DNA of 64,000 nt from Trichosphaerium sp. ATCC 40318. Lineage: Eukaryota; Protista; Tubulinea. Position numbers and translations under genes: made by a program. The stretch lies in assembly GCA_038496445.1 (NCBI GenBank), contig JALMLS010000466.1, forward strand, positions 124,001-188,000, written 5' to 3'. The notes below the pieces were generated by a model. It had not been told where the DNA came from. It searched no databases and was given only the letters and a program-made list of their open reading frames with translations. How positions within the stretch are numbered: the stretch's first letter is position 1; every line of letters starts with the position of its first letter. This document shows positions 1 to 64,000 of the stretch, one piece after another.

Positions 1-279
1 TTGGTTCAGCGTAGCTTAAAGCTGAAGTTGTCGATTGTCAAACCGCTCTTTAAATTCACCATGCTTTCTACTATCAACCCACCCTTGTACTGTTGTTGTC
101 CGTTTTGATACCATTGTGTACCCGCCAAATTGCACTCCATTAACATACTCTTTATGCATCTTGATTGGTCCGTTCTCATACCATTCCTTGTATTCACCAT
201 GTATCTCAGCATTAACAAAAGTAGTAAGTACTTTTAATTGCCCATTTGAAAACCACTCCTTGTGCACCCCATTTTCCAT
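1..279 (-). pseudogene. MORN-variant (YwqK-like) repeat protein, degenerate, runs off window edge
   Basis: Repeats GVHKEWFSNGQLK and GEYKEWYENGPIK in one frame; the next repeat TQWYQNGQQQYKG lies in another frame (compensating frameshifts); in-frame TAA at 16-18; no introns. Confidence 0.7.
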
Positions 280-398
280 AGCATTGCTAACCTTGGGTGG
301 ACTGTGGCTTTGACAACATTTTTTTTGTTGAAACATCTCAAGGCTCACTTATGAAATAATGACGCTTGGTTAAAAATACAGCACAACAACTGAGGCTT

Positions 399-3149
399 TT
401 ATTTATGTGTCCATGAAAAAAATATCTTTTTTTCTGATGCATCAGAAAAAGTTGGTACAAAGTTAATATCGTGGACTTCTTTAATTCCTTCAGCAAGATT
501 TGGATAAGTATATTTCTTATTAAAAACATGATAAGCAATATCAGGGATTAGTTTCCTTTGCCCTTCTAGTCAAAAGAGTTAGAAAACATTTCACAAACAG
601 CTGAGTTTGTTTTTTCCTTTTCAGAGCAACCAAAGTGGCGTACTTGTCTTAAAGGTTCTCAATTGGTTCAAATGTCTGCACAAGTCCTTAGGCGCTAAAG
701 TAACAAAGCACCTCACAGGTACACCTGTGAAGAAAATAATAAGAAACAAAAGATAATGGATTACGTCTATTTTCATACCAAAAGATTTGGCGACTTTTAT
801 GTAACGTGCACGTGCAGCTGCATCAGGGTTTGTATTATCTATCACTATACTCTTTCCACTCTAAACAATATAATTAGCGTTATAACAAACAATTAGATAC
901 CGCCATACCCTAATACACTCTTTAGTCTTCTTAACGCATTTGTCTTGTGATCCAAGCTCATCCTGAGCCAAGTTAGTTTTTGACCGAAAGAAAAAAGTGA
1001 AGAAAGTGGCAACGCTTACCCTGCTTATACGAATGTAGCCTGCTGGGATCAAGTAACGCTTTACAAACGAAGATTTTCCAGATGCCTGTATACCAACCAT
1101 AATTATCATCTCTAGTTCATCAGATGTCAAGTTAGCCATACCAGACTAAATTCAACAGAGTTATGATAAATATTAACTTAGGTTTGTGTGTACCGGAAAT
1201 ACTTGAATGTTATTGGCTTTCACTTTCTTGTAATAAGCTTTAGGATCGAAACTATTCCAGCTCCATACTGTAGGTGGAGGGTCTCCATGAAAAAACTCTT
1301 CTGGCGTTTGAAATTGAATTCCAATGTTTGCAGCAAACTTTCTATTCAAAAAGTCAGTTAAGCGACAAAAAAAACAACAAGGTATACCTGTCACTACAAG
1401 AAAAATCTCCTGGCTTTAAAAAAAGATTAGTGAGGCGATTTACTACAATGTGAACGTACTCTACCAGCTGCATCGCCTACATACCTTTGAAAACAAGTGA
1501 GAAAAAAAACGTTTTGTACGGCAAATAAACTGTAAAAAAATGAACTAAAAAAAAATAGACGTACAAGCAGTTTGCCATATCTGGAGCTATTTTGTTGTTT
1601 GAGTAGTTAATCATATTATCCCACATTGTAGTATTTGGCTTTCTAAAATGATCTTTCTTTGATGAAATGAAAGCTTGCATTGGTACTCCAAGCTGTAGAC
1701 AAAACGGTAAACACCTTCAAAAAAAAAAAGAAAAAAAAAGATCAAGTACCCTTTGTATCATATCATCGATCTTTCCTGTTAAACTTTCTGGCGATTGTTT
1801 CTTTGAAGCAATACCAGCTTGATTTGTAAATATAACAATCTTGTATCCTTTATCATAAAAAAACTTAAGTCTAGTAACAACCTTGTCCGACCACCACTGC
1901 CAATCCTGCCAAACAAATTAAAAAAAAACACTACAGAAAAAAAACCCAAACAATGCCTGACAGCCCAGCAACGCCATCAAACACCAACAAGGCTTTTTTG
2001 GGACCAGTTGTAAAAACGTACTTTTCTGTTTTTTGGGAATTTATTTCCAGACTGTGTCTTGATCATCGTAGAGTCCTGTAGTCAGAGGTATCAGATAAAA
2101 CCATGGATTAATCATTTAGGATATCGCTTACCATATCCAATGATAGGATTTTGGCTGAACCATAGTCTGGGCCTGTCAATGCGTACAATGTATCGTATTG
2201 GTTCCATTTCAAAGCTTGAAGTCAAATTAGAGCGAAAAAAAACTACAAACTTGTTGGTACTCTGTATCCGTTGATAAGGGTTCATATGCTTCTGAGGACT
2301 ATTCTTTGGACTTCCACCTTTATATGCCTTATAAGGAGACGTTGCTGGGCTTTTTGTAGGGCTCTTAGCAGGACTCGATTGAGGGCTTGGATTAGGCCCA
2401 TCCTACACCAAACCAATAAGCACAAACAAGAAGAAAACAAGATACAGACAAATTAAAAAAAGTTCGTACAAGGTGAGTATGCCAAAACATCTCAAAATGC
2501 TCTGGGTTCTTTCTGTAGCAATTACGACCATACTGACACTCCCTTTTGGGTGTTGCAGGGAATTTATATGTCTTTGGTTTTTTACTTGGAGTGAAAGTAT
2601 CTTGATCTGGCAATTTTCTTTTTTTTGTTTCCGAGAACTGCAGAAAAAAAAGTCTGTTGTCAGATTAATTTTATTTTTGTTTAACACGCACGTTTGAAGG
2701 ATTACTATGGTTTTTATCAGGTGAAGCGCTCGGTTGGAAGCTTTTCTTTACTATAAAGGCGTCAGATGCTTTACTGACGACTATAAGACTAATTTTATCA
2801 CCTACAAATAGGATTAGCTGGTTTTATGCAGTTTTATCGCGTGTTACCGAGGAAAAGTTGATAATCTTTATTTCGTTCACAAATGATATTGTCGCCATCG
2901 TTTCTCATTATTCGTGCGCTATTTACACCCAACTGACAATTTTAATCAAAAAATGTAACTGCATTTACATACCGATTTAAGAAACAGCAAATTATCATCT
3001 CCAATACGTAACTGTATTTGTCTACGACTTATTTGCTTGTTTGGACTACCTATGTCTTTACGACCAATCTCTTTACTGTCACCAACTGTCTGTAGAAGAA
3101 CCCTACACATAGGGGATTCTACGACAAACGCTTCTGGTACCGTTTGCAT
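399..3149 (-). CDS. PNKP: Bifunctional polynucleotide 3'-phosphatase/5'-kinase with N-terminal FHA and a PBZ zinc finger (multi-exon)
   Basis: FHA (EIGRKD..QISRRQ); PBZ (CQYGRNCYRKNPEHFEMFWH); HAD motif DMDST; FRKPNTTMW; YVGDAAGR/PGDFSCSDRKFAANIG; P-loop GIQASGKS; IDNTNPD; ends FSWTHK*. Confidence 0.93.
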
Positions 3150-3379
3150 TGTGACAAGTCCAAAATCAGACGCTTAAGATTTTGTTAAGCTAGTCCAAAT
3201 AAAAACGGCACGTGGATATAAAAAAATCTGTTTATTCCTCATGTGGGTTATTGGTTGATGTTTAAACCTCTTATTTTGTCGCCATTACTTGTTATTCATT
3301 TTGTACTAATGATTTTAGGCTTTTCTTTCAGAAACAAAGGTACAATTAAGTTAGCTTGAAAAAAAGTTAACAACTCATC

Positions 3380-4994
3380 ATGACATCTATTCCTGTCATT
3401 GATTTTACTCCATTTCATTCCAATACAGCATCAGAGTCGCAACGAAAGCAAACTGCGGCTCAAGTACGCATTCCGTTGAATTAAATGTTAGCCAAACAGC
3501 TAAATGTACCGTAGATTCATGAAGCGTGTAGTTCTATCGGGTATTACGCACAAATAACGCCACAGCTTACGTTTGTAGATTTCTGATAGCTAAAAACGTT
3601 GGCATTTCAGACAAAGAGGTCAAGGATCTCATAAACGTACTTCGCAAACGCTGTTTATAATGAAAATAGTTTAATAAAAATAATAGGTCTCATCTGACTT
3701 TTTTTCGCTGCCATTAGATGTTAAGGAGCAAGCTAAACGAGGCAGTGATAACAGAGGTACAAACAAGTCTTTCAGAGCCGTGAACTTCGTGGCCGGCGAC
3801 CAGGTCCCATGGGATTTAGCTGGGATGGTAGGCATCGGCCACGACATTCAGCGTAGTAGATAATCGTTGAATTGTTGTTGACCCTACACTGTTGTGAGTT
3901 AAGGAAATGTTTAGGCTATGTTGGAGTCCGTGTTGAACAACTTAATCCAAAAGACGAACAAGCAGACTACAAAGAGGCATTTAACATGATGCCTGATAAG
4001 AATAAATGGGTAGAAAGCTGTAAAGAAGGCACAATATTTAAGGACTCTTGTACATCATTTTACAAGACAGCTACAAAAGCAGCATCGGTACTTAAGACAC
4101 TTTGATTACAAATTGACGTTTGTCTCAAACAATAGGTTGTCCTTCGTGGTTACGAAGCTGCACTTGGATTAGAGAAAGATTTCTTTATTAACAACCATTT
4201 TAATGGTGGATCACATGCCAGTACACTTAGGATATTACATTATCCTGAATTCAAAAGGGTACCTTTTGTGTTTCCTATTTTTTTCTTCAAAAACAAACGA
4301 AAGAGAACTCTAACTTTTGAGTAGTCCGATATTCCTGATAAAGTACGAGCAGGTAAGGGATGATATCAAACAGTTAAATGTAGTATGTTTTTCTGAGAGT
4401 TTACAAAGGAGCACACTCGGACTATGGAAGTATAACATTACTTTGGCAAAATAACGTTGGTGGATTGCAGGTAGATTTCGCTTTGTTTTTGTTTCTTCCT
4501 CTACAACTTTTATGAATAGGTGCAAGATGCTCAAGGGAAATGGCATTTTGTTCCACCTGTATCTGGTGGACAATGTATAGTTAATACTGCTGACTTGCTA
4601 ATGCAATGGACAAATGATCACTACATTTCGTAAGTGAATATTTAAACTTCACTATTAAAAACTTTTGATTGACAATGTTATTGTAGTACTAGACATCGTG
4701 TTATAGATCCTCCTGGAGTTAATGATTCTAGTACAGTTCCTCAACGTTTTAGGTACAGTTTTTTTGTTGTGTTAACTGAGCTGACGTGCTGTTTAGTGTT
4801 GCTTTTTTTGTACACCCAGGTACTAAATATTTCTTGTTAACAAACAAAACAGTACTTATTGATACCCAGCTGACGCCACATTAATACAACCACTGGAAAG
4901 TTCATCTCTACCTAAAGAATCTAAAAGTAAATACGAGCCTGTAACAGCTGGTAAATACCTTCAACAACGCTTGGAAGCTACATACATAAAATGA
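3380..4994 (+). CDS. 2-oxoglutarate/Fe(II)-dependent dioxygenase (IPNS/DIOX family, multi-exon)
   Basis: MTSIPVIDF; NRGYVG..EQL..ADYKEAF; LRILHYP; HSDYGSITL; VNTADLLMQWTND..STRHRV; RFSVAFFVHP. Confidence 0.9.
3781..3850 (+). ncRNA. GC-rich intronic hairpin; candidate small RNA (H/ACA-like or pre-miRNA-like)
   Basis: Lies in intron 3757-3914; TCGTGGCCG (3787-3795) pairs perfectly with CGGCCACGA (3836-3844); inner ACCA/TGGT and TCCCA/TGGGA stems; ACA at 3844-3846. Confidence 0.45.
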
Positions 4995-5091
4995 AAATAA
5001 AATGAAAAGAGCTACAGGCTCATTGCCCGGAAGAATCAGTGATACTAATATTGTTTACTAATACAAAGATACCCTGAAAGCATTTTATATT

Positions 5092-7050
5092 TTACATACA
5101 CTCTTGGACATCTAAAAGAATGAAAAAGAGACCGAGGTTGATAACCAGGTCAAGAGAAGGTCAATTTTGGTTTTTTTTTTTTTGGAATAAATTACACTTT
5201 TTTGGAGAGAGCCAAAGAAGAATCCAATGTATAAGAAAGTCAAGCATTATGAGTTTGTTTTGATCAAAGCAGGTGTGACCTTGATATTACTAACAAGTTT
5301 TTTTGCTAAAAGGCACGTGTTAGTGTTCAAAAATACTCCAAAAAGAAAGAGGTCTTGTTTTTTTTTTTTGGTTTCCAAAAGTTTTAACAGTAAAAAAATT
5401 GCGTGTACCTTTTGTCATTTTAACTTTGCTGGCTAGTTCATTAATATCATGACTCCACTTTTTAACAAGTTCCTTATCTTTTGAAAAAATTTGAAATTCT
5501 CGACTTCCAATGACGTTGACGTATTCCTGAAGAAAAAGTTAGTTCATTTTCAAGGCATATAAAAATAATTAAAAAAAGCAGCCCTCAGTGAGATTAACAC
5601 TATCAGTCAAATATTGCTACAATAGTAATAAAAAGATTGTTTTGCCTTTCGTCATAAAATAAGGCAAATGCAGCGAGTTCTTGTGTCACAAAGGGTATTT
5701 CTTGTCACATGTTTTTTGTTCAAAAAAAAAAAAACGTTTCAACAACTTGTTGTGGAAACAGGTCATTACTTAAAACGTACCATAAAGTGTAATTTGTTTC
5801 CTTCAGCTACTGTCGTTGTATTCTCCAAATAACATACTTGTATCTGATCATAATAATGACATTTTCTCCAATCTTCCATTTCTTTAAAAACCATCAAAAT
5901 ATCAGAACATAAAAGAACATGAACAGGTTGATCTTCGCCAATATAAAAGTCATTGTTCCTGTTAACCAAAACGCGATGTGGAGCTATAATAGGAACTGTG
6001 TTTTTCCTCATTTTAAGCTTATCTTGAATATTCATCAATACCATACGATCTTGAGCAAGTTTCCCTGTTTCATTCATTTCAGAGCAAATATCTTGTAAAA
6101 TTTTTATAGCTTCTTCAAGTAAAGGAAAGTCCAAGTGCTCTGGTGGTGTATACTTTTGTACTGCTTTAAGTAACAGAACATAACGTGGTACACCTTATCA
6201 ATGTAAGTATAAGAAATTCGAGGTTTTTGCATGTACGTTGAACAGGCATGATTAAAAGAGATTCTAAGTTACTATCTTTTAACAATTTTTGTTTTTCAAT
6301 TTGTTCGATTTGTGCTCTGAATTTCTTATCCTGTTTTAGCTTATCTAGCGTTTCTATGATACAAACAATAAGTTAATACAACATTAAACGTGTGCTTACT
6401 TATTGCTTCAGCATAGGTTTCGATATAGACCTTGTAGGCTTTAAAGAATCCGGCCTAATGGATTTTTTTAACAAATAAAAAAAATCACTTGCAACAACAT
6501 ACCATCCGCACAAATAGCTCCCCTACTTATGTGTTAGTACATGTTCATAAAAGATTTTCTCTCATACCTATTTGATCCTTTCTAGGGTCAAATCCTGACA
6601 CTTTTTCTGTCAAAGCTACAGAAAGACGTTTATTCAATTCCAAGATAACATCAAGACCCTAAATCAAAAAGGTCACTACTGAACCACTCACTCTACAAAT
6701 AACACTTACCTCAAAAATTAAGTCACAATCCTTTCTAGGTAATGACTTTGGGTATTTAGTTGAGAACTCTTCAAGTGGAGCACGATATTTATACGTAATC
6801 TTCTCCAAAGACTCAACGTATCTAATTTCGGAATCTCTACAAAAAAAGAAAAAAATATTAGCTTCATGCGCGTATCTGGCTTGTACTTACCTTATCTCCT
6901 GCACTGCGTATACACGCTTGTTCCATTTTACAGGGAGTGATTTCATACCAAGTGGGTTACTAGATACGAGCGTGACAAGACGAATAGGCCTGGATTGGTT
7001 CCATCTGTCATCTATCGTAAAATATACAGCATGCGGAATTACTACAACAA
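5092..7050 (-). CDS. Dbl-family RhoGEF (DH-PH); both ends approximate
   Basis: VQEIRDSEIRYVESL; LESFLIMPVQRVPRYVLLLKAVQKYTPPEHLDFPLLEEA; PH-like HVLLCSDILMV. Confidence 0.85.
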
Positions 7051-7299
7051 AGATTTAGATCCTTCAAACGAAACCACGTGGCAAAAACAGTGAGCTTTTT
7101 ACTCACTAAAAATATAAGCGCTTTAATTTGATGCAGCAAGTAATACCATTTAGCGTTAGAATACAAGAGGCCACGATCAATTTTTTATGAAATTTTCGTC
7201 ATCCAAAAAACGAAAAAAAAAAAAAAGAAAAGGAAAGTAAGCGCTTCGTATCCACGTGCGTTAAAACGGTTTGTTTTAAAAGCACGAAAGGAGTATGTG

Positions 7300-7402
7300 A
7301 ACTTTAGTATTATGTATTGCAGGCTTTGTAGTAATTTCGTTTCAAGAAGGAATAGAGGATGAATCAACAAAGACAACGTACCAATGGCCAACCATGCAAA
7401 TA
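7300..7402 (+). mobile_element. Putative relic of a piggyBac-like Cys-rich C-terminal domain
   Basis: YCRLC then, after a frameshift, TKTTYQWQPCK, resembling CxxC...KTxYxCxxC. Confidence 0.35.
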
Positions 7403-7769
7403 AAGTTAAAGAAATAAGTAGAACTAAGTGACTTGCTAGTAATACGCTAATAATGCTTTAAAACAATAGAAAACGCGTGTGATACGCTGTTTATAAGCTA
7501 TTTATGAGTATGTACCTTAATGAAAAAAAAAGCGCCACAAAAATAACTACATAGTTGCCCAATAGGTCATGTATGTTACCCAGAGTACGTTTTACGCTTA
7601 ATTCAGTTGTATTAATATTCTTGGCGGTCAAAAAACTCTGCCAGTCGCAAAACCACAATTGAGACATTTCATGCTATGGTGGGGAGATTTTGTGCTAGAA
7701 AGAGCAAAAAAGAAGCGCCGTTGAACCAAGTACGACCTTTAAAATCTTACTTGACCTGGAAACGAGGCT

Positions 7770-9125
7770 ATGAAGATTGTGCTACTATTTGCTACCCTAT
7801 TGGTGGCGTTTACTGTTGCTAATGGCTCAGCTGATGGTGCAGGTAGCCAGAATCGGACTATTTAAAATGACATTTTAACGAGTTTACGTTATAAAGGTCT
7901 AGATACGATGAAAAAGTACCTGAAACACTCATACAGTACATATTGTAGTCCTGCATTAGTAGCAAACAGAACTTGTTATTGGTACGCTCTAATTAATGAT
8001 ATAAGCGCTGATACTGATAGGTGCGACAGATTACCTCCTGTACAAATGATTGGAGGTTTTTATGACAAAAAAACAGATACATACGGCTACGTCGGCGTAG
8101 AAAGCAATGAAAGTACGCGTTATTTCGAAAATAGAAGGTGCTCATCCTTTTTTAAGTAATCATCGCTTTCCGTGGTACCTTCTTGTCTAGTATACCAAAT
8201 ATCGTAACAGATTTAAAGTCTGTCAAACCAGTGCGTATGTACAAGAAACAATTTACAAACGAAATGTCAAGATATAGACATGTCGCTCACTTTGAGCTTT
8301 AGCTTATGGTAATAGTTCAACAATTAAAGTAGCTGAAGGCTTCTATGAAGCCTGGTTAAGCGTTGAACAAAAGGTATTAAGACTAGCCAGTATTGCACGC
8401 GCAAAGCACCCTCAGTCACCAGTACGAAGAAGAAGTTTTGATAAAATAAATCTAAACTGCTTTTAGATTATTGTGACTGGTCACTCTCTTGGTGCTTCAT
8501 TGGCGTCATTGTGCGCCGCTAGTCTATTTAATAATGGATATACTAATATTCAAGTGTGGACGTATGGTTCACCAAGGACAGGAAATGAAGCTTTTAAAGA
8601 CATGTTAAGCAAAGCACGTGAAACCTTTTTTTTTTTGTTTGTTTACTCAAAAAGCTAAACTTCTTACATTTTGTTGTTTAGGAATTGACTATGAGCGTTA
8701 GAGTTGTAAACCAACGCGATATAGTGCCAAGAGTACCTTTGAAAATAATGGGATTTTGGCATATGCCAACAGAGCATTGGTTCCCAAAAAACACTACAAC
8801 ATGGCGTGTTTGTGATGGGTCAGGTGAAGATGAACATTGTCAAGATTCTCTCATTATTGCAAGTAGCATTTACAATCACTTGAGTTACCTTGGTGTATCA
8901 TGGTTTTCAGGTGCCATAAAAGGTAAGGACACAAGCAAACTTGTTTTCGAACTAAGATCAGTTGTCACAATTTTTTTGCCTTACTATGTATTCCACCTCA
9001 TCTCATTGCATGAACTAACGATATAAATTATCATAAAACTAACCCTATTATATTAAGGTTGTGGATTTGGTATAATCATTGATGAAGCGACATTGCGAAG
9101 TGCACAACAGCAAAAAAATGAATAA
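7770..9125 (+). CDS. Secreted class 3 lipase (multi-exon)
   Basis: Signal peptide MKIVLLFATLLVAF; IAFRGT; VTGHSLGASLA (GxSxG); TYGSPRTGN; RVVNQRDIVPRVP; HLSYLG. Confidence 0.93.
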
Positions 9126-9353
9126 AATAAAGATTATATTGACAAAAATTTTTATATTCTATTACACGTGACTTTGACTTTTCAACACGTTTTTACATAT
9201 CCCATAAATAGTGTACTGCAGAAAACCAAAAATAATCATACTAGTTTTAACAACTACATTGTTTATTTAACAAGAAAAAAAGAGGACGATAACAACAAGT
9301 TACCGAAGACCTTTCTTTCTTTTTTTTTCCTTCTTTCCATAAGAATTATTTGC

Positions 9354-10224
9354 TTACTTTTTTAGCAACTTGACCATCTCTTCACCTACACTAGTAGCAG
9401 ATGCAGGGTTTTGTCCAGTTACAAGACGCTCATCAACAACAACATGGTTCTGCCAATCTGGTTTACCAACGAATTTAGCGCCACGTTCTCCCAATTTTGT
9501 TTCAAGAAGGAAAGGCATTGTTGAAGTCAATTTCATAACTTCTTCTTCACTGTTGGTGAATGATGTTACTTTCTTTCCATCAACAAGGTATTTTCCGTTG
9601 GATAGCTTGATAGGAACAAGGCCAACTAGAAGAACACGGTAAGAGATAGAACAGAAGACGAAAAACAGAAAAAAAACGCTAGAAATCCAAATTCGTTTGA
9701 AAGGTACCTGGTCCATGGCATACAGCGGCTACTACGCCACCATTCTCGTATACCTTTGCTGCAACTGCACCTACAGCTTCATCCTCAGGAAGATCCCACA
9801 TTGGTCCGTGACCACCTGGGTAGAAAACAGCGACGTAATCGGCAGGGTTCACTTTCGAGGTGACAAGTGTATTTTGCATGCGCTTTTGAATATCAGCGTC
9901 ATTGTAAAAGCTATACTAGCGTCAGGAGGTGTAGTTTTGACTTGTTTTGCGTACAATTTTGATGCCTCATCTTTGTCTTTGTATTGCTCAGCGCTACCGA
10001 CATCACAAGGTGTTGGTCCTCCCTTTGGGCTATATGGCAGCCGTTAGCATTTAGATTGAAAAAAAAACGTATTCTTACGAAGAGAAGTCAATTGCGAAAC
10101 CAGCTTTAGTGAGAACAGCGTATGGGTGAGCGATTTCAGGCAAGTAATAACCAGTTGGTTTGTGTTCGGTATTGTTACCCATCTTGGAGTTATTTGTGAT
10201 GATAAAGAGGATCTTTGAAGACAT
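9354..10224 (-). CDS. DJ-1/PfpI family, Hsp31-like glyoxalase III
   Basis: [12 protein letters not shown]; SPKGG; [12 protein letters not shown]; AVCHGP; VTGQNPASA. Confidence 0.93.
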
Positions 10225-10559
10225 GATGTGTTGTTCTATGTGTTTGAATTGTTTAGTACTGATATTAATAAGTTTGACAAGAGTACAAAATGAATTCGTT
10301 TCCGGTTCCTCGGCGTTTTTTTTTAGACGAATTCTGTACATTTCTCCGCCGAAAACGACATCCCTGTAAACACTACTATTTGGCTCTATGCCGTTGAAGT
10401 GTCTGACACTTAGAGAGAAATGCGAATTCTGTTTATCGTCAACACCATCAAAGTCAAAATATCCGATACGGTAACTGGTGGATAATCTTTGATTAACTAC
10501 GACTGCCGCTTAGTGGTTGGCGAATTCTACTTTGAAAGTAACCGTCGTTGAGTACGTTA

Positions 10560-10692
10560 TCTTTGTAACAACTTTCATGATTTGCGCCTGCTACCACAAG
10601 TGTCAGTACATTTCAGCCTCGTTTTTACTCGAAACTGCTGGGCATTTCAGACTACAAAGGTTTCAGATCGCTGACACTTTGAACATTTACCA
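10560..10692 (-). mobile_element. Putative relic of a piggyBac-like Cys-rich C-terminal domain
   Basis: Single frame reads GKCSKCQRSETFVV*NAQQFRVKTRLKCTDTCG. Confidence 0.4.
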
Positions 10693-10742
10693 AGTCGGAT
10701 TTTTTCTTCAATTTTGTTTAAAGTTACTTCACCGCACTCCCT

Positions 10743-11522
10743 ATGGCGAATATACTCGTTTGTGGTACTCCTGGAACAGGTAGTGCTGTTTTTATTGGAT
10801 TAGTCGTTTATTTTTCTCAATTCCATAGGCAAATCTACGCTTGGTAAAGCTATTGCAGACCGCTTAGGGTTGGTTTCTATTGGTAAAAACGCTATTTATT
10901 ATTTAAAATTAACAAACTGAAGAACTAAGCAAGCTGGTCGCTGAAAAGGAGTTGCATGATGGATATGATAAAGAACACGGCTCATATTTGTACAATGAAG
11001 ATAAGGTAGGTCATTTCAAACTAAATCAGCGTAACAATAAGATATGTGACCACTTGGAAGATATAATGGCGAAAAAGAACGTTGTTCTCGATTTTCACGA
11101 TTGCCATTTTTTTCCTGAACGTTGGTTTGGCCTTGTCATTGTACTACGAACGTCAAACGATGTTCTATATCCTAGACTTGCAGCAAGAGGTACTAATACA
11201 AACTATAACAAGTATTTCATGCTCATTTATGAGCGTAGGATACAGTAAAGAGAAGATACAAGAGAATGTCGAAGCAGAAATTATGAGAGTCATATTGGAC
11301 GAGGCAGTGGATAGCTACAGGTACATAAACATTCTTGATATAGTCTCTAATGATCGAGTATAGACCTGAAGTACTGGTAGAACTAAACAGTAACACAATA
11401 GGTAAGCTGGAGAAGCATTAAAAAATAAATAGAAAAAAAACTTACTTTTATTAGATGACATGGAACAAAATGTAGAACGCGTTTATAATTGGTGGCAACA
11501 GCAGCTAAACAACCAATCTTGA
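10743..11522 (+). CDS. AK6: Adenylate kinase 6 / Fap7 / CINAP
   Basis: NILVCGTPGTGKST; DFHDCHFFPERWF; LYPRLAARGYSKEKIQENVEAEIM. Confidence 0.93.
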
Positions 11523-11558
11523 TTTATGTACAACACAATACGCCAACTCCCACCACAC

Positions 11559-11619
11559 GCACGTGGCTACGCGTAGCAGTTCATTATTTAGAAATTTTGC
11601 AATTGCTACGCGCACGTGC
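11559..11619 (+). repeat. Inverted repeat / stem-loop just downstream of AK6
   Basis: CGCGTAGCAGTT pairs with AATTGCTACGCG (one G-U); both arms flanked by CACGTG. Confidence 0.6.
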
Positions 11620-11876
11620 TTCGTTTTTGAAAAAAATACTTGTAAACGTGCTTGGTAGTAGAATAAAATTCTGCTTGTACAAGATAAGTAAATGAAAACT
11701 TCGCAAAAATTTTGGATTTTCCCTGAACCGATTTTGGCAGTCAAAAGTACTGAACCGGCAAATAATAATACCTACTAACTCTACGGACGCACGTAGCTGG
11801 GTTTGGGTGGTGTATTGTAGTTGTGACTCTGCTGTGATTCCAAAAGCACATAGGTGAGTTTTATAGACGTTGTAGG

Positions 11877-13231
11877 ATGCTATACTCACCAACTACGTCA
11901 CCAAACAGTTCACCTGGTTAGTTGTAGTAGATTGCGCTCCTGTGGTTACTTACGAGCTTGTAGGGAAAGCACCGGCGCCAAGGCACCTCGAACATGCGCG
12001 CAGAAAAGTACGACGCTCTCTACGGATAGGTGTGGATAGTTTCGTTCAACGGGAACCAAATCGCTTAAAAATCCCAATTCCGAAGTATATCGTACTTGGA
12101 CATTTCCCTAAAGAACTCTGGATACACATTCTCTCATATCTGCCTATAAACGACTTGCTCGCAGTTTCAAGCGCTTCAATCGCTTTTAGCGCACTCACAT
12201 CAGCCACAAATTCGGTAAGATAGTCGCATCGCGCTTTTTTTTGAAAACAAAGAGCCGTTTTCTTCCTTTTAGATGAAAAACCTTAAAACCGCTCCAGAAC
12301 CACTCTATTTTCTTCAAAACTTAGACTGGCACGTTTATATTATCAACCAGTTATTGTTTTACGTCTAAAAATGACATTTAGTTATGGGTAAGACACATCA
12401 ATGATCTCGCAAGAAAGTTCGTGCCTACAGGGAAACCGCCTTCAAAAAAGACTTTCATCTCATTGATCCGATACATTGACAAGGCAGTACCTATTGTTAC
12501 AATATTGGGAAAATTTGAACGTGGAGAGTATCGCACTAGCACTGAAATTAATGACGCGATGGCAAAGCTTTCAAAGGTAGGCGCTTTTTTTTTTTTTGAA
12601 TTTTTGAATTGAAAAGTCTAGAACTTGCTTCCTCTTGTCTGAATTAACTCATAATTCATAGTCATTTAATGCTATGGGTATAAATTCACCATGGCGTACA
12701 GAACCGGGAACTTCAAAGCTTTGCAGAGGTATGAGGAGGCAGAAATTTCGGGTTTTTTTGAAATCAAGTGCTCGCTGCTTTTAAAGCTCGTTAGTTGTTT
12801 ATTCTCTGTCTAGAATGTTGTGATGCGCGATTTTTAGCATTGAATGATGAGTCTTTTACAGTACAAGTGACATACCCTTACGAAGATCATCCGATGAAAC
12901 TATTGCTCACAATTTCTTGTTATTCTGGGTTTTATAGCAATGTTAGACCCTTGAAATTCTGCTTAGATGTTGATGAGACATACCCACGGGTACCACCTAT
13001 AGTAAGGTGCTTGACACCTGTTTATCATCAATGTATCAACGACCAGATGGTACGACCAATCAAATTATTTAACGAGTCAAAGAATTAAGTTGGTTTTTTT
13101 AGGTTGATCTGTTTAGGGATGATATGCCACCTTGGAATTCTAATACTCGGTGTGGTATAACCCTTATAGCTACGGGTTTAAAAGAGATACTTATGGAACC
13201 ACGTTTTATTACAGGAGGACTACAACTGTGA
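11877..13231 (+). CDS. F-box plus UBC-like (UEV) fusion protein
   Basis: F-box HFPKELWIHILSYLPINDLLAVS; C-terminal E2 fold SGFYSN..YPRVPPIVRCLTPVYHQCINDQMVDLF..PWNS. Confidence 0.75.
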
Positions 13232-13522
13232 ATTTAATTACAAAAATAAAAAATATCCTTCTTGATAAATACTATTTGTGAACACCCTTGTTTTGTATTG
13301 ACACTTCTTCCCAGCACGTTGTCTAGTGCAATCAACGCTTGATTTGCTTAATAGTAGTTACAAGCCGAGGAGTTGGTAGTTAAACAACTCAAAATCCAGC
13401 TACAGTCAGAGTTTTTTTTACGCTGTTTTTTTTTGTGGTTTGTTGAATTATTTTTTGTCAGTTTAAGTTGTGTTAGTCAAACTCTGTGACCTGTTGAAGT
13501 TGTACGGTTCGTATTGGCAAGC

Positions 13523-14081
13523 ATGGAGATAGAGGATACTATCACTGCTTCTTTTGGTGGCTTGGTTGTCACGCTGGCTTCTACTCTCGGCGTACATTTT
13601 TTAGGAAGCTCAGCTTTTGGTGAGAAGGTAATTAGAGTAATATACGGGCGTCACGATCAAAATTAACGTTTAGGGTGAATACATTGATAAAGAAGGTGAT
13701 ACTAAGCCAACAACTGCTTACACTAGTTACTTAGTGCTTGGCACTTGTTTTTCTGGCGTTTTAGGTACAAATACAGTATTTGATCCATTATTATTGATCT
13801 ACGTACTACAGGCGGTTTCTTTACGCAACTATTAAGCGTACAAAAGTCAATGGTGCCTGTGGGTGTTCACTTGACAGTTTTAACGCTTATGTCCGCTTTT
13901 ACTACCTACGTAGAATACGGCATGGTACGCCAGGCCTCTAGTTTATTTGTTTAGATCATATTCACAAAATGACGCTTTACAACAGGTGCCTTTATGGCGT
14001 AATGTTCTACTCAGTACGTCTGGTGTTATTGGAACTTTGTTAGGTGGAGGACCTATCTACACAGCTTTATTGCCAAACTGA
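13523..14081 (+). CDS. Small multi-pass membrane protein, unknown function
   Basis: Four exons splice in frame with canonical GT-AG; several hydrophobic Gly-rich segments. Confidence 0.6.
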
Positions 14082-14427
14082 TTGCATTCAAAAGTACAAA
14101 AACCAGGATGATTCAGATGTCATTGTGAACTCAGATGTCAAAATGTCAAATTTTTTTTAACCATCTTGCCCCGTTTTTACCTCCTTTTAAGTACGTTCAA
14201 ACAACTTTTGGTTACCACTGGTTAATACTGTTGATGTGTGACATATGCGACATAAAAACTTTTAATTTCAGAAAGAAAGTGTCACCACGTGACTACAAAA
14301 AAAAAGCAGTACTTGATTTTTGTGCGAAGTCTATATACTAGTTTATTACCTTTTTTAAGTATGTAAAAAGTAACATATTATGAATACCATATAACACAAG
14401 AACCCAGAGAGTACTCATCATGTTTTT

Positions 14428-15403
14428 TTACTTGCTGGCTTCGTCGGCTTTCTCAGCTTTCTCAGGTTCCTCTGGTTTGGCCGCGGCATCCTCTGCTGGT
14501 GGTTGCTCTGTTTCGGTTTCTTTCTCAGCTACGTCTCTAAATATTGTAAGTCACGTGATAAGGACACATAACTGCAACGTACGGATTTTTTACAACCAAG
14601 ACATGGCATGGAGCGTGATGAACACAAAAGTTACAAATAGATCCAACCAATAGTTTTTGCATGCCACCCCAACCCTTTCATAGTTTTAGTACAACAAGAG
14701 ATTAAAAAAGGTACAAACCTTAGAGCCTACAATGAGGTAGTCTACATTTCGTTCTTTCTACAGTACTGTGTTACTTCTCGCGCAAAACAAACGTTGTTAT
14801 CCTTTCAACACGTACTACTTCCTTGCAAATTGCCTCTGCAGCGTGTCCTGAACGAGAAATCCAATCCCAGTTTTGGATCTAAACATGTCAAATTTCACAA
14901 AACAACAGCGACATTGATTGCAGTAATGTAGATCTGTAGCTGGCGCACGTACGTTTTCTTCGCTCAATAGAGTTTTAACACGTTGTAAAGTAAGTTCTTG
15001 TTGACTTTTAGCAGATTCCTAAGCCGTTGTAAGCGCACAAACGAGTTTTGAAGGTTTCTTTGTTGTACATCAATTTCGGTAACCATTTCCTTGTTGAACC
15101 AGTTTCCTTTAACTGGCTCTAGTACGCTAATTACCGCAACATGCGAGTCTGGTGATGCTAATGATGTTGCTTCCTTTAGCGCCAAGAAGCTTTCTGGACT
15201 TCCATCTACGCCAACAAGTATTTTCTAGCATAGTATTAGCACTTATTAGCCATAAAAGAGTTTCGAAACCGTTAAGAGCTATAACCGCTTTAAAACCTAA
15301 CACGTACCTTTGTAGGGTCTTTTTGGGTGCTACTGGCGTAGTACCTGTGGCGTCTTGTTGTTTGGGTAGTGCGAGCAGAGCGAATTGCAGTGCGTAAGAA
15401 CAT
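14428..15403 (-). CDS. Universal stress protein (UspA domain) with probable mitochondrial presequence
   Basis: MFLRTAIRSARTTQTTRRHRYYASS; KILVGVDGSPES; YLIVGS..GMQKLLVGSICNFCVHHAPCHVLVVK. Confidence 0.85.
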
Positions 15404-15515
15404 TTAGAGAGTGGTAAGAATGGTGTTTATGGCTCTAAAGTCCTTGTACATCAACGCCGTTGATTTTAACCCCAAATTGCTGAAAATACATTCAAGTAAC
15501 ACACAAGGGACAACC

Positions 15516-16869
15516 ATGTCGTTTAATCCATACGATCTTCTTATTAAAGAGTTTGTTGGTCAGCTAGAAACTGCCTTCACTCGAACTTACGGAAGCTCAA
15601 ACACTGAGTATTGCGAAGTTATTGGTTGGTGTGGATCTATGGCTCTGGTACTCAACCCTGACTAAAGATAAAACTAACATCGCAAAAAAGGAGATCGTTG
15701 CTACAACAGACGCTCTTTACCACAATATGGAGTACGTTACAAACCTTTGTTTACAGTTTTGTTAAATACTACATTAGGCACACAATGTTTGTAACTTTAG
15801 TGGGTCAGGAGATTCTACGCGCAAAGCAAATAAAGGCACGCTCAGTTGTAAGAAAAAAAAGACGGTTTTCTGATTTTTCGAATAGGAGGGAGGTGTTAGC
15901 GCCTTTGACTGGCTAAACTGTATTATATCGCTTCTTTGCCACGATATAGGCTATATAAAGGGCGTTTGCAGGTAAGACTGAGCTAGTTTAAGTGAACAGT
16001 TTTCGAACTTTGGTTTTTTTTTCGTAACTCCGAGCGTTAGGGGAGATAACCTTGAAACAAACACGTACAGCAAGGGTGAAGGTATGGGCACTGTTACTAT
16101 ACCATTCGGAAGTACAGATGCCTCTCTTACGCATTACCACGTCGATCGCGGAAAATTATTCGTTCAGGTAATTTTTTTTTGACTTGCAAACAATCGTGTT
16201 TTACACTTTTCTCATCATCCCTTTTCGATTAGGAACGCTTTGGTGGCCACAAAATAATTGATGCTGATGTAATCAAAGTCAATATCGAGCATACAAGGTC
16301 AGTAGTCCATAGAAATCTGCAAGACACTGAAAACTTTTAGGTTTCCTTGCCCAAAAGATGAGGATCCCAAAACAGTATCTACATTTGCCGAAATTGTACT
16401 TCAAGCGTTTGTTTGTTCAGACCTCTCATTGTCTATTTAGGTTCGAGCAGCAGACCTAATGGGCCAACTAGCCGATCCGCGATACCTCAAGAAGATACCA
16501 GCGCTGTATTACGAGTTCAAAGAGACTGGTGCTGCCGATAAATTGGGGTAATACAACAGTGCTAAGCTTAACAATACTAACATTGGATGTTAGATACACT
16601 TGCCCAGGAGACTTGCAAAAAGCGTACCCAAAGTTCTTCTGGAGCATGGTCCACAAACACGTCAAGAAGTCTATCGGGTTAGTCATCAATAAACAAAATG
16701 CGTAGTAATACTTGGTGTTCATATTTTTCTTTTATGTAGGGTACTTAAGTACACTCAAACTGGACAGGTACGCCTATTTCTCCACCTTGGCTTGACGCTG
16801 ACATATTTTTAGCAATATGTTAATAACTTGTATTCCCACGTGTTTAAGGTTGATAACCAACTTCCTTGA
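15516..16869 (+). CDS. Bacterial-type HD-domain metal-dependent phosphohydrolase (Npun_R2479-like), intron-rich
   Basis: DALYHNMEHTMFVTLVGQEIL; SLLCHDIGYIKGVC; TDASLTHYHVDRGKLF; VRAADLMGQLADPRYLKKIPALYYEF. Confidence 0.85.
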
Positions 16870-17090
16870 ATGTATATCTACCGTAGAACTAACGTTTTCC
16901 CTTTGTTTTAATAAAAAAAAAGTTGTGTTAAACGATTGGTTTCGATTTTGGTTTTGAAAATTGGCGAAATTTCCCGGAGAATTTGGTGGGCCCTTTAGGT
17001 TCTCCGAATGCAATTCCATTCTGGCTGACTACAATTTACATCATATTTTTACAATACACTCAACGTAACAACACCTCCTCATAAAGAACA

Positions 17091-18513
17091 ATGGCAGCTC
17101 AACAACAACTCATAACAATCAAAGCGAAGCTAGAAGGCAGCGATGATATCAGAAGAACAACTTTGCAAAAAGATAATCTCACTTTCTCTCTCCTCCAACA
17201 GAAGCTTGCTTCGTTTTTCAATTACAAAAATATCAATGGTGCAACCATTAAGTATCTCGACACTGATGGAGATAAAATAACAGTACGTTAACGCCAAAAA
17301 ACACATGTTCCCAAAAAAAGACAAAAAAAAGTTGCTGACTAAAATGTTGTAGTTGTCTTCTGACGAAGAACTCAAAGAAGCTCTTAATATCATTGGAAAT
17401 GATAACATCTTGCGTATTTTCTTGACAGTTAGCGCTGAGAAGCAAAAGCAACCTCAACATCAACACCAAGATGAAAACAAGACATCAGACGACGTACGTC
17501 CCTTTCTTCAACCCAGCTTCCTTGCTTTTTTGTTGTACTGACACGTGCTTCTAGAGGGAAGATATCCTTAAAATGATAACATCAGTATTGACTCAAAGAA
17601 TGAACGACCCTGAACTCTCTGATCAAATTAGTTCAACTGTTGAAGCAGTATCTCGTTGTATTCCTCATTTCGTTAGAAATTGCCACCACTTCAAGCACAT
17701 TGTTGTTGGACGTTTGCTTTGTGCATTCCACAACATGGCATACAACTTGTTGGACGAGAAGGATGAAGAGTCACTCAAGACTGCTAAATCTTTGCTCACT
17801 GCAATTCTCACAATCAGACCAATGGACGCAACTGCCACCTACAACCTCGCCTGTGCTGAGTCTCTTCTCGGTCATACGGACGCTGCTATTGCTTCATTGG
17901 CTCAAAGTATCAACCTTGGCTTTAGAGATGTCGAACACATCAAGGCAGACACTGATTTCGATAACATTAGGTACGTTTTTGTTTTTTGTTTTCTTCGCTT
18001 TTCTTGTCCAGTCATCGACTCATTATTGCCTTTAGAAAAGAAGAAGCTTTTGTTACTCTTGTAAGCAAACTTGAAACGTACCAACAAGCTTTTAGTGAAG
18101 CCTCCAGATGCGGAGAACAAGCTCGTGCTTGTGGTCGCAGAAGATGCGCTGAACGCTACACCTCCCAAGTTGATGTTCCTGCTGAGTCCAACCAAACAGC
18201 GCCTGATGCATCTACTACCAATGACGATACTACCTCGAGTCCAAATGATGAGCCTGTGGTAGTAGAAGAGAAAGAAGAAATCGAACAGGATACTACAAAC
18301 GATGTTCAAGTTGAAGAAGTTGAGGATGAGAAAGTTGAAGCTGAGAACGAGAATGGCGTCACACAATCTCAGATTAACAAAGCGAACGCTTTTTCCAATG
18401 CTGTAAAAAGCCTTGAAGCAATGGGATTCGTAGATATGAAGCGCAACATCCAAGCACTGATTGACAGCCGTATGGATATTGCTGATGCCGTATTGAAATT
18501 GCTAAATGAATAG
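17091..18513 (+). CDS. PB1-TPR-UBA protein (p62/NBR1-like architecture)
   Basis: PB1 (IKAKL..DIRR; IKYLDTDGDKITLSSDEEL); TPR (TYNLACAESLLG..DTDFDNIR); UBA (LEAMGF..NIQAL..AVLKLL). Confidence 0.85.
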
Positions 18514-18839
18514 ATGTTGTAACATGTTGTCCAACAATAAATAGATAATGTTCAAGTTGTTTTTCGTCTGTGTTTTACAAGTAGTACAGAATTAGAAAGA
18601 ATTTATTGCCACTTCCCTCACCAAGACCCAAAGTGTAGAGTATAAATAAACCGTGGCAATTATAGCCTGAGAGCCACATGAATTACTTCGTAGCTGATGT
18701 AGTGTTGTTGGTATGCCTTTTCCTGGCGGTACTTGTCGAACCGGTAGCTACCAATCGTGCCAAGCTGCATGACATCTCTCTCAGACGTACTATCCCATAC
18801 AAAGTATACACAGAGCAACTCAGTTTAAGCTCAAAAAAG

Positions 18840-19340
18840 GTACTACCGTTAATGCCAAGTAGACACTGAACTAACATAGTTTGGGATTTTTTGCCAAGTG
18901 TTCTTTTGTTGAGCAAAATCTCCATATGGCATCAAGTTTTCCTTGATTACGCAGTCTGCCTTCAACGCTCATGCAATTTTTTTTGTATATTTTGGCTATA
19001 GCACTACCATTTGTGCCAATTTATTTCATTCACAAGCTACTTTACTTTGCAGAATACACTGCCAACAGCTGGTTATCCACATGTGACATACATAGGCGTC
19101 GACGCTTATCGTAGTTTTCTACAATTGGGTAAGGAACTTCCTTACTTTAGCATTGTTGGGAAACTTCACGCTGTAACCTGGTGTATCTGCTGAACCTATT
19201 GTTTATGGACACGTGTTTTAATATGGGTATAGACTTTTAAACAAAAGAAACCGAGAAAGTAGTTCTGACGTCAACTCAACGCTTGATATATCGGTCATAC
19301 GACAATTGAAGAATAGTACGAATGTAGGTGATTTGTCCGC
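18840..19340 (+). mobile_element. Putative decayed, internally deleted piggyBac-like transposase
   Basis: Motifs in expected order across frames: QVD.EL, KSPYGIKF (18916-18939), LLYFAEYTANSW, FLQLGKEL, YEC. Confidence 0.45.
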
Positions 19341-20026
19341 TTCTTTAAACACATTTTTAGACTTAGAAATACGATCAGAACGAATCGAATCTATTTTTTT
19401 TTGTTGTTGTTTTTTCTGACATTGATAGCATCATTAAACCGTCAGAACATTTTTATAACCCATACCACCCATTTAAAACAGATACTTTTCTTTAGTTATG
19501 CAGTATGTTATAAGCTGCCTCTTAACGGAAGTAAAATAGCGGAATATCGCGTCACGTGCACAAACTACGAGAGTCGGAGCGATTGTTCATGTTTTTTTTT
19601 TATCTAAACTATTTTACAATCGTGTTACTTTTTGGTCTTTTTTCGGCGTTGACACGTGACAACGTGACCAAATAACAAATCGTTAAAACGTACTTCCTAC
19701 CAATCTATAGATGGTTTCGGTGAAACACTGCACGACGTAAAGAAATACCCTTCTAGTGTGTATCAAACGCATCTTGTTCGCGACTGTGACGCGATTAGAG
19801 CCAAATTTAGCTTACAACGCGCCACATTCGTGATTCGTGGCAGTTTCTTGCTTGTGATATCATAGGAATACTCGCATAACGCTTTTTTATAATAGTATCT
19901 AACGGTACCGTCGCGCAATCTCAAAAAAGAAGTACGCAACTTTTTTTTTTGACACTCATTTTGTTTTTTGTTTTCACTACAAAGCCACAGCTCTGTTTAA
20001 ATAAAAAAACCTTTTATATATATACT

Positions 20027-21489
20027 ATGGCCAAGGCTGTTTCATTTGCACCAAGTACAGGCTTCTCGCTATTAGGTAAACCTCTTATTTTTAAATTTTG
20101 TTTGAAACACAACAAATACTTCACGATTAGACTCCAGTAACTAACACCCTTATCTTTAAAGAGTCAAATAACAGCTCACCAAAAAGACAACCAAAAAGAC
20201 TTCAACAGTACAAGATTGGCGAATTGCTTGGTTCTGGACGAACATGTGATGTTTTCGCTGCTAGGAACAGACTAACACGTGAAAAAGTAGCTTTGAAGAA
20301 GGTCAAGTATGAATTCTTTGCGAAGTTCTCCGACAGAATAGACAAGGAAGTAGCAATTCATCGTACCTTTCGACACCCTAATATAATACTCCTTCATGCC
20401 GTTTGTTTTGATAAAGGTACGGTTCAAACACCAACACAGTGTATCACAATTTCAATTATCTATTCTACCTTTTCGAAACAAAACGCCCATATCGTGTACA
20501 ATTTAACCACGTGGTTAAAAAACGAAACGGTTTTTTTTTTCTTGTTTCAGTTTGTGTTTTTTTTGTTTTGTTTTAATGATGCACGACGCTAATTAACCTA
20601 GACACAGCACCTGTTCTTGTAATGGAAAAGGCTAAAGGCAATATAATAGACGTTCTAGCGGGTAAACCAGTGACGTATATAAGACCTGTGTTACGCTTGA
20701 TTGTATATCAAGTATTGAACGCTCTTCACGAAATGCATCATCGTGGATACGTCCACTGTGACGTCAAAGTTGGTACGATAAGTACATTAATTATTTGTTG
20801 CTGGTTTTCTGTAGTTCGCTTTTTTAGTACTATTTTATTTTTACAAAACCCACGTGATCATCGTATAGAATCGCGGGTTATTTATCGTCCTTTTGTTCTT
20901 TTTCTAAACACGAACTTACTCTTTTCTTTAGAAAATGTTTTGCTTGGCTTTGATGGTAGTTTCAAGCTTGCAGACTTTGGATTCGCTCAAGCGGTTTCAG
21001 ATACAGCGATTGAAACATTAAATGGAACTCCTGAAGTACGTTACTTCGATAAAGAAAAACGAAAAAAAAAAAGATTTACTCATATTTCTTTTTTAGTACA
21101 TGCCACCGGAGTGCTTTGTAGATACTGGCGATTATGATGAGAAGTTCGATATATGGAGTCTAGGAATACTTGCTTTTGTAGTACTTCTTGGTAGATTCCC
21201 CGATGAACTTGATGTTGAATCTTGTGAGGAAATATACGAAGCTCTTCGCAATGCACACGAAAGAGGTGGATTAAAAATCCAAGATTACGCAGCAGAACTT
21301 TTGGATGCTGATATGCAATTTTTGAGGACCATGCTTGTTGTTAATAGAAGGCTTCGTCCAAGCGCACAAGCTCTTCTTAACACACCATGGCTTCATAATG
21401 GCGATATGGGTATCCCAAAGAAAAAAAAGAGAAACTCTTTCAAGAGACTAAGATCAGCGACAAGAAAAACTTTCAGCAAGGGATTGTAA
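20027..21489 (+). CDS. Ser/Thr protein kinase (non-RD)
   Basis: LGSGRTCDV; VALKK; HCDVKVEN; DFG; GTPEYMPPE; DIWSLG. Confidence 0.92.
20502..20519. repeat. Perfect 18-bp palindrome TTTAACCACGTGGTTAAA in a kinase intron
   Basis: Read directly; centred on CACGTG. Confidence 0.8.
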
Positions 21490-21946
21490 TTACCAAAAAA
21501 ACCACCAAAACTGGTCTTTATCCCATCACGTGGTTCTACCCTCTTGCGAAAAAAACTATAAAACAAAATAACCGTTTGGTTGTTCGAAACTTATCTATTG
21601 AAAACACCCAAGAGAGCAGGAATGCGAACCATTGTACATACAATAAAAAAAAAATAAGATTATCTTCAACTCTGTTTGTCTGTTTTTATTTCAGCAAAAA
21701 AACCGTCTCCCTCAATTTGTTGGTAATGTAGCTCTTTCCTTAAGAGTTTTGAGTGCAAGATCTTCCTGTCCAGCGTTGATAATAGTTTTTCAGTTAACGG
21801 CATTAAATGTACAGCTGTGAACCTTCCCGTGGCTGCGTATATCGGTACTAGCTATGGGCATGGGTGATCATGGCTTTTTGGGATTTTTGTTCAGCTGATA
21901 CTTCGTCTTGCTTAATGTTCTCAAGAGTTATTCTAGTCAATTACCA

Positions 21947-23500
21947 ATGAGCGCGTCACCATTTAGAGGCATTGTAAACCCAGGTATGTACAACACCATT
22001 TTCTTTAGAAGGAAAAGCTCCAAACTCCTCGACTTTCTCCGTTGAGCGTAGTGTTGTTGATATCCGTACTGATGCTCTTATTTCTTTCGCAGGAGCGCTG
22101 GACTTTTTAGTATGTGCCATACAGGCTTTGTACATGACTCCAGAAGTCCGTAAAGCAGTGTACGTGTATTTCAAGCCATTTGCGAGGCTTTGTTAACAAT
22201 ACTGCACATTCTAAGCTTTCTTAGCTATGAATGGCGCTACGACGCCGCAAGAGACGGTCCTGAAGACATGTGTCAAGTAAGACAATTGCAACTATTGTTT
22301 GGCAATCTACAACTCGGAACTGCGCCAGCAAGCCTCGTAGGACTAACTAAGGCGTTTGGTTGGAGCGAAGCCGACAATGTACGTCCATTCTAGAGCGTTT
22401 GAAGCAAGATATTACGAAATGCCGCTAATTTTGACGAAAGCGCACTCCACATGATTTCGTTGAGTTTCTTACCATGCTTCTGGATAAGCTTAGTTCAGTC
22501 AAAGGCATAACAACGTCGTACGGAGTTGATTCGGTTTTTTTTTTGAAAGAAACGATATATGGGGTTAGGGTTTTTGGTTGTTATGTACTCTTTCTAAGTT
22601 TGATCAATTTTCTAGCATTGATTCGATTTTTACTGGAGAATTACTTCACTGTATTGCTTGTCAGGGTTGTAAGCATGTCCGAGAACGAAAAGAATCGTTT
22701 ATAACACTTCCTGTGGTACGTAATATTAAAGTTTTTGAATACTTTTTTTTAACCAATGTCAACTTTAGACAGCAAAGCAACCTACTCTTGAAAAGGCTTT
22801 TGATGCTTTCTTGGTTCCTGAGCTTCTTGAAGGAGATAATAAGTACATGTGCGACCCTTGTAATAGTAAACAGGATGCACTCATGGGCGCCAAGATTGGT
22901 AAATTGCCAGATGTTTTTGCTATCGTTCTTCAACGTTTCGAATTTGATTTCATGACAATGCAAAGAGTAAAGGTTAACTCCCGCGTTGAGTTCCCTTTTG
23001 AACTAGACATGACACCCTTCTATAACGTGGAACTATCTAAAAGGGCTAATACAAGCCAACAAGAATCCAGAGAACCTGAAGACGACGATGAAGAGAATGA
23101 TGAGCAAGAGGTAAGCTTTAAAAAAAAAACACGTTTCAAAGCCAATCTAAGATTTCTTGTTTTTAGAACCCTAATGCATACTCCTTATATGGTGTTGTTT
23201 GTCATATGGGAACAGCTCATAGAGGTCACTACTTTATGTACTTGAAGGATATCAACTCGAAGACATGGCATAAATTCTCTGACACAACAGGTGATCTTTT
23301 TTTTCTTCAGCCATTTTTTTTGACTTTAACATTTAGTTACACCATTGACTGAAGATAAATTAAAAGAAATGTACGGAGGATCAACTGGTGCTTTTCAGAA
23401 ATACTCAAATGCGTATGTACTCCTTTATAGAAAGAGTAGTGCTCCACAGACGAATATAAGTGATTCTGATGTACCTGAATGGGTAAAGAATAGTTTATAA
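21947..23500 (+). CDS. USP47/USP7-like ubiquitin-specific protease domain, catalytic Cys absent
   Basis: Cys box GIVNPGALDFLVCAIQ; LEGDNKYMCDPC; QRFEFDF..RVKVNSRVEFP; His box HMGTAHRGHY; NAYVLLYR. Confidence 0.85.
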
Positions 23501-23809
23501 AAATTGTAATGTCAACAAGTACTCTAAATACATATTTCGATGACTGAGACATTTGTTAAAAAAAGAGTACAATACAATCAGGTTGATGTTAACCGTTAGT
23601 ACTAAGCCAAACGGAACTTTTTGATTTATTGTTTACCACGTGGCTCATTAGCAGTCTAGTTAGTTATTTGTTCCTTCAACTTCTACTAGCTCAAGTTCTT
23701 TGAAACCAGCTAAGCTAACCATCAAAATGCATTTTGGTGAAAAGAACATTGCATGCAAAACGTATTGGGACTGTATTAAAAAGCGCTGTATTCTAGTACT
23801 ACATCACAT

Positions 23810-26185
23810 TTAGTTTACACAATCTAGTCCTGTCTGACAAATGGGCGTTGGCTTATGTTTACACCATAAAATAAAGTTTTGCCTAAAAGGATAGTCAAAA
23901 GGGTGTTCAAGCCACATTAAAAACTAGTTTTTTTTCACCTTTCACCACTTTGTAGTTTTTTAGCACCATGAACATGTTTCCCAAGATGAACAATAGCCTT
24001 TCCAGGCTGAGGGTTCCTATTATAAGATATTAACTACCAATTTTATCGTTTATTCATCTACCATTCGAAGTATTCTGTCTGTTCAGAGGGTGTTCCTTTC
24101 ACGCCCTTGAAATATACTTGTGCACCTTTTTTATATACAAGTCAGTAAAAGAAGACAAGAGTGCTACTGAACCTGTAAAGCTATGGCCAAGGCAAACGTT
24201 TAATGTGACAGCACTATTATCTGAGTAATACATGCGTTAGTATAAGGGATTGTCATATACGGGGTTGTAGATACCGGTATGTTCAGCTAAGTCTAAATCT
24301 TCACCAAGTTTATACTTTACAATAAACGCATGATGTTTGTTAAGCCAATCAGATGAATTTGTACAACTTTTAGGTATATACGGAGCGAATAGACTCTGTG
24401 CTATTGGACATATGTATTTTTGAAGCAATTTTGCTATCATTGGCTCGAAACCTATATGATCTAAAATCACACCTAATTCCAAGTCAACAAAAAAAATAAC
24501 AACAATGTTACTTTTACCATAATTGTTCATTGAGTTAGGTCTTTGGACATCAGTTATTTGCTCTTCAAAATTTGCAGCTATGCCCGTATTAGAAATAAAG
24601 AAAGACCAAAATAAACCAAAAGCACCTTCTTCAATAAGCTTCCTAGAAAAACATGTGAACAACCATTAAACCAAATGACCGTCGTACTTGCAAAATTCCA
24701 TTGTGAATAACTCAAACTCGTATACTCCAGGATGTAATTGATTCATGTATTTTAGTATATCATCATGCCCTTGAACATAAAATTAAGTAGGTGGGTGGTA
24801 GTGATTTTTTGAAAAGAAGAAAAGAAGAAAATCCATACCACTTTTAATTGCTTTCAGAAATTCAGGTGATAGAAATTCTTCTTTCAACAAGAAGATATCC
24901 GGATGAAGTGGAATATAACGTTGTAACATCCTTCTCTTCTTCGCCGCTTGTTTTTCTTCTGCTGCCTTTTTTTCAAGCAAGTGAGAAAAAAAAAAGAAAA
25001 AAGAGAACAAAACAAAAAACTATTCGTCACACCAGTTTTACTCTCGTAGCTCTTCTTGCGTTCGTTTCTAGTTTCACAAAGCGTGTTAAATCCTACAACC
25101 AAATACTTATAATAGTATACCCTTGCGTATTTGTTGGCGTGTTTTAATATCCATCTGAAGAAATCAGCCAGTTAAAAAATGCAGGTCAAAAACAAAGAAA
25201 AAAAAACATACAGCTTCAGCGTTTGGATCAAAGATTTTAGCAGTTTCTAAATGGTTGTGACGTATAGCCAAATCAAGTGGAGTAGTTCCATCATAATCTT
25301 TCTGTGTTGGGTTTGCACCAGCTGCCAGTAATGCCTCAACAACTTCAGACTCTCCTCTCTCTGCTGCAAAGTGCAACTAGGAAAACATAAGTTTACTAGT
25401 ACTAAATCCAACCACGTACTGGTGTTTTACCACCCGCTGTATAAATTCTATAAAATCAAATCGTCAAACTAAGACCGTTTTTGATACTAGTGCTTACGGT
25501 ATCTTCCTATCAAAATAAATGACATCATCATCAGCCTACAGAATAAATAAATCAAAACGAAGCATGTCATCAAGGTGTTAACGCACCACAATAGTTAAAC
25601 TAGCGTCATGTTGAAGAAGTAAATTCTAGAGATAGTAAAAAAAACGTGATAAAAACACGTGGTATGAAGACGTACTACAACGTCTAGGAATCCATCATTA
25701 GCCGCATAGTGAAGTGGTGTAAGCCTAAGACAATAAACTTGGTTGTCATATCTATTGATGAAGAGTACCCATCCTTGTCAATGATATTGACTTGGGAGAT
25801 TAAGTGTTAGGAAATTATATGAAATTAAACTGTTTGTTGGTGTTGTTAGGTACCTTGTGCTTTGTGTTGTAATAATACAGTCGCTGCTTCGCAGTTGCCA
25901 AAGAGTCCAGCCAGATGTAGCAACGTAAAACCTAAAATAGGCTTAAGTTTGTTACAAGCAATAAAAATACGCTGTAGCGCTACTCCATGCGTAATAACTT
26001 TATTTTACGCAATATACGAGGCAAATATCCGGATTTAACTAAACAAAACCGTATGTACCTTTGTCGTTCTTAAAATCAGGGCTACCGCCTCTGTTTAGAA
26101 ATTCTTTGAGCTCTTCTACGTTTTGGCTTGATATTGCTTTAAATGGATCTATACGTTCCTCCTCTACAGAAAATTGCTCCGCCAT
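23810..26185 (-). CDS. Ankyrin-repeat plus OGFOD2-like 2OG-Fe(II) oxygenase fusion
   Basis: Ankyrin repeats (GFTLLHLA, GLTPLHYAA, GTTPLDLA) spliced in frame to YIPLHP, RPNSMNNYG, HHAFIVKYKLGEDLDLAEHTD, VTLNVCLG, HVHGA..SGERQNL. Confidence 0.85.
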
Positions 26186-26439
26186 GTTGTATTCGTGTTT
26201 TGCAGCGTTAAAAAAAGAGTCTTTGTCCGTTCACAACTCACTATTCACTTAAACAAACAGCATCGTATGACAGTGGTCATACTAGTCTTGGTTACGTTAA
26301 GTCAATGGAATGGTAAATTGGGAGCAACGTTGCTACAATTTTAGCATAAGTTGTAGCCACAGGCCAAATCTAGCACAAAATCTTTGATATCAATAAAACA
26401 GCTCAAAAAAAAATCAAAAAATTCATGCATGGCTGCTTA

Positions 26440-26720
26440 CTGACACATTTACTACCAAGGTAAGTACAGAACTTAACAACTACTAATGCTACTTAAAGAG
26501 AACACTAGAAGCATCTTCAATCCGTTTGTACTTACAACATACGGAAGAACTTTGTAATTGTTAGATTGCTACCGCCTGAGCGACTATTTCAAGTTCACTG
26601 TATGTAGCTTTATTACAATCTGAAGAGCATATGAATCAACTAGAATGCCGTTCACAGTACATCATGTGGCAGGTTGTAAATTTCGTTGTCTTTGACAGAA
26701 AAGTAGTGTTGTAGGTTGCA
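26440..26720 (+). mobile_element. Possible piggyBac-like relic
   Basis: VQNLTT, NPFVLTTYGRT..LD and IMWQVVNF in expected order, with stops and frameshifts. Confidence 0.25.
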
Positions 26721-26776
26721 CGTGAAAGCAAATGAAATAAGACTTGATGAGAAGGGTGAGTTGAGGGTTTATTCGT

Positions 26777-28081
26777 CTAACAAATGGTGTCCGGTAACCA
26801 AGAACAAATTGAAGTTCTTATAGCAGCAGTGATTTTTATGGCACGGTTAACTTTTGTGTGCCTTGTACAGATACCCAAAAAATGCCGAGTACATATCTAT
26901 AAAAATAGTCAGCACAAAAATCTTAAACACATATCTAGACGTACGGTAATACCACCTTGGTGAATACCCCTGGTAATTCGATTGAACTCATACCATGGTC
27001 CACCTGAGTTACCCTTTAAAAAGAATTATTAGAGGAATCAAAAAAAGTAAACTTAAGTACCGGTTCAGTATCCATGTCTTCAGTGTATAGATAGTCATTA
27101 GCTGTGTGAGAAGAAAATGTGCCAAGGGAAAGCCACATTTCTTGATTTTTACTTTGTGGATAACCACGAGTTGCTAAATTATCTCCTCCATAATTGCCAG
27201 AAGCCTCTCCGAACAAAGACCAACCAAGGTCTACACTACAGTCAATAGAAATCTCTCGCTAGCTTACAAGCGTACTAAAGTCTCTGTTCACCCTAACAAC
27301 ACACCAATCACTTGCCTCATCCCCGTTGTTTCTGTAAGGAGGCGGTACCCATGATGAAGCAACATCGAACCTCCCTAAGGGATTGTTGTTAACACCATTC
27401 TTGGCAGGGAATATGCCATCTAGATAAAAGTTCAGTTTCCCAGTCTAGAACATAACAATACACACGTAAGTTAATGTAGTTTCCATTAGCGCCTTCGTGA
27501 CAACAATGAGCTGCTGTAATGACTTGCCTAGGACCAACAATTTGTCCAGAACACCCATTGCCAGTCTATATAAACTGTTAAAGTAATGTAACGACCCTTA
27601 GTTATTGCGTACCCTCACAATATGTCTGTTAAAAACTTCGCTGGTTGTTGGATTTACACGTGATCTACCTTGTCCAGTCAAAATTTGGCGCTTGGTATCA
27701 TCTTCCGTAAACTCGGAACTTTGAGGTCCACGTGAGACTTTTGGACCTGTCTCCATTACTCTTTTAAACTCATCTGGATCGATAGATACTTCATAAACAA
27801 GGCCTTCAGCTGTAGCGACTATGAAGCTGGAATAATCTTTTATGCTAGACTTCGATGACGTCTGAAAAGGAGATTAAGAGATAACAACAATAATTACACC
27901 GACGTACAAGACTTTGAAGGGTTGGTATTTTGAGTACACCATCAAATTTAGTTGTACCAATGAGCGTTACATTAACATTACGAAAAACAGGGTCAGTGCC
28001 AACTAGATTTTCGATTGTGCGTCTACTAACTGAGCAAAAGGCTACTACAAGCAAGAGAGCAAGTACGAAAAGGTGCTTCAT
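26777..28081 (-). CDS. Secreted trypsin-like (S1, V8/glutamyl endopeptidase-type) serine protease
   Basis: Signal peptide; CSGQIVGPRQVITAAHC; DLG; GYPQSK; DTEPGNSGGP. Confidence 0.85.
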
Positions 28082-28299
28082 CTGTTTGAGTCTTGTTATT
28101 TACACTTATGACAAAAAGAAAATCACGTGAATCACTTCCCTTTTTATCCTAATTGGGTACCCAGTTTAAAACTTGTACACACAAGATTCTGGTGTACTAA
28201 AGTTAGTCCAACCAAGAGAAATGCACTCCAGGCATTAATATACTACTATTAGCGTTTTATCCTGGAAACTCACAATAAAAGCTTGGTATTTTTATTTTT

Positions 28300-28680
28300 C
28301 CTCTTTTTCTGCGAGTTATTTTTTGTACACTTGTGACAATTGTTTTTTTCCTTTTACCGACTATGGTGTTTACACATAACTTTCCAGGCTTTTTGGAAAA
28401 GAAATACTGCGAGTTGGTATTATTCAGCAATGGCTCGTGTTCAACACAAGCAGAATGTATAGCCATAAAACAATATACTAAAAACAACATTGTTTTGGTT
28501 TATTGTATGTATAACTCTTCGTGGTACACACAAAACGTGATTTGTACCATTTGATATCTAGGAGCATTTAAGCATAACCATGAGCTTGGTATAAAAATAA
28601 TGTATTCATTCATGCAGTGTATCTTTCGTATCGCCAGGGTTAGGAAAGGGTGTGTACTTTTATGTTTACGATCACTTCTC
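28300..28680 (+). mobile_element. Putative piggyBac-like 3' relic
   Basis: TCDN, EILRVGIIQQWLVF, then VICTI*..KIMYSFMQC..VLLC. Confidence 0.3.
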
Positions 28681-29224
28681 ATACCGTTGTCAATTGCTCT
28701 CCAAACGTCACTCACCTCTACTTTTGAATTGTAAAGCGTTTCCAATAGTAAGGCTGTATTTAGCAGTGAAGGTCGTTCTTCCGCTTTATGCGTATTAATT
28801 TCTTGACGGAAAAACATTCTCGAAAGTAAAAAACAATCATGTGAAAAAAAGAATAAAACAAAAGAAAAAAGTGTAACATTTGTAATATATTTGCCTATTT
28901 GTTCTTTCAAGGTACTTTATTAGTTCTTCAAAAACTAAAGTTGGCACACTTGGGAGTATTTAGGATTCTACGGAGAATTTAATAACAACAAAAAACTTGT
29001 ATGAAACGACATGATACAGCAGATTTACGATTCACATATGATGGAAAATGTAAGACTTTCGAGGCAGTGAATGTTTTACGTTTCGTGTTGAAGAAACAGA
29101 TGCACTTGGTTGTACATTAGTCGCATCTGGTAGTATTAAGGGACATGGTCCTATAGTGCGTGTTGGGTCTCTGCTGGAAAGCTCTCAAGAGGTTCTTTCT
29201 TTTATTGTATTTGCTTGTTCACAG

Positions 29225-30423
29225 TCACGTCTTATGACGCTTATCTTTATCCTTATGCCTCTTTTGTTTCCTTTCTTTCTTCTTAGCTCTCTTCTCCTCT
29301 CTTCGCAGTTCACGCTTTTTTTCTTTTGCACGCTCTTTCTCCCTCTTACGTCTTTGTTTATCTTCATAAGCACGCTCTGTTTCCTTGCTTATACTAACCA
29401 TACCATACTTGTTACCTGCACCCTTTTCATTGTAACACTCCGATGCCAAATGTCCAGTACCGCCACATCTAATGAAACCAATCAAAAGTTTTTTCAATAA
29501 ATGATCATTTCAAAAAAAGGCAAGCAAAACATCGTCTTGATAATGAAACGTTTGTAGGATAAATAGCCCATAGACATACCTTTTACAGTTGTTATTACGA
29601 TGATAATCTTCTTGAGCCTTTTCGTGTTCGTAATACTCAGGAGTAGGCTTTTTTCTTGTATCTTCAATCATCAGGTTTACTGTAGCAAAAAAAACAATGT
29701 GTTAGCTGTCAAGTCACTGGTTTTTTTTTCTGTTTATAACATTAAAACATACCATTATTAGCGTCTTGATCTGCTCCTGTGCGTTGATTAACATACTTCA
29801 TAGACAAGCTCATTTTTGTATTATCCTAAGACGTCAAGTTAACTTACGTTGACACTCATGTATAGTTTAATGGCATTGCGTTAGAGTACGTACATCTGAT
29901 AGTTTAATGACCTTTACGTAAACTTTTTCTCCTACTTGTACAATAGATGCAAGCTCATCAGACTCAATACGTGTGTTAGACACCTGGGATATATGAACAA
30001 GACCTAATGACAATCAGATAAAGTGTCAACATGAAAACAACAGGTTTTTGAACAAAATAGCGTACCATGGCGTTGGTAGCCTGGTAACTTGGCGAAAAAT
30101 CCATAAGCCTGAATGGAAACTACCTAAAAAACGGTTTAGCAACAATAATTGAGATCTTTACGTATAATCACCTCTGCATGATGTATTGAATGCATCTGTG
30201 GCATTTCTGTATCTGCATCCCTCTCATACCTCTTACAATAAGCAAAACGCGACTTTAATTAATTTCAACGTACCGAATCGCGTCGTGGTGGGGATCTACG
30301 ATAATCAGGGCGACTAGGAGGTGAACGCGAGCGCGAGTTATTTCTACGCCTCTTTCTATAGTCTCTAGAGTCTGAGCGACTGCGTGATCTACTTCTAGAC
30401 CGTTTCCTCTTCCTGTAGCTCAT
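29225..30423 (-). CDS. ZCCHC17: S1-domain plus CCHC knuckle nucleolar protein (pNO40/PS1D) with N-terminal RS tract
   Basis: YGFFAKLPG..GLVHISQVS; SLSMKYVNQRTGADQDANN; CKRCGGTGHLASEC; Lys-rich tail. Confidence 0.85.
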
Positions 30424-30539
30424 TTGTAACGAACTGAAACTGCTTTGCTAAGTCAAGTCAACACAAAATGCCGTGAAGTTTTTGTGCTTCAGGAATTCAT
30501 TCTACAATCAACCCAGGCGCCTTTAGGCTCTAATTAAAA

Positions 30540-30790
30540 CAGCAATATGTTCTATTATTTTGGTTATTGCACGTGTACAAAAAAAAGAGTTTAATCACGT
30601 GACACAAACTGGGTGTGGAGTTGGCTTATCAAATGAAGTTTAAATAACAGTTATTGTATTACGCTCTGTAAGAAAAAAGCTTGTTAAAGGTTTAATCCGT
30701 AATTGACTATGTAGCGTCAGCTTACAGCAAAACAATTACTGTTGCACCTTCGAACAGTACATGTGATCATTCAATCAGCACAAGAACATA
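30540..30790 (+). mobile_element. Putative piggyBac-like 3' relic related to the 61-62 kb copy
   Basis: ELAYQM (TGGCTTATCAAATG at 30622-30635 versus TGGCCTATCAAATG in the 61.4 kb copy), then CSV and TCDH. Confidence 0.4.
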
Positions 30791-30911
30791 AGAATCATGC
30801 CAATAGGACACGGTCACTTTGAATTACACAAAAAGTCTCTACTTCAATACACTCATCGATTATTTAACGCCCAAAAAGTGATATCCTTATTTATTTCCAC
30901 ATTTGTTTTAT

Positions 30912-31422
30912 TTAGGATAGCATGGATGAAAGACAAATTGACATGCCTATGCATTCTAATAGCGCCCAATACCTTCCAAAAGATACCAACGGTTTCCTGT
31001 CCTCTGGGACTTTTTGTGCTAGTAGGGTTGTAAGATGAAAAAATTCATTTCTTTTTTTGGTTTTTTTGAAAGTGCTCGTACCAAATCCAGCAATGTAGCT
31101 CGTTGTAATATAAAATATATCTCCAATACCAAGCATTGTAGCTAAGGCAATATCTAGAGGCCCACTTGCACGAGGCTGAGCTATTACTTTAGTAAACTCA
31201 AGCACAGATAATGCACCAACGAGATAACCGTGTCCCTAGTACGTAAACGTAAACATGAACCCGTTTTGTAAGAGTTATGCTACAATTACATCCAAAACGT
31301 ACTTGGAGGTCAGTGAGCCACCATACATTAGATTTTGGGCATGGAGGAGCAATTATAAGCGAAAGAGCTCCTAGTCCGTTAACAATGGCAGAAGTGAACC
31401 AAATAGCGTCTGTGACTTGCAT
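30912..31422 (-). CDS. Small membrane protein, unknown function
   Basis: Three exons splice in frame; several hydrophobic segments. Confidence 0.6.
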
Positions 31423-31621
31423 TTCAAACAGCTGTAGTAATTGTACTAACAAACACTGAACTCTGAAGAGAATTCACGTGTTTTCTGAAAAAGACTTAAG
31501 AGCTCTGTATTTCGCTTTAGTTACGTGACGTTAAAACAAAGGGCAATACTGATTTCTTTTGGTTTCTGATTAGATAATGACAAGAAGGAAAGAATTTTAT
31601 TTTTTGTTCAGGCCTAAAACG

Positions 31622-34600
31622 CTACATCTTGGTGCCTGCTAAAGCGTGTGTGAATGCTTTTCTAAGAGTAGCAATAATCTCTTCTGGGTCGTCTCCATCC
31701 TCAAAATACCTGTACGATGAGATTAATTTAAACAAAACTTTGAGAACTTTTTTGTACAAAAATGTATTTTTTCATGACATCAAAAGGCAAAAAAAGTCAA
31801 AAAAGAATAATGTCTTGTATACGTACAAATCACGCGAGTGCATTGATGATATCTCTTCAATGCAAGTCATCATTCTGAAAGCATCATCTGTCTCAAAAGC
31901 ACGAGGTGCTAGGAGTTCAGAGTTAAAAAAAAGTTGTCAAAACCAAAAAAAAAAAAAAACTACAACATACCTGCTTTGATTAACGGCAAGCAAACAACAC
32001 GGAAAATAGGAACCCAGAAAATCCTAGGGATACTTTCTGACTCTTTAACCATATACAATAGATTAGTGACAGCCTTAGCTGTGAATTTATAATTCTTTAA
32101 TCTCCTAAAATCAATCCACAGTCAATAAACAAACTCAGAGTTTCAAAAAAAAAAAGGAAAAAATCGCTAATCAAAAAAACAGGCATACCAAGACTCTAAT
32201 ATACCAACATATCTCTTTATAAACATTAGTTCGCTCTCATGCTCTCTTGAAACACGTCCAAACTCATCAACAAGTTTAAGCAATCGCTCTTCTTGCTAGA
32301 AATCATAAATGAATATCCAACCCTTTAAAGAACAACGTACTTCAGCATGTGGTATTTCAACTCTGACTACTTTTCTCAACACACTGTATACGAGTGGAAG
32401 AGGTCCTTCACCCGCAAGTGTGGTCTATAAAAGTGTAAGACAAGTGTGTCAGTTGTTACAACGTGGCTTTCAAACCTACCCAGAGAAGAGCTTGTCCATA
32501 CTGCTTTTTCAAACGTGTTTGAGTGCTAGCACGTCTAAATAAACCATTTATTGTCTTGCGATGCATTTGATATCTCATCATTAATCCCCGAAGTTTTATA
32601 ACTCCCCGTGTTGAGTCGAATTGGCATTGACCTGCAAGCTACAAAAAAAAGAAGTAAATAATCTCGTTTTTGTTGTTGAACATCTTCTCCTCTTTTTTGA
32701 CGTACTAGGTTCATCAGGAATTGTCCTCTCGAAGGACAGTAGTACGCATAACTCGCTGCAATATGTTCAAATCCCTTAATTGTCAATAACCACTCTGTAT
32801 AGTCTTGAATACAAAATTCTCTTTCATCTATGCCAGAAGGTAATTCATACATTCGTAGATCCTTTGTGTGACCCAAAAAGTCTGTCATATGAACATTCAA
32901 CCATTCACTTCTAAGATTAGACATAGAAAGTGTTACCTACATACGAATTTTAGCTTTGAAGATTGAACTATGCCAACAAGACTGACTTTCGTTCAAATCA
33001 AACATTTGAAGTTTTTTCATTCTTTCGTTTGCTAAAACATACCTTCCTAACGTCACGAACAAGAACGTGATATAAAAGTCTGTCAATTTCTTTAATTCCA
33101 CTATACTTAGTTATCAATTCTTTTGACGCTAGAGCTCTAGTTTAAAAGAAAACGATTAGCCAAAGAAAGAAAGAAAGTGCAAAATGAAATCTGAAGAATG
33201 ATCTACCTTCCAACATCGTAAGCTTCAATTTTAGGTTCTTGGTATAGTAATCTAGCTGTTATTATCTTTATCCAATTATTTTTAGAAAATTCCATGATAA
33301 CATCTTGATCACCAGACAATATTTTAAAAACATCGTGAATGAGTGGATATTTTTCGAAATCAGATTGAAAACCATATTGACTTAAAGCATCAGTCACACG
33401 TTTATGCCAAGGAAACCATCTTCTGTAATATGAAGTCATATTATCTTCTGGAGACCAGGCAGGATAATCCGCAACAATTTTCTAAAAAAAGACTTATTTA
33501 AACTGAGCCACGAACAAAGAAAGAAAAAAAGAAGAATAATTTATCTAAAAGAAATATCAAATATTTGTTAGTCATTTTGACACGTACAACCAAACATGTC
33601 AAAATGTTCTTTGGTCTTTCTTCAGAGCTATAAAATGCTTGAGCCGATAATGATAAAAATACAGAGTTTGACTGAATCAATCGCACTGCTAGGCTCATTG
33701 AACCAGCCATAACAAATCTAGAAACATAATTAAATCAAAAATAATCAAAGAAGCAAGAAAAATAATTGAATAGTAAAGTTTTCTGAATAATGCAATTTGA
33801 TCGACATGTCTGCTAGGTTGTAGCGTACGCTATCAGAAGATTCCAATATCTATCATCTATTTCTGGCTGTGGATTTGCCAATATCGATTTTAGAGTAGCT
33901 GTAGCCTCTGGAAAGAAAGAGTCACATTACAAAGGCGCTTTGTCATTTGCACGTGATCGTACCTACTACAGGGAGATGTGTTTGACTCCACTGAAGGAAT
34001 AGTGGCGCAGCTGGCTCATTGGCTCTTAAAAATACAATTTCTAGTAGACCCCAGAACGCAGAGATATTATAAACCAAGCCTAAACAATTATTATTAACAA
34101 AGTATGAAGGTTAAGATTTTGCATTACTTTGCTCTTCTTTGTACTTATCTTCCCATCCTGCGCCTAACCATTTATCCTACATGTGGTTTTGAGCGATTGT
34201 AAGATCTATTAGGCATACTTGGGGTGCACATCCGCTTGACAGGTAATTCGTTATCCTGTACCGAAAATCTTCCATTTCTTTGCGGTACTCGCTACTAACA
34301 ACCAATAGGTCACTTTCTGACAGGCCATTTTGAGATACAGCCACTTGACGTTGCAAAGAAATGAATATACGGTGTGTACCACTAAACGGTGCGTTAAATC
34401 GTAAATAACCGATTTTAGGCGTTACCTTAGAAACTACAGGTGTTAGCGTGTTATTTTTTGTATTTAAATAATGTAAAGACGCGCGAACCTTTCTAAACGC
34501 TACAGATGGCTTAGGGGTTTTCATGACACCTTGAAGCGTCCACAAAGAGTTGTCAGGGCTCCATGAAATCAATGGTCGCTCTGGCTCAGCCAAAACCATT

Positions 34601-34623
34601 TGGACGTCATCATCCTTTTCCAT
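31622..34623 (-). CDS. NUP85: Nucleoporin Nup85 (multi-exon)
   Basis: Long helical protein; FWGLLEIVFL..LFLQW; HMTDFL..REFCIQDY; AASYAYYCP; FETDDAFRMMTCIEEI. Confidence 0.75.
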
Positions 34624-34736
34624 GTCCGCTAAAACAAAAGCTAGCTTCGCTGAGACTACACTTGACAATACTGAGTCTAATCGCTAAAAAAAACTCCACA
34701 TCGAAAGTCAAGTTTTGGTCATAACGATAAATCAAC

Positions 34737-34877
34737 ATGAGACCAAAGGTACAGCCTTGCTTTTTTTTTAATCTATCTCTTTGCGTCATGGACTAACTGG
34801 TTTGCTTGCAGTGGAAGAAAAAACGTATGCGACGTCTGAAGCGTAAAAGACGCAGAATGCGACAACGCGCAAAGTAA
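34737..34877 (+). CDS. RPL41: Ribosomal protein eL41 (25 aa, one intron; missed by ORF track)
   Basis: MRPK|WKKKRMRRLKRKRRRMRQRAK*. Confidence 0.95.
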
Positions 34878-34919
34878 ATAAGAAATTTTCACCCTCTATA
34901 TCCCCGATGCCTTGTACAA

Positions 34920-35403
34920 TTTACGCTGTTGATGGAGGAAATAAATGGGAGTTTCGACTGATCTGTTTTACCTTTCTGTACTTGTTTATACAGCATAACA
35001 TTGAGCCCAGGTTGCCAATCGCCATCATCGTATTACGATTGGCTAAAGCAAAAGTTGTTTTGTGCGCTATCCAACAAAACGCTTACTATCATTTTTTTCT
35101 GCCACTTTCGCTGTTTTGGCGCAATTTTTAGGCGGCTAGCTTCAACATGTATCGTTTTTTCCTCATTTTCACATTGCAAATGTTAAGCTAACAAACGAAA
35201 CACTCGGAGATATATAGCACAAAGCAGTGCAGTGCGTGTCAAGTACATTTCAAGACAAATTTGATTCAAAAAGTTTTAAACGCGGTCAGAGACTGCTTGC
35301 GCGTAGTGAGCGCTAGGAAACGCGCAGCAAAGGTCGTTCAGTGTCAAAAATGGTGCGTGGACAAAAGACTATTGCAGTCAAACTTCATTCTGTGCTGGAA
35401 ATA
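34920..35403 (+). mobile_element. Possible piggyBac-like 3' relic
   Basis: YAVDGGN, IQQNAYY, FRRLA, then KQCSAC..VVQCQKWC..ILCWK*. Confidence 0.3.
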
Positions 35404-35441
35404 ACTGAAACAGTTTTTTTTGCAAACCAACCCACACAAAC

Positions 35442-37742
35442 ATGGCTGAAGCGCAACCAGATCTCCACGACCAAAAATACGATCGTCAGTTACGGTACGT
35501 GCTACTAACTGTTTTTATAAGCGGTTTGGTCTTATATAGCGTAGATTATGGGGCGGACACGGTCAACGTAGCTTGGAACAGAGTAATTGCTTATTAGTTG
35601 GCGCAAATAGTGCCGGCACAGAGACCCTCAAAAATCTGATCTTACCTGGTGACTAAACGTCTTTAAATATCACCTTTCGCTCACTCGCATCTAGGTATGG
35701 GTGGTTTCGCTATCGTAGACGATAAGGTTGTAAGCAACCGCGACCTTGGCAACAATTTTTTCGTTGAACTTAACTCAGTCGGTAAATCAAGAGCTGAAGT
35801 TACCAAAGACCTCCTACATGAGTTAAACCCAGATGTGCGAAGCAGCAAGGCTATTAACATGGTGCGTTTAGAATTTAATTTGTTTTTTTAATTGAACCTT
35901 TTCTTCGCGTGCGTGCCACTACATAGTGCTTGATGGAGTGACTTATATTTGTGTTTTAGTCTGTTGAGGATCTTGTCAAAGACCCTAATAATTTCAATGA
36001 TTACAACGTCGTTGTAGCCACAGAAGTAGCAGAGCCTCATATGATTGCTCTTTCAAAGATTTGCTGGGAGAAAAACATTCCTTTCGTTGCTGTTCGCGTT
36101 TTTGGCTTTATCGGCTACGTGCGTGTGCAACGCCCAGAACACGTCAGTACGTCATCAATCCACCTTTAGTTTCTTTTTGTTGTTGCTTTTTTACTTCTCT
36201 ACTCACTCTCTTTTAAAGTCATTGAGTCCAAACCAGAGTTCCCAGCAGCTGATTTGCGTATCTCTAAACCATTCAAAGAACTCTCAGACTTTTCTGATGG
36301 TTTTGATTTGGCATCACTAAATTCCGCTGAACACTCTCATGTGCCTTACCCTGTACGTTTATGTTTTGCTTTGTGTATTTGAATGAGTGATTGGTGTCTT
36401 ATAATATGTAAGGTTATCTTGTTGAAGGCTAGAGATGCTTGGCTTAAGGCTCATGACGGTAAAGAACCTGCAAACCGTGACGAGAAGAACGCGTTTAAAA
36501 AACAAGTATCTACAATGACACGTTCTGCTGGAGAAGCTAACTTTGGGGAAGCTTACAAAAATTCTCACCACACTTTCGGTTCACTAGCTGTACGTGTTGT
36601 AAACCATATTTTCCTTCAGTTGTTTTCACATTTTTACAAGACATTTTTAATGCTTTTTTTAATTGCCTTGCTGATTGTTTGTTTTTTTTTAAGTTGTCTA
36701 GCAGCGTAAAGGAAATTATGAATGACCCAAAGGCCCAAAATTTGACAAAGGATTCATCAGACTTTTGGGTTTTGGTAAATGCTGTAAAGGCTTTCTTTGA
36801 TAAGGAAGGTGTATTGCCTATTGCTGGTGGTGTACCAGATATGACTGCTGATACACAGAGTTACATCCAACTACAAAACATGTGCGTTAAAACTACGAGA
36901 TTTTGTGTTTGTAACGCCTTGGTCTTGTACTTATTGTTATATTAGCTATGGAGCAAAGTTTGCTGCTGATTTGAAAGCTGTTACAGATTCTGTAAACGCT
37001 TCTCTAAAGGCTATTGGCCGTAAGGAAGGTTCAATTTCTGCAGAGTACTGCAAGCGTTTTGTAAAGCATGCACGTTATTTGCGTCTATTGAGATACACTC
37101 CTCTCCATGAAGAGTACACAGCTGGCGAGAAATTCAACGTCGAAGCTTTGGGTAAGATTGTATTTTTTTTGAATTTATTTTTATTAATCGTCATCTTAGA
37201 TGATGATTACGAGAAAATTGGAGCTCCTTGGTATGTGTGCTTGCGTGCTGCTTACAGGCATCATGCAAAGACAGGTTCATACCCAGGACCTAAGGATCTT
37301 GATGCTCTTGCTAATGAAGTTACTGCTCTTGTTGCTGAGTGCAAGATGAACGAAGATGTTGTTGCACCTAAGCATGTTGAAGAAATGTATGTGCTATGTC
37401 TTTTTGTTCTATTTCTTGTTTCTAAGCTTTTTATTATAGGTGCCGTTATGCTGCTTGCGAATTGCACTCTATTTCATCAATTTTGGGAGGTATTGCATCA
37501 CAAGAGATTATAAAACTCGTTACAGCTCAAGTACGCCCTTGTTCAGCTTTTTTTTTTAAAGACAAGTCACAGTATTAATTATAATGTTAGTGGGTTCCAT
37601 TAAATAATACTTTCGTATTCAATGGTATTACAAGTGGAAGTGCTGTACGTCTTTTTTTTTTTTTTGCTTTTTTGTTGTTTTGTTTTTTGGTTTATTTATT
37701 TTATTGCTTACACTGTTTGCTTTATAGAGCTATACCTTCTGA
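35442..37742 (+). CDS. NAE1: NEDD8-activating enzyme E1 regulatory subunit (APPBP1/Ula1/AXR1)
   Basis: [14 protein letters not shown]; [12 protein letters not shown]; DLGNNFF; [21 protein letters not shown]; [24 protein letters not shown]. Confidence 0.95.
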
Positions 37743-37748
37743 GTATTC

Positions 37749-40035
37749 TCACAAAAATAAACCAAGCCCAAATTGTATGTGTGATGTCCTATCAGTACCG
37801 CTTGCGAATATCTTGGGGTGTGTCAATAATAATAAAAAAATTCCACAAAAAAAAGAGTAGTTCGTACTGGTGTTGTAAAATTGAACTCCATTCTGAACTG
37901 TGCCCAATTGTAAATAAGGCCCATTCCAGCTGCGAAACGAGTACCATCAAAAGACTTTGAAATCTCACCTTTTGAATACACCAGTCAGAAAATTTTGAGA
38001 AAAAACAAAGAGGACGCTTACCTGGTCTGAAAGGCACTAAGTTTCCGACTTGTGAAAAGACGTGTGTGCGGATAATACCGAAGTCCTGTGAATGGAATAG
38101 AGGCGCGGAAAGGTGAAATGAAGCAGAGCTATGTACGTTTCCACCCAAGGAATTTGTCCTTTGTTTAGGACCAAGACCTCTAAAATCAAAGCCACGAAAA
38201 TTTAAGTTTGAACCTGAGAAAGTAATTTAGTTGTCATGTCTGACATGATTTTTTTTTTGACTTTCTCACCTCCAACGAAAAATCTATCACTGATGTAGTC
38301 CTTTGCCATTGGTACATTGAGTCCACCTTTGAATAAAAAGTTGAATGCCTAAAAAATATTACATATGGCCTAAGGTACGGTAGTTGAAATAAAGAGTTAC
38401 ATACCCAATAACGTAGTGCATAGTGATAAGTCTCAAGCGGTACATTTGTTTGCCATGACATTTCTTGCTTTAAAAATTTTGCGTTTCCACCAAGTCCTGC
38501 GAGTTCTATTGAATATTGAACGGCATTACCTCGTGTTGGCGCAGTAGAGTCATCACGATCATCATAACCAACTAACAATAGCGTCAGTTTTTTTTTTCGA
38601 AAACTGTTTTTTTTTGGAGGTACACGTGTATTTTAAGCTTGAGCAAATAGAATGTCCGGCTGCTTTGATTATTTCCTGTAAAGGGAAAAAAGTTAGTAGG
38701 CATTATATGGACTTTGTGTTAGAAGGGTTTTAGATTTTTATGTTTTGAAGATTTTTGGTGTTTTTTTGTTACCTCTGTTGCATTTTTACTCGGTTGTACA
38801 TCTCTCCAGCACCTTTTCAATATAGTTAATTTATTGTATGAAATCACTTGATGGGGTATAATACTTACCAGTTGTATTGTAGGTTATGTGAGGTAAGTGA
38901 ACGTGCAACCTCTAAAAACAAAAAAAGTTAAGTAACTCTGTATTGTTAAGTCTACAACATCATACCATCGTTTCTTCGGTTAAATATCCTTGCTTTTTTA
39001 ACACCATATGCTATAGAAGATCCAATGTTTGCTTCTTTATAACCAGAAGTTTCAGTGTACCTAAACAAGAGGTAAGACAAAAAGTTTTCTTAATCATTAT
39101 CACGTGTTCAAAAGGCGTACGATGTTTGTGTTTTGTATGCATTAAAAGTGAGAGAGTCTTTGATTTCAGGTCCAGCATACGAAATCAAAGGGAGATTCAT
39201 ATTAAACTTAGCAAAAAAATCCAATCAGCGACAAGAAGAAGGAAGACAACAAGCAGAAAAGACAAAAAGGAAAAAAAAGAAGGTAAAAAAAAGAGACAAA
39301 TCGTGTCCTAACACTATGTATTGACAACGATAACGTACGTTATAAGTTGTTCCATTCACTAAACTACGTGACAAGGTTCCTTCCATAGTCTCAGCAAGCC
39401 CCCAGAAGTTCAACAAACCAGCTTTGACATCCTGAAGATTTTTTAGTTTCTTTTCTTTAACGAACTGAGTTTAAAGGTTACCATGGTCACTTCACGGTTT
39501 TCTGATGAGTATGATGTATGAATGCTAGGGTTTAGGAACAAAGAGGATGGTGTATACTCGATAAAAATGTAGCAATCGTTTGTGCTACCGTTAGGTATTA
39601 GGTATAGTTTGTACAGTATAAACACAAGCGTACTCTAAGCTTGCTGGCATTTTGGTGTCAATTCGAAATGTTGTGTCGGCAGTGTATGGTAGTTTTGGTG
39701 ATGGTGATAATTGCGCTGAACAAGCGACCGCTAGACCTAATTCTTTCATACGCTCCCTTTTTGACACGTTAGAAATAAATCTGGCAATGAGTTGCGTACA
39801 GAGCTCTTGAAGTGCAATTTATTACACCAGATAGCGTGCTTACATCTGCTGCCTCTATTTTGGTGTGAGTTGGCGTTTATTGTAACTTTTAACCTTCAAA
39901 AATCTTTTCGAATATAAAGTCGTGTGTTCTGGCGTCTACAGTAGACCTTAATTGTACCCCCAGTATTCTTGTTGGTGTTGAGGTCTTACGTGTGAAGTTA
40001 GTATCCACACTTGATTATGAGTACCGTACATCCAT
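37749..40035 (-). CDS. SAMM50: Sam50 (Omp85 family) mitochondrial outer-membrane beta-barrel insertase
   Basis: POTRA-like RMKELGL; NFWGLAET; RDDSTAPTRG..ELAGLGG; FRGF..LGP..LGG; RMEFNF; beta-signal IQFGLGLFL*. Confidence 0.85.
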
Positions 40036-40114
40036 GTGTGGCGCTGGAGTTGCCTTCTCTGTACAAATAAGCGTTACCGATGATTTAAGTCACTAAAAGA
40101 CAGTATTTTGTGTA

Positions 40115-41629
40115 ATGTCTAGCCACAGAGAAGCTATGGAAGACAGGAGTAGAAATTCACGGCGCGATAGGTACATACAGGTTTTTTTAACAGACGCAAA
40201 CCGTTTATGCTACAAAGATCACGTTCGCGAGAGAGGAGGCACCACAGAAGGCGTAGCGATGATGATTCGCGAACAAACAGAAGAGAAAGCCGCAGGCGTC
40301 GCGAACGTTCGGAAGAGCGGACCCGTGATCGCTCAGAGCGCCACAAGCGATCAAGAGACGATTCTTCGCGAAGAAGTGACAAGCGTAGCTCTTCCTCGCG
40401 TGACAGACCAACACGCAATCGTGGCGATACTGAGCGTGAATGGAGGCAAGCGCTTTGACTTTTCATAACATGTCATTAACAGATTGTACAGACACGATAG
40501 ACACGAACGAGACAATGCAGACGGGTCTCATTACCGACGTAGAGATTACCAGAGAAGGAACAACGAGCAAGGCGGATACAGAGGTTATCAGCGTGGAGGG
40601 TACATTATTGCATGCCTTGAGGAAGTGACTTATGTTTGTAAAGGCGTGGCAGAGGAGGCAGAGCGAATAGGGGTAGCGAGCACAACAAAGAAGTTCATCC
40701 AAAGTATCGCAGTGATATATCGTATGATCCTCTTAAAGCTGGTTCTATCGATGGCACAGACACTACACCACATGATCACGCTGTGAGGAGGGCAATGAAA
40801 GCTCACTGTGCGTAGAATTTTTCGATCGAAGTTCAATATGAATGTGTTAACCTTTTTTTTTTGAAGATGTTTGTTCTACAAAAGCGAATGACAGTGACCC
40901 TAAATTGACTCTTTTCGTTGGTAGACTTAGTTTCAAGACAACTGAGGAAACCTTGAAGCAAACTTTTTCTCAGTATGGAGAGATAAAGGCCATACGGTTA
41001 GTCCGTGATGTTGGTACTTAAATGATTTTTTTTGTTTTTTCCGAGATTTCTAGATTCTTTTATTCTAACTTAATGTAGTTACTGGACATCCTAAGGGTTA
41101 TGGTTTTGTGACGTACACTGATAGTAGATCATTTATGCGTGCTTGGGAGGTGAGTGACCTTAATATGGTAAAGACAATGCTAAAAAAGTTCTAGGATGCT
41201 CACAAGTTATTTATTGATGGGAGTCAGGTGATTGTTGACTATGAGAGAGAACGTTCGCTACCTGGGTGGATACCAAGGCGCCAAGGAGGTTAGATATTAA
41301 TTTTATAGTTGTTTTGATTTGTGTAAGGTGGTATTGGTGGTCGAAAAGAATCTGGACAATTAAGGTTTGGGGGCAGGGACAGACCGTTCCGTGAACCGTT
41401 GACACTTGCCATGTACGTTACAATACGATTCTACTATTACTGACTGCAATCTAGGTTCAAGAACAGGCGGCCTAAGAAGCGCAAAAGAACAAAATTTGTA
41501 CAATTGGCATCAACAAATATTGGAACAATTGCACTTGTGAAGCTACCAGGTAGTGACAAAGCAACTCCTGTGCATATGAAAATGATGAGTGATGGTACTT
41601 TTAATAGTGTGTCGTATACAGTCACTTAA
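40115..41629 (+). CDS. SNRNP35: U11/U12 snRNP 35 kDa protein with N-terminal RS/RD-rich extension
   Basis: [22 protein letters not shown]; [11 protein letters not shown]; KGYGFV; [32 protein letters not shown]. Confidence 0.93.
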
Positions 41630-41805
41630 CCAGTGCTTCCTAGGTTTGGAGATTAATCCAACGTGAAAAAACTTCAAGTTTTGATTTTCCTTATGGATTT
41701 GAGTGGATTCTATGCTAAATTTGAGTGAAATTCCCCAGAAATTTGAAGAATTTTGGCGAACACCGAAATCAAACTCATAAAATACAAACAACGAACACAG
41801 CAAAT

Positions 41806-42510
41806 ATGAACGACTTTTACACATCTTTCTTTGGCAGACCTTCCTTCGGTGATCACCCAAGCAACTACATACGCAGGCAATCAAACTTCGATCCCTTTTG
41901 GGATGTGCCCAGACAACCAAGACGACGCGCTTACGCTGTTGATCCATTTACTGGCGAACCTGTTTACGCGCGTAGACGACAATATGAAGATTCTGTAGAC
42001 GAACGAGAAGCTTACAGACAAGCACAAGAAGCAGCTTTACAACGTAAACAAGAAGCTATTAGAAGGCGTAAAGAAGCTTTAAAGCGTCAAAAAGCCGAGG
42101 AAGAAAGGAAACGGGCAATTGCGCTACAACGTTATGAGCAAGCCGCTACTACTATTCAATCTACTTTCAGAGGTTGGCAAACGCGTAGAAAGAATATTTT
42201 AGAGCAGTTGAAGACACTCCGCGATATATCCGATAACGCAAACTCTATTGTTGATAAATACGCTGAAGACTTACTCAGAGTGGAGGAAATAGCGGAACAA
42301 GAGAAATCAATTGAAAATCTATCAAAACGAGACTTGTTGTTACCTAGAGCATTTGAAGAAGAGCTATTGAAACAATTGTTCAGATTAGATGCTATTCAGA
42401 CATTTGGTTGTCCTTTATTACGTAATAGAAGAAAAGAAATTGTTTCTGAATTACAACGGATTTTATCGGATAATGATAGGATTAAAAAGTTGCTTAGTTC
42501 ATTGCAATGA
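41806..42510 (+). CDS. IQ-motif plus BAG-domain co-chaperone (intronless)
   Basis: IQ AATTIQSTFRGWQTRR; BAG EEELLKQLFRLDAI..LRNRRKEIVSELQ. Confidence 0.85.
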   Translation: MNDFYTSFFGRPSFGDHPSNYIRRQSNFDPFWDVPRQPRRRAYAVDPFTGEPVYARRRQYEDSVDEREAYRQAQEAALQRKQEAIRRRKEALKRQKAEEERKRAIALQRYEQAATTIQSTFRGWQTRRKNILEQLKTLRDISDNANSIVDKYAEDLLRVEEIAEQEKSIENLSKRDLLLPRAFEEELLKQLFRLDAIQTFGCPLLRNRRKEIVSELQRILSDNDRIKKLLSSLQ

Positions 42511-42987
42511 AGTGACACAGTATAAAGCTATTGAAAAAAGTTTTTTCTGTCCAACAGAAGAATTATATGTACCATAGAAATAAAATGAACAATAAAAAAA
42601 TGTTGCCTGAAAAAAACCCAAGAATTACCTCAATAAAACCTGGCAGTAACACTATTTAGAGTTAGTGCTAAGCCTGATTTTTAGGATTGTGAACATAGTT
42701 AGACCTCGTGCAACTCTGCAAGCTATCAAGTAGTGTATCCTTATGGAGTATTGTAAGTGCGTATAAGAGCAGAATGTCACGTGCGTGCTACAAATCAGGA
42801 GTGGCCTTTTAACCATAGAGCTAACGTTAAAATAAAATAGAGTACCCTTGTATCGTGCTACTCTGATTTCTTGCAGTTAGTTCTCTAGCAAATATCAAAA
42901 GCTTGATAACGCTTTACTCTTCCAAATGTGGTAAGGAAGGAAAACATAGTACTGATATTGACATTGTTGGTTTTTGCATAAAACGTT

Positions 42988-45900
42988 ATGAACATAGTGG
43001 CGCCTATACTACAGGTAATTCGTTACACCTGTTTTTACTTAAACGAAACAAAAGGCTGCAGGGAATGTCTCCGCTAAGTCTCAGAGTCGATATAATCGCT
43101 CAGAAGGTACTCTGCCTATAAGTAAAGCTGTAGAACTGCAAACTGAGCTGTAAGTAACTAATTTACTAATTACACGACTAAATATGCCTCTGGCGCGCTT
43201 AACTACGCGTAGTATGCGTAGAAATACAATTTTGAGCTTTTACATGTTTCTACTGAGATTAACGCTGCACAAGGTCACAACAACGAGATACAATATGGAG
43301 AGCAATAAAAGAAGGCGACCAACAAAAAGTTGAAGAGCTTGCAGAGCAGAATTTCGAGTAACTTTGTCTGTTTTTTTTTTCAAAGACTAACTTTGTTTGT
43401 AGTGTACTTGGCGTGCGAGTATGTATTGCAAAATTTTAGGTTACCAACACTTACGTATAATACAGGGGTTTGTAGGAGAGACACCTATTCACTTAAGCTT
43501 TTTATACGGTGCGCACATGTTCGACAATGAAATGACTTCTTTGTTTTTTTGAAATGGCATTTTCGCTCAAAGATGGAGTTCCACTCACGTTCAACAAGTA
43601 ACTCTGTTTTAGAGCAAAAAGAAATATGCAAAAGCCTATTGATTAAATATCCGAGTATCATAAATGATAGCTTCACTGGAGTACATTATCGTGGAGAGAA
43701 CTGTCTACATATTGCAATTGTAAAGAAAGACTTTGAGATGGTACAGTTTCTTGTTAAAAGAAGTGGCACACTACTTCGAGGTCGAGCTACTGGAGACTTC
43801 TTTCATATTGGAAAACCATGTTACTATGGGGAGGTATGTTGTAGTAGAATGTAGTCAAGTTGTTAACGGTCATGTGGGATGTTGTGTATCAACCTTTGGT
43901 AACAAATGTATAATCACTCATAGCATTCCATTGTGGTTGACAAATCATTGCAGTATTAGGGACCATACAACTTGGCTTGTATATAATTTTTGACTACATC
44001 ATTCTGGAGCTAACTGTTACTTTGTCTAGTATCCGCTTTTTTTCGCAGCATGCACTAATCAAACGAAAATTGTAAAGTACCTTGTTTATGAAGGAGCGGA
44101 TCTTATGGCTGTAGATTCTCATGGAAATAATATTCTTCATTTAATTGTAATGAATGAGTTAGATGACATGTATGAATTTGTTGATGAGTTACTCAAGCGA
44201 CGACGTGAAACACTAGCAATAGTACACTAACATGTTATTGAGAGTAGCCCGTAATGCCATTTAGACAGACTCATATGTGCCGCTAGATAAGAGAAGAAAT
44301 AAGGAAGACATGACGCCAATGCAGCTTGCAGCAAAAAACGGTTAGCGAGACAACTGGATGAAAGGTCGATTAATGTTGTTTAATAGGTTGTAAGAAGATG
44401 TTTAGTTTTCTTCTTGAGAGAAAGCGGAAAGTTGAATGGGCGTATGGTCCTGTAACATGCTATAAGTATCCTATGGAGGATATCGATACACCCTATGACA
44501 AAAACGAGCGAGGTAAACTTGTTTTAGACGAATCACATCTTCTTCAATGTTGATGACTTGCAGCTTATTTGAGGTATTTTTTAGGTGCTTTACAGTATAT
44601 GGTACAAAATGAAAGATCAGAATTAATAATGATACCAATTATTAACGACCTACTCAAAAAGAAATGGGACACGTAAGATTTAAGACATTTTTCTTATTTT
44701 TTTCTCCTTTTTAGAAAAGTTGTTAGTTACTTGAGGTCTTTGTTTACTAGTACAATATCTCAGTATTTTAACATATTGTAGAATTGTTGGTAACATGTTT
44801 GTTAAACGATTTTTGCTCACGTTGTTATATCTCGTAATTGTACGCCCTTCCCTGGTCTTTTGTTGAGTAGTAATTCTATTTTTTACAGTTTTCTTGTGCT
44901 CTTATTCTACGTGGTTCTTTTAAAGATGGTGAAAGCGCCGTAGAACAAAGTAAACTTATTCAGTGGATCACGTACTTTAGATTTGCGATGGAGGGTGTGC
45001 TAAATTAGGTAGATGCTTTTTGGAGGGATTGGTAGTCGCTGGAGCGGTGTTCAAAGGTTTGTTTGAGACAAACGAAATGATAGCGGACGGATTTGGTACG
45101 TATAAAAACCCGAAGAAGAGCTTTGTGCTAATGTGCTAAATCCATAAGGTAACTATTGGTTACGTCCTGGCGCTTGGTTTCTCGGTAAGTTGTCTTACCT
45201 GGGCTAATATATAAACATCTTTTCTTGTCGTAGAAAATGCATTGAGCACTATGTACTGTGTTTCTATTGTATTTGTTGTGGTGCCTCTTCGTTTATTTGA
45301 CAATGACTATGAAGATGCTGCACGTATGGTATCAGCTATACTCGTTTGGTCTTATTTGTATGTCCAAGTTAAATTGGCATTAGATGGTTGTTGTTTAACT
45401 TGTTTCTTAGATTATTCTTCTTTTTGGGATACCAACTCACTGGTCCTTTTGTTGTCATGTTGTATAAGATGCTGAAATCTGGTTAGTCAGTAGTTTGTTC
45501 CTTTTGTTGATAAGGAATAGATATTTTACGATTCTCTGTTATCTTTGGAGTCTTCCTTTTAGGATTTTCTCAAGGTATGATTGTTTGGCTTTTTTTAATA
45601 TTGTCCTCATCCTTAATGTTTGTAGCATTCTTCTTGGCTTGTGGTGAATCTGGTTTTGTCCAATATGGTACCCGATTGAAACTAAGCATAATGGCTATGT
45701 TGGTACTACACTGGAGGCATTTATTGCGTATATCAATATCGTTTGTTTAGGGAGTATTTGAGGCTGATGAGTATGTTGAAAGCAAGTTCCCTATGTTGTC
45801 TGGTAAGAATTACAATACTCAAAAGGTTTCTAAGTTTCCTAGTATCACTACTGCTAGTGTACATTGTAGTAGTCTCGATATTGCTTCTAAATATGCTGAT

Positions 45901-46774
45901 CGCTATGATGGGTGATACATATACAAATGTCATTGGTGACGCTGATATTCAGTGGCATCTAGAGGTGACTAGATTTCGTTGTTTATTTCTTTCCTATTTT
46001 TTTTGTTTTGCTTTACGAAAACTAAGTTTTGTAGTGGGCTCGCATCATTCTTAGTTTGGAGAATGAGCTTAGTGTTGATGAGAGAAGACTTATAGACAAT
46101 CAATATTGGACTCCTATTGATGGAAAGCCGTACTTATTAGTACAAGAGATAAACAATGACTACTATCATGATGCACACAACGAAAAGGACGATGAGGCTC
46201 TTACTGCGACTGATAAAATGAATTCAAATTCTGAAACCAAAACCCAAAATCTTCAAACAACCAAACCAGATTTACAAAGATCGTAAGCACCAGTGTAGTC
46301 TTTTCTTTGGCTATATTTATTTATTTGAAAAAATCAAGGAAGACACAGTCTCTGAGAGCAAAAAAGAAGAAGAAGAAAGTGAAGTTGAGAAGAGAAGTTT
46401 CATTACCTCCTTTTTTTGGCAGTCCGTACGCCATTGATAGTCACGTGGTGTTTCTAAACAATGATTCAGGGAAAAGCAACGTAGAGTGGTAAAACCGAAG
46501 ACGAAAAGTAAGCCTAAGCTGGTGCAACAACAATCCATAATTCCTCCTTTGGAACAAACGTAAGTTTTTGTTGTTTATATTAAATCATGACAACATAAGG
46601 AAAACGCAAACTCCTAGAAGAAATCCAAAGAGAAAAGTAAATGTGATTAGACAACATGCTTTAAATACACTGGAGAGACGGTAACTTGCTCTTTTTTTTT
46701 TAGATTCCTTACTTAACTATTCAAGGGAACCACGTGTCCGAAAAAGAAATCCAGAAAAGAACGAAACAAAGTGA
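42988..46774 (+). CDS. TRPV-like ankyrin-repeat cation channel (start uncertain)
   Basis: YRGENCLHIAI; ATGDFF..CYYGEYPLFFAAC; DSHGNNILH; WAYGPVTC; LLKKKW; LTGPFVVML; ILLLNMLIAMMGDTY..QWHLEWAR; basic C-terminal exons at 46.3-46.8 kb splice in frame. Confidence 0.88.
43834..44029 (+). other. Highly structured 196-nt intron with Sm-site-like motif
   Basis: ATGTAGTCAA/TTGACTACAT stem; TGGGATGTTGTG/CATAGCATTCCA stem with G-U pairs; GTCAAGTTGT/ACAACTTGGC; AATTTTTG at 43985-43992. Confidence 0.5.
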
Positions 46775-46914
46775 GAAACAAATATTGGAATGGTAGTATT
46801 GTACTTGTTGAGTTATTGTAAAGAGCACAATCTAAGCATAAAAGCAAATAAAGAAAACCGGCATTCTCTGTCATTTCAAACAATAAGGTTTTATTGAACA
46901 AACATTTTACCTTT

Positions 46915-48195
46915 TTATTTATCTTCTATTTGAGGCTCTTTTTCTACTTTACATTTACCACCTTTGTCAACCATGAATGTTTTAATTCGTTCTATAGAAT
47001 CATGTAGCACAGATTGAGCTTCTTTTGGATCAGTAGATACCATATCAAGTGTATACAAAGGTGCTGCTTTATAGCATATCTATAAATTGTATGAGCAAAA
47101 AATAAGCTGCAAACAAATAGTGTAGTAGCCGCTACCGTACATTTATTCTATCATTATCTAGACCTTGTTTAAGAGCTTCTTTTATAATATCAACACCACG
47201 AATATCATAGCTTGTAAGAGATAGCTCAGCAACATACTAACAATTTGATAAGTATGAACAAAGACGCCTATAAAAATATATTACCTTGCGCTCTGTCTTA
47301 CGAAGGCGACGAGTTATCTCTGCCTCGAAGTCTTTCTTGAAAGATGGCTCGAGTTCCAGTGTATCTAGAGCGTTGCTAGCAAAATGCATAAGCTAAAAGA
47401 TAGTGTACGAGGCAATACCTTTTTCCTTGAGCTATTTGATCAAATGCATCGTAAACTCCATCTTCGGACTGCTCGTGTATAGGCCACGCTATTTCTTGGT
47501 ATAATTCAATGAGGGGTTTGTGACATACAGCAGACATGCGATTCAAGATGTTGTGAACCTGGAGGTAAGTCAGAGAGTCAAAATGGCAGTGAGAGAAGAT
47601 AGCAAACGCTTACAGCTCTGGACTTATTATAAATATCGATGCACTCTTCTTTCTCTTCAGGAGTAACATCACGCCTTGTCACGTGAACATAACCTCTGTC
47701 TATAGTAAAAAAACTTAGGACGTTATTGGATCTCATAATAGGGCTTTATAGGTCACGTACGGGTTTCAACAGATGTTACTTTGCAAACATAGTTTTGTCC
47801 TATTCTCAGAATCTAAATATATGAATGTTATTGATGTACTTTCAGAATAGAATTTCTATTTGGTTGTGGACAAAGGATATAGTTAAATCATGCGTGTGGG
47901 TACCTTGTGCAGTGATTTTTTTGTTATTTTACGAGCAATCTCTTTAATTGAGATGTAACATACTACACTGTTATACTAATACGTTGTAAGTGCGTATACA
48001 GTGGTTTTACTCCAAATTACCTCTAATAATTTCCCTTGAGCGCCGCTTTCGTCTACTTCGGCTATTTTAACCATCACTAACTCGTCTACTTCTATACAGA
48101 GATGATTAGGCTCGTTGATGCTAATTAAGCATACCAGGCAATTCTGCCTCGTAGAAACGGCATTCTCCTGGTGTAAATGACTCTTTTGTTGTCAT
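46915..48195 (-). CDS. Divergent full-length eIF2-alpha-like protein (Ser51 equivalent is Ala)
   Basis: CRFYEAELPEVDELVMV; LLEYN; LRIG; RGYVHVTRRDV; IAWP..YDAF; GVDIIKEAL; AAPLY. Confidence 0.88.
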
Positions 48196-48539
48196 AGTTG
48201 CAATAATTAATGAAATTTACTGTAAGTGATGTTTACGTAAACGGCTTTTAGTTCAGCGAAGCAATTAAGTGGGAAAAAAGTAAGAAACTACATTAGCCAC
48301 TGTTAATCTTTTTGAATTTGACGCTTCTTGAGAAAATAAAGAAAAAAAGCCATCACACTGGTTGATACCAAACCAGGTAAAGAGACGCTACCACCTGGAG
48401 GTTTTTTCGTGATTTTATTGCGAAGGTAAACCGTGATAACCACTACACCAAGACGGGTCGCAAGCAAAATGTCAAAAAAAGCAAGAAATCCAGAAAGTGT
48501 CAATAATACAATTTATTTCATGTTTCTTAGATTAATCTA

Positions 48540-50752
48540 TCATGGGCACTTACGGTCAACCATTGATTTACCGTATTCGTTATACTCAACCTTTGACATC
48601 CACATTTGCTGGAAAGACCCAAGGGAAGCTAGTATAGAACCTCCTATAGAGCAAAACATTTACAAACAATAAAATTTAGAAAAGGGTAAGTACCTATCCA
48701 TACGCTGAATCGGCATTCTGTAGAAGAAGGAGAAACAACCTTAAGCTTCACGCCACGCTGTGAATAAAGTTAACAAATTACTTCTAAAGAGGTTTAAGCT
48801 TCACGTACACTAGTGTTTACAAGTGCTTGTAGCTCATTTGTAAGACGCTGTGCAAAACCATTATGCAAGCTGTTACCACCTAAGTATTAAAGTAAGCATG
48901 ATGCTGTAAGTACATCTCAAAAATCTAACCTGATACAATGACGTTATTAAAAAGTTGCATGCGTAGATCATTATCACAACTTAGAATTGCTTTGTAAGCC
49001 AATTGATGTACACCAACCTGAAAAAAAGTTTAGTGCTTTTTTTTTTGTTGACTTTTCTTACGCTATCAGAAGGTAGCTCCATGTGTCGTTTATCAACAAG
49101 TCCTGGGTTGAACATAAGTTCTGGGAGCTTGTATCTATCCAGAGCGACTGTTATGATATTTTTATCAGGTAACTCGTATTTCACTGGTGATAAATGTTGA
49201 ATTCTAAAGCACGTGTCAATAACATTGCATTAAAACCAAAAAAAAATTCCTTATTTTCTTGAAAAAGTTTCTTCGCGTTGCTTACTGTTGGTTAAGTGTT
49301 GTAAGCATTGTTTGGCATGTACTAGCTTTCATATCGTCCATAAGACGCTATTAAGAAGAACGTTATTATATAAACAAAGGAACTGTTAAGAAGAGTACGT
49401 ACTCTGACTTGGTAGTCATGATAAGACTTTGTACCCAATTTATCGCTTAAAGTGACATTGTAGTTGCCTATAGAAATCTCCTTTTTGCTTTAACATTACA
49501 TTAGATGATGCGTTAACATGTATTGTATATCTGTACCTAACAAGGTAGCTAGGATTAACCTTAACTTTAAGATCTTCAACCATTTTGTAGTAAATGTCAG
49601 ATAACGAATTTCCAGCCAATGGCATTTTATACGAGTCTAAAAAGCTATGTTAACACGATACATGTGCCCACAAAAATACAGTCAATAATTAAACACGTAC
49701 TTTTGGTTAAAGCGAAACCATCATGAACTGGTACAACTATAGACAAGTGTCAATCATACAACAAAAAAGTCAAGCAAAAAAAAAAAAGTTTGGACAAAAA
49801 AAGTGTACCTGATGTTGTCCCTGCACCAGAATCGACAACTAGTGCTGTATCTATCCATTGTTAATATAAAAAAATACCTACAATAGAGAGTCATAAAATA
49901 GAATCATCAGAAAAGTATATGTCGTACGTTGTGATGTAGGAAAGAAAGAACACACCTTTGCCAAAAGCGAATCTGGTTTTTTGAGTTAAGAATTATTTGG
50001 TTTTTCAGTTTAGATAATGATCTACAAGTTAAAAAGAATAGGATACGCTGTGAGGACAGAGTTTTTGGAGATAAATAGAGCAGGAGATTCAAATTTCTCA
50101 AAGAATAGCTCGCACATGCGCTCTCGGCGATCTTTATCATTCCAAGTGGACTAGGAGGTTGTTTAGATCCAGGTAATAAAATGCGCCGTTTTTTAAATTA
50201 TTGAATTATAAAACCGCTCAAAACGCGTGTTTCTTTGCTCACAGCGATCTTCGTACCTCAGCCAGCAGAATTGGCGTTTCTTTAGGGTCCACTTGTAGAC
50301 ATTGCAAAGAATGATCCCAGAGCTTCTCAGCAACTTCCCAATCATCAACTACTACGTTCAGTATTGCACAGACGCGTGGAAACGCACTTAATCCATCTTT
50401 TAGAGGTTGTTTGATTTCTAGTCGCTGCCTGGTCTCCTCGTTGATACCAGAAAGGCTGCTGAAGCCCATGTAGTATGTTTTATCTGCTTTCTTCCCACCA
50501 TCAATATCCATGGCATTTTCGCCTACAGTGCCACTGGCACTCGGTAGGCCTTCTAGAATACCAATGCTCTGTTCGTTATTAAATTGTACATAATTAAAAA
50601 GTGTTCATACGCTAGGGAGCACGTATTTAGGCGAATCCTCGCCAGCATAGCCAATCTTAGTTTCAACCGTTCCAACGTCAATTACGACAGCGCCAACGTC
50701 GTCTATATCGCGATTAATTAGGTAAATACAACATACTTGTACCTCCTAGCAT
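48540..50752 (-). CDS. ARP4: Nuclear actin-related protein Arp4/BAF53
   Basis: [22 protein letters not shown]; ELFFEKF; ALVVDSG; YELPD; [24 protein letters not shown]. Confidence 0.9.
49973..50046 (-). other. U12-type (minor) GT-AG intron in ARP4
   Basis: 5' GTATCCTAT; branch TTCTTAAC ending 12 nt before the 3' end; A-rich with no pyrimidine tract; removal restores VLTA|FAFGK. Confidence 0.75.
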
Positions 50753-50807
50753 GTTCGAACGGGTTTGTTATGAATTAGCGCTAAAAATTCAAACTTAATC
50801 AAGCAGT

Positions 50808-52315
50808 ATGCATTACGACATACCAGAGCCGTTATTTAATCCTAAAACAAGTAAAACATGGGTATGGGAGCCTCAGGTAGACTTTGCAGCGTTTACACTG
50901 CCTGTTGTTATTGCGGTTTGCTTTATGCCTTTAATTTATATGTCAAAGATAGACCCAACGACGGTACGCTCTTATGACAGCCTCAAAAGCTAACAGAATT
51001 AGGTGCCGTTCTGGCCGTTTTTGTTTTTTGTCGTGGCTTGTGATGTAGGCCATACGTGGGTAAGTAAAACATATTGACGCGTTTTAACGGCTTATAGGCG
51101 ACTTTATTCAGAACTTACTTTGATTCTGGGGAATTCAATCGTAAACGCACGTTGTATATACTATCGCCTATTGTGAGCTTCCTCATTGGCTGGGTATAAA
51201 AATACACTTTTTCACAACTACCTAACTAACACAACACGCTAGGCGTTACATTACAATTCATCTAAGGTTTACTGGACATTTGTGGCTTCTTTTGCTTTGA
51301 TACATAACGTACAACAAGAGTTTGGCTTGATTTCATTGTACAAGGTTACAAACTTTTCTTAGTTTATTCCGCTGATACATCCTTTTGACAGGCAAGGTAT
51401 AGCGAAAAAGATACGATTGACGCATGGCTAGACTATATAACTCTATATGTGGGCGCAGGAGGACCTATCTTGTTATGGCATACCAACCCAATGAGCGCAC
51501 TTGATTGGTTTGCACCAGGAGAAAAGGTAACTTAGTTTTTTGTCATTGACGGTTCACTTACATCTACAAGCTTCTGTTAGTGGAATCCTCAGGATTTAAA
51601 CTCGTTATTTTGATCGTTTATGTTGGTGTACTATTGGTATATACTGGTAGAACATTATATTCGTACTTTATTTTCCAACATTTAAACGTTGGAAAATTGA
51701 TGATAATGGTACACTATTTTCTAGATTGTTAATTCATGCAAACACTAATTAATGTTATAAGTCCCTTGTATGGTTAACATGGTTGATTGCTTCAATTGCC
51801 AATAATAGAGTAGTGTCACTCGCCTTCTTAAATTTGTTCCATAGCATTCCTTTTTTTTTCTTAGTTTTTCAATGGGCTACTTGCAAATGGACTGTAGAAA
51901 CACCTGTACGTCATTTAATATAAAATCAATAAGGTTTTAGTATCTTAACAGCTCCTAGAAAACATCACTGGAAACATTTTCGAAATGGTACAAAGAAGAA
52001 AATACTTACGAGTTAAAATCTGACAGTATCATTTTTTTTTAATTTAGGCTTGTACTTGACAATCATTGGTCGTATTTCCTTTTATTCTTGTTCTCTATTG
52101 CAGCTATTCAATCATTTTTATGGGACGCCCTTGTTTGGAAGTCTTATATACCTATAAGCGATGATATGATTGACCTAAAAGAGAATCCAATATTATTCAG
52201 CATGATAAATGCTTTTTTTGCAACACCACAAATAATGCATTATTTCTTTGACACATTTCTTTGGAGGATGAATACAGACATAAACCCGACTTTAAAACGT
52301 TATTTATTAGGTTAA
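50808..52315 (+). CDS. Multi-pass membrane protein with His motifs, resembling a bacterial hypothetical family
   Basis: CDVGHTWATLFRTYFD; HNVQQEFGL; FHSIPF; PQIMHYFFDTFLWR; about 8 introns. Confidence 0.7.
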
Positions 52316-52431
52316 GATAACCTGGGTTTTTCTCTCTTCAATCATACTTGTTTGGGGCGTGACTGTATCAACAAAAATAACTTGCTACAAAGCTTTATTG
52401 TACAAGTAAAAAAAAAAAATTGGACAGACAC

Positions 52432-53704
52432 TTAATGTTGTTCAGTGTTGGCTCTAATATCTGCCAACAACTTAGATGCTCCTTCTTTTGCCAGTTGATT
52501 TGCTAGGTTTTTGCCTATATCAGCTGCTTTTTCTATTTGACCTTGTAATTCTCCAGTAAATGCCTTTATTAAAGTTAATAAGTATTCAACATTTTTTGTA
52601 CAAAAAAATCGAATCTGGGCTAAGTTCGTTGCTTACTTGTTTTCCGTCTAGGGAGAGTACGATTCCCTTGAGTGTAATGGTATTTTTTTCTTTATCTAGT
52701 TTAGTCTCACATCCAATTGGTACCTACACACCGAGATAAACATAAAGCACATTGATAAATTAATGTCTTAAATAAGTTCTAACCTGACAACCGCCTTCAA
52801 GTGTCAGTAAAAATGATCGCTCAGCAGCGCATCTTGCTGCTGTTTCTTCACAATGAATATTCTTTAATAGAGCGTGAATGGCTTCATCACCCTCTTTACA
52901 CTCAATACCAAGAGCGCCCTAGGCAAATAAGTACAAATCCAGCCTATAGTTAACTCACCTGACCAGGAGCATGTAAAATTTCATCCAAATTATGAGTTAT
53001 TCTACAACTATATTCCTCTCCCATACGTTCAAGTCCAGCACGTGCCAATACAATAGCATGGTAATCTTGTTCGTCTAATTTTTTAATACGTGTTCCCACG
53101 TTACCTCTGATATCCTAAACGATATAAATGACGTGACATTAACATCATGAGAGGGTGATTACTTTAAATTCTAAGTGGGGATACAATCGTTTAAGTTGAG
53201 CGATTCTACGCAAACTACTGGTGCCAATGATGGATCCTTTAGGTAAATCTTTAATGTGTTTGTGTGTAGAGTCTTTTTTCATTACTACAACATCTTTTGG
53301 TGACGCTCTAGGTGGAATACAACCAACTGTCAATCCTTCAGTACAATTAGTCTAAAAGTACGCTAATGGGCACTAGAACGCACCAGGCGGAAGTACTGTT
53401 GGAAGATCTTTGAGGGAGTGCACAGCGAATCCAACACTTCCTGCGAGAATACTAGCCTCCAATTCAGCGGTAAATAAGCCCTTACCACCTGAAACTTGAT
53501 CAGATAATCGCTAAAATAGTTATAGCGCTTACCTATGGCAGACAACGCCTTATTTAATACTTGATCGCCCTTGGTTGTCATTTTAACAACTTTAAACTCG
53601 CTTGATGGTAATTTTTCTTTTAACATGGCTATAACGCGGTGAGTCTGCACCAGCGCTAGTGGAGACATTCTACTCGCGATATTTACTACCCCTTGTTCGG
53701 ACAT
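52432..53704 (-). CDS. hemC: Porphobilinogen deaminase
   Basis: [13 protein letters not shown]; GLFTAELE; [10 protein letters not shown]; GTSSLRR; IRGNVGTR; APGQGALG; AERSFL..LEGGCQVPIG. Confidence 0.96.
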
Positions 53705-54292
53705 TTGGCTTTAAAGTTCGATTTTTTTGTTTTCAAGATTTAAGTCAACAGGTTTATACTTGCACTTTTTGCAAACACATTTAACACCGACCAAAGTTAC
53801 TTTAAAATTCAATCTATGACAGAACCACGTGACATAGGTAAAACATAGATTCCAATAGAAACTGAATCAGAAGAACAAAGCCTGTCAGCCAGTCTCCCCA
53901 GAAAGTATGCAGGCCTTAGAACTTATTATAATTAAACTTACTTGTTTTCTAACTTACGTATATTTACGAAGCACACTTATAATAAAACTAGAACTACACG
54001 TTCTATGCAATGAGTCATTGCCTTAATTCACACGTCACGCCGTGTTACGTAAGTAAATCTAGCACACATGTAGAAGCTAAGGCCAAGAGTTAAACATCAA
54101 GTGAACAATTTGATACTGCCTGTAGATATACGTGACACTGACCGTGCCTTGCATGTGGCATGGGATAATGTTAATACATTTTTTTACCTTTAAAAGGTGT
54201 TTTATTAACGAGAAGATACAATTGAGTTGCTGTGTTAGACAATGTTGGCTAGAAACACCTGGTAAAGAACTTTTTTGGAAAGTGATTGTGGT

Positions 54293-55357
54293 TTAGGATA
54301 AGCGTCTATTGAAATCTATTTTTCTTGCAGCTGCCTTTACCTCTGCAGGACTGGCACCATGCCTATCAACAAATTTATGATCACTTTGTTCAAAGAAGGG
54401 AACAATAAACTCCATATGATTCATCCGACTTTTCTCATCCTTGAACAAATCATAGTCTTTGCGTATTTTATCATAGTAATTTAGTCTTCTTTTTCGTTTC
54501 AAAGTATCCATTCTGAGACGTAAAACGAGATAGCATATGACGACAAATTCTTTGAAATCAAGTAACCCAACGTCAGTACGTTGAGACATTGGGTTAATAC
54601 CAATAAACTGTCTGGTTTCATAATATGTTCGATTCATAAAAAACATTGGCCCTGCGCAATTGTTATTGTTTACTACGGTCATGAGCAACATATTAACATA
54701 GTATCCATCTGATTCTTCCACAATACCATCACGGAGTGTACAGAGTTCACTAATACACCACAAAAATAGTCGTGATATTATTGATAAATATCCTTTTTTC
54801 CCATTGACATCTTCTTTTAAGCTGTAAACAACCTCGGCCATAGCAAACTCCTCCTTCAGATTTGCAGGTATATTTGTAGGTGACCGTATACCTTGATCAA
54901 CCAGACGAGAGTAACAAAGCTCTTTCAAAGTAGGAAAGGGCACAGTCAATTCCACAGCTTCGGAAGCATTCTCACTTTTTCTAAAATCACACCCTACTAT
55001 TTCGTAATCGTAGATTGCGTCTAAAGTGGCACGTGCCACCGTCAATTTTTCTCCAACTTCGTTATTACGGTCTGTGCATAGGCTTAGTATCGTCCGCGTT
55101 AGTAAGCTGAAAGAGGCCACTTGCGAGACGTGCTTCAAGCTTGAAAGCTCTTCTAATATAAGACTATCGCTCAGCTCTTTTGTGTATCTTTCGACAATGC
55201 CATGGGAGCCACTGATTGCCTCAATTGTTTCGTATAAACGGTTGGTAAAAATAATATCTCTCGGTTCTAATTCACCGTTTATTTGCGCTTGTTTGCCCGT
55301 AGCAATATTGATAAGTGCTTGAGCGCATTTGAGAGCGTGTGGGTTTTTAGCGTTCAT
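54293..55357 (-). CDS. Intronless 354-aa protein with internal SOCS-box-like motif
   Basis: Uninterrupted 1065-bp ORF; FPTLKELCYSRLV..IPANLKEEF. Confidence 0.75.
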   Translation of the reverse strand: MNAKNPHALKCAQALINIATGKQAQINGELEPRDIIFTNRLYETIEAISGSHGIVERYTKELSDSLILEELSSLKHVSQVASFSLLTRTILSLCTDRNNEVGEKLTVARATLDAIYDYEIVGCDFRKSENASEAVELTVPFPTLKELCYSRLVDQGIRSPTNIPANLKEEFAMAEVVYSLKEDVNGKKGYLSIISRLFLWCISELCTLRDGIVEESDGYYVNMLLMTVVNNNNCAGPMFFMNRTYYETRQFIGINPMSQRTDVGLLDFKEFVVICYLVLRLRMDTLKRKRRLNYYDKIRKDYDLFKDEKSRMNHMEFIVPFFEQSDHKFVDRHGASPAEVKAAARKIDFNRRLS

Positions 55358-55517
55358 AATAATAAATCCGCGGAGTGTATTGGGTAGCTTTGAAACGTAG
55401 CAAGGGTCAAGAGTCGTTTAGGGACTCGTGTAAAGTAACTTGAACGTTTTGACGAAGTCAAGATAAGTATTCACAGAAATTACCAAAATAATTGGTAGCG
55501 AAAGGCTGTACGCATGT

Positions 55518-57104
55518 ATGAGAGTGTTTGCGTTTGGATCGGGCAGTGATGGCCAATTATGCATTGGAGAAGCTCCAGAAAGCGTTTTCACGCCACAAGA
55601 GATAAAAAATACAGCAACAACTCAAGCGCGAGCTATTATAGGCGGTGGATCACATAGTTTGCTGGTACGTTGGTTTTAAACGGCGGCTCGAAATTAATAA
55701 GTAGGTTCTAGAAGATGGCTCGTTGTGGAGCTGCGGACTTGGGGATGCTGGCCAACTTGGTGATGGTACAATATAACCATAAATGTCACTTAACGTTTCA
55801 AAGGCGCTAAAACTTCTCAATACGCTCCAATAAAAGTTTTGGACGCACAACGTCAGTGGTAGAACGAAAATACTCGCTTTCTAAGATCATGCTAGATAAA
55901 ATTTCATCTGCCGCTGCTGGGTGGTACCACTCCATAGCTTTAACCAGTACGCACGCTATTTTGCGATAAAAACTAAACCAGTAAAATAGCAAATGGCAAA
56001 GTTTTGACATGGGGAAACGGTAGATATGGTCAACTTGGTGTCACTCCTTCAGAGAAGCCTGGTACGTTAAAGGCTGGTGCTTTATGACTTGAGCACGTGC
56101 TCACCCTTTTGGTAACAGCAAAGAAGGCGAAGATGAAGTCAATAAAGTATGTCAACGATCAACTAGTGCCAAAGCTACTTCCTCAACTTCCATGTATAAA
56201 AAAAATTGCTTGTGGTAAGAATTTGGACTTGTACTTGCTAGCTTTTAACTCAGTTGTTTTAATAAGGTATGAGGCATTCAGTAGCAATCACAAGTAAGCT
56301 ATATAGGAACAGTGAAGCCGTTGTTTAAGGTTTAAACAGGTTCTGGTCATCTTTATGCGTGGGGTCAAGCCAAATTTGGTGCATTAGGCTTAGGGAAGGT
56401 TGAAGCTGTAGTGTTTGTACCTACACTTGTACCTGATTTTAACAAAGTGAAAGTCGCTGATGTTTCTTGCGGTGCAAGGCACACTGTCGTTGTAGATGAG
56501 GGTGCCACTTTACAACTCTGTGTATAATAGCTTACTCTTAATAACCAGGTCACTGTTGTTGGTCTTGTGGTGAGGGCAAGTACGGACAACTAGGACATGG
56601 AGAGCCATTAGAGAGGAAATACAAGTTCACCAAAATAGAAACAAAATCTAAAGTCAAATCAGCTTGTTGTGGATGGAACCATACGGTGTTGCTTCTGTGT
56701 GATGGTAAAGTATTTTTCTTCAATAATGTGTTAATAATTTAAGGGAGCGTTCAAACGTTTGGAAGAAATAACTATGGCCAACTAGGACTAGGCAATTTCA
56801 GTGACTTCATGGCAACACCTCAAGTAATCATTATTGTTGCATGTTGCACGTGCTTAGTTTTTTTGTTTAGGTTGTAAACTTTAATGATTCCATAATTTAT
56901 CAGATTTCTTGTGGCTCTGAACATACCATGGCTTGGAGTAAACAAGATGGTATTGTTTTTACATGGGGTTGGGGAGAACACGGGCAGCTAGGGCATGGCA
57001 ATGCTACTAATATTAACAAGCCTCATCCTTTAAAAATACGACTCAAAGATGGGTTCATTTCAACTGGTAATGGGTTCTCAATCATCGCTATGAACCCTTC
57101 ATAA
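55518..57104 (+). CDS. RCC1-repeat beta-propeller (SERGEF/UVR8-like)
   Basis: Repeated GQLG, CGxxH and WG motifs: FGSGSDGQL, AGWYHS, WGNGRYGQLG, CGWNHT, CGSEHT, WGWGEHGQLG. Confidence 0.9.
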
Positions 57105-57215
57105 TAATATAACTACTTTCTTTATATTAAAGAATACTTTGTAAAACATACAGATGCAAAATTAAGTTTACTATGTACAAAATATTAATGACACTCATTT
57201 TGACATTTTACATTA

Positions 57216-57850
57216 TTATTGACGTTTATCCTTCAACATTGCGTATGTACGCAAGTTGGAGAACCCTTTTCCTGATATTGGGTCTGTATAAGACGTAGGA
57301 TTGCCTTTGATGAGTTAATTGAGTAATTGTACTGGCTGGTAAGTAAACGAACCTGTAATAGCGCAAAATCTTCTTCTAGGGAATCGAGAAGCTCCGACAT
57401 CTGCGTTTAAGTATGTTGGTACATGTTCCGGATATGTCTAAGAGAACTGTTATTATAAAATGAGTTATTTATGCCTACGTCAAGCCTGTCGCGCTCTAAT
57501 GCTTCCACTAACGATTTCGGCCATTGTATGCGCTTTAATTTCTCTGCGTGGCTCAACCTGCGCTTTTTCTTTTCAGGTTCAAGATCTGACGTTTCTTTTA
57601 GTAAACCGAGGTTGTGAAATGTAATAGTACCGTAATCTTCAGCATCTTGCTCCACACTAGTTTCACCTAAATAATTATCCTTTTCAAGGTCCTTCAAACG
57701 TTCTGCTGTAGTTTTATCTCTCTTTGTGGAGTACGAGCCCTTTTGGCGTTAGCACTGGTTTTCCCGTATTCGTACTTCATTTTTACTGCGTCTGGCGTTC
57801 TGGCGTCTGCGTGAGGACGCTTGTCTTGCTTCCCTTGTGCGCCTACTCAT
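57216..57850 (-). CDS. ZNHIT1/Swc6-like chromatin-remodelling subunit with YL1-C-type C-terminus
   Basis: RLKDLEKDN; KSLVEALE; PTYLNA..SRFPRRRFCAITGNPTSYTDPISG. Confidence 0.75.
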
Positions 57851-57956
57851 TTTACGTGATTTGACAGTTAAGTGTAGAACGCTCTTTATTGTAAACAAAC
57901 CTTCAAGAACTAGTCTAGTGCTAATAGCAAGGTGCCTGATCAAATACAGCTTATCT

Positions 57957-59301
57957 ATGGCAGAAAGCGACGAACCACCACGCAAAAAGCTAAAACGTAA
58001 GACTGCATGCGTATACACCAACTTACAGCGTATAGAGTTTGATTTCAATGAATTACGCGACCAGCTAAAGCCAGTACTGCGTGACGATGAGATAAGAGGC
58101 GTTGTACTATGTAAAGCAATAATTGGGATAAACCGACACCCTAAAAAGACTTCACACATTTTAAAGTGCGTATTACTAATACCAAACTCACTAACTCGTA
58201 TTCATCCAGGTTTTTAAACACTAAATATGAGCTTGGTGACTTACAACATTTGAAGTGCGTAAAACCGATGTTACTACGATCTTACAACCCCACAGACGCG
58301 TAAAAAAGATAAGAGACAGCAAAACCTTTACAATGCAAATTTTAATAACATCAACTCTCAAATACGACGCCTCTCCACAAGCAGACAGGTACTCGTTCTC
58401 ACATAAAGGTATTTTATTCATTCTTACATAAATCAGAGATCACCTAGTGACAGAATTTGGACTACAAATTGAGACATGTCAAGTGCCAAAGTCTGCTCCG
58501 TTGTTAAAAAACCAACTAGAAGAAGCTAACAAAATTTGGCCTCACACTTCGGTCCCTTTGACACCTTCAGTGCCTCCAGCATCAACCTTTACAGAGGATC
58601 AAATAACAGCATTCTATAAAGGTATGCACACTGCTATTGAAAGGGCACAACAAGCTAAAGAAGCAGGACAGGTAAAAAACTGCAACAAAATATTTAACAC
58701 TTTCTTCTGATTATCTACTTAAGAAACCGATTGGTTGTTCTATACTTGATGCAACTGGTAATGAAGTAGCTTCAGCTGGAGATAATTCAAACCCTCAAGT
58801 ACTCAAACAAGCTATTATGAGATGTATAGAACTGGTAAGCTACATTTCTTGCAAAGTTTTTGTTATCACCTGTTGATAATTGTTAGGTAGCACAAAAAGA
58901 CCTAAGTCAATGGGGAGATATAAAAGATATCAATAGGAACTACCTATGTACAGGTAGGTATATTAAAAACCCTTTTGCATTGCCTGATGATTGTGTATAG
59001 GATATACTTGCATAGTAACTCATGAACCAAACAGTACGATAGAAAAAAATTATTCGAACTTTTAATTTAAAATTACCCTTCTAGCAATGTGTGCTATGGC
59101 TTTAGTTCATAGCCGTATCGCACGTGTCATATACGCAAAAAGCGTGCCTGATGGGGCACTGGGATCACAATTCAAGCTTCACAACTACGAACCTTTAAAC
59201 CATCATTTTGATGCCTACAGTGTAAGTTTGACTTGTTTTATCTTTTATTCTCATCGCTTAATAAAAAGGGGTTCATGAATGCCGCTTGTCAAGATTTATA
59301 G
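57957..59301 (+). CDS. ADAT3: tRNA A34 deaminase non-catalytic subunit Tad3
   Basis: LQHLKCV; VPKSAP..IWP; YLCTGY; HEPNTMCAMALVHSRI; GALGS..LNHHF. Confidence 0.9.
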
Positions 59302-59403
59302 GTTAAATCAAGCACTTATATCAAGTGGTAAGTAAGCAGTTTATTTTTAAAACCAAACAATGGCGGATTTAAAAGAAATGGGAGGATTAAAAAAGCCAAG
59401 CAT

Positions 59404-60981
59404 TTACAATGGTTGGTACTCATCTGCAATCTCTCCAAGAAAGATCTTCTTATCAGATCCACAACTAGCAATAATTGGTTGTGTTGGATGGAATATTACT
59501 TCGTTTACAGAACCAGTATGACCTAAAAAACAATGTAAATATTTCGAACAAAAAACCCACAAAAAATAAAATGTACAGTAAAGGCGTACCAGGTAATTTA
59601 TACTTTATCTGCCTTGTAGTTGTATCCCAAACATAGACATGTCTATCAGAAGAACCACAACATACCATACGACCATCTGGTGACCATCCACCTTTAATAA
59701 GGATCTTCTCGTAGTTGTGCTACGCAAAAACATCAAAACTACAAAGAAAACTGTTTTTTTTCAAATCTTTCAAAAAACGCACTTGATGACCCATGAAGAT
59801 TTTTACACAACGATTTGTCGTAGTAAACGGACGGATATCCCATATACGTAGTGTATTATCCATAGAGTCTGAAGAAACAAAAGAACCCAAAGGATCAATA
59901 GAAAGAGACGTGATAGTATCATTATGACCTGCAAGCTCAATAGACGCTTTATCTAATTTTCTCAAGTCGTATCCCTGAAATTAAGATCAAAAAAAAACCT
60001 TACTTACCCTCAAACAGAAAAAAAAAATAAAACTCGAAAGGCCGTCGTACGCGGATGATGTTATCAATGCCTCCTGCGAATATTTTATCGTGACGTTTAT
60101 CCCATTCTACAGCAGTAACAGGCCAGTCATGTTCAATGTAATCAATGCACCTTTAAAGAAAGAACCGTCAGCGTCAAACTGATTGTTATGAAAAAAAAAG
60201 TAAAGTTCAAAATGACACGCACTTTCTGGAGCGTGTATCCCATAATCTGACAAACTTATCATCACTACAGCTACAAAACCTCTGTGGAGTCTCTGAAGGA
60301 CCCATCTAGTACTTATTTAGCCAACATACGAAAAAAACCAACTCTAATAACAAACATACAACAACACCGTTAACGAAGCCATCATGGATGTATTTTCGCT
60401 TGCGTTTTCCCGTTTCTACGTCCCACAATGCCAAAGTTTTATCAGCACTTCCTGATACTACTGCTGTAGAGTCGTGGTTCCATTTAACTTGAACGATTGC
60501 ATTTTTATGTCCGTCTTTCTTTAATACACCCATGTTTTGGCATTCCTCGCCGAATATTTTCCATAGGACTACAAGTAGTCGGTTAGGAGCGTTTTTTAAT
60601 TTACCACACGCACAAACTGACTTGTCAAATGAGCCAGAAGCCAAATACTGACCGCATGGGCTAAAATCAATGCTATATACTTCAGCCTAGCGAGTTTTAA
60701 TCAGTTTTAGTTACAACCAATACTTTTAAGAGATGTTAATTACCTGGTGGCCTGTGAGCAACATAATAGGCGCATGGAGCTCCGAAGTACGTGTTTGGCG
60801 TCCCTTTCAGCTGTTATTTTTTGATTATGGTTAACTTTGTTTTAATTTTACTTACAGGGATTATTTGGCCTTTGCCGGTTGTATCTACAGAAACAATAGC
60901 TTTTTCCTGCTTAGGTGCGTTTTTACGCTGGCGTTTAGCAACTATGAGAGCGCCATCATCTCTTTTACGTTTGGTTGCCAT
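59404..60981 (-). CDS. SNRNP40: U5 snRNP 40 kDa WD40 protein
   Basis: RTSELHAPIMLLTGH; SMDNTLRIWDIRPF; GHQHNYEKILIK; GSSDR..YKLPGHTGSVNEV; IFLGEI. Confidence 0.93.
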
Positions 60982-61189
60982 CGTCTTTGCGAAGGTCAAA
61001 CGATCTTAAACAAGAGCACGGTTAAGTGACATTCATTTGCGCTGGTTTTTTGTTGGTTGTTTGGCTAACTGCGTGTTGTAAAGAATACGCCCTGGCACTT
61101 TGCACATCCAAAGGATTGGCTTTGCGTCACGTTGTTCGTTCCTGCCATCTTTGTTATTCCGAATCTTGAAAGTACAATGAGATATAAGG

Positions 61190-62200
61190 ACAGATCTACC
61201 GCAAGTGGGATGTTTCTTTCCACTCTGAGCTTACAAAACGAAAACACGTGTTAGAATTTCCAACTCAATAATGTGCTGGCGGGTTCATAAGAAAAAAACT
61301 CCCGGTTCATTCGAATTTCAACTTTTTTCAACGCAACCATACACACTGCAGTCAACTTTTATTGTTTGTTTCTTTTTTACATGTATGGGAATCATGCTCA
61401 ACATTGTATACAAACAGCAAAATCTCATATTGAAGCATTTGATAGGCCAGGACATGACGAAATTCACAGCGTCCACATTTTTCTGTTTTTTGTAGCAGTG
61501 TCCATGAATTGATCACGCACCACCTGAGATAATACAAAATAACGTGATATGGTTGGTGTATATGCAAGTGACGTAGAGTGTTCAATACAAGACCCCATTG
61601 AGAATATCAATGTCATTAAAATGAGTGACATACATTTCCCCACGTACTGAAATTTGAGAGTTTGGTAGTAATGCACACACTTGTAGTCATTGTAAGACTC
61701 TAAAATGTCTACAAGATTAGTGCTAGGGCAATAGAATAGATGTAGCTTCAGTTATGGATCTTTGGAGTTGTCACATAATACACATGCAGTGACACGCAAA
61801 ATTCAAGCAAACGGGCAGACACTTAAATACGTACCCTTTGTGTTGAATCCAACGTTGCGCCTATTGATTGGTCGTTTTTTGAAACTTTCGCTACTAAAAT
61901 CGTTGGTACGATAAACGAAGTGTTGTAGAAGATCCTTTATGAATTGTAACGCGATAAGTTGTGTACAAGCTTGTTAAACCAGAAAATGTTGTAATGTACA
62001 CTAAACGACACGCCATGACAAACTACGTACTGTTTTTATGCCACGTGATTAAGTTGTATGAATGGGTTCGTAAAGTTAAGTCGTACGAATGGGGATATTA
62101 AGGCTTAGGATCTCGGCAGATGTGTAACGTGCAACAGCATACGTTACTATTCTCTGATTACATTTAATCATGAGATTAATGAACATTAAAATGTATTCCT
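61190..62200 (-). mobile_element. Putative decayed piggyBac-like transposase (longest relic in window)
   Basis: In order, with stops and frameshifts: NQRIVTY, PKP*YPHSYDL, HFVYRTNDFSS, MYVTHFNDIDILN, YYLRWCVINSW, EFRHVLAYQML, DCSVW..NIPL. Confidence 0.5.
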
Positions 62201-62448
62201 GAATTATGTAATGACCTTTAATAACTACGCTATTATCCTACAACTAAGGCCACGTCTCTCTTACACGTATTCTCATCTTTCGTGTGCCCTATAACGTTTC
62301 ATAATGGCATCAGTCTGAAGTAGGAGTTTGATACTCAGGAACGAATGTGGTGAGGAATAAAGCGCCCTGCTAAAACACAAAAAAGTATTCCGAATTTCGC
62401 TGAAAAATGGTTTTAGAAGATACCTCACAATAACACAGCAAACAGCCC

Positions 62449-64000
62449 ATGGACGACCCTGAATTTAAAGAGGAGCTTCAAAAGCTCAACGACATACATG
62501 ATAGCGGTTTTATATTCGAGGATGAATACAAGCGTCGTAAAGCAGATCTTTATGCGCGTTTTGGCGTTGGTACGTTCCTGCCCTTTTTTAAAACCCTACA
62601 AGCGATATTACGTACGCTCACACGCCTTTAGATGCAAATACGGCCTCAGAAACGGCGAATACAGACACCAGCACAACTATAAATACTTACGAACAACCAA
62701 ACGACCCATACGGTTTTACACCAACTATAGATTAGTACGTGAATAGTTGTCACGACCTGTTTTCGCCTAACGGTTTTGAGTAGCAACAACGCCTTTGATC
62801 AACAACAAACATACAACCCTGTAGTAGAAGAACCAAACCAACATGACGTAAACCCATACGGTTATCAACCGGATCCGTACGCCTCTGTATATGATATGTA
62901 CTCTACGCCAGTTCAAAAGCAAGTCATTTTGTTCTTATTGTCTCTCTTTTCGCTTATTACTCCTTTGTAGTGTAGTTGAGGAACCTACAAACTCAGTACA
63001 GGATGCTTATGATCAGTACGGAACTCAATCCCAGCCAACGAACCCATCTGGATACAGTGACTATTCAGCAGAGCCATACGGTTTCACTAACTCGATTGTT
63101 CCTAATCCTACTGGACTTAACGACTCTTCTATGCCTGAGCCAACTAGCAATGAAGTATCAGACTCTTACACCAGTTCAGTACCGCAGAATGTTTACCAAT
63201 ACGAGTTTACTACTTTGAACGTTTCAAATCCTACTGGACATAACGACCATTTGGCACCTGAACCACAAGATATAAATTATGGTTATGGTTCTCCAAGCCA
63301 TAGCGAGGTGTCTACATTCTCTACAGATGTTAATCTTGGATCTGAGACATCATCTGTAATGAGTGAACACTCACATTATAGCGGTGGTGATAAACAGGTA
63401 CAGTTTTTATTCCATGCCATTTTTTTTTCTTTTTATTGATGTGTGATACACCAGGGACCGGATCCAATACCACAGTACACTGGTAATGACGAAGTTAAAC
63501 CGGGTAATACTGTCCCATGGCCAAGAGATGACTATATCAATAATACACCAAACAAAGAAATACAAGCTGACGGAGTATACCTTCACTACAGAGACAAAAG
63601 AGGTTACTACCAATCAAAAAGGTTGACTAATACAAATATGCCTTCTGGAAGTATTGCTAAAATGTTTGGACTAGTACAGGTATGTCATTTTTACTTAAGT
63701 AATGTAAACGCCGGCACGAGCATTCACACGTGTGTTTAGGCTGTAGTACAAAAATGGAATGCATCAACAAAACAATTTACGACTATCGATTGCAGTAAAC
63801 CTATTCCACGTGGTCATTACGAAGTAAGAGAGGCACACCATCACTTTCACAGGAAATGGACTTGTGATATTAAAACGTACGGGAGCTAACAATACTCTTG
63901 AGACATAAGAAGGGCTATTTTTTTTTGAATACTACACATTCATGAATTTACGACGAAGATAGTGCCGATCCATACTCACCATCATCAGTTTTCCCTTGGG
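62449..64000 (+). CDS. Partial multi-exon gene with N-terminal SHOCT-like motif and long N/P/Y/S-rich region
   Basis: EELQKLNDIHDSGFIFEDEYKRRKADL; in-frame low-complexity exons; appears to run off window end. Confidence 0.7.

Follow-up and report, generated by a model that had tools for sequence, protein, structure and literature searches.

An expressed, highly divergent eIF2-alpha homologue with alanine in place of Ser51 in the amoeba Trichosphaerium

The integrated stress response has one conserved input, the phosphorylation of eIF2-alpha at Ser51, and the sequence of the loop that holds this serine hardly varies among eukaryotes. To our knowledge, versions of the protein that cannot be phosphorylated at this position are confined to engineered alleles and viral mimics, and literature searches found no natural cellular gene of this type. 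A gene of the amoeba Trichosphaerium encodes an eIF2-alpha-like protein in which alanine is aligned with Ser51. This raises the question of what the protein is, whether it could still serve as a subunit of eIF2, and where the gene came from.

The gene lies on the minus strand of a 64-kb window (the whole stretch of DNA that was analysed, to which all coordinates refer). The model, rebuilt from the sequence using GT..AG joins, comprises nine exons running from 48195 down to 46915. The coding region (46915..48195) is complete. Its CDS of 834 nt specifies 277 amino acids and ends with a TAA stop codon at 46917-46915, and all of the junctions are seen in cDNA-derived contigs. The spliced protein has a computed mass of 31.8 kDa and a pI of 5.65. 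The eight introns are all GT-AG, with lengths of 43, 45, 91, 61, 55, 43, 48 and 61 nt, and this number of short introns agrees with the density in the host, the published genome having 8.7 introns per gene with a mean intron length of 75 bp (PMC10521059). The GC content of the window is 37.5%, and that of the published genome is 37.69% (PMC10521059). The neighbouring genes are of ordinary host type, encoding a BAG/IQ protein, an ankyrin ion-channel-like protein, an actin-like protein and porphobilinogen deaminase. No tRNA or Rfam family was found within the window.

Logan contigs from four public runs were placed on positions 46800-48300. Three of the runs (X1, X2 and X3) come from one sample of 2023, and the fourth (X4) belongs to a separate study of 2015. 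The contigs of X2 and X3 are derived from cDNA, since their ends carry the SMART template-switch adaptor. Taking the contigs of X1-X3 together, every one of the eight introns (CT..AC on the plus strand) has been removed exactly as in the model. The X4 contigs cover the 3' part only, where introns 7 and 8 have been removed and there are no differences from the genomic sequence. The gene is transcribed and correctly spliced in the amoeba. Exon 3 is covered without differences in both X2 and X3, so the mRNA carries the alanine codon GCT. The sole variant present in the contigs, which are blind to possible rare variants, is T>A at 47321, a synonymous change of Ala179 from GCA to GCT. An earlier note on this DNA had taken the splice sites to be intact and the loop codon to be other than serine. 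The cDNA contigs agree with it on both points, with all eight GT-AG introns removed and alanine rather than serine encoded, and the expression that it left to be checked is found in public runs from two studies. An open reading frame that is intact despite the divergence described below, together with a single synonymous variant, disfavours a pseudogene.

Starting at the 5' end, the gene has a 5' UTR (48196..48223) with no upstream ATG. The cDNA ends at about 48218-48223 and is followed by the template-switch adaptor, which is present as a loose end CCCGTACTCTGCGTTGATAC at 48218 in the X2 contig, while the X1 contig extends to 48223. Exon 1 (48135..48195) runs from Met1 to the first base of codon 21, and has the eIF2-alpha-type N-terminus CRFYE..LPE. 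The S1 domain begins in exon 2 (48021..48091), where SGAQG is found in the position of the canonical MGAYV. Exon 3 (47904..47975) is the phospho-loop exon and reads YNSVVCYISIKEIARKITKKSLHK. In the alignments its codon AAA (47943..47945, Lys55) falls under Ser48, and its codon GCT (47934..47936, Ala58) falls under Ser51. Exon 4 (47761..47812) reads ILRIGQNYVCKVTSVET. Exon 5 (47614..47699) matches residues 79-105 of human eIF2-alpha in solved structures (E 0.04 over 27 aligned residues), and near its start RGYVH (47683..47697) replaces the KGYID docking motif, with the changes Lys79Arg, Ile82Val and Asp83His. The strand continues into the helical domain with exon 6 (47419..47558), and then into exon 7 (47285..47375), the site of the sole variant. 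Exon 8 (47141..47236) matches both PF07541 (E 3.6e-4) and a solved structure, and exon 9 (46915..47079) encodes the remainder of domain 3 and contains the stop codon. The AATAAA signal (46919-46914) overlaps the stop codon and is followed by a short 3' UTR, the X1 cDNA contig reaching 46888 (signal and UTR together, 46888..46919).

For comparison a set of canonical proteins was obtained by scanning a back-translated canonical loop over metagenome contigs. This gave 119 loci, from which 32 full-length eIF2-alpha ORFs were kept. The amoeba protein aligns with all 32 over residues 6-274, with phmmer E-values from 1.5e-45 to 6e-28, far beyond chance. The match is collinear and includes all three domains. 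The S1/OB domain expected of the eIF2-alpha/aIF2-alpha superfamily (PF00575 with PF07541) is covered by the full-length alignment from residue 6, and the helical and alpha-beta domains (PF07541) by its continuation to residue 274. Individual exon pieces (24-54 aa) give weak matches throughout against Pfam and solved structures. None of them is significant against the Pfam S1 family (PF00575), and the loop exon by itself gave no eIF2-alpha match. The matches of exon pieces to PF07541 have E-values of 3.6e-4 and 0.04, and fall below the gathering score owing to the short length of the pieces (32-46 aa). The domain-3 pieces match domain 3 of both eIF2-alpha and aIF2-alpha in solved structures. 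Judged by its sequence, the protein is a hyper-divergent eukaryotic-type homologue of eIF2-alpha.

The extent of the divergence is considerable. Identity to canonical eIF2-alpha is 28-33% (blastp and MAFFT), compared with 43.5-94.5% among the canonical proteins themselves (median 53%, MAFFT). Columns that are at least 94% conserved in the canonical set number 54, and in the amoeba protein 22 of these are kept and 32 are changed; without the columns that had served for fishing, 18 of 40 are kept. The fold markers Gly30, Ala31, Gly80, Tyr81, Trp135, Gly202, Pro231, Tyr233 and Gly265 are all retained, as are the motifs CRFYE..PEV at the N-terminus and GVDxIKEAL and APLY in domain 3. The near-invariant residues Arg190, Cys197, Ala205 and Leu227 of domain 3 are changed. 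Conservation is below the canonical level in each domain (S1, 36% against 80%; helical, 29% against 46%; domain 3, 26% against 48%), and the relative loss is greatest in S1. In a maximum-likelihood tree the terminal branch of the protein has a length of 4.84, about 17-fold the median of 0.28.

The phospho-loop was examined in three alignments: a MAFFT alignment with the canonical set, the same with viral homologues added, and one of the exon pieces with six canonical proteins. In the last of these most of the pieces were placed correctly, but that of exon 7 was not, nor were a few of the ends. A further alignment of the pieces on a single scaffold misplaced them and was discarded. In all three of the retained alignments Ala58 lies under Ser51 and Lys55 under Ser48. 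The surrounding loop reads RKITKKS where the canonical proteins have RRRI-RS, with one residue inserted after Arg-Lys-Ile, and there is no serine or threonine within three residues of Ala58. The phospho-acceptor of stress-regulated eIF2-alpha is thus absent, and so is its KGYID motif. RGYVHVTRRD is aligned with KGYIDLSKRR, keeping the glycine and tyrosine of the docking motif, and Met44 is changed to tyrosine. The acidic C-terminal tail is also missing, the protein ending with ...EKEPQIEDK about 35 residues short of the canonical termini. Ribosomal protein uS11, eIF2B-alpha and the eIF2-alpha kinases all use the KGYID motif as their interface, and the phospho-regulatory contact with eIF2B is made by the arginines that flank the phospho-serine (10.1101/501411). 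Having lost the acceptor, the loop, the docking surface and the tail, the protein would be unable to carry the stress signal. It is also unlikely to dock well on the eIF2-alpha kinases, so that it would be no substrate for them, and a poor decoy. The earlier note had described a full-length eIF2-alpha with all three domains, in which Ser51 is replaced by alanine, Ser48 by lysine and KGYID by RGYVH. The domains and the three replacements (Ala58 encoded by GCT at 47936-47934, Lys55, and RGYVH at 47697-47683) are all found in the alignments; the note understated the divergence, the protein having some 30% identity and no acidic tail rather than being a canonical one altered at a single point.

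What role might such a protein have? We put the probability at about 45% that it is an expressed, fast-evolving paralogue that acts as a kinase-blind alternative alpha subunit, still able to bind eIF2-gamma. This reading is favoured because the reading frame and the fold markers have survived about 4-5 substitutions per site, with domain 3 still recognizable. The three-domain architecture of S1 barrel, helical domain and alpha-beta domain 3 is retained, and the parts that are lost (Ser51, Ser48, the arginine-rich loop, the KGYID surface and the acidic tail) are those that serve the integrated stress response. Through domain 3 the protein would still bind eIF2-gamma, and a small fraction of eIF2 would thereby lie beyond the control of the stress kinases, perhaps with different contacts to the 40S subunit and eIF2B. 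Most of the work would fall to a canonical copy, phosphorylatable and encoded elsewhere in the genome. Several observations do not sit easily with such an alternative subunit. The surface of S1 that also contacts eIF2B, tRNA, mRNA and uS11 is heavily changed, and Arg190, Cys197, Ala205 and Leu227 in domain 3 are substituted as well; on both counts a normal role in eIF2 is not assured. In addition, no variant orthologue was found with the exon-9 piece among 1.84 billion cluster representatives, and no canonical Trichosphaerium copy is present in the window or among the rows listed in the gene table of the genome paper.

The alanine itself has precedents in the laboratory. Engineered S51A alleles (SUI2-S51A in yeast and the mouse knock-in) have alanine at the phospho-acceptor, and with them eIF2 no longer responds to any of the four stress kinases. 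They differ from canonical eIF2-alpha by that single change, whereas the amoeba gene is natural and has dozens more on the same surfaces. From its sequence, the product of this natural cellular gene is a hyper-divergent, non-phosphorylatable eIF2-alpha homologue. An expressed cellular copy with alanine and a rewritten docking surface would in effect be a natural experiment on the behaviour of eIF2-alpha once it is released from recognition by both the kinases and eIF2B-alpha. If the protein enters eIF2 there would be a stress-proof channel of translation, and if it does not, the eIF2-alpha fold would have been put to a new use. The broader proposition that a free-living eukaryote keeps a dedicated, naturally non-phosphorylatable isoform within eIF2, and thereby a translation channel proof against stress kinases, is less likely than not. 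If true, the channel could serve transitions in the life cycle or attack by giant viruses. The heavy traffic of giant-virus genes in this host makes a link to virus-host conflict over the shut-off of translation testable.

The alternative that survives best, although we regard it as unlikely, is that the protein is a duplicate no longer connected with eIF2 at all. It would then have either taken on a new role as an RNA-binding protein of the S1-domain type or begun to drift under relaxed constraint. The 32 changed columns out of 54 and the reduced conservation in every domain are what would be expected of such a copy, and relatives of the variant type are lacking among both the cluster representatives and the word-search matches listed. 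The search of the 1.84 billion representatives with the exon-9 piece (54 aa) at E <=1e-3 gave no match, not even to itself, and proteins of the Trichosphaerium genome seem to be absent from that library. A word search, for which the profile combined the six canonical rows with the exon pieces, gave 7,881 proteins. Among the 120 matches listed there is no variant-type relative, 119 having SELSRRR and one SALSRRR, though one could sit hidden beneath the flood of canonical matches. Among the same listed matches none is nearer to the amoeba protein than about 1e-47, save three over-long entries (447-556 aa) in which duplicated domains may account for the higher scores. Against drift, the frame of 277 codons is intact over nine exons with eight canonical splice sites and steady expression, the fold-marker residues are kept and the single variant changes no amino acid. 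An unconstrained gene that had accumulated about 4-5 substitutions per site should have acquired stop codons or frameshifts.

The alternative subunit presupposes a second, canonical copy. The opposite arrangement is that the amoeba protein is the sole eIF2-alpha of the organism, doing the whole job inside eIF2, with control through Ser51 lost or rewired. No canonical eIF2-alpha of Trichosphaerium was found in the 64-kb window, where tblastn with the 32 canonical proteins gave a single match, the gene described here, and none is present among the rows listed in the gene table of the genome paper (PMC10521059); neither amounts to a search of the genome. The expression of the gene in two studies is compatible with a sole copy. 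A further point counted for it is that eIF2-alpha is the least essential of the eIF2 subunits in yeast. On the other hand, a sole eIF2-alpha with about 30% identity to all others and a branch some 17 times the median would be odd. The partners also look conserved, because the rows listed in the gene table include an eIF2B-beta that matches animal proteins with an E-value of 2.8e-117 (PMC10521059), and where the exchange factor that senses phosphorylation looks conserved its canonical substrate is expected too. Taken together, the gene is probably a paralogue, and a sole copy is distinctly improbable. In a stronger version of the stress-proof channel proposed above, this protein would be the organism's only eIF2-alpha, and control through Ser51 would have been abandoned.

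A cellular decoy is equally improbable. On this reading the protein would act as a pseudosubstrate in the manner of poxvirus K3L or ranavirus vIF2-alpha, damping the stress response by binding the eIF2-alpha kinases or eIF2B while itself escaping phosphorylation. The earlier note had drawn this analogy, and the S1 domain without an acceptor serine fits it, as does the absence of the acidic tail, which giant-virus eIF2-alpha-like proteins also lack. The layout of three domains is that of ranavirus vIF2-alpha, which is homologous to all three domains of eIF2-alpha and is a pseudosubstrate inhibitor of PKR rather than a replacement for eIF2-alpha (PMC3068933). The viral gene is intronless, whereas the amoeba gene is cellular with eight introns and has an altered docking motif. 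K3L (K3) is likewise a mimic of the eIF2-alpha S1 domain and a pseudosubstrate inhibitor of PKR, but it consists of the S1 domain alone and keeps KGYID (10.1101/501411), where the amoeba protein is full length and has lost the aspartate of the motif. It is the docking surface that weakens the analogy. Known decoys retain a kinase-binding surface centred on KGYID (10.1101/501411); in the amoeba protein this is RGYVH, with Asp83 changed to histidine. The six viral homologues described below keep KGYID as well, though that motif was one of the patterns used to fish for them. The change of Met44 also speaks against a decoy, yet host kinases could have co-evolved, which softens the objection. Nor is the gene virus-encoded, having eight spliceosomal introns, neighbours of host type and no close relative in the viral contigs scanned.

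The remaining question is the origin of the gene. Homologues of eIF2-alpha are encoded by giant viruses, relatives of mimivirus included, and one phylogenetic study places the viral proteins as the sister group of eukaryotes (PMC11946776). Trichosphaerium has received genes on a massive scale from Mimiviridae, the Klosneuvirinae among them; its genome holds about 1,581 genes of viral derivation, and some 40% of such genes have introns (PMC10521059). A profile scan of viral contigs gave six eIF2-alpha-like genes, one of the two fishing patterns being the KGYID motif. These homologues, of the Mimiviridae/Klosneuvirinae type, resemble the amoeba protein in being full or near-full length without the acidic tail, and in some of them the loop is rewritten (L120-L123). 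They differ in that KGYIDLS is kept and serine is present in the Ser51 column throughout the sampled set. They are also less similar to the amoeba protein than is cellular eIF2-alpha. Its best bit scores are 147 with canonical proteins, 75 with archaeal aIF2-alpha and 52 with the giant-virus homologues, and the viral proteins are themselves nearer to canonical eIF2-alpha than to the amoeba protein (96 against 52 bits at best). In the maximum-likelihood tree the viral clade L121-L123 is set off from the remaining sequences, the amoeba protein included, by a branch supported at 98/93, and the two do not form a common clade. The amoeba protein, the cellular sequences and viral L120 meet in a fork whose order the tree does not resolve because of the long branch. 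No match to the exon-9 piece was found in the viral contigs, nor to the canonical loop pattern, nor to two degenerate patterns running from LxEY to [KR]GY[IV][DH].

The positions of the introns provide a separate indication. Introns of 33 canonical genomic loci were mapped onto one alignment. Intron 5 (phase 0, between ..KSRA and VHNIL.., immediately upstream of exon 6) has the same position and phase as an intron in canonical loci L016, L059, L060 and L105, and intron 8 (phase 0, upstream of exon 9) coincides in both respects with one of the introns of L105. At least two exact matches out of eight would arise by chance with a probability of about 3%, a rough estimate based on about 30 canonical sites and about 830 positions. 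The shared positions are suggestive of cellular descent. Acquisition from a giant virus, with the introns gained afterwards, is highly improbable in a gene that scores 147 bits with cellular eIF2-alpha against at most 52 with six viral homologues, is set apart from L121-L123 by the 98/93 branch, has two introns at cellular positions and phases and host-type neighbours, and has neither an exon-9 relative nor a window-like motif in viral contigs, that sample being small and fished with canonical motifs. As far as the sampling shows, the gene appears to be of eukaryotic cellular type and very fast evolving, and neither a viral nor an archaeal import.

An archaeal origin had been considered on account of a local resemblance. 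The last piece of domain 3 is similar to archaeal domain 3 (APLYTLDMVSTDPKEA compared with APRYRVDVVGTNPKEA), and aIF2-alpha shares with the amoeba protein the lack of the regulatory serine circuit and of the acidic tail. Using 36 aIF2-alpha proteins taken from genomes, the possibility was ruled out by the scores of 75 against 147 bits and by the tree. With the archaeal proteins as outgroup in a quick tree, the amoeba protein does not group with them, and is found on the eukaryotic side of a branch with 100% support, its place inside that side being left unresolved. Among the remaining introns, a widespread phase-2 intron is found three residues away from intron 6, itself of phase 2, within a variable stretch of the alignment; this near-coincidence was left uncounted.

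Among the 33 canonical eIF2-alpha loci whose introns were mapped against the divergent eIF2-alpha-like gene of the window, the nearest gene structure is that of L105, a canonical eIF2-alpha gene on a metagenome contig. L105 contains three short introns of 58-64 nt, which were compared with introns 5, 6 and 8 of the window gene. Two of the three coincide exactly in position and phase with their counterparts, and the remaining intron is offset by three residues.

The profile scan of viral contigs gave six eIF2-alpha-like genes, all on the + strand. Four of these are giant-virus homologues of 219-307 aa that are full-length or nearly so (L120:2998-3654, L121:2998-3918, L122:2998-3795 and L123:3004-3804). 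The acidic tail is missing from all four, and L120 is without part of the helical domain as well. KGYIDLS is retained in every one; their phospho-loops have altered sequences, such as LANASVRRKKKS and SELSNRE. The other two genes, located on giant-virus contigs of 341 kb (L124:2989-3237) and 20 kb (L125:2950-3222), encode S1-domain-only mimics of eIF2-alpha of 83 and 91 aa respectively, similar in size to K3L. Both retain EKGYIDLS; the phospho-loop is SEFSRRP in one, where the serine is kept, and SEIYSRR in the other. L124 and L125 look like K3L-type proteins beyond the poxviruses.

The neighbours of the eIF2-alpha-like gene in the window include host-type gene pieces. On the + strand these comprise a BAG domain with an IQ motif (41725-42510), and ankyrin repeats followed by an ion-transport domain in a TRP-like layout (43549-46054). 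On the - strand there is an actin-family exon (50239-50511) and a porphobilinogen deaminase exon (53363-53704). An uninterrupted ORF of 354 aa (54293-55357, -) matched no Pfam family and had no relative in the viral contigs searched, and no entry of the gene collection corresponded to it exactly.

The SMART template-switch adaptor (CCCGTACTCTGCGTTGATAC) is still present on Logan contigs of the public runs X2 and X3, at loose ends lying within 48092-48223 of the window. It marks cDNA 5′ ends, and is also adaptor contamination of the assemblies.

Three public 'eIF2-alpha' entries (P0001, P0002 and P0005; 447-556 aa) scored far above the normal-length proteins in the word search, among the 120 matches listed of 7,881. 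They may represent tandemly duplicated proteins or gene models that were fused. One of the three bears the name of an unrelated protein in its source.
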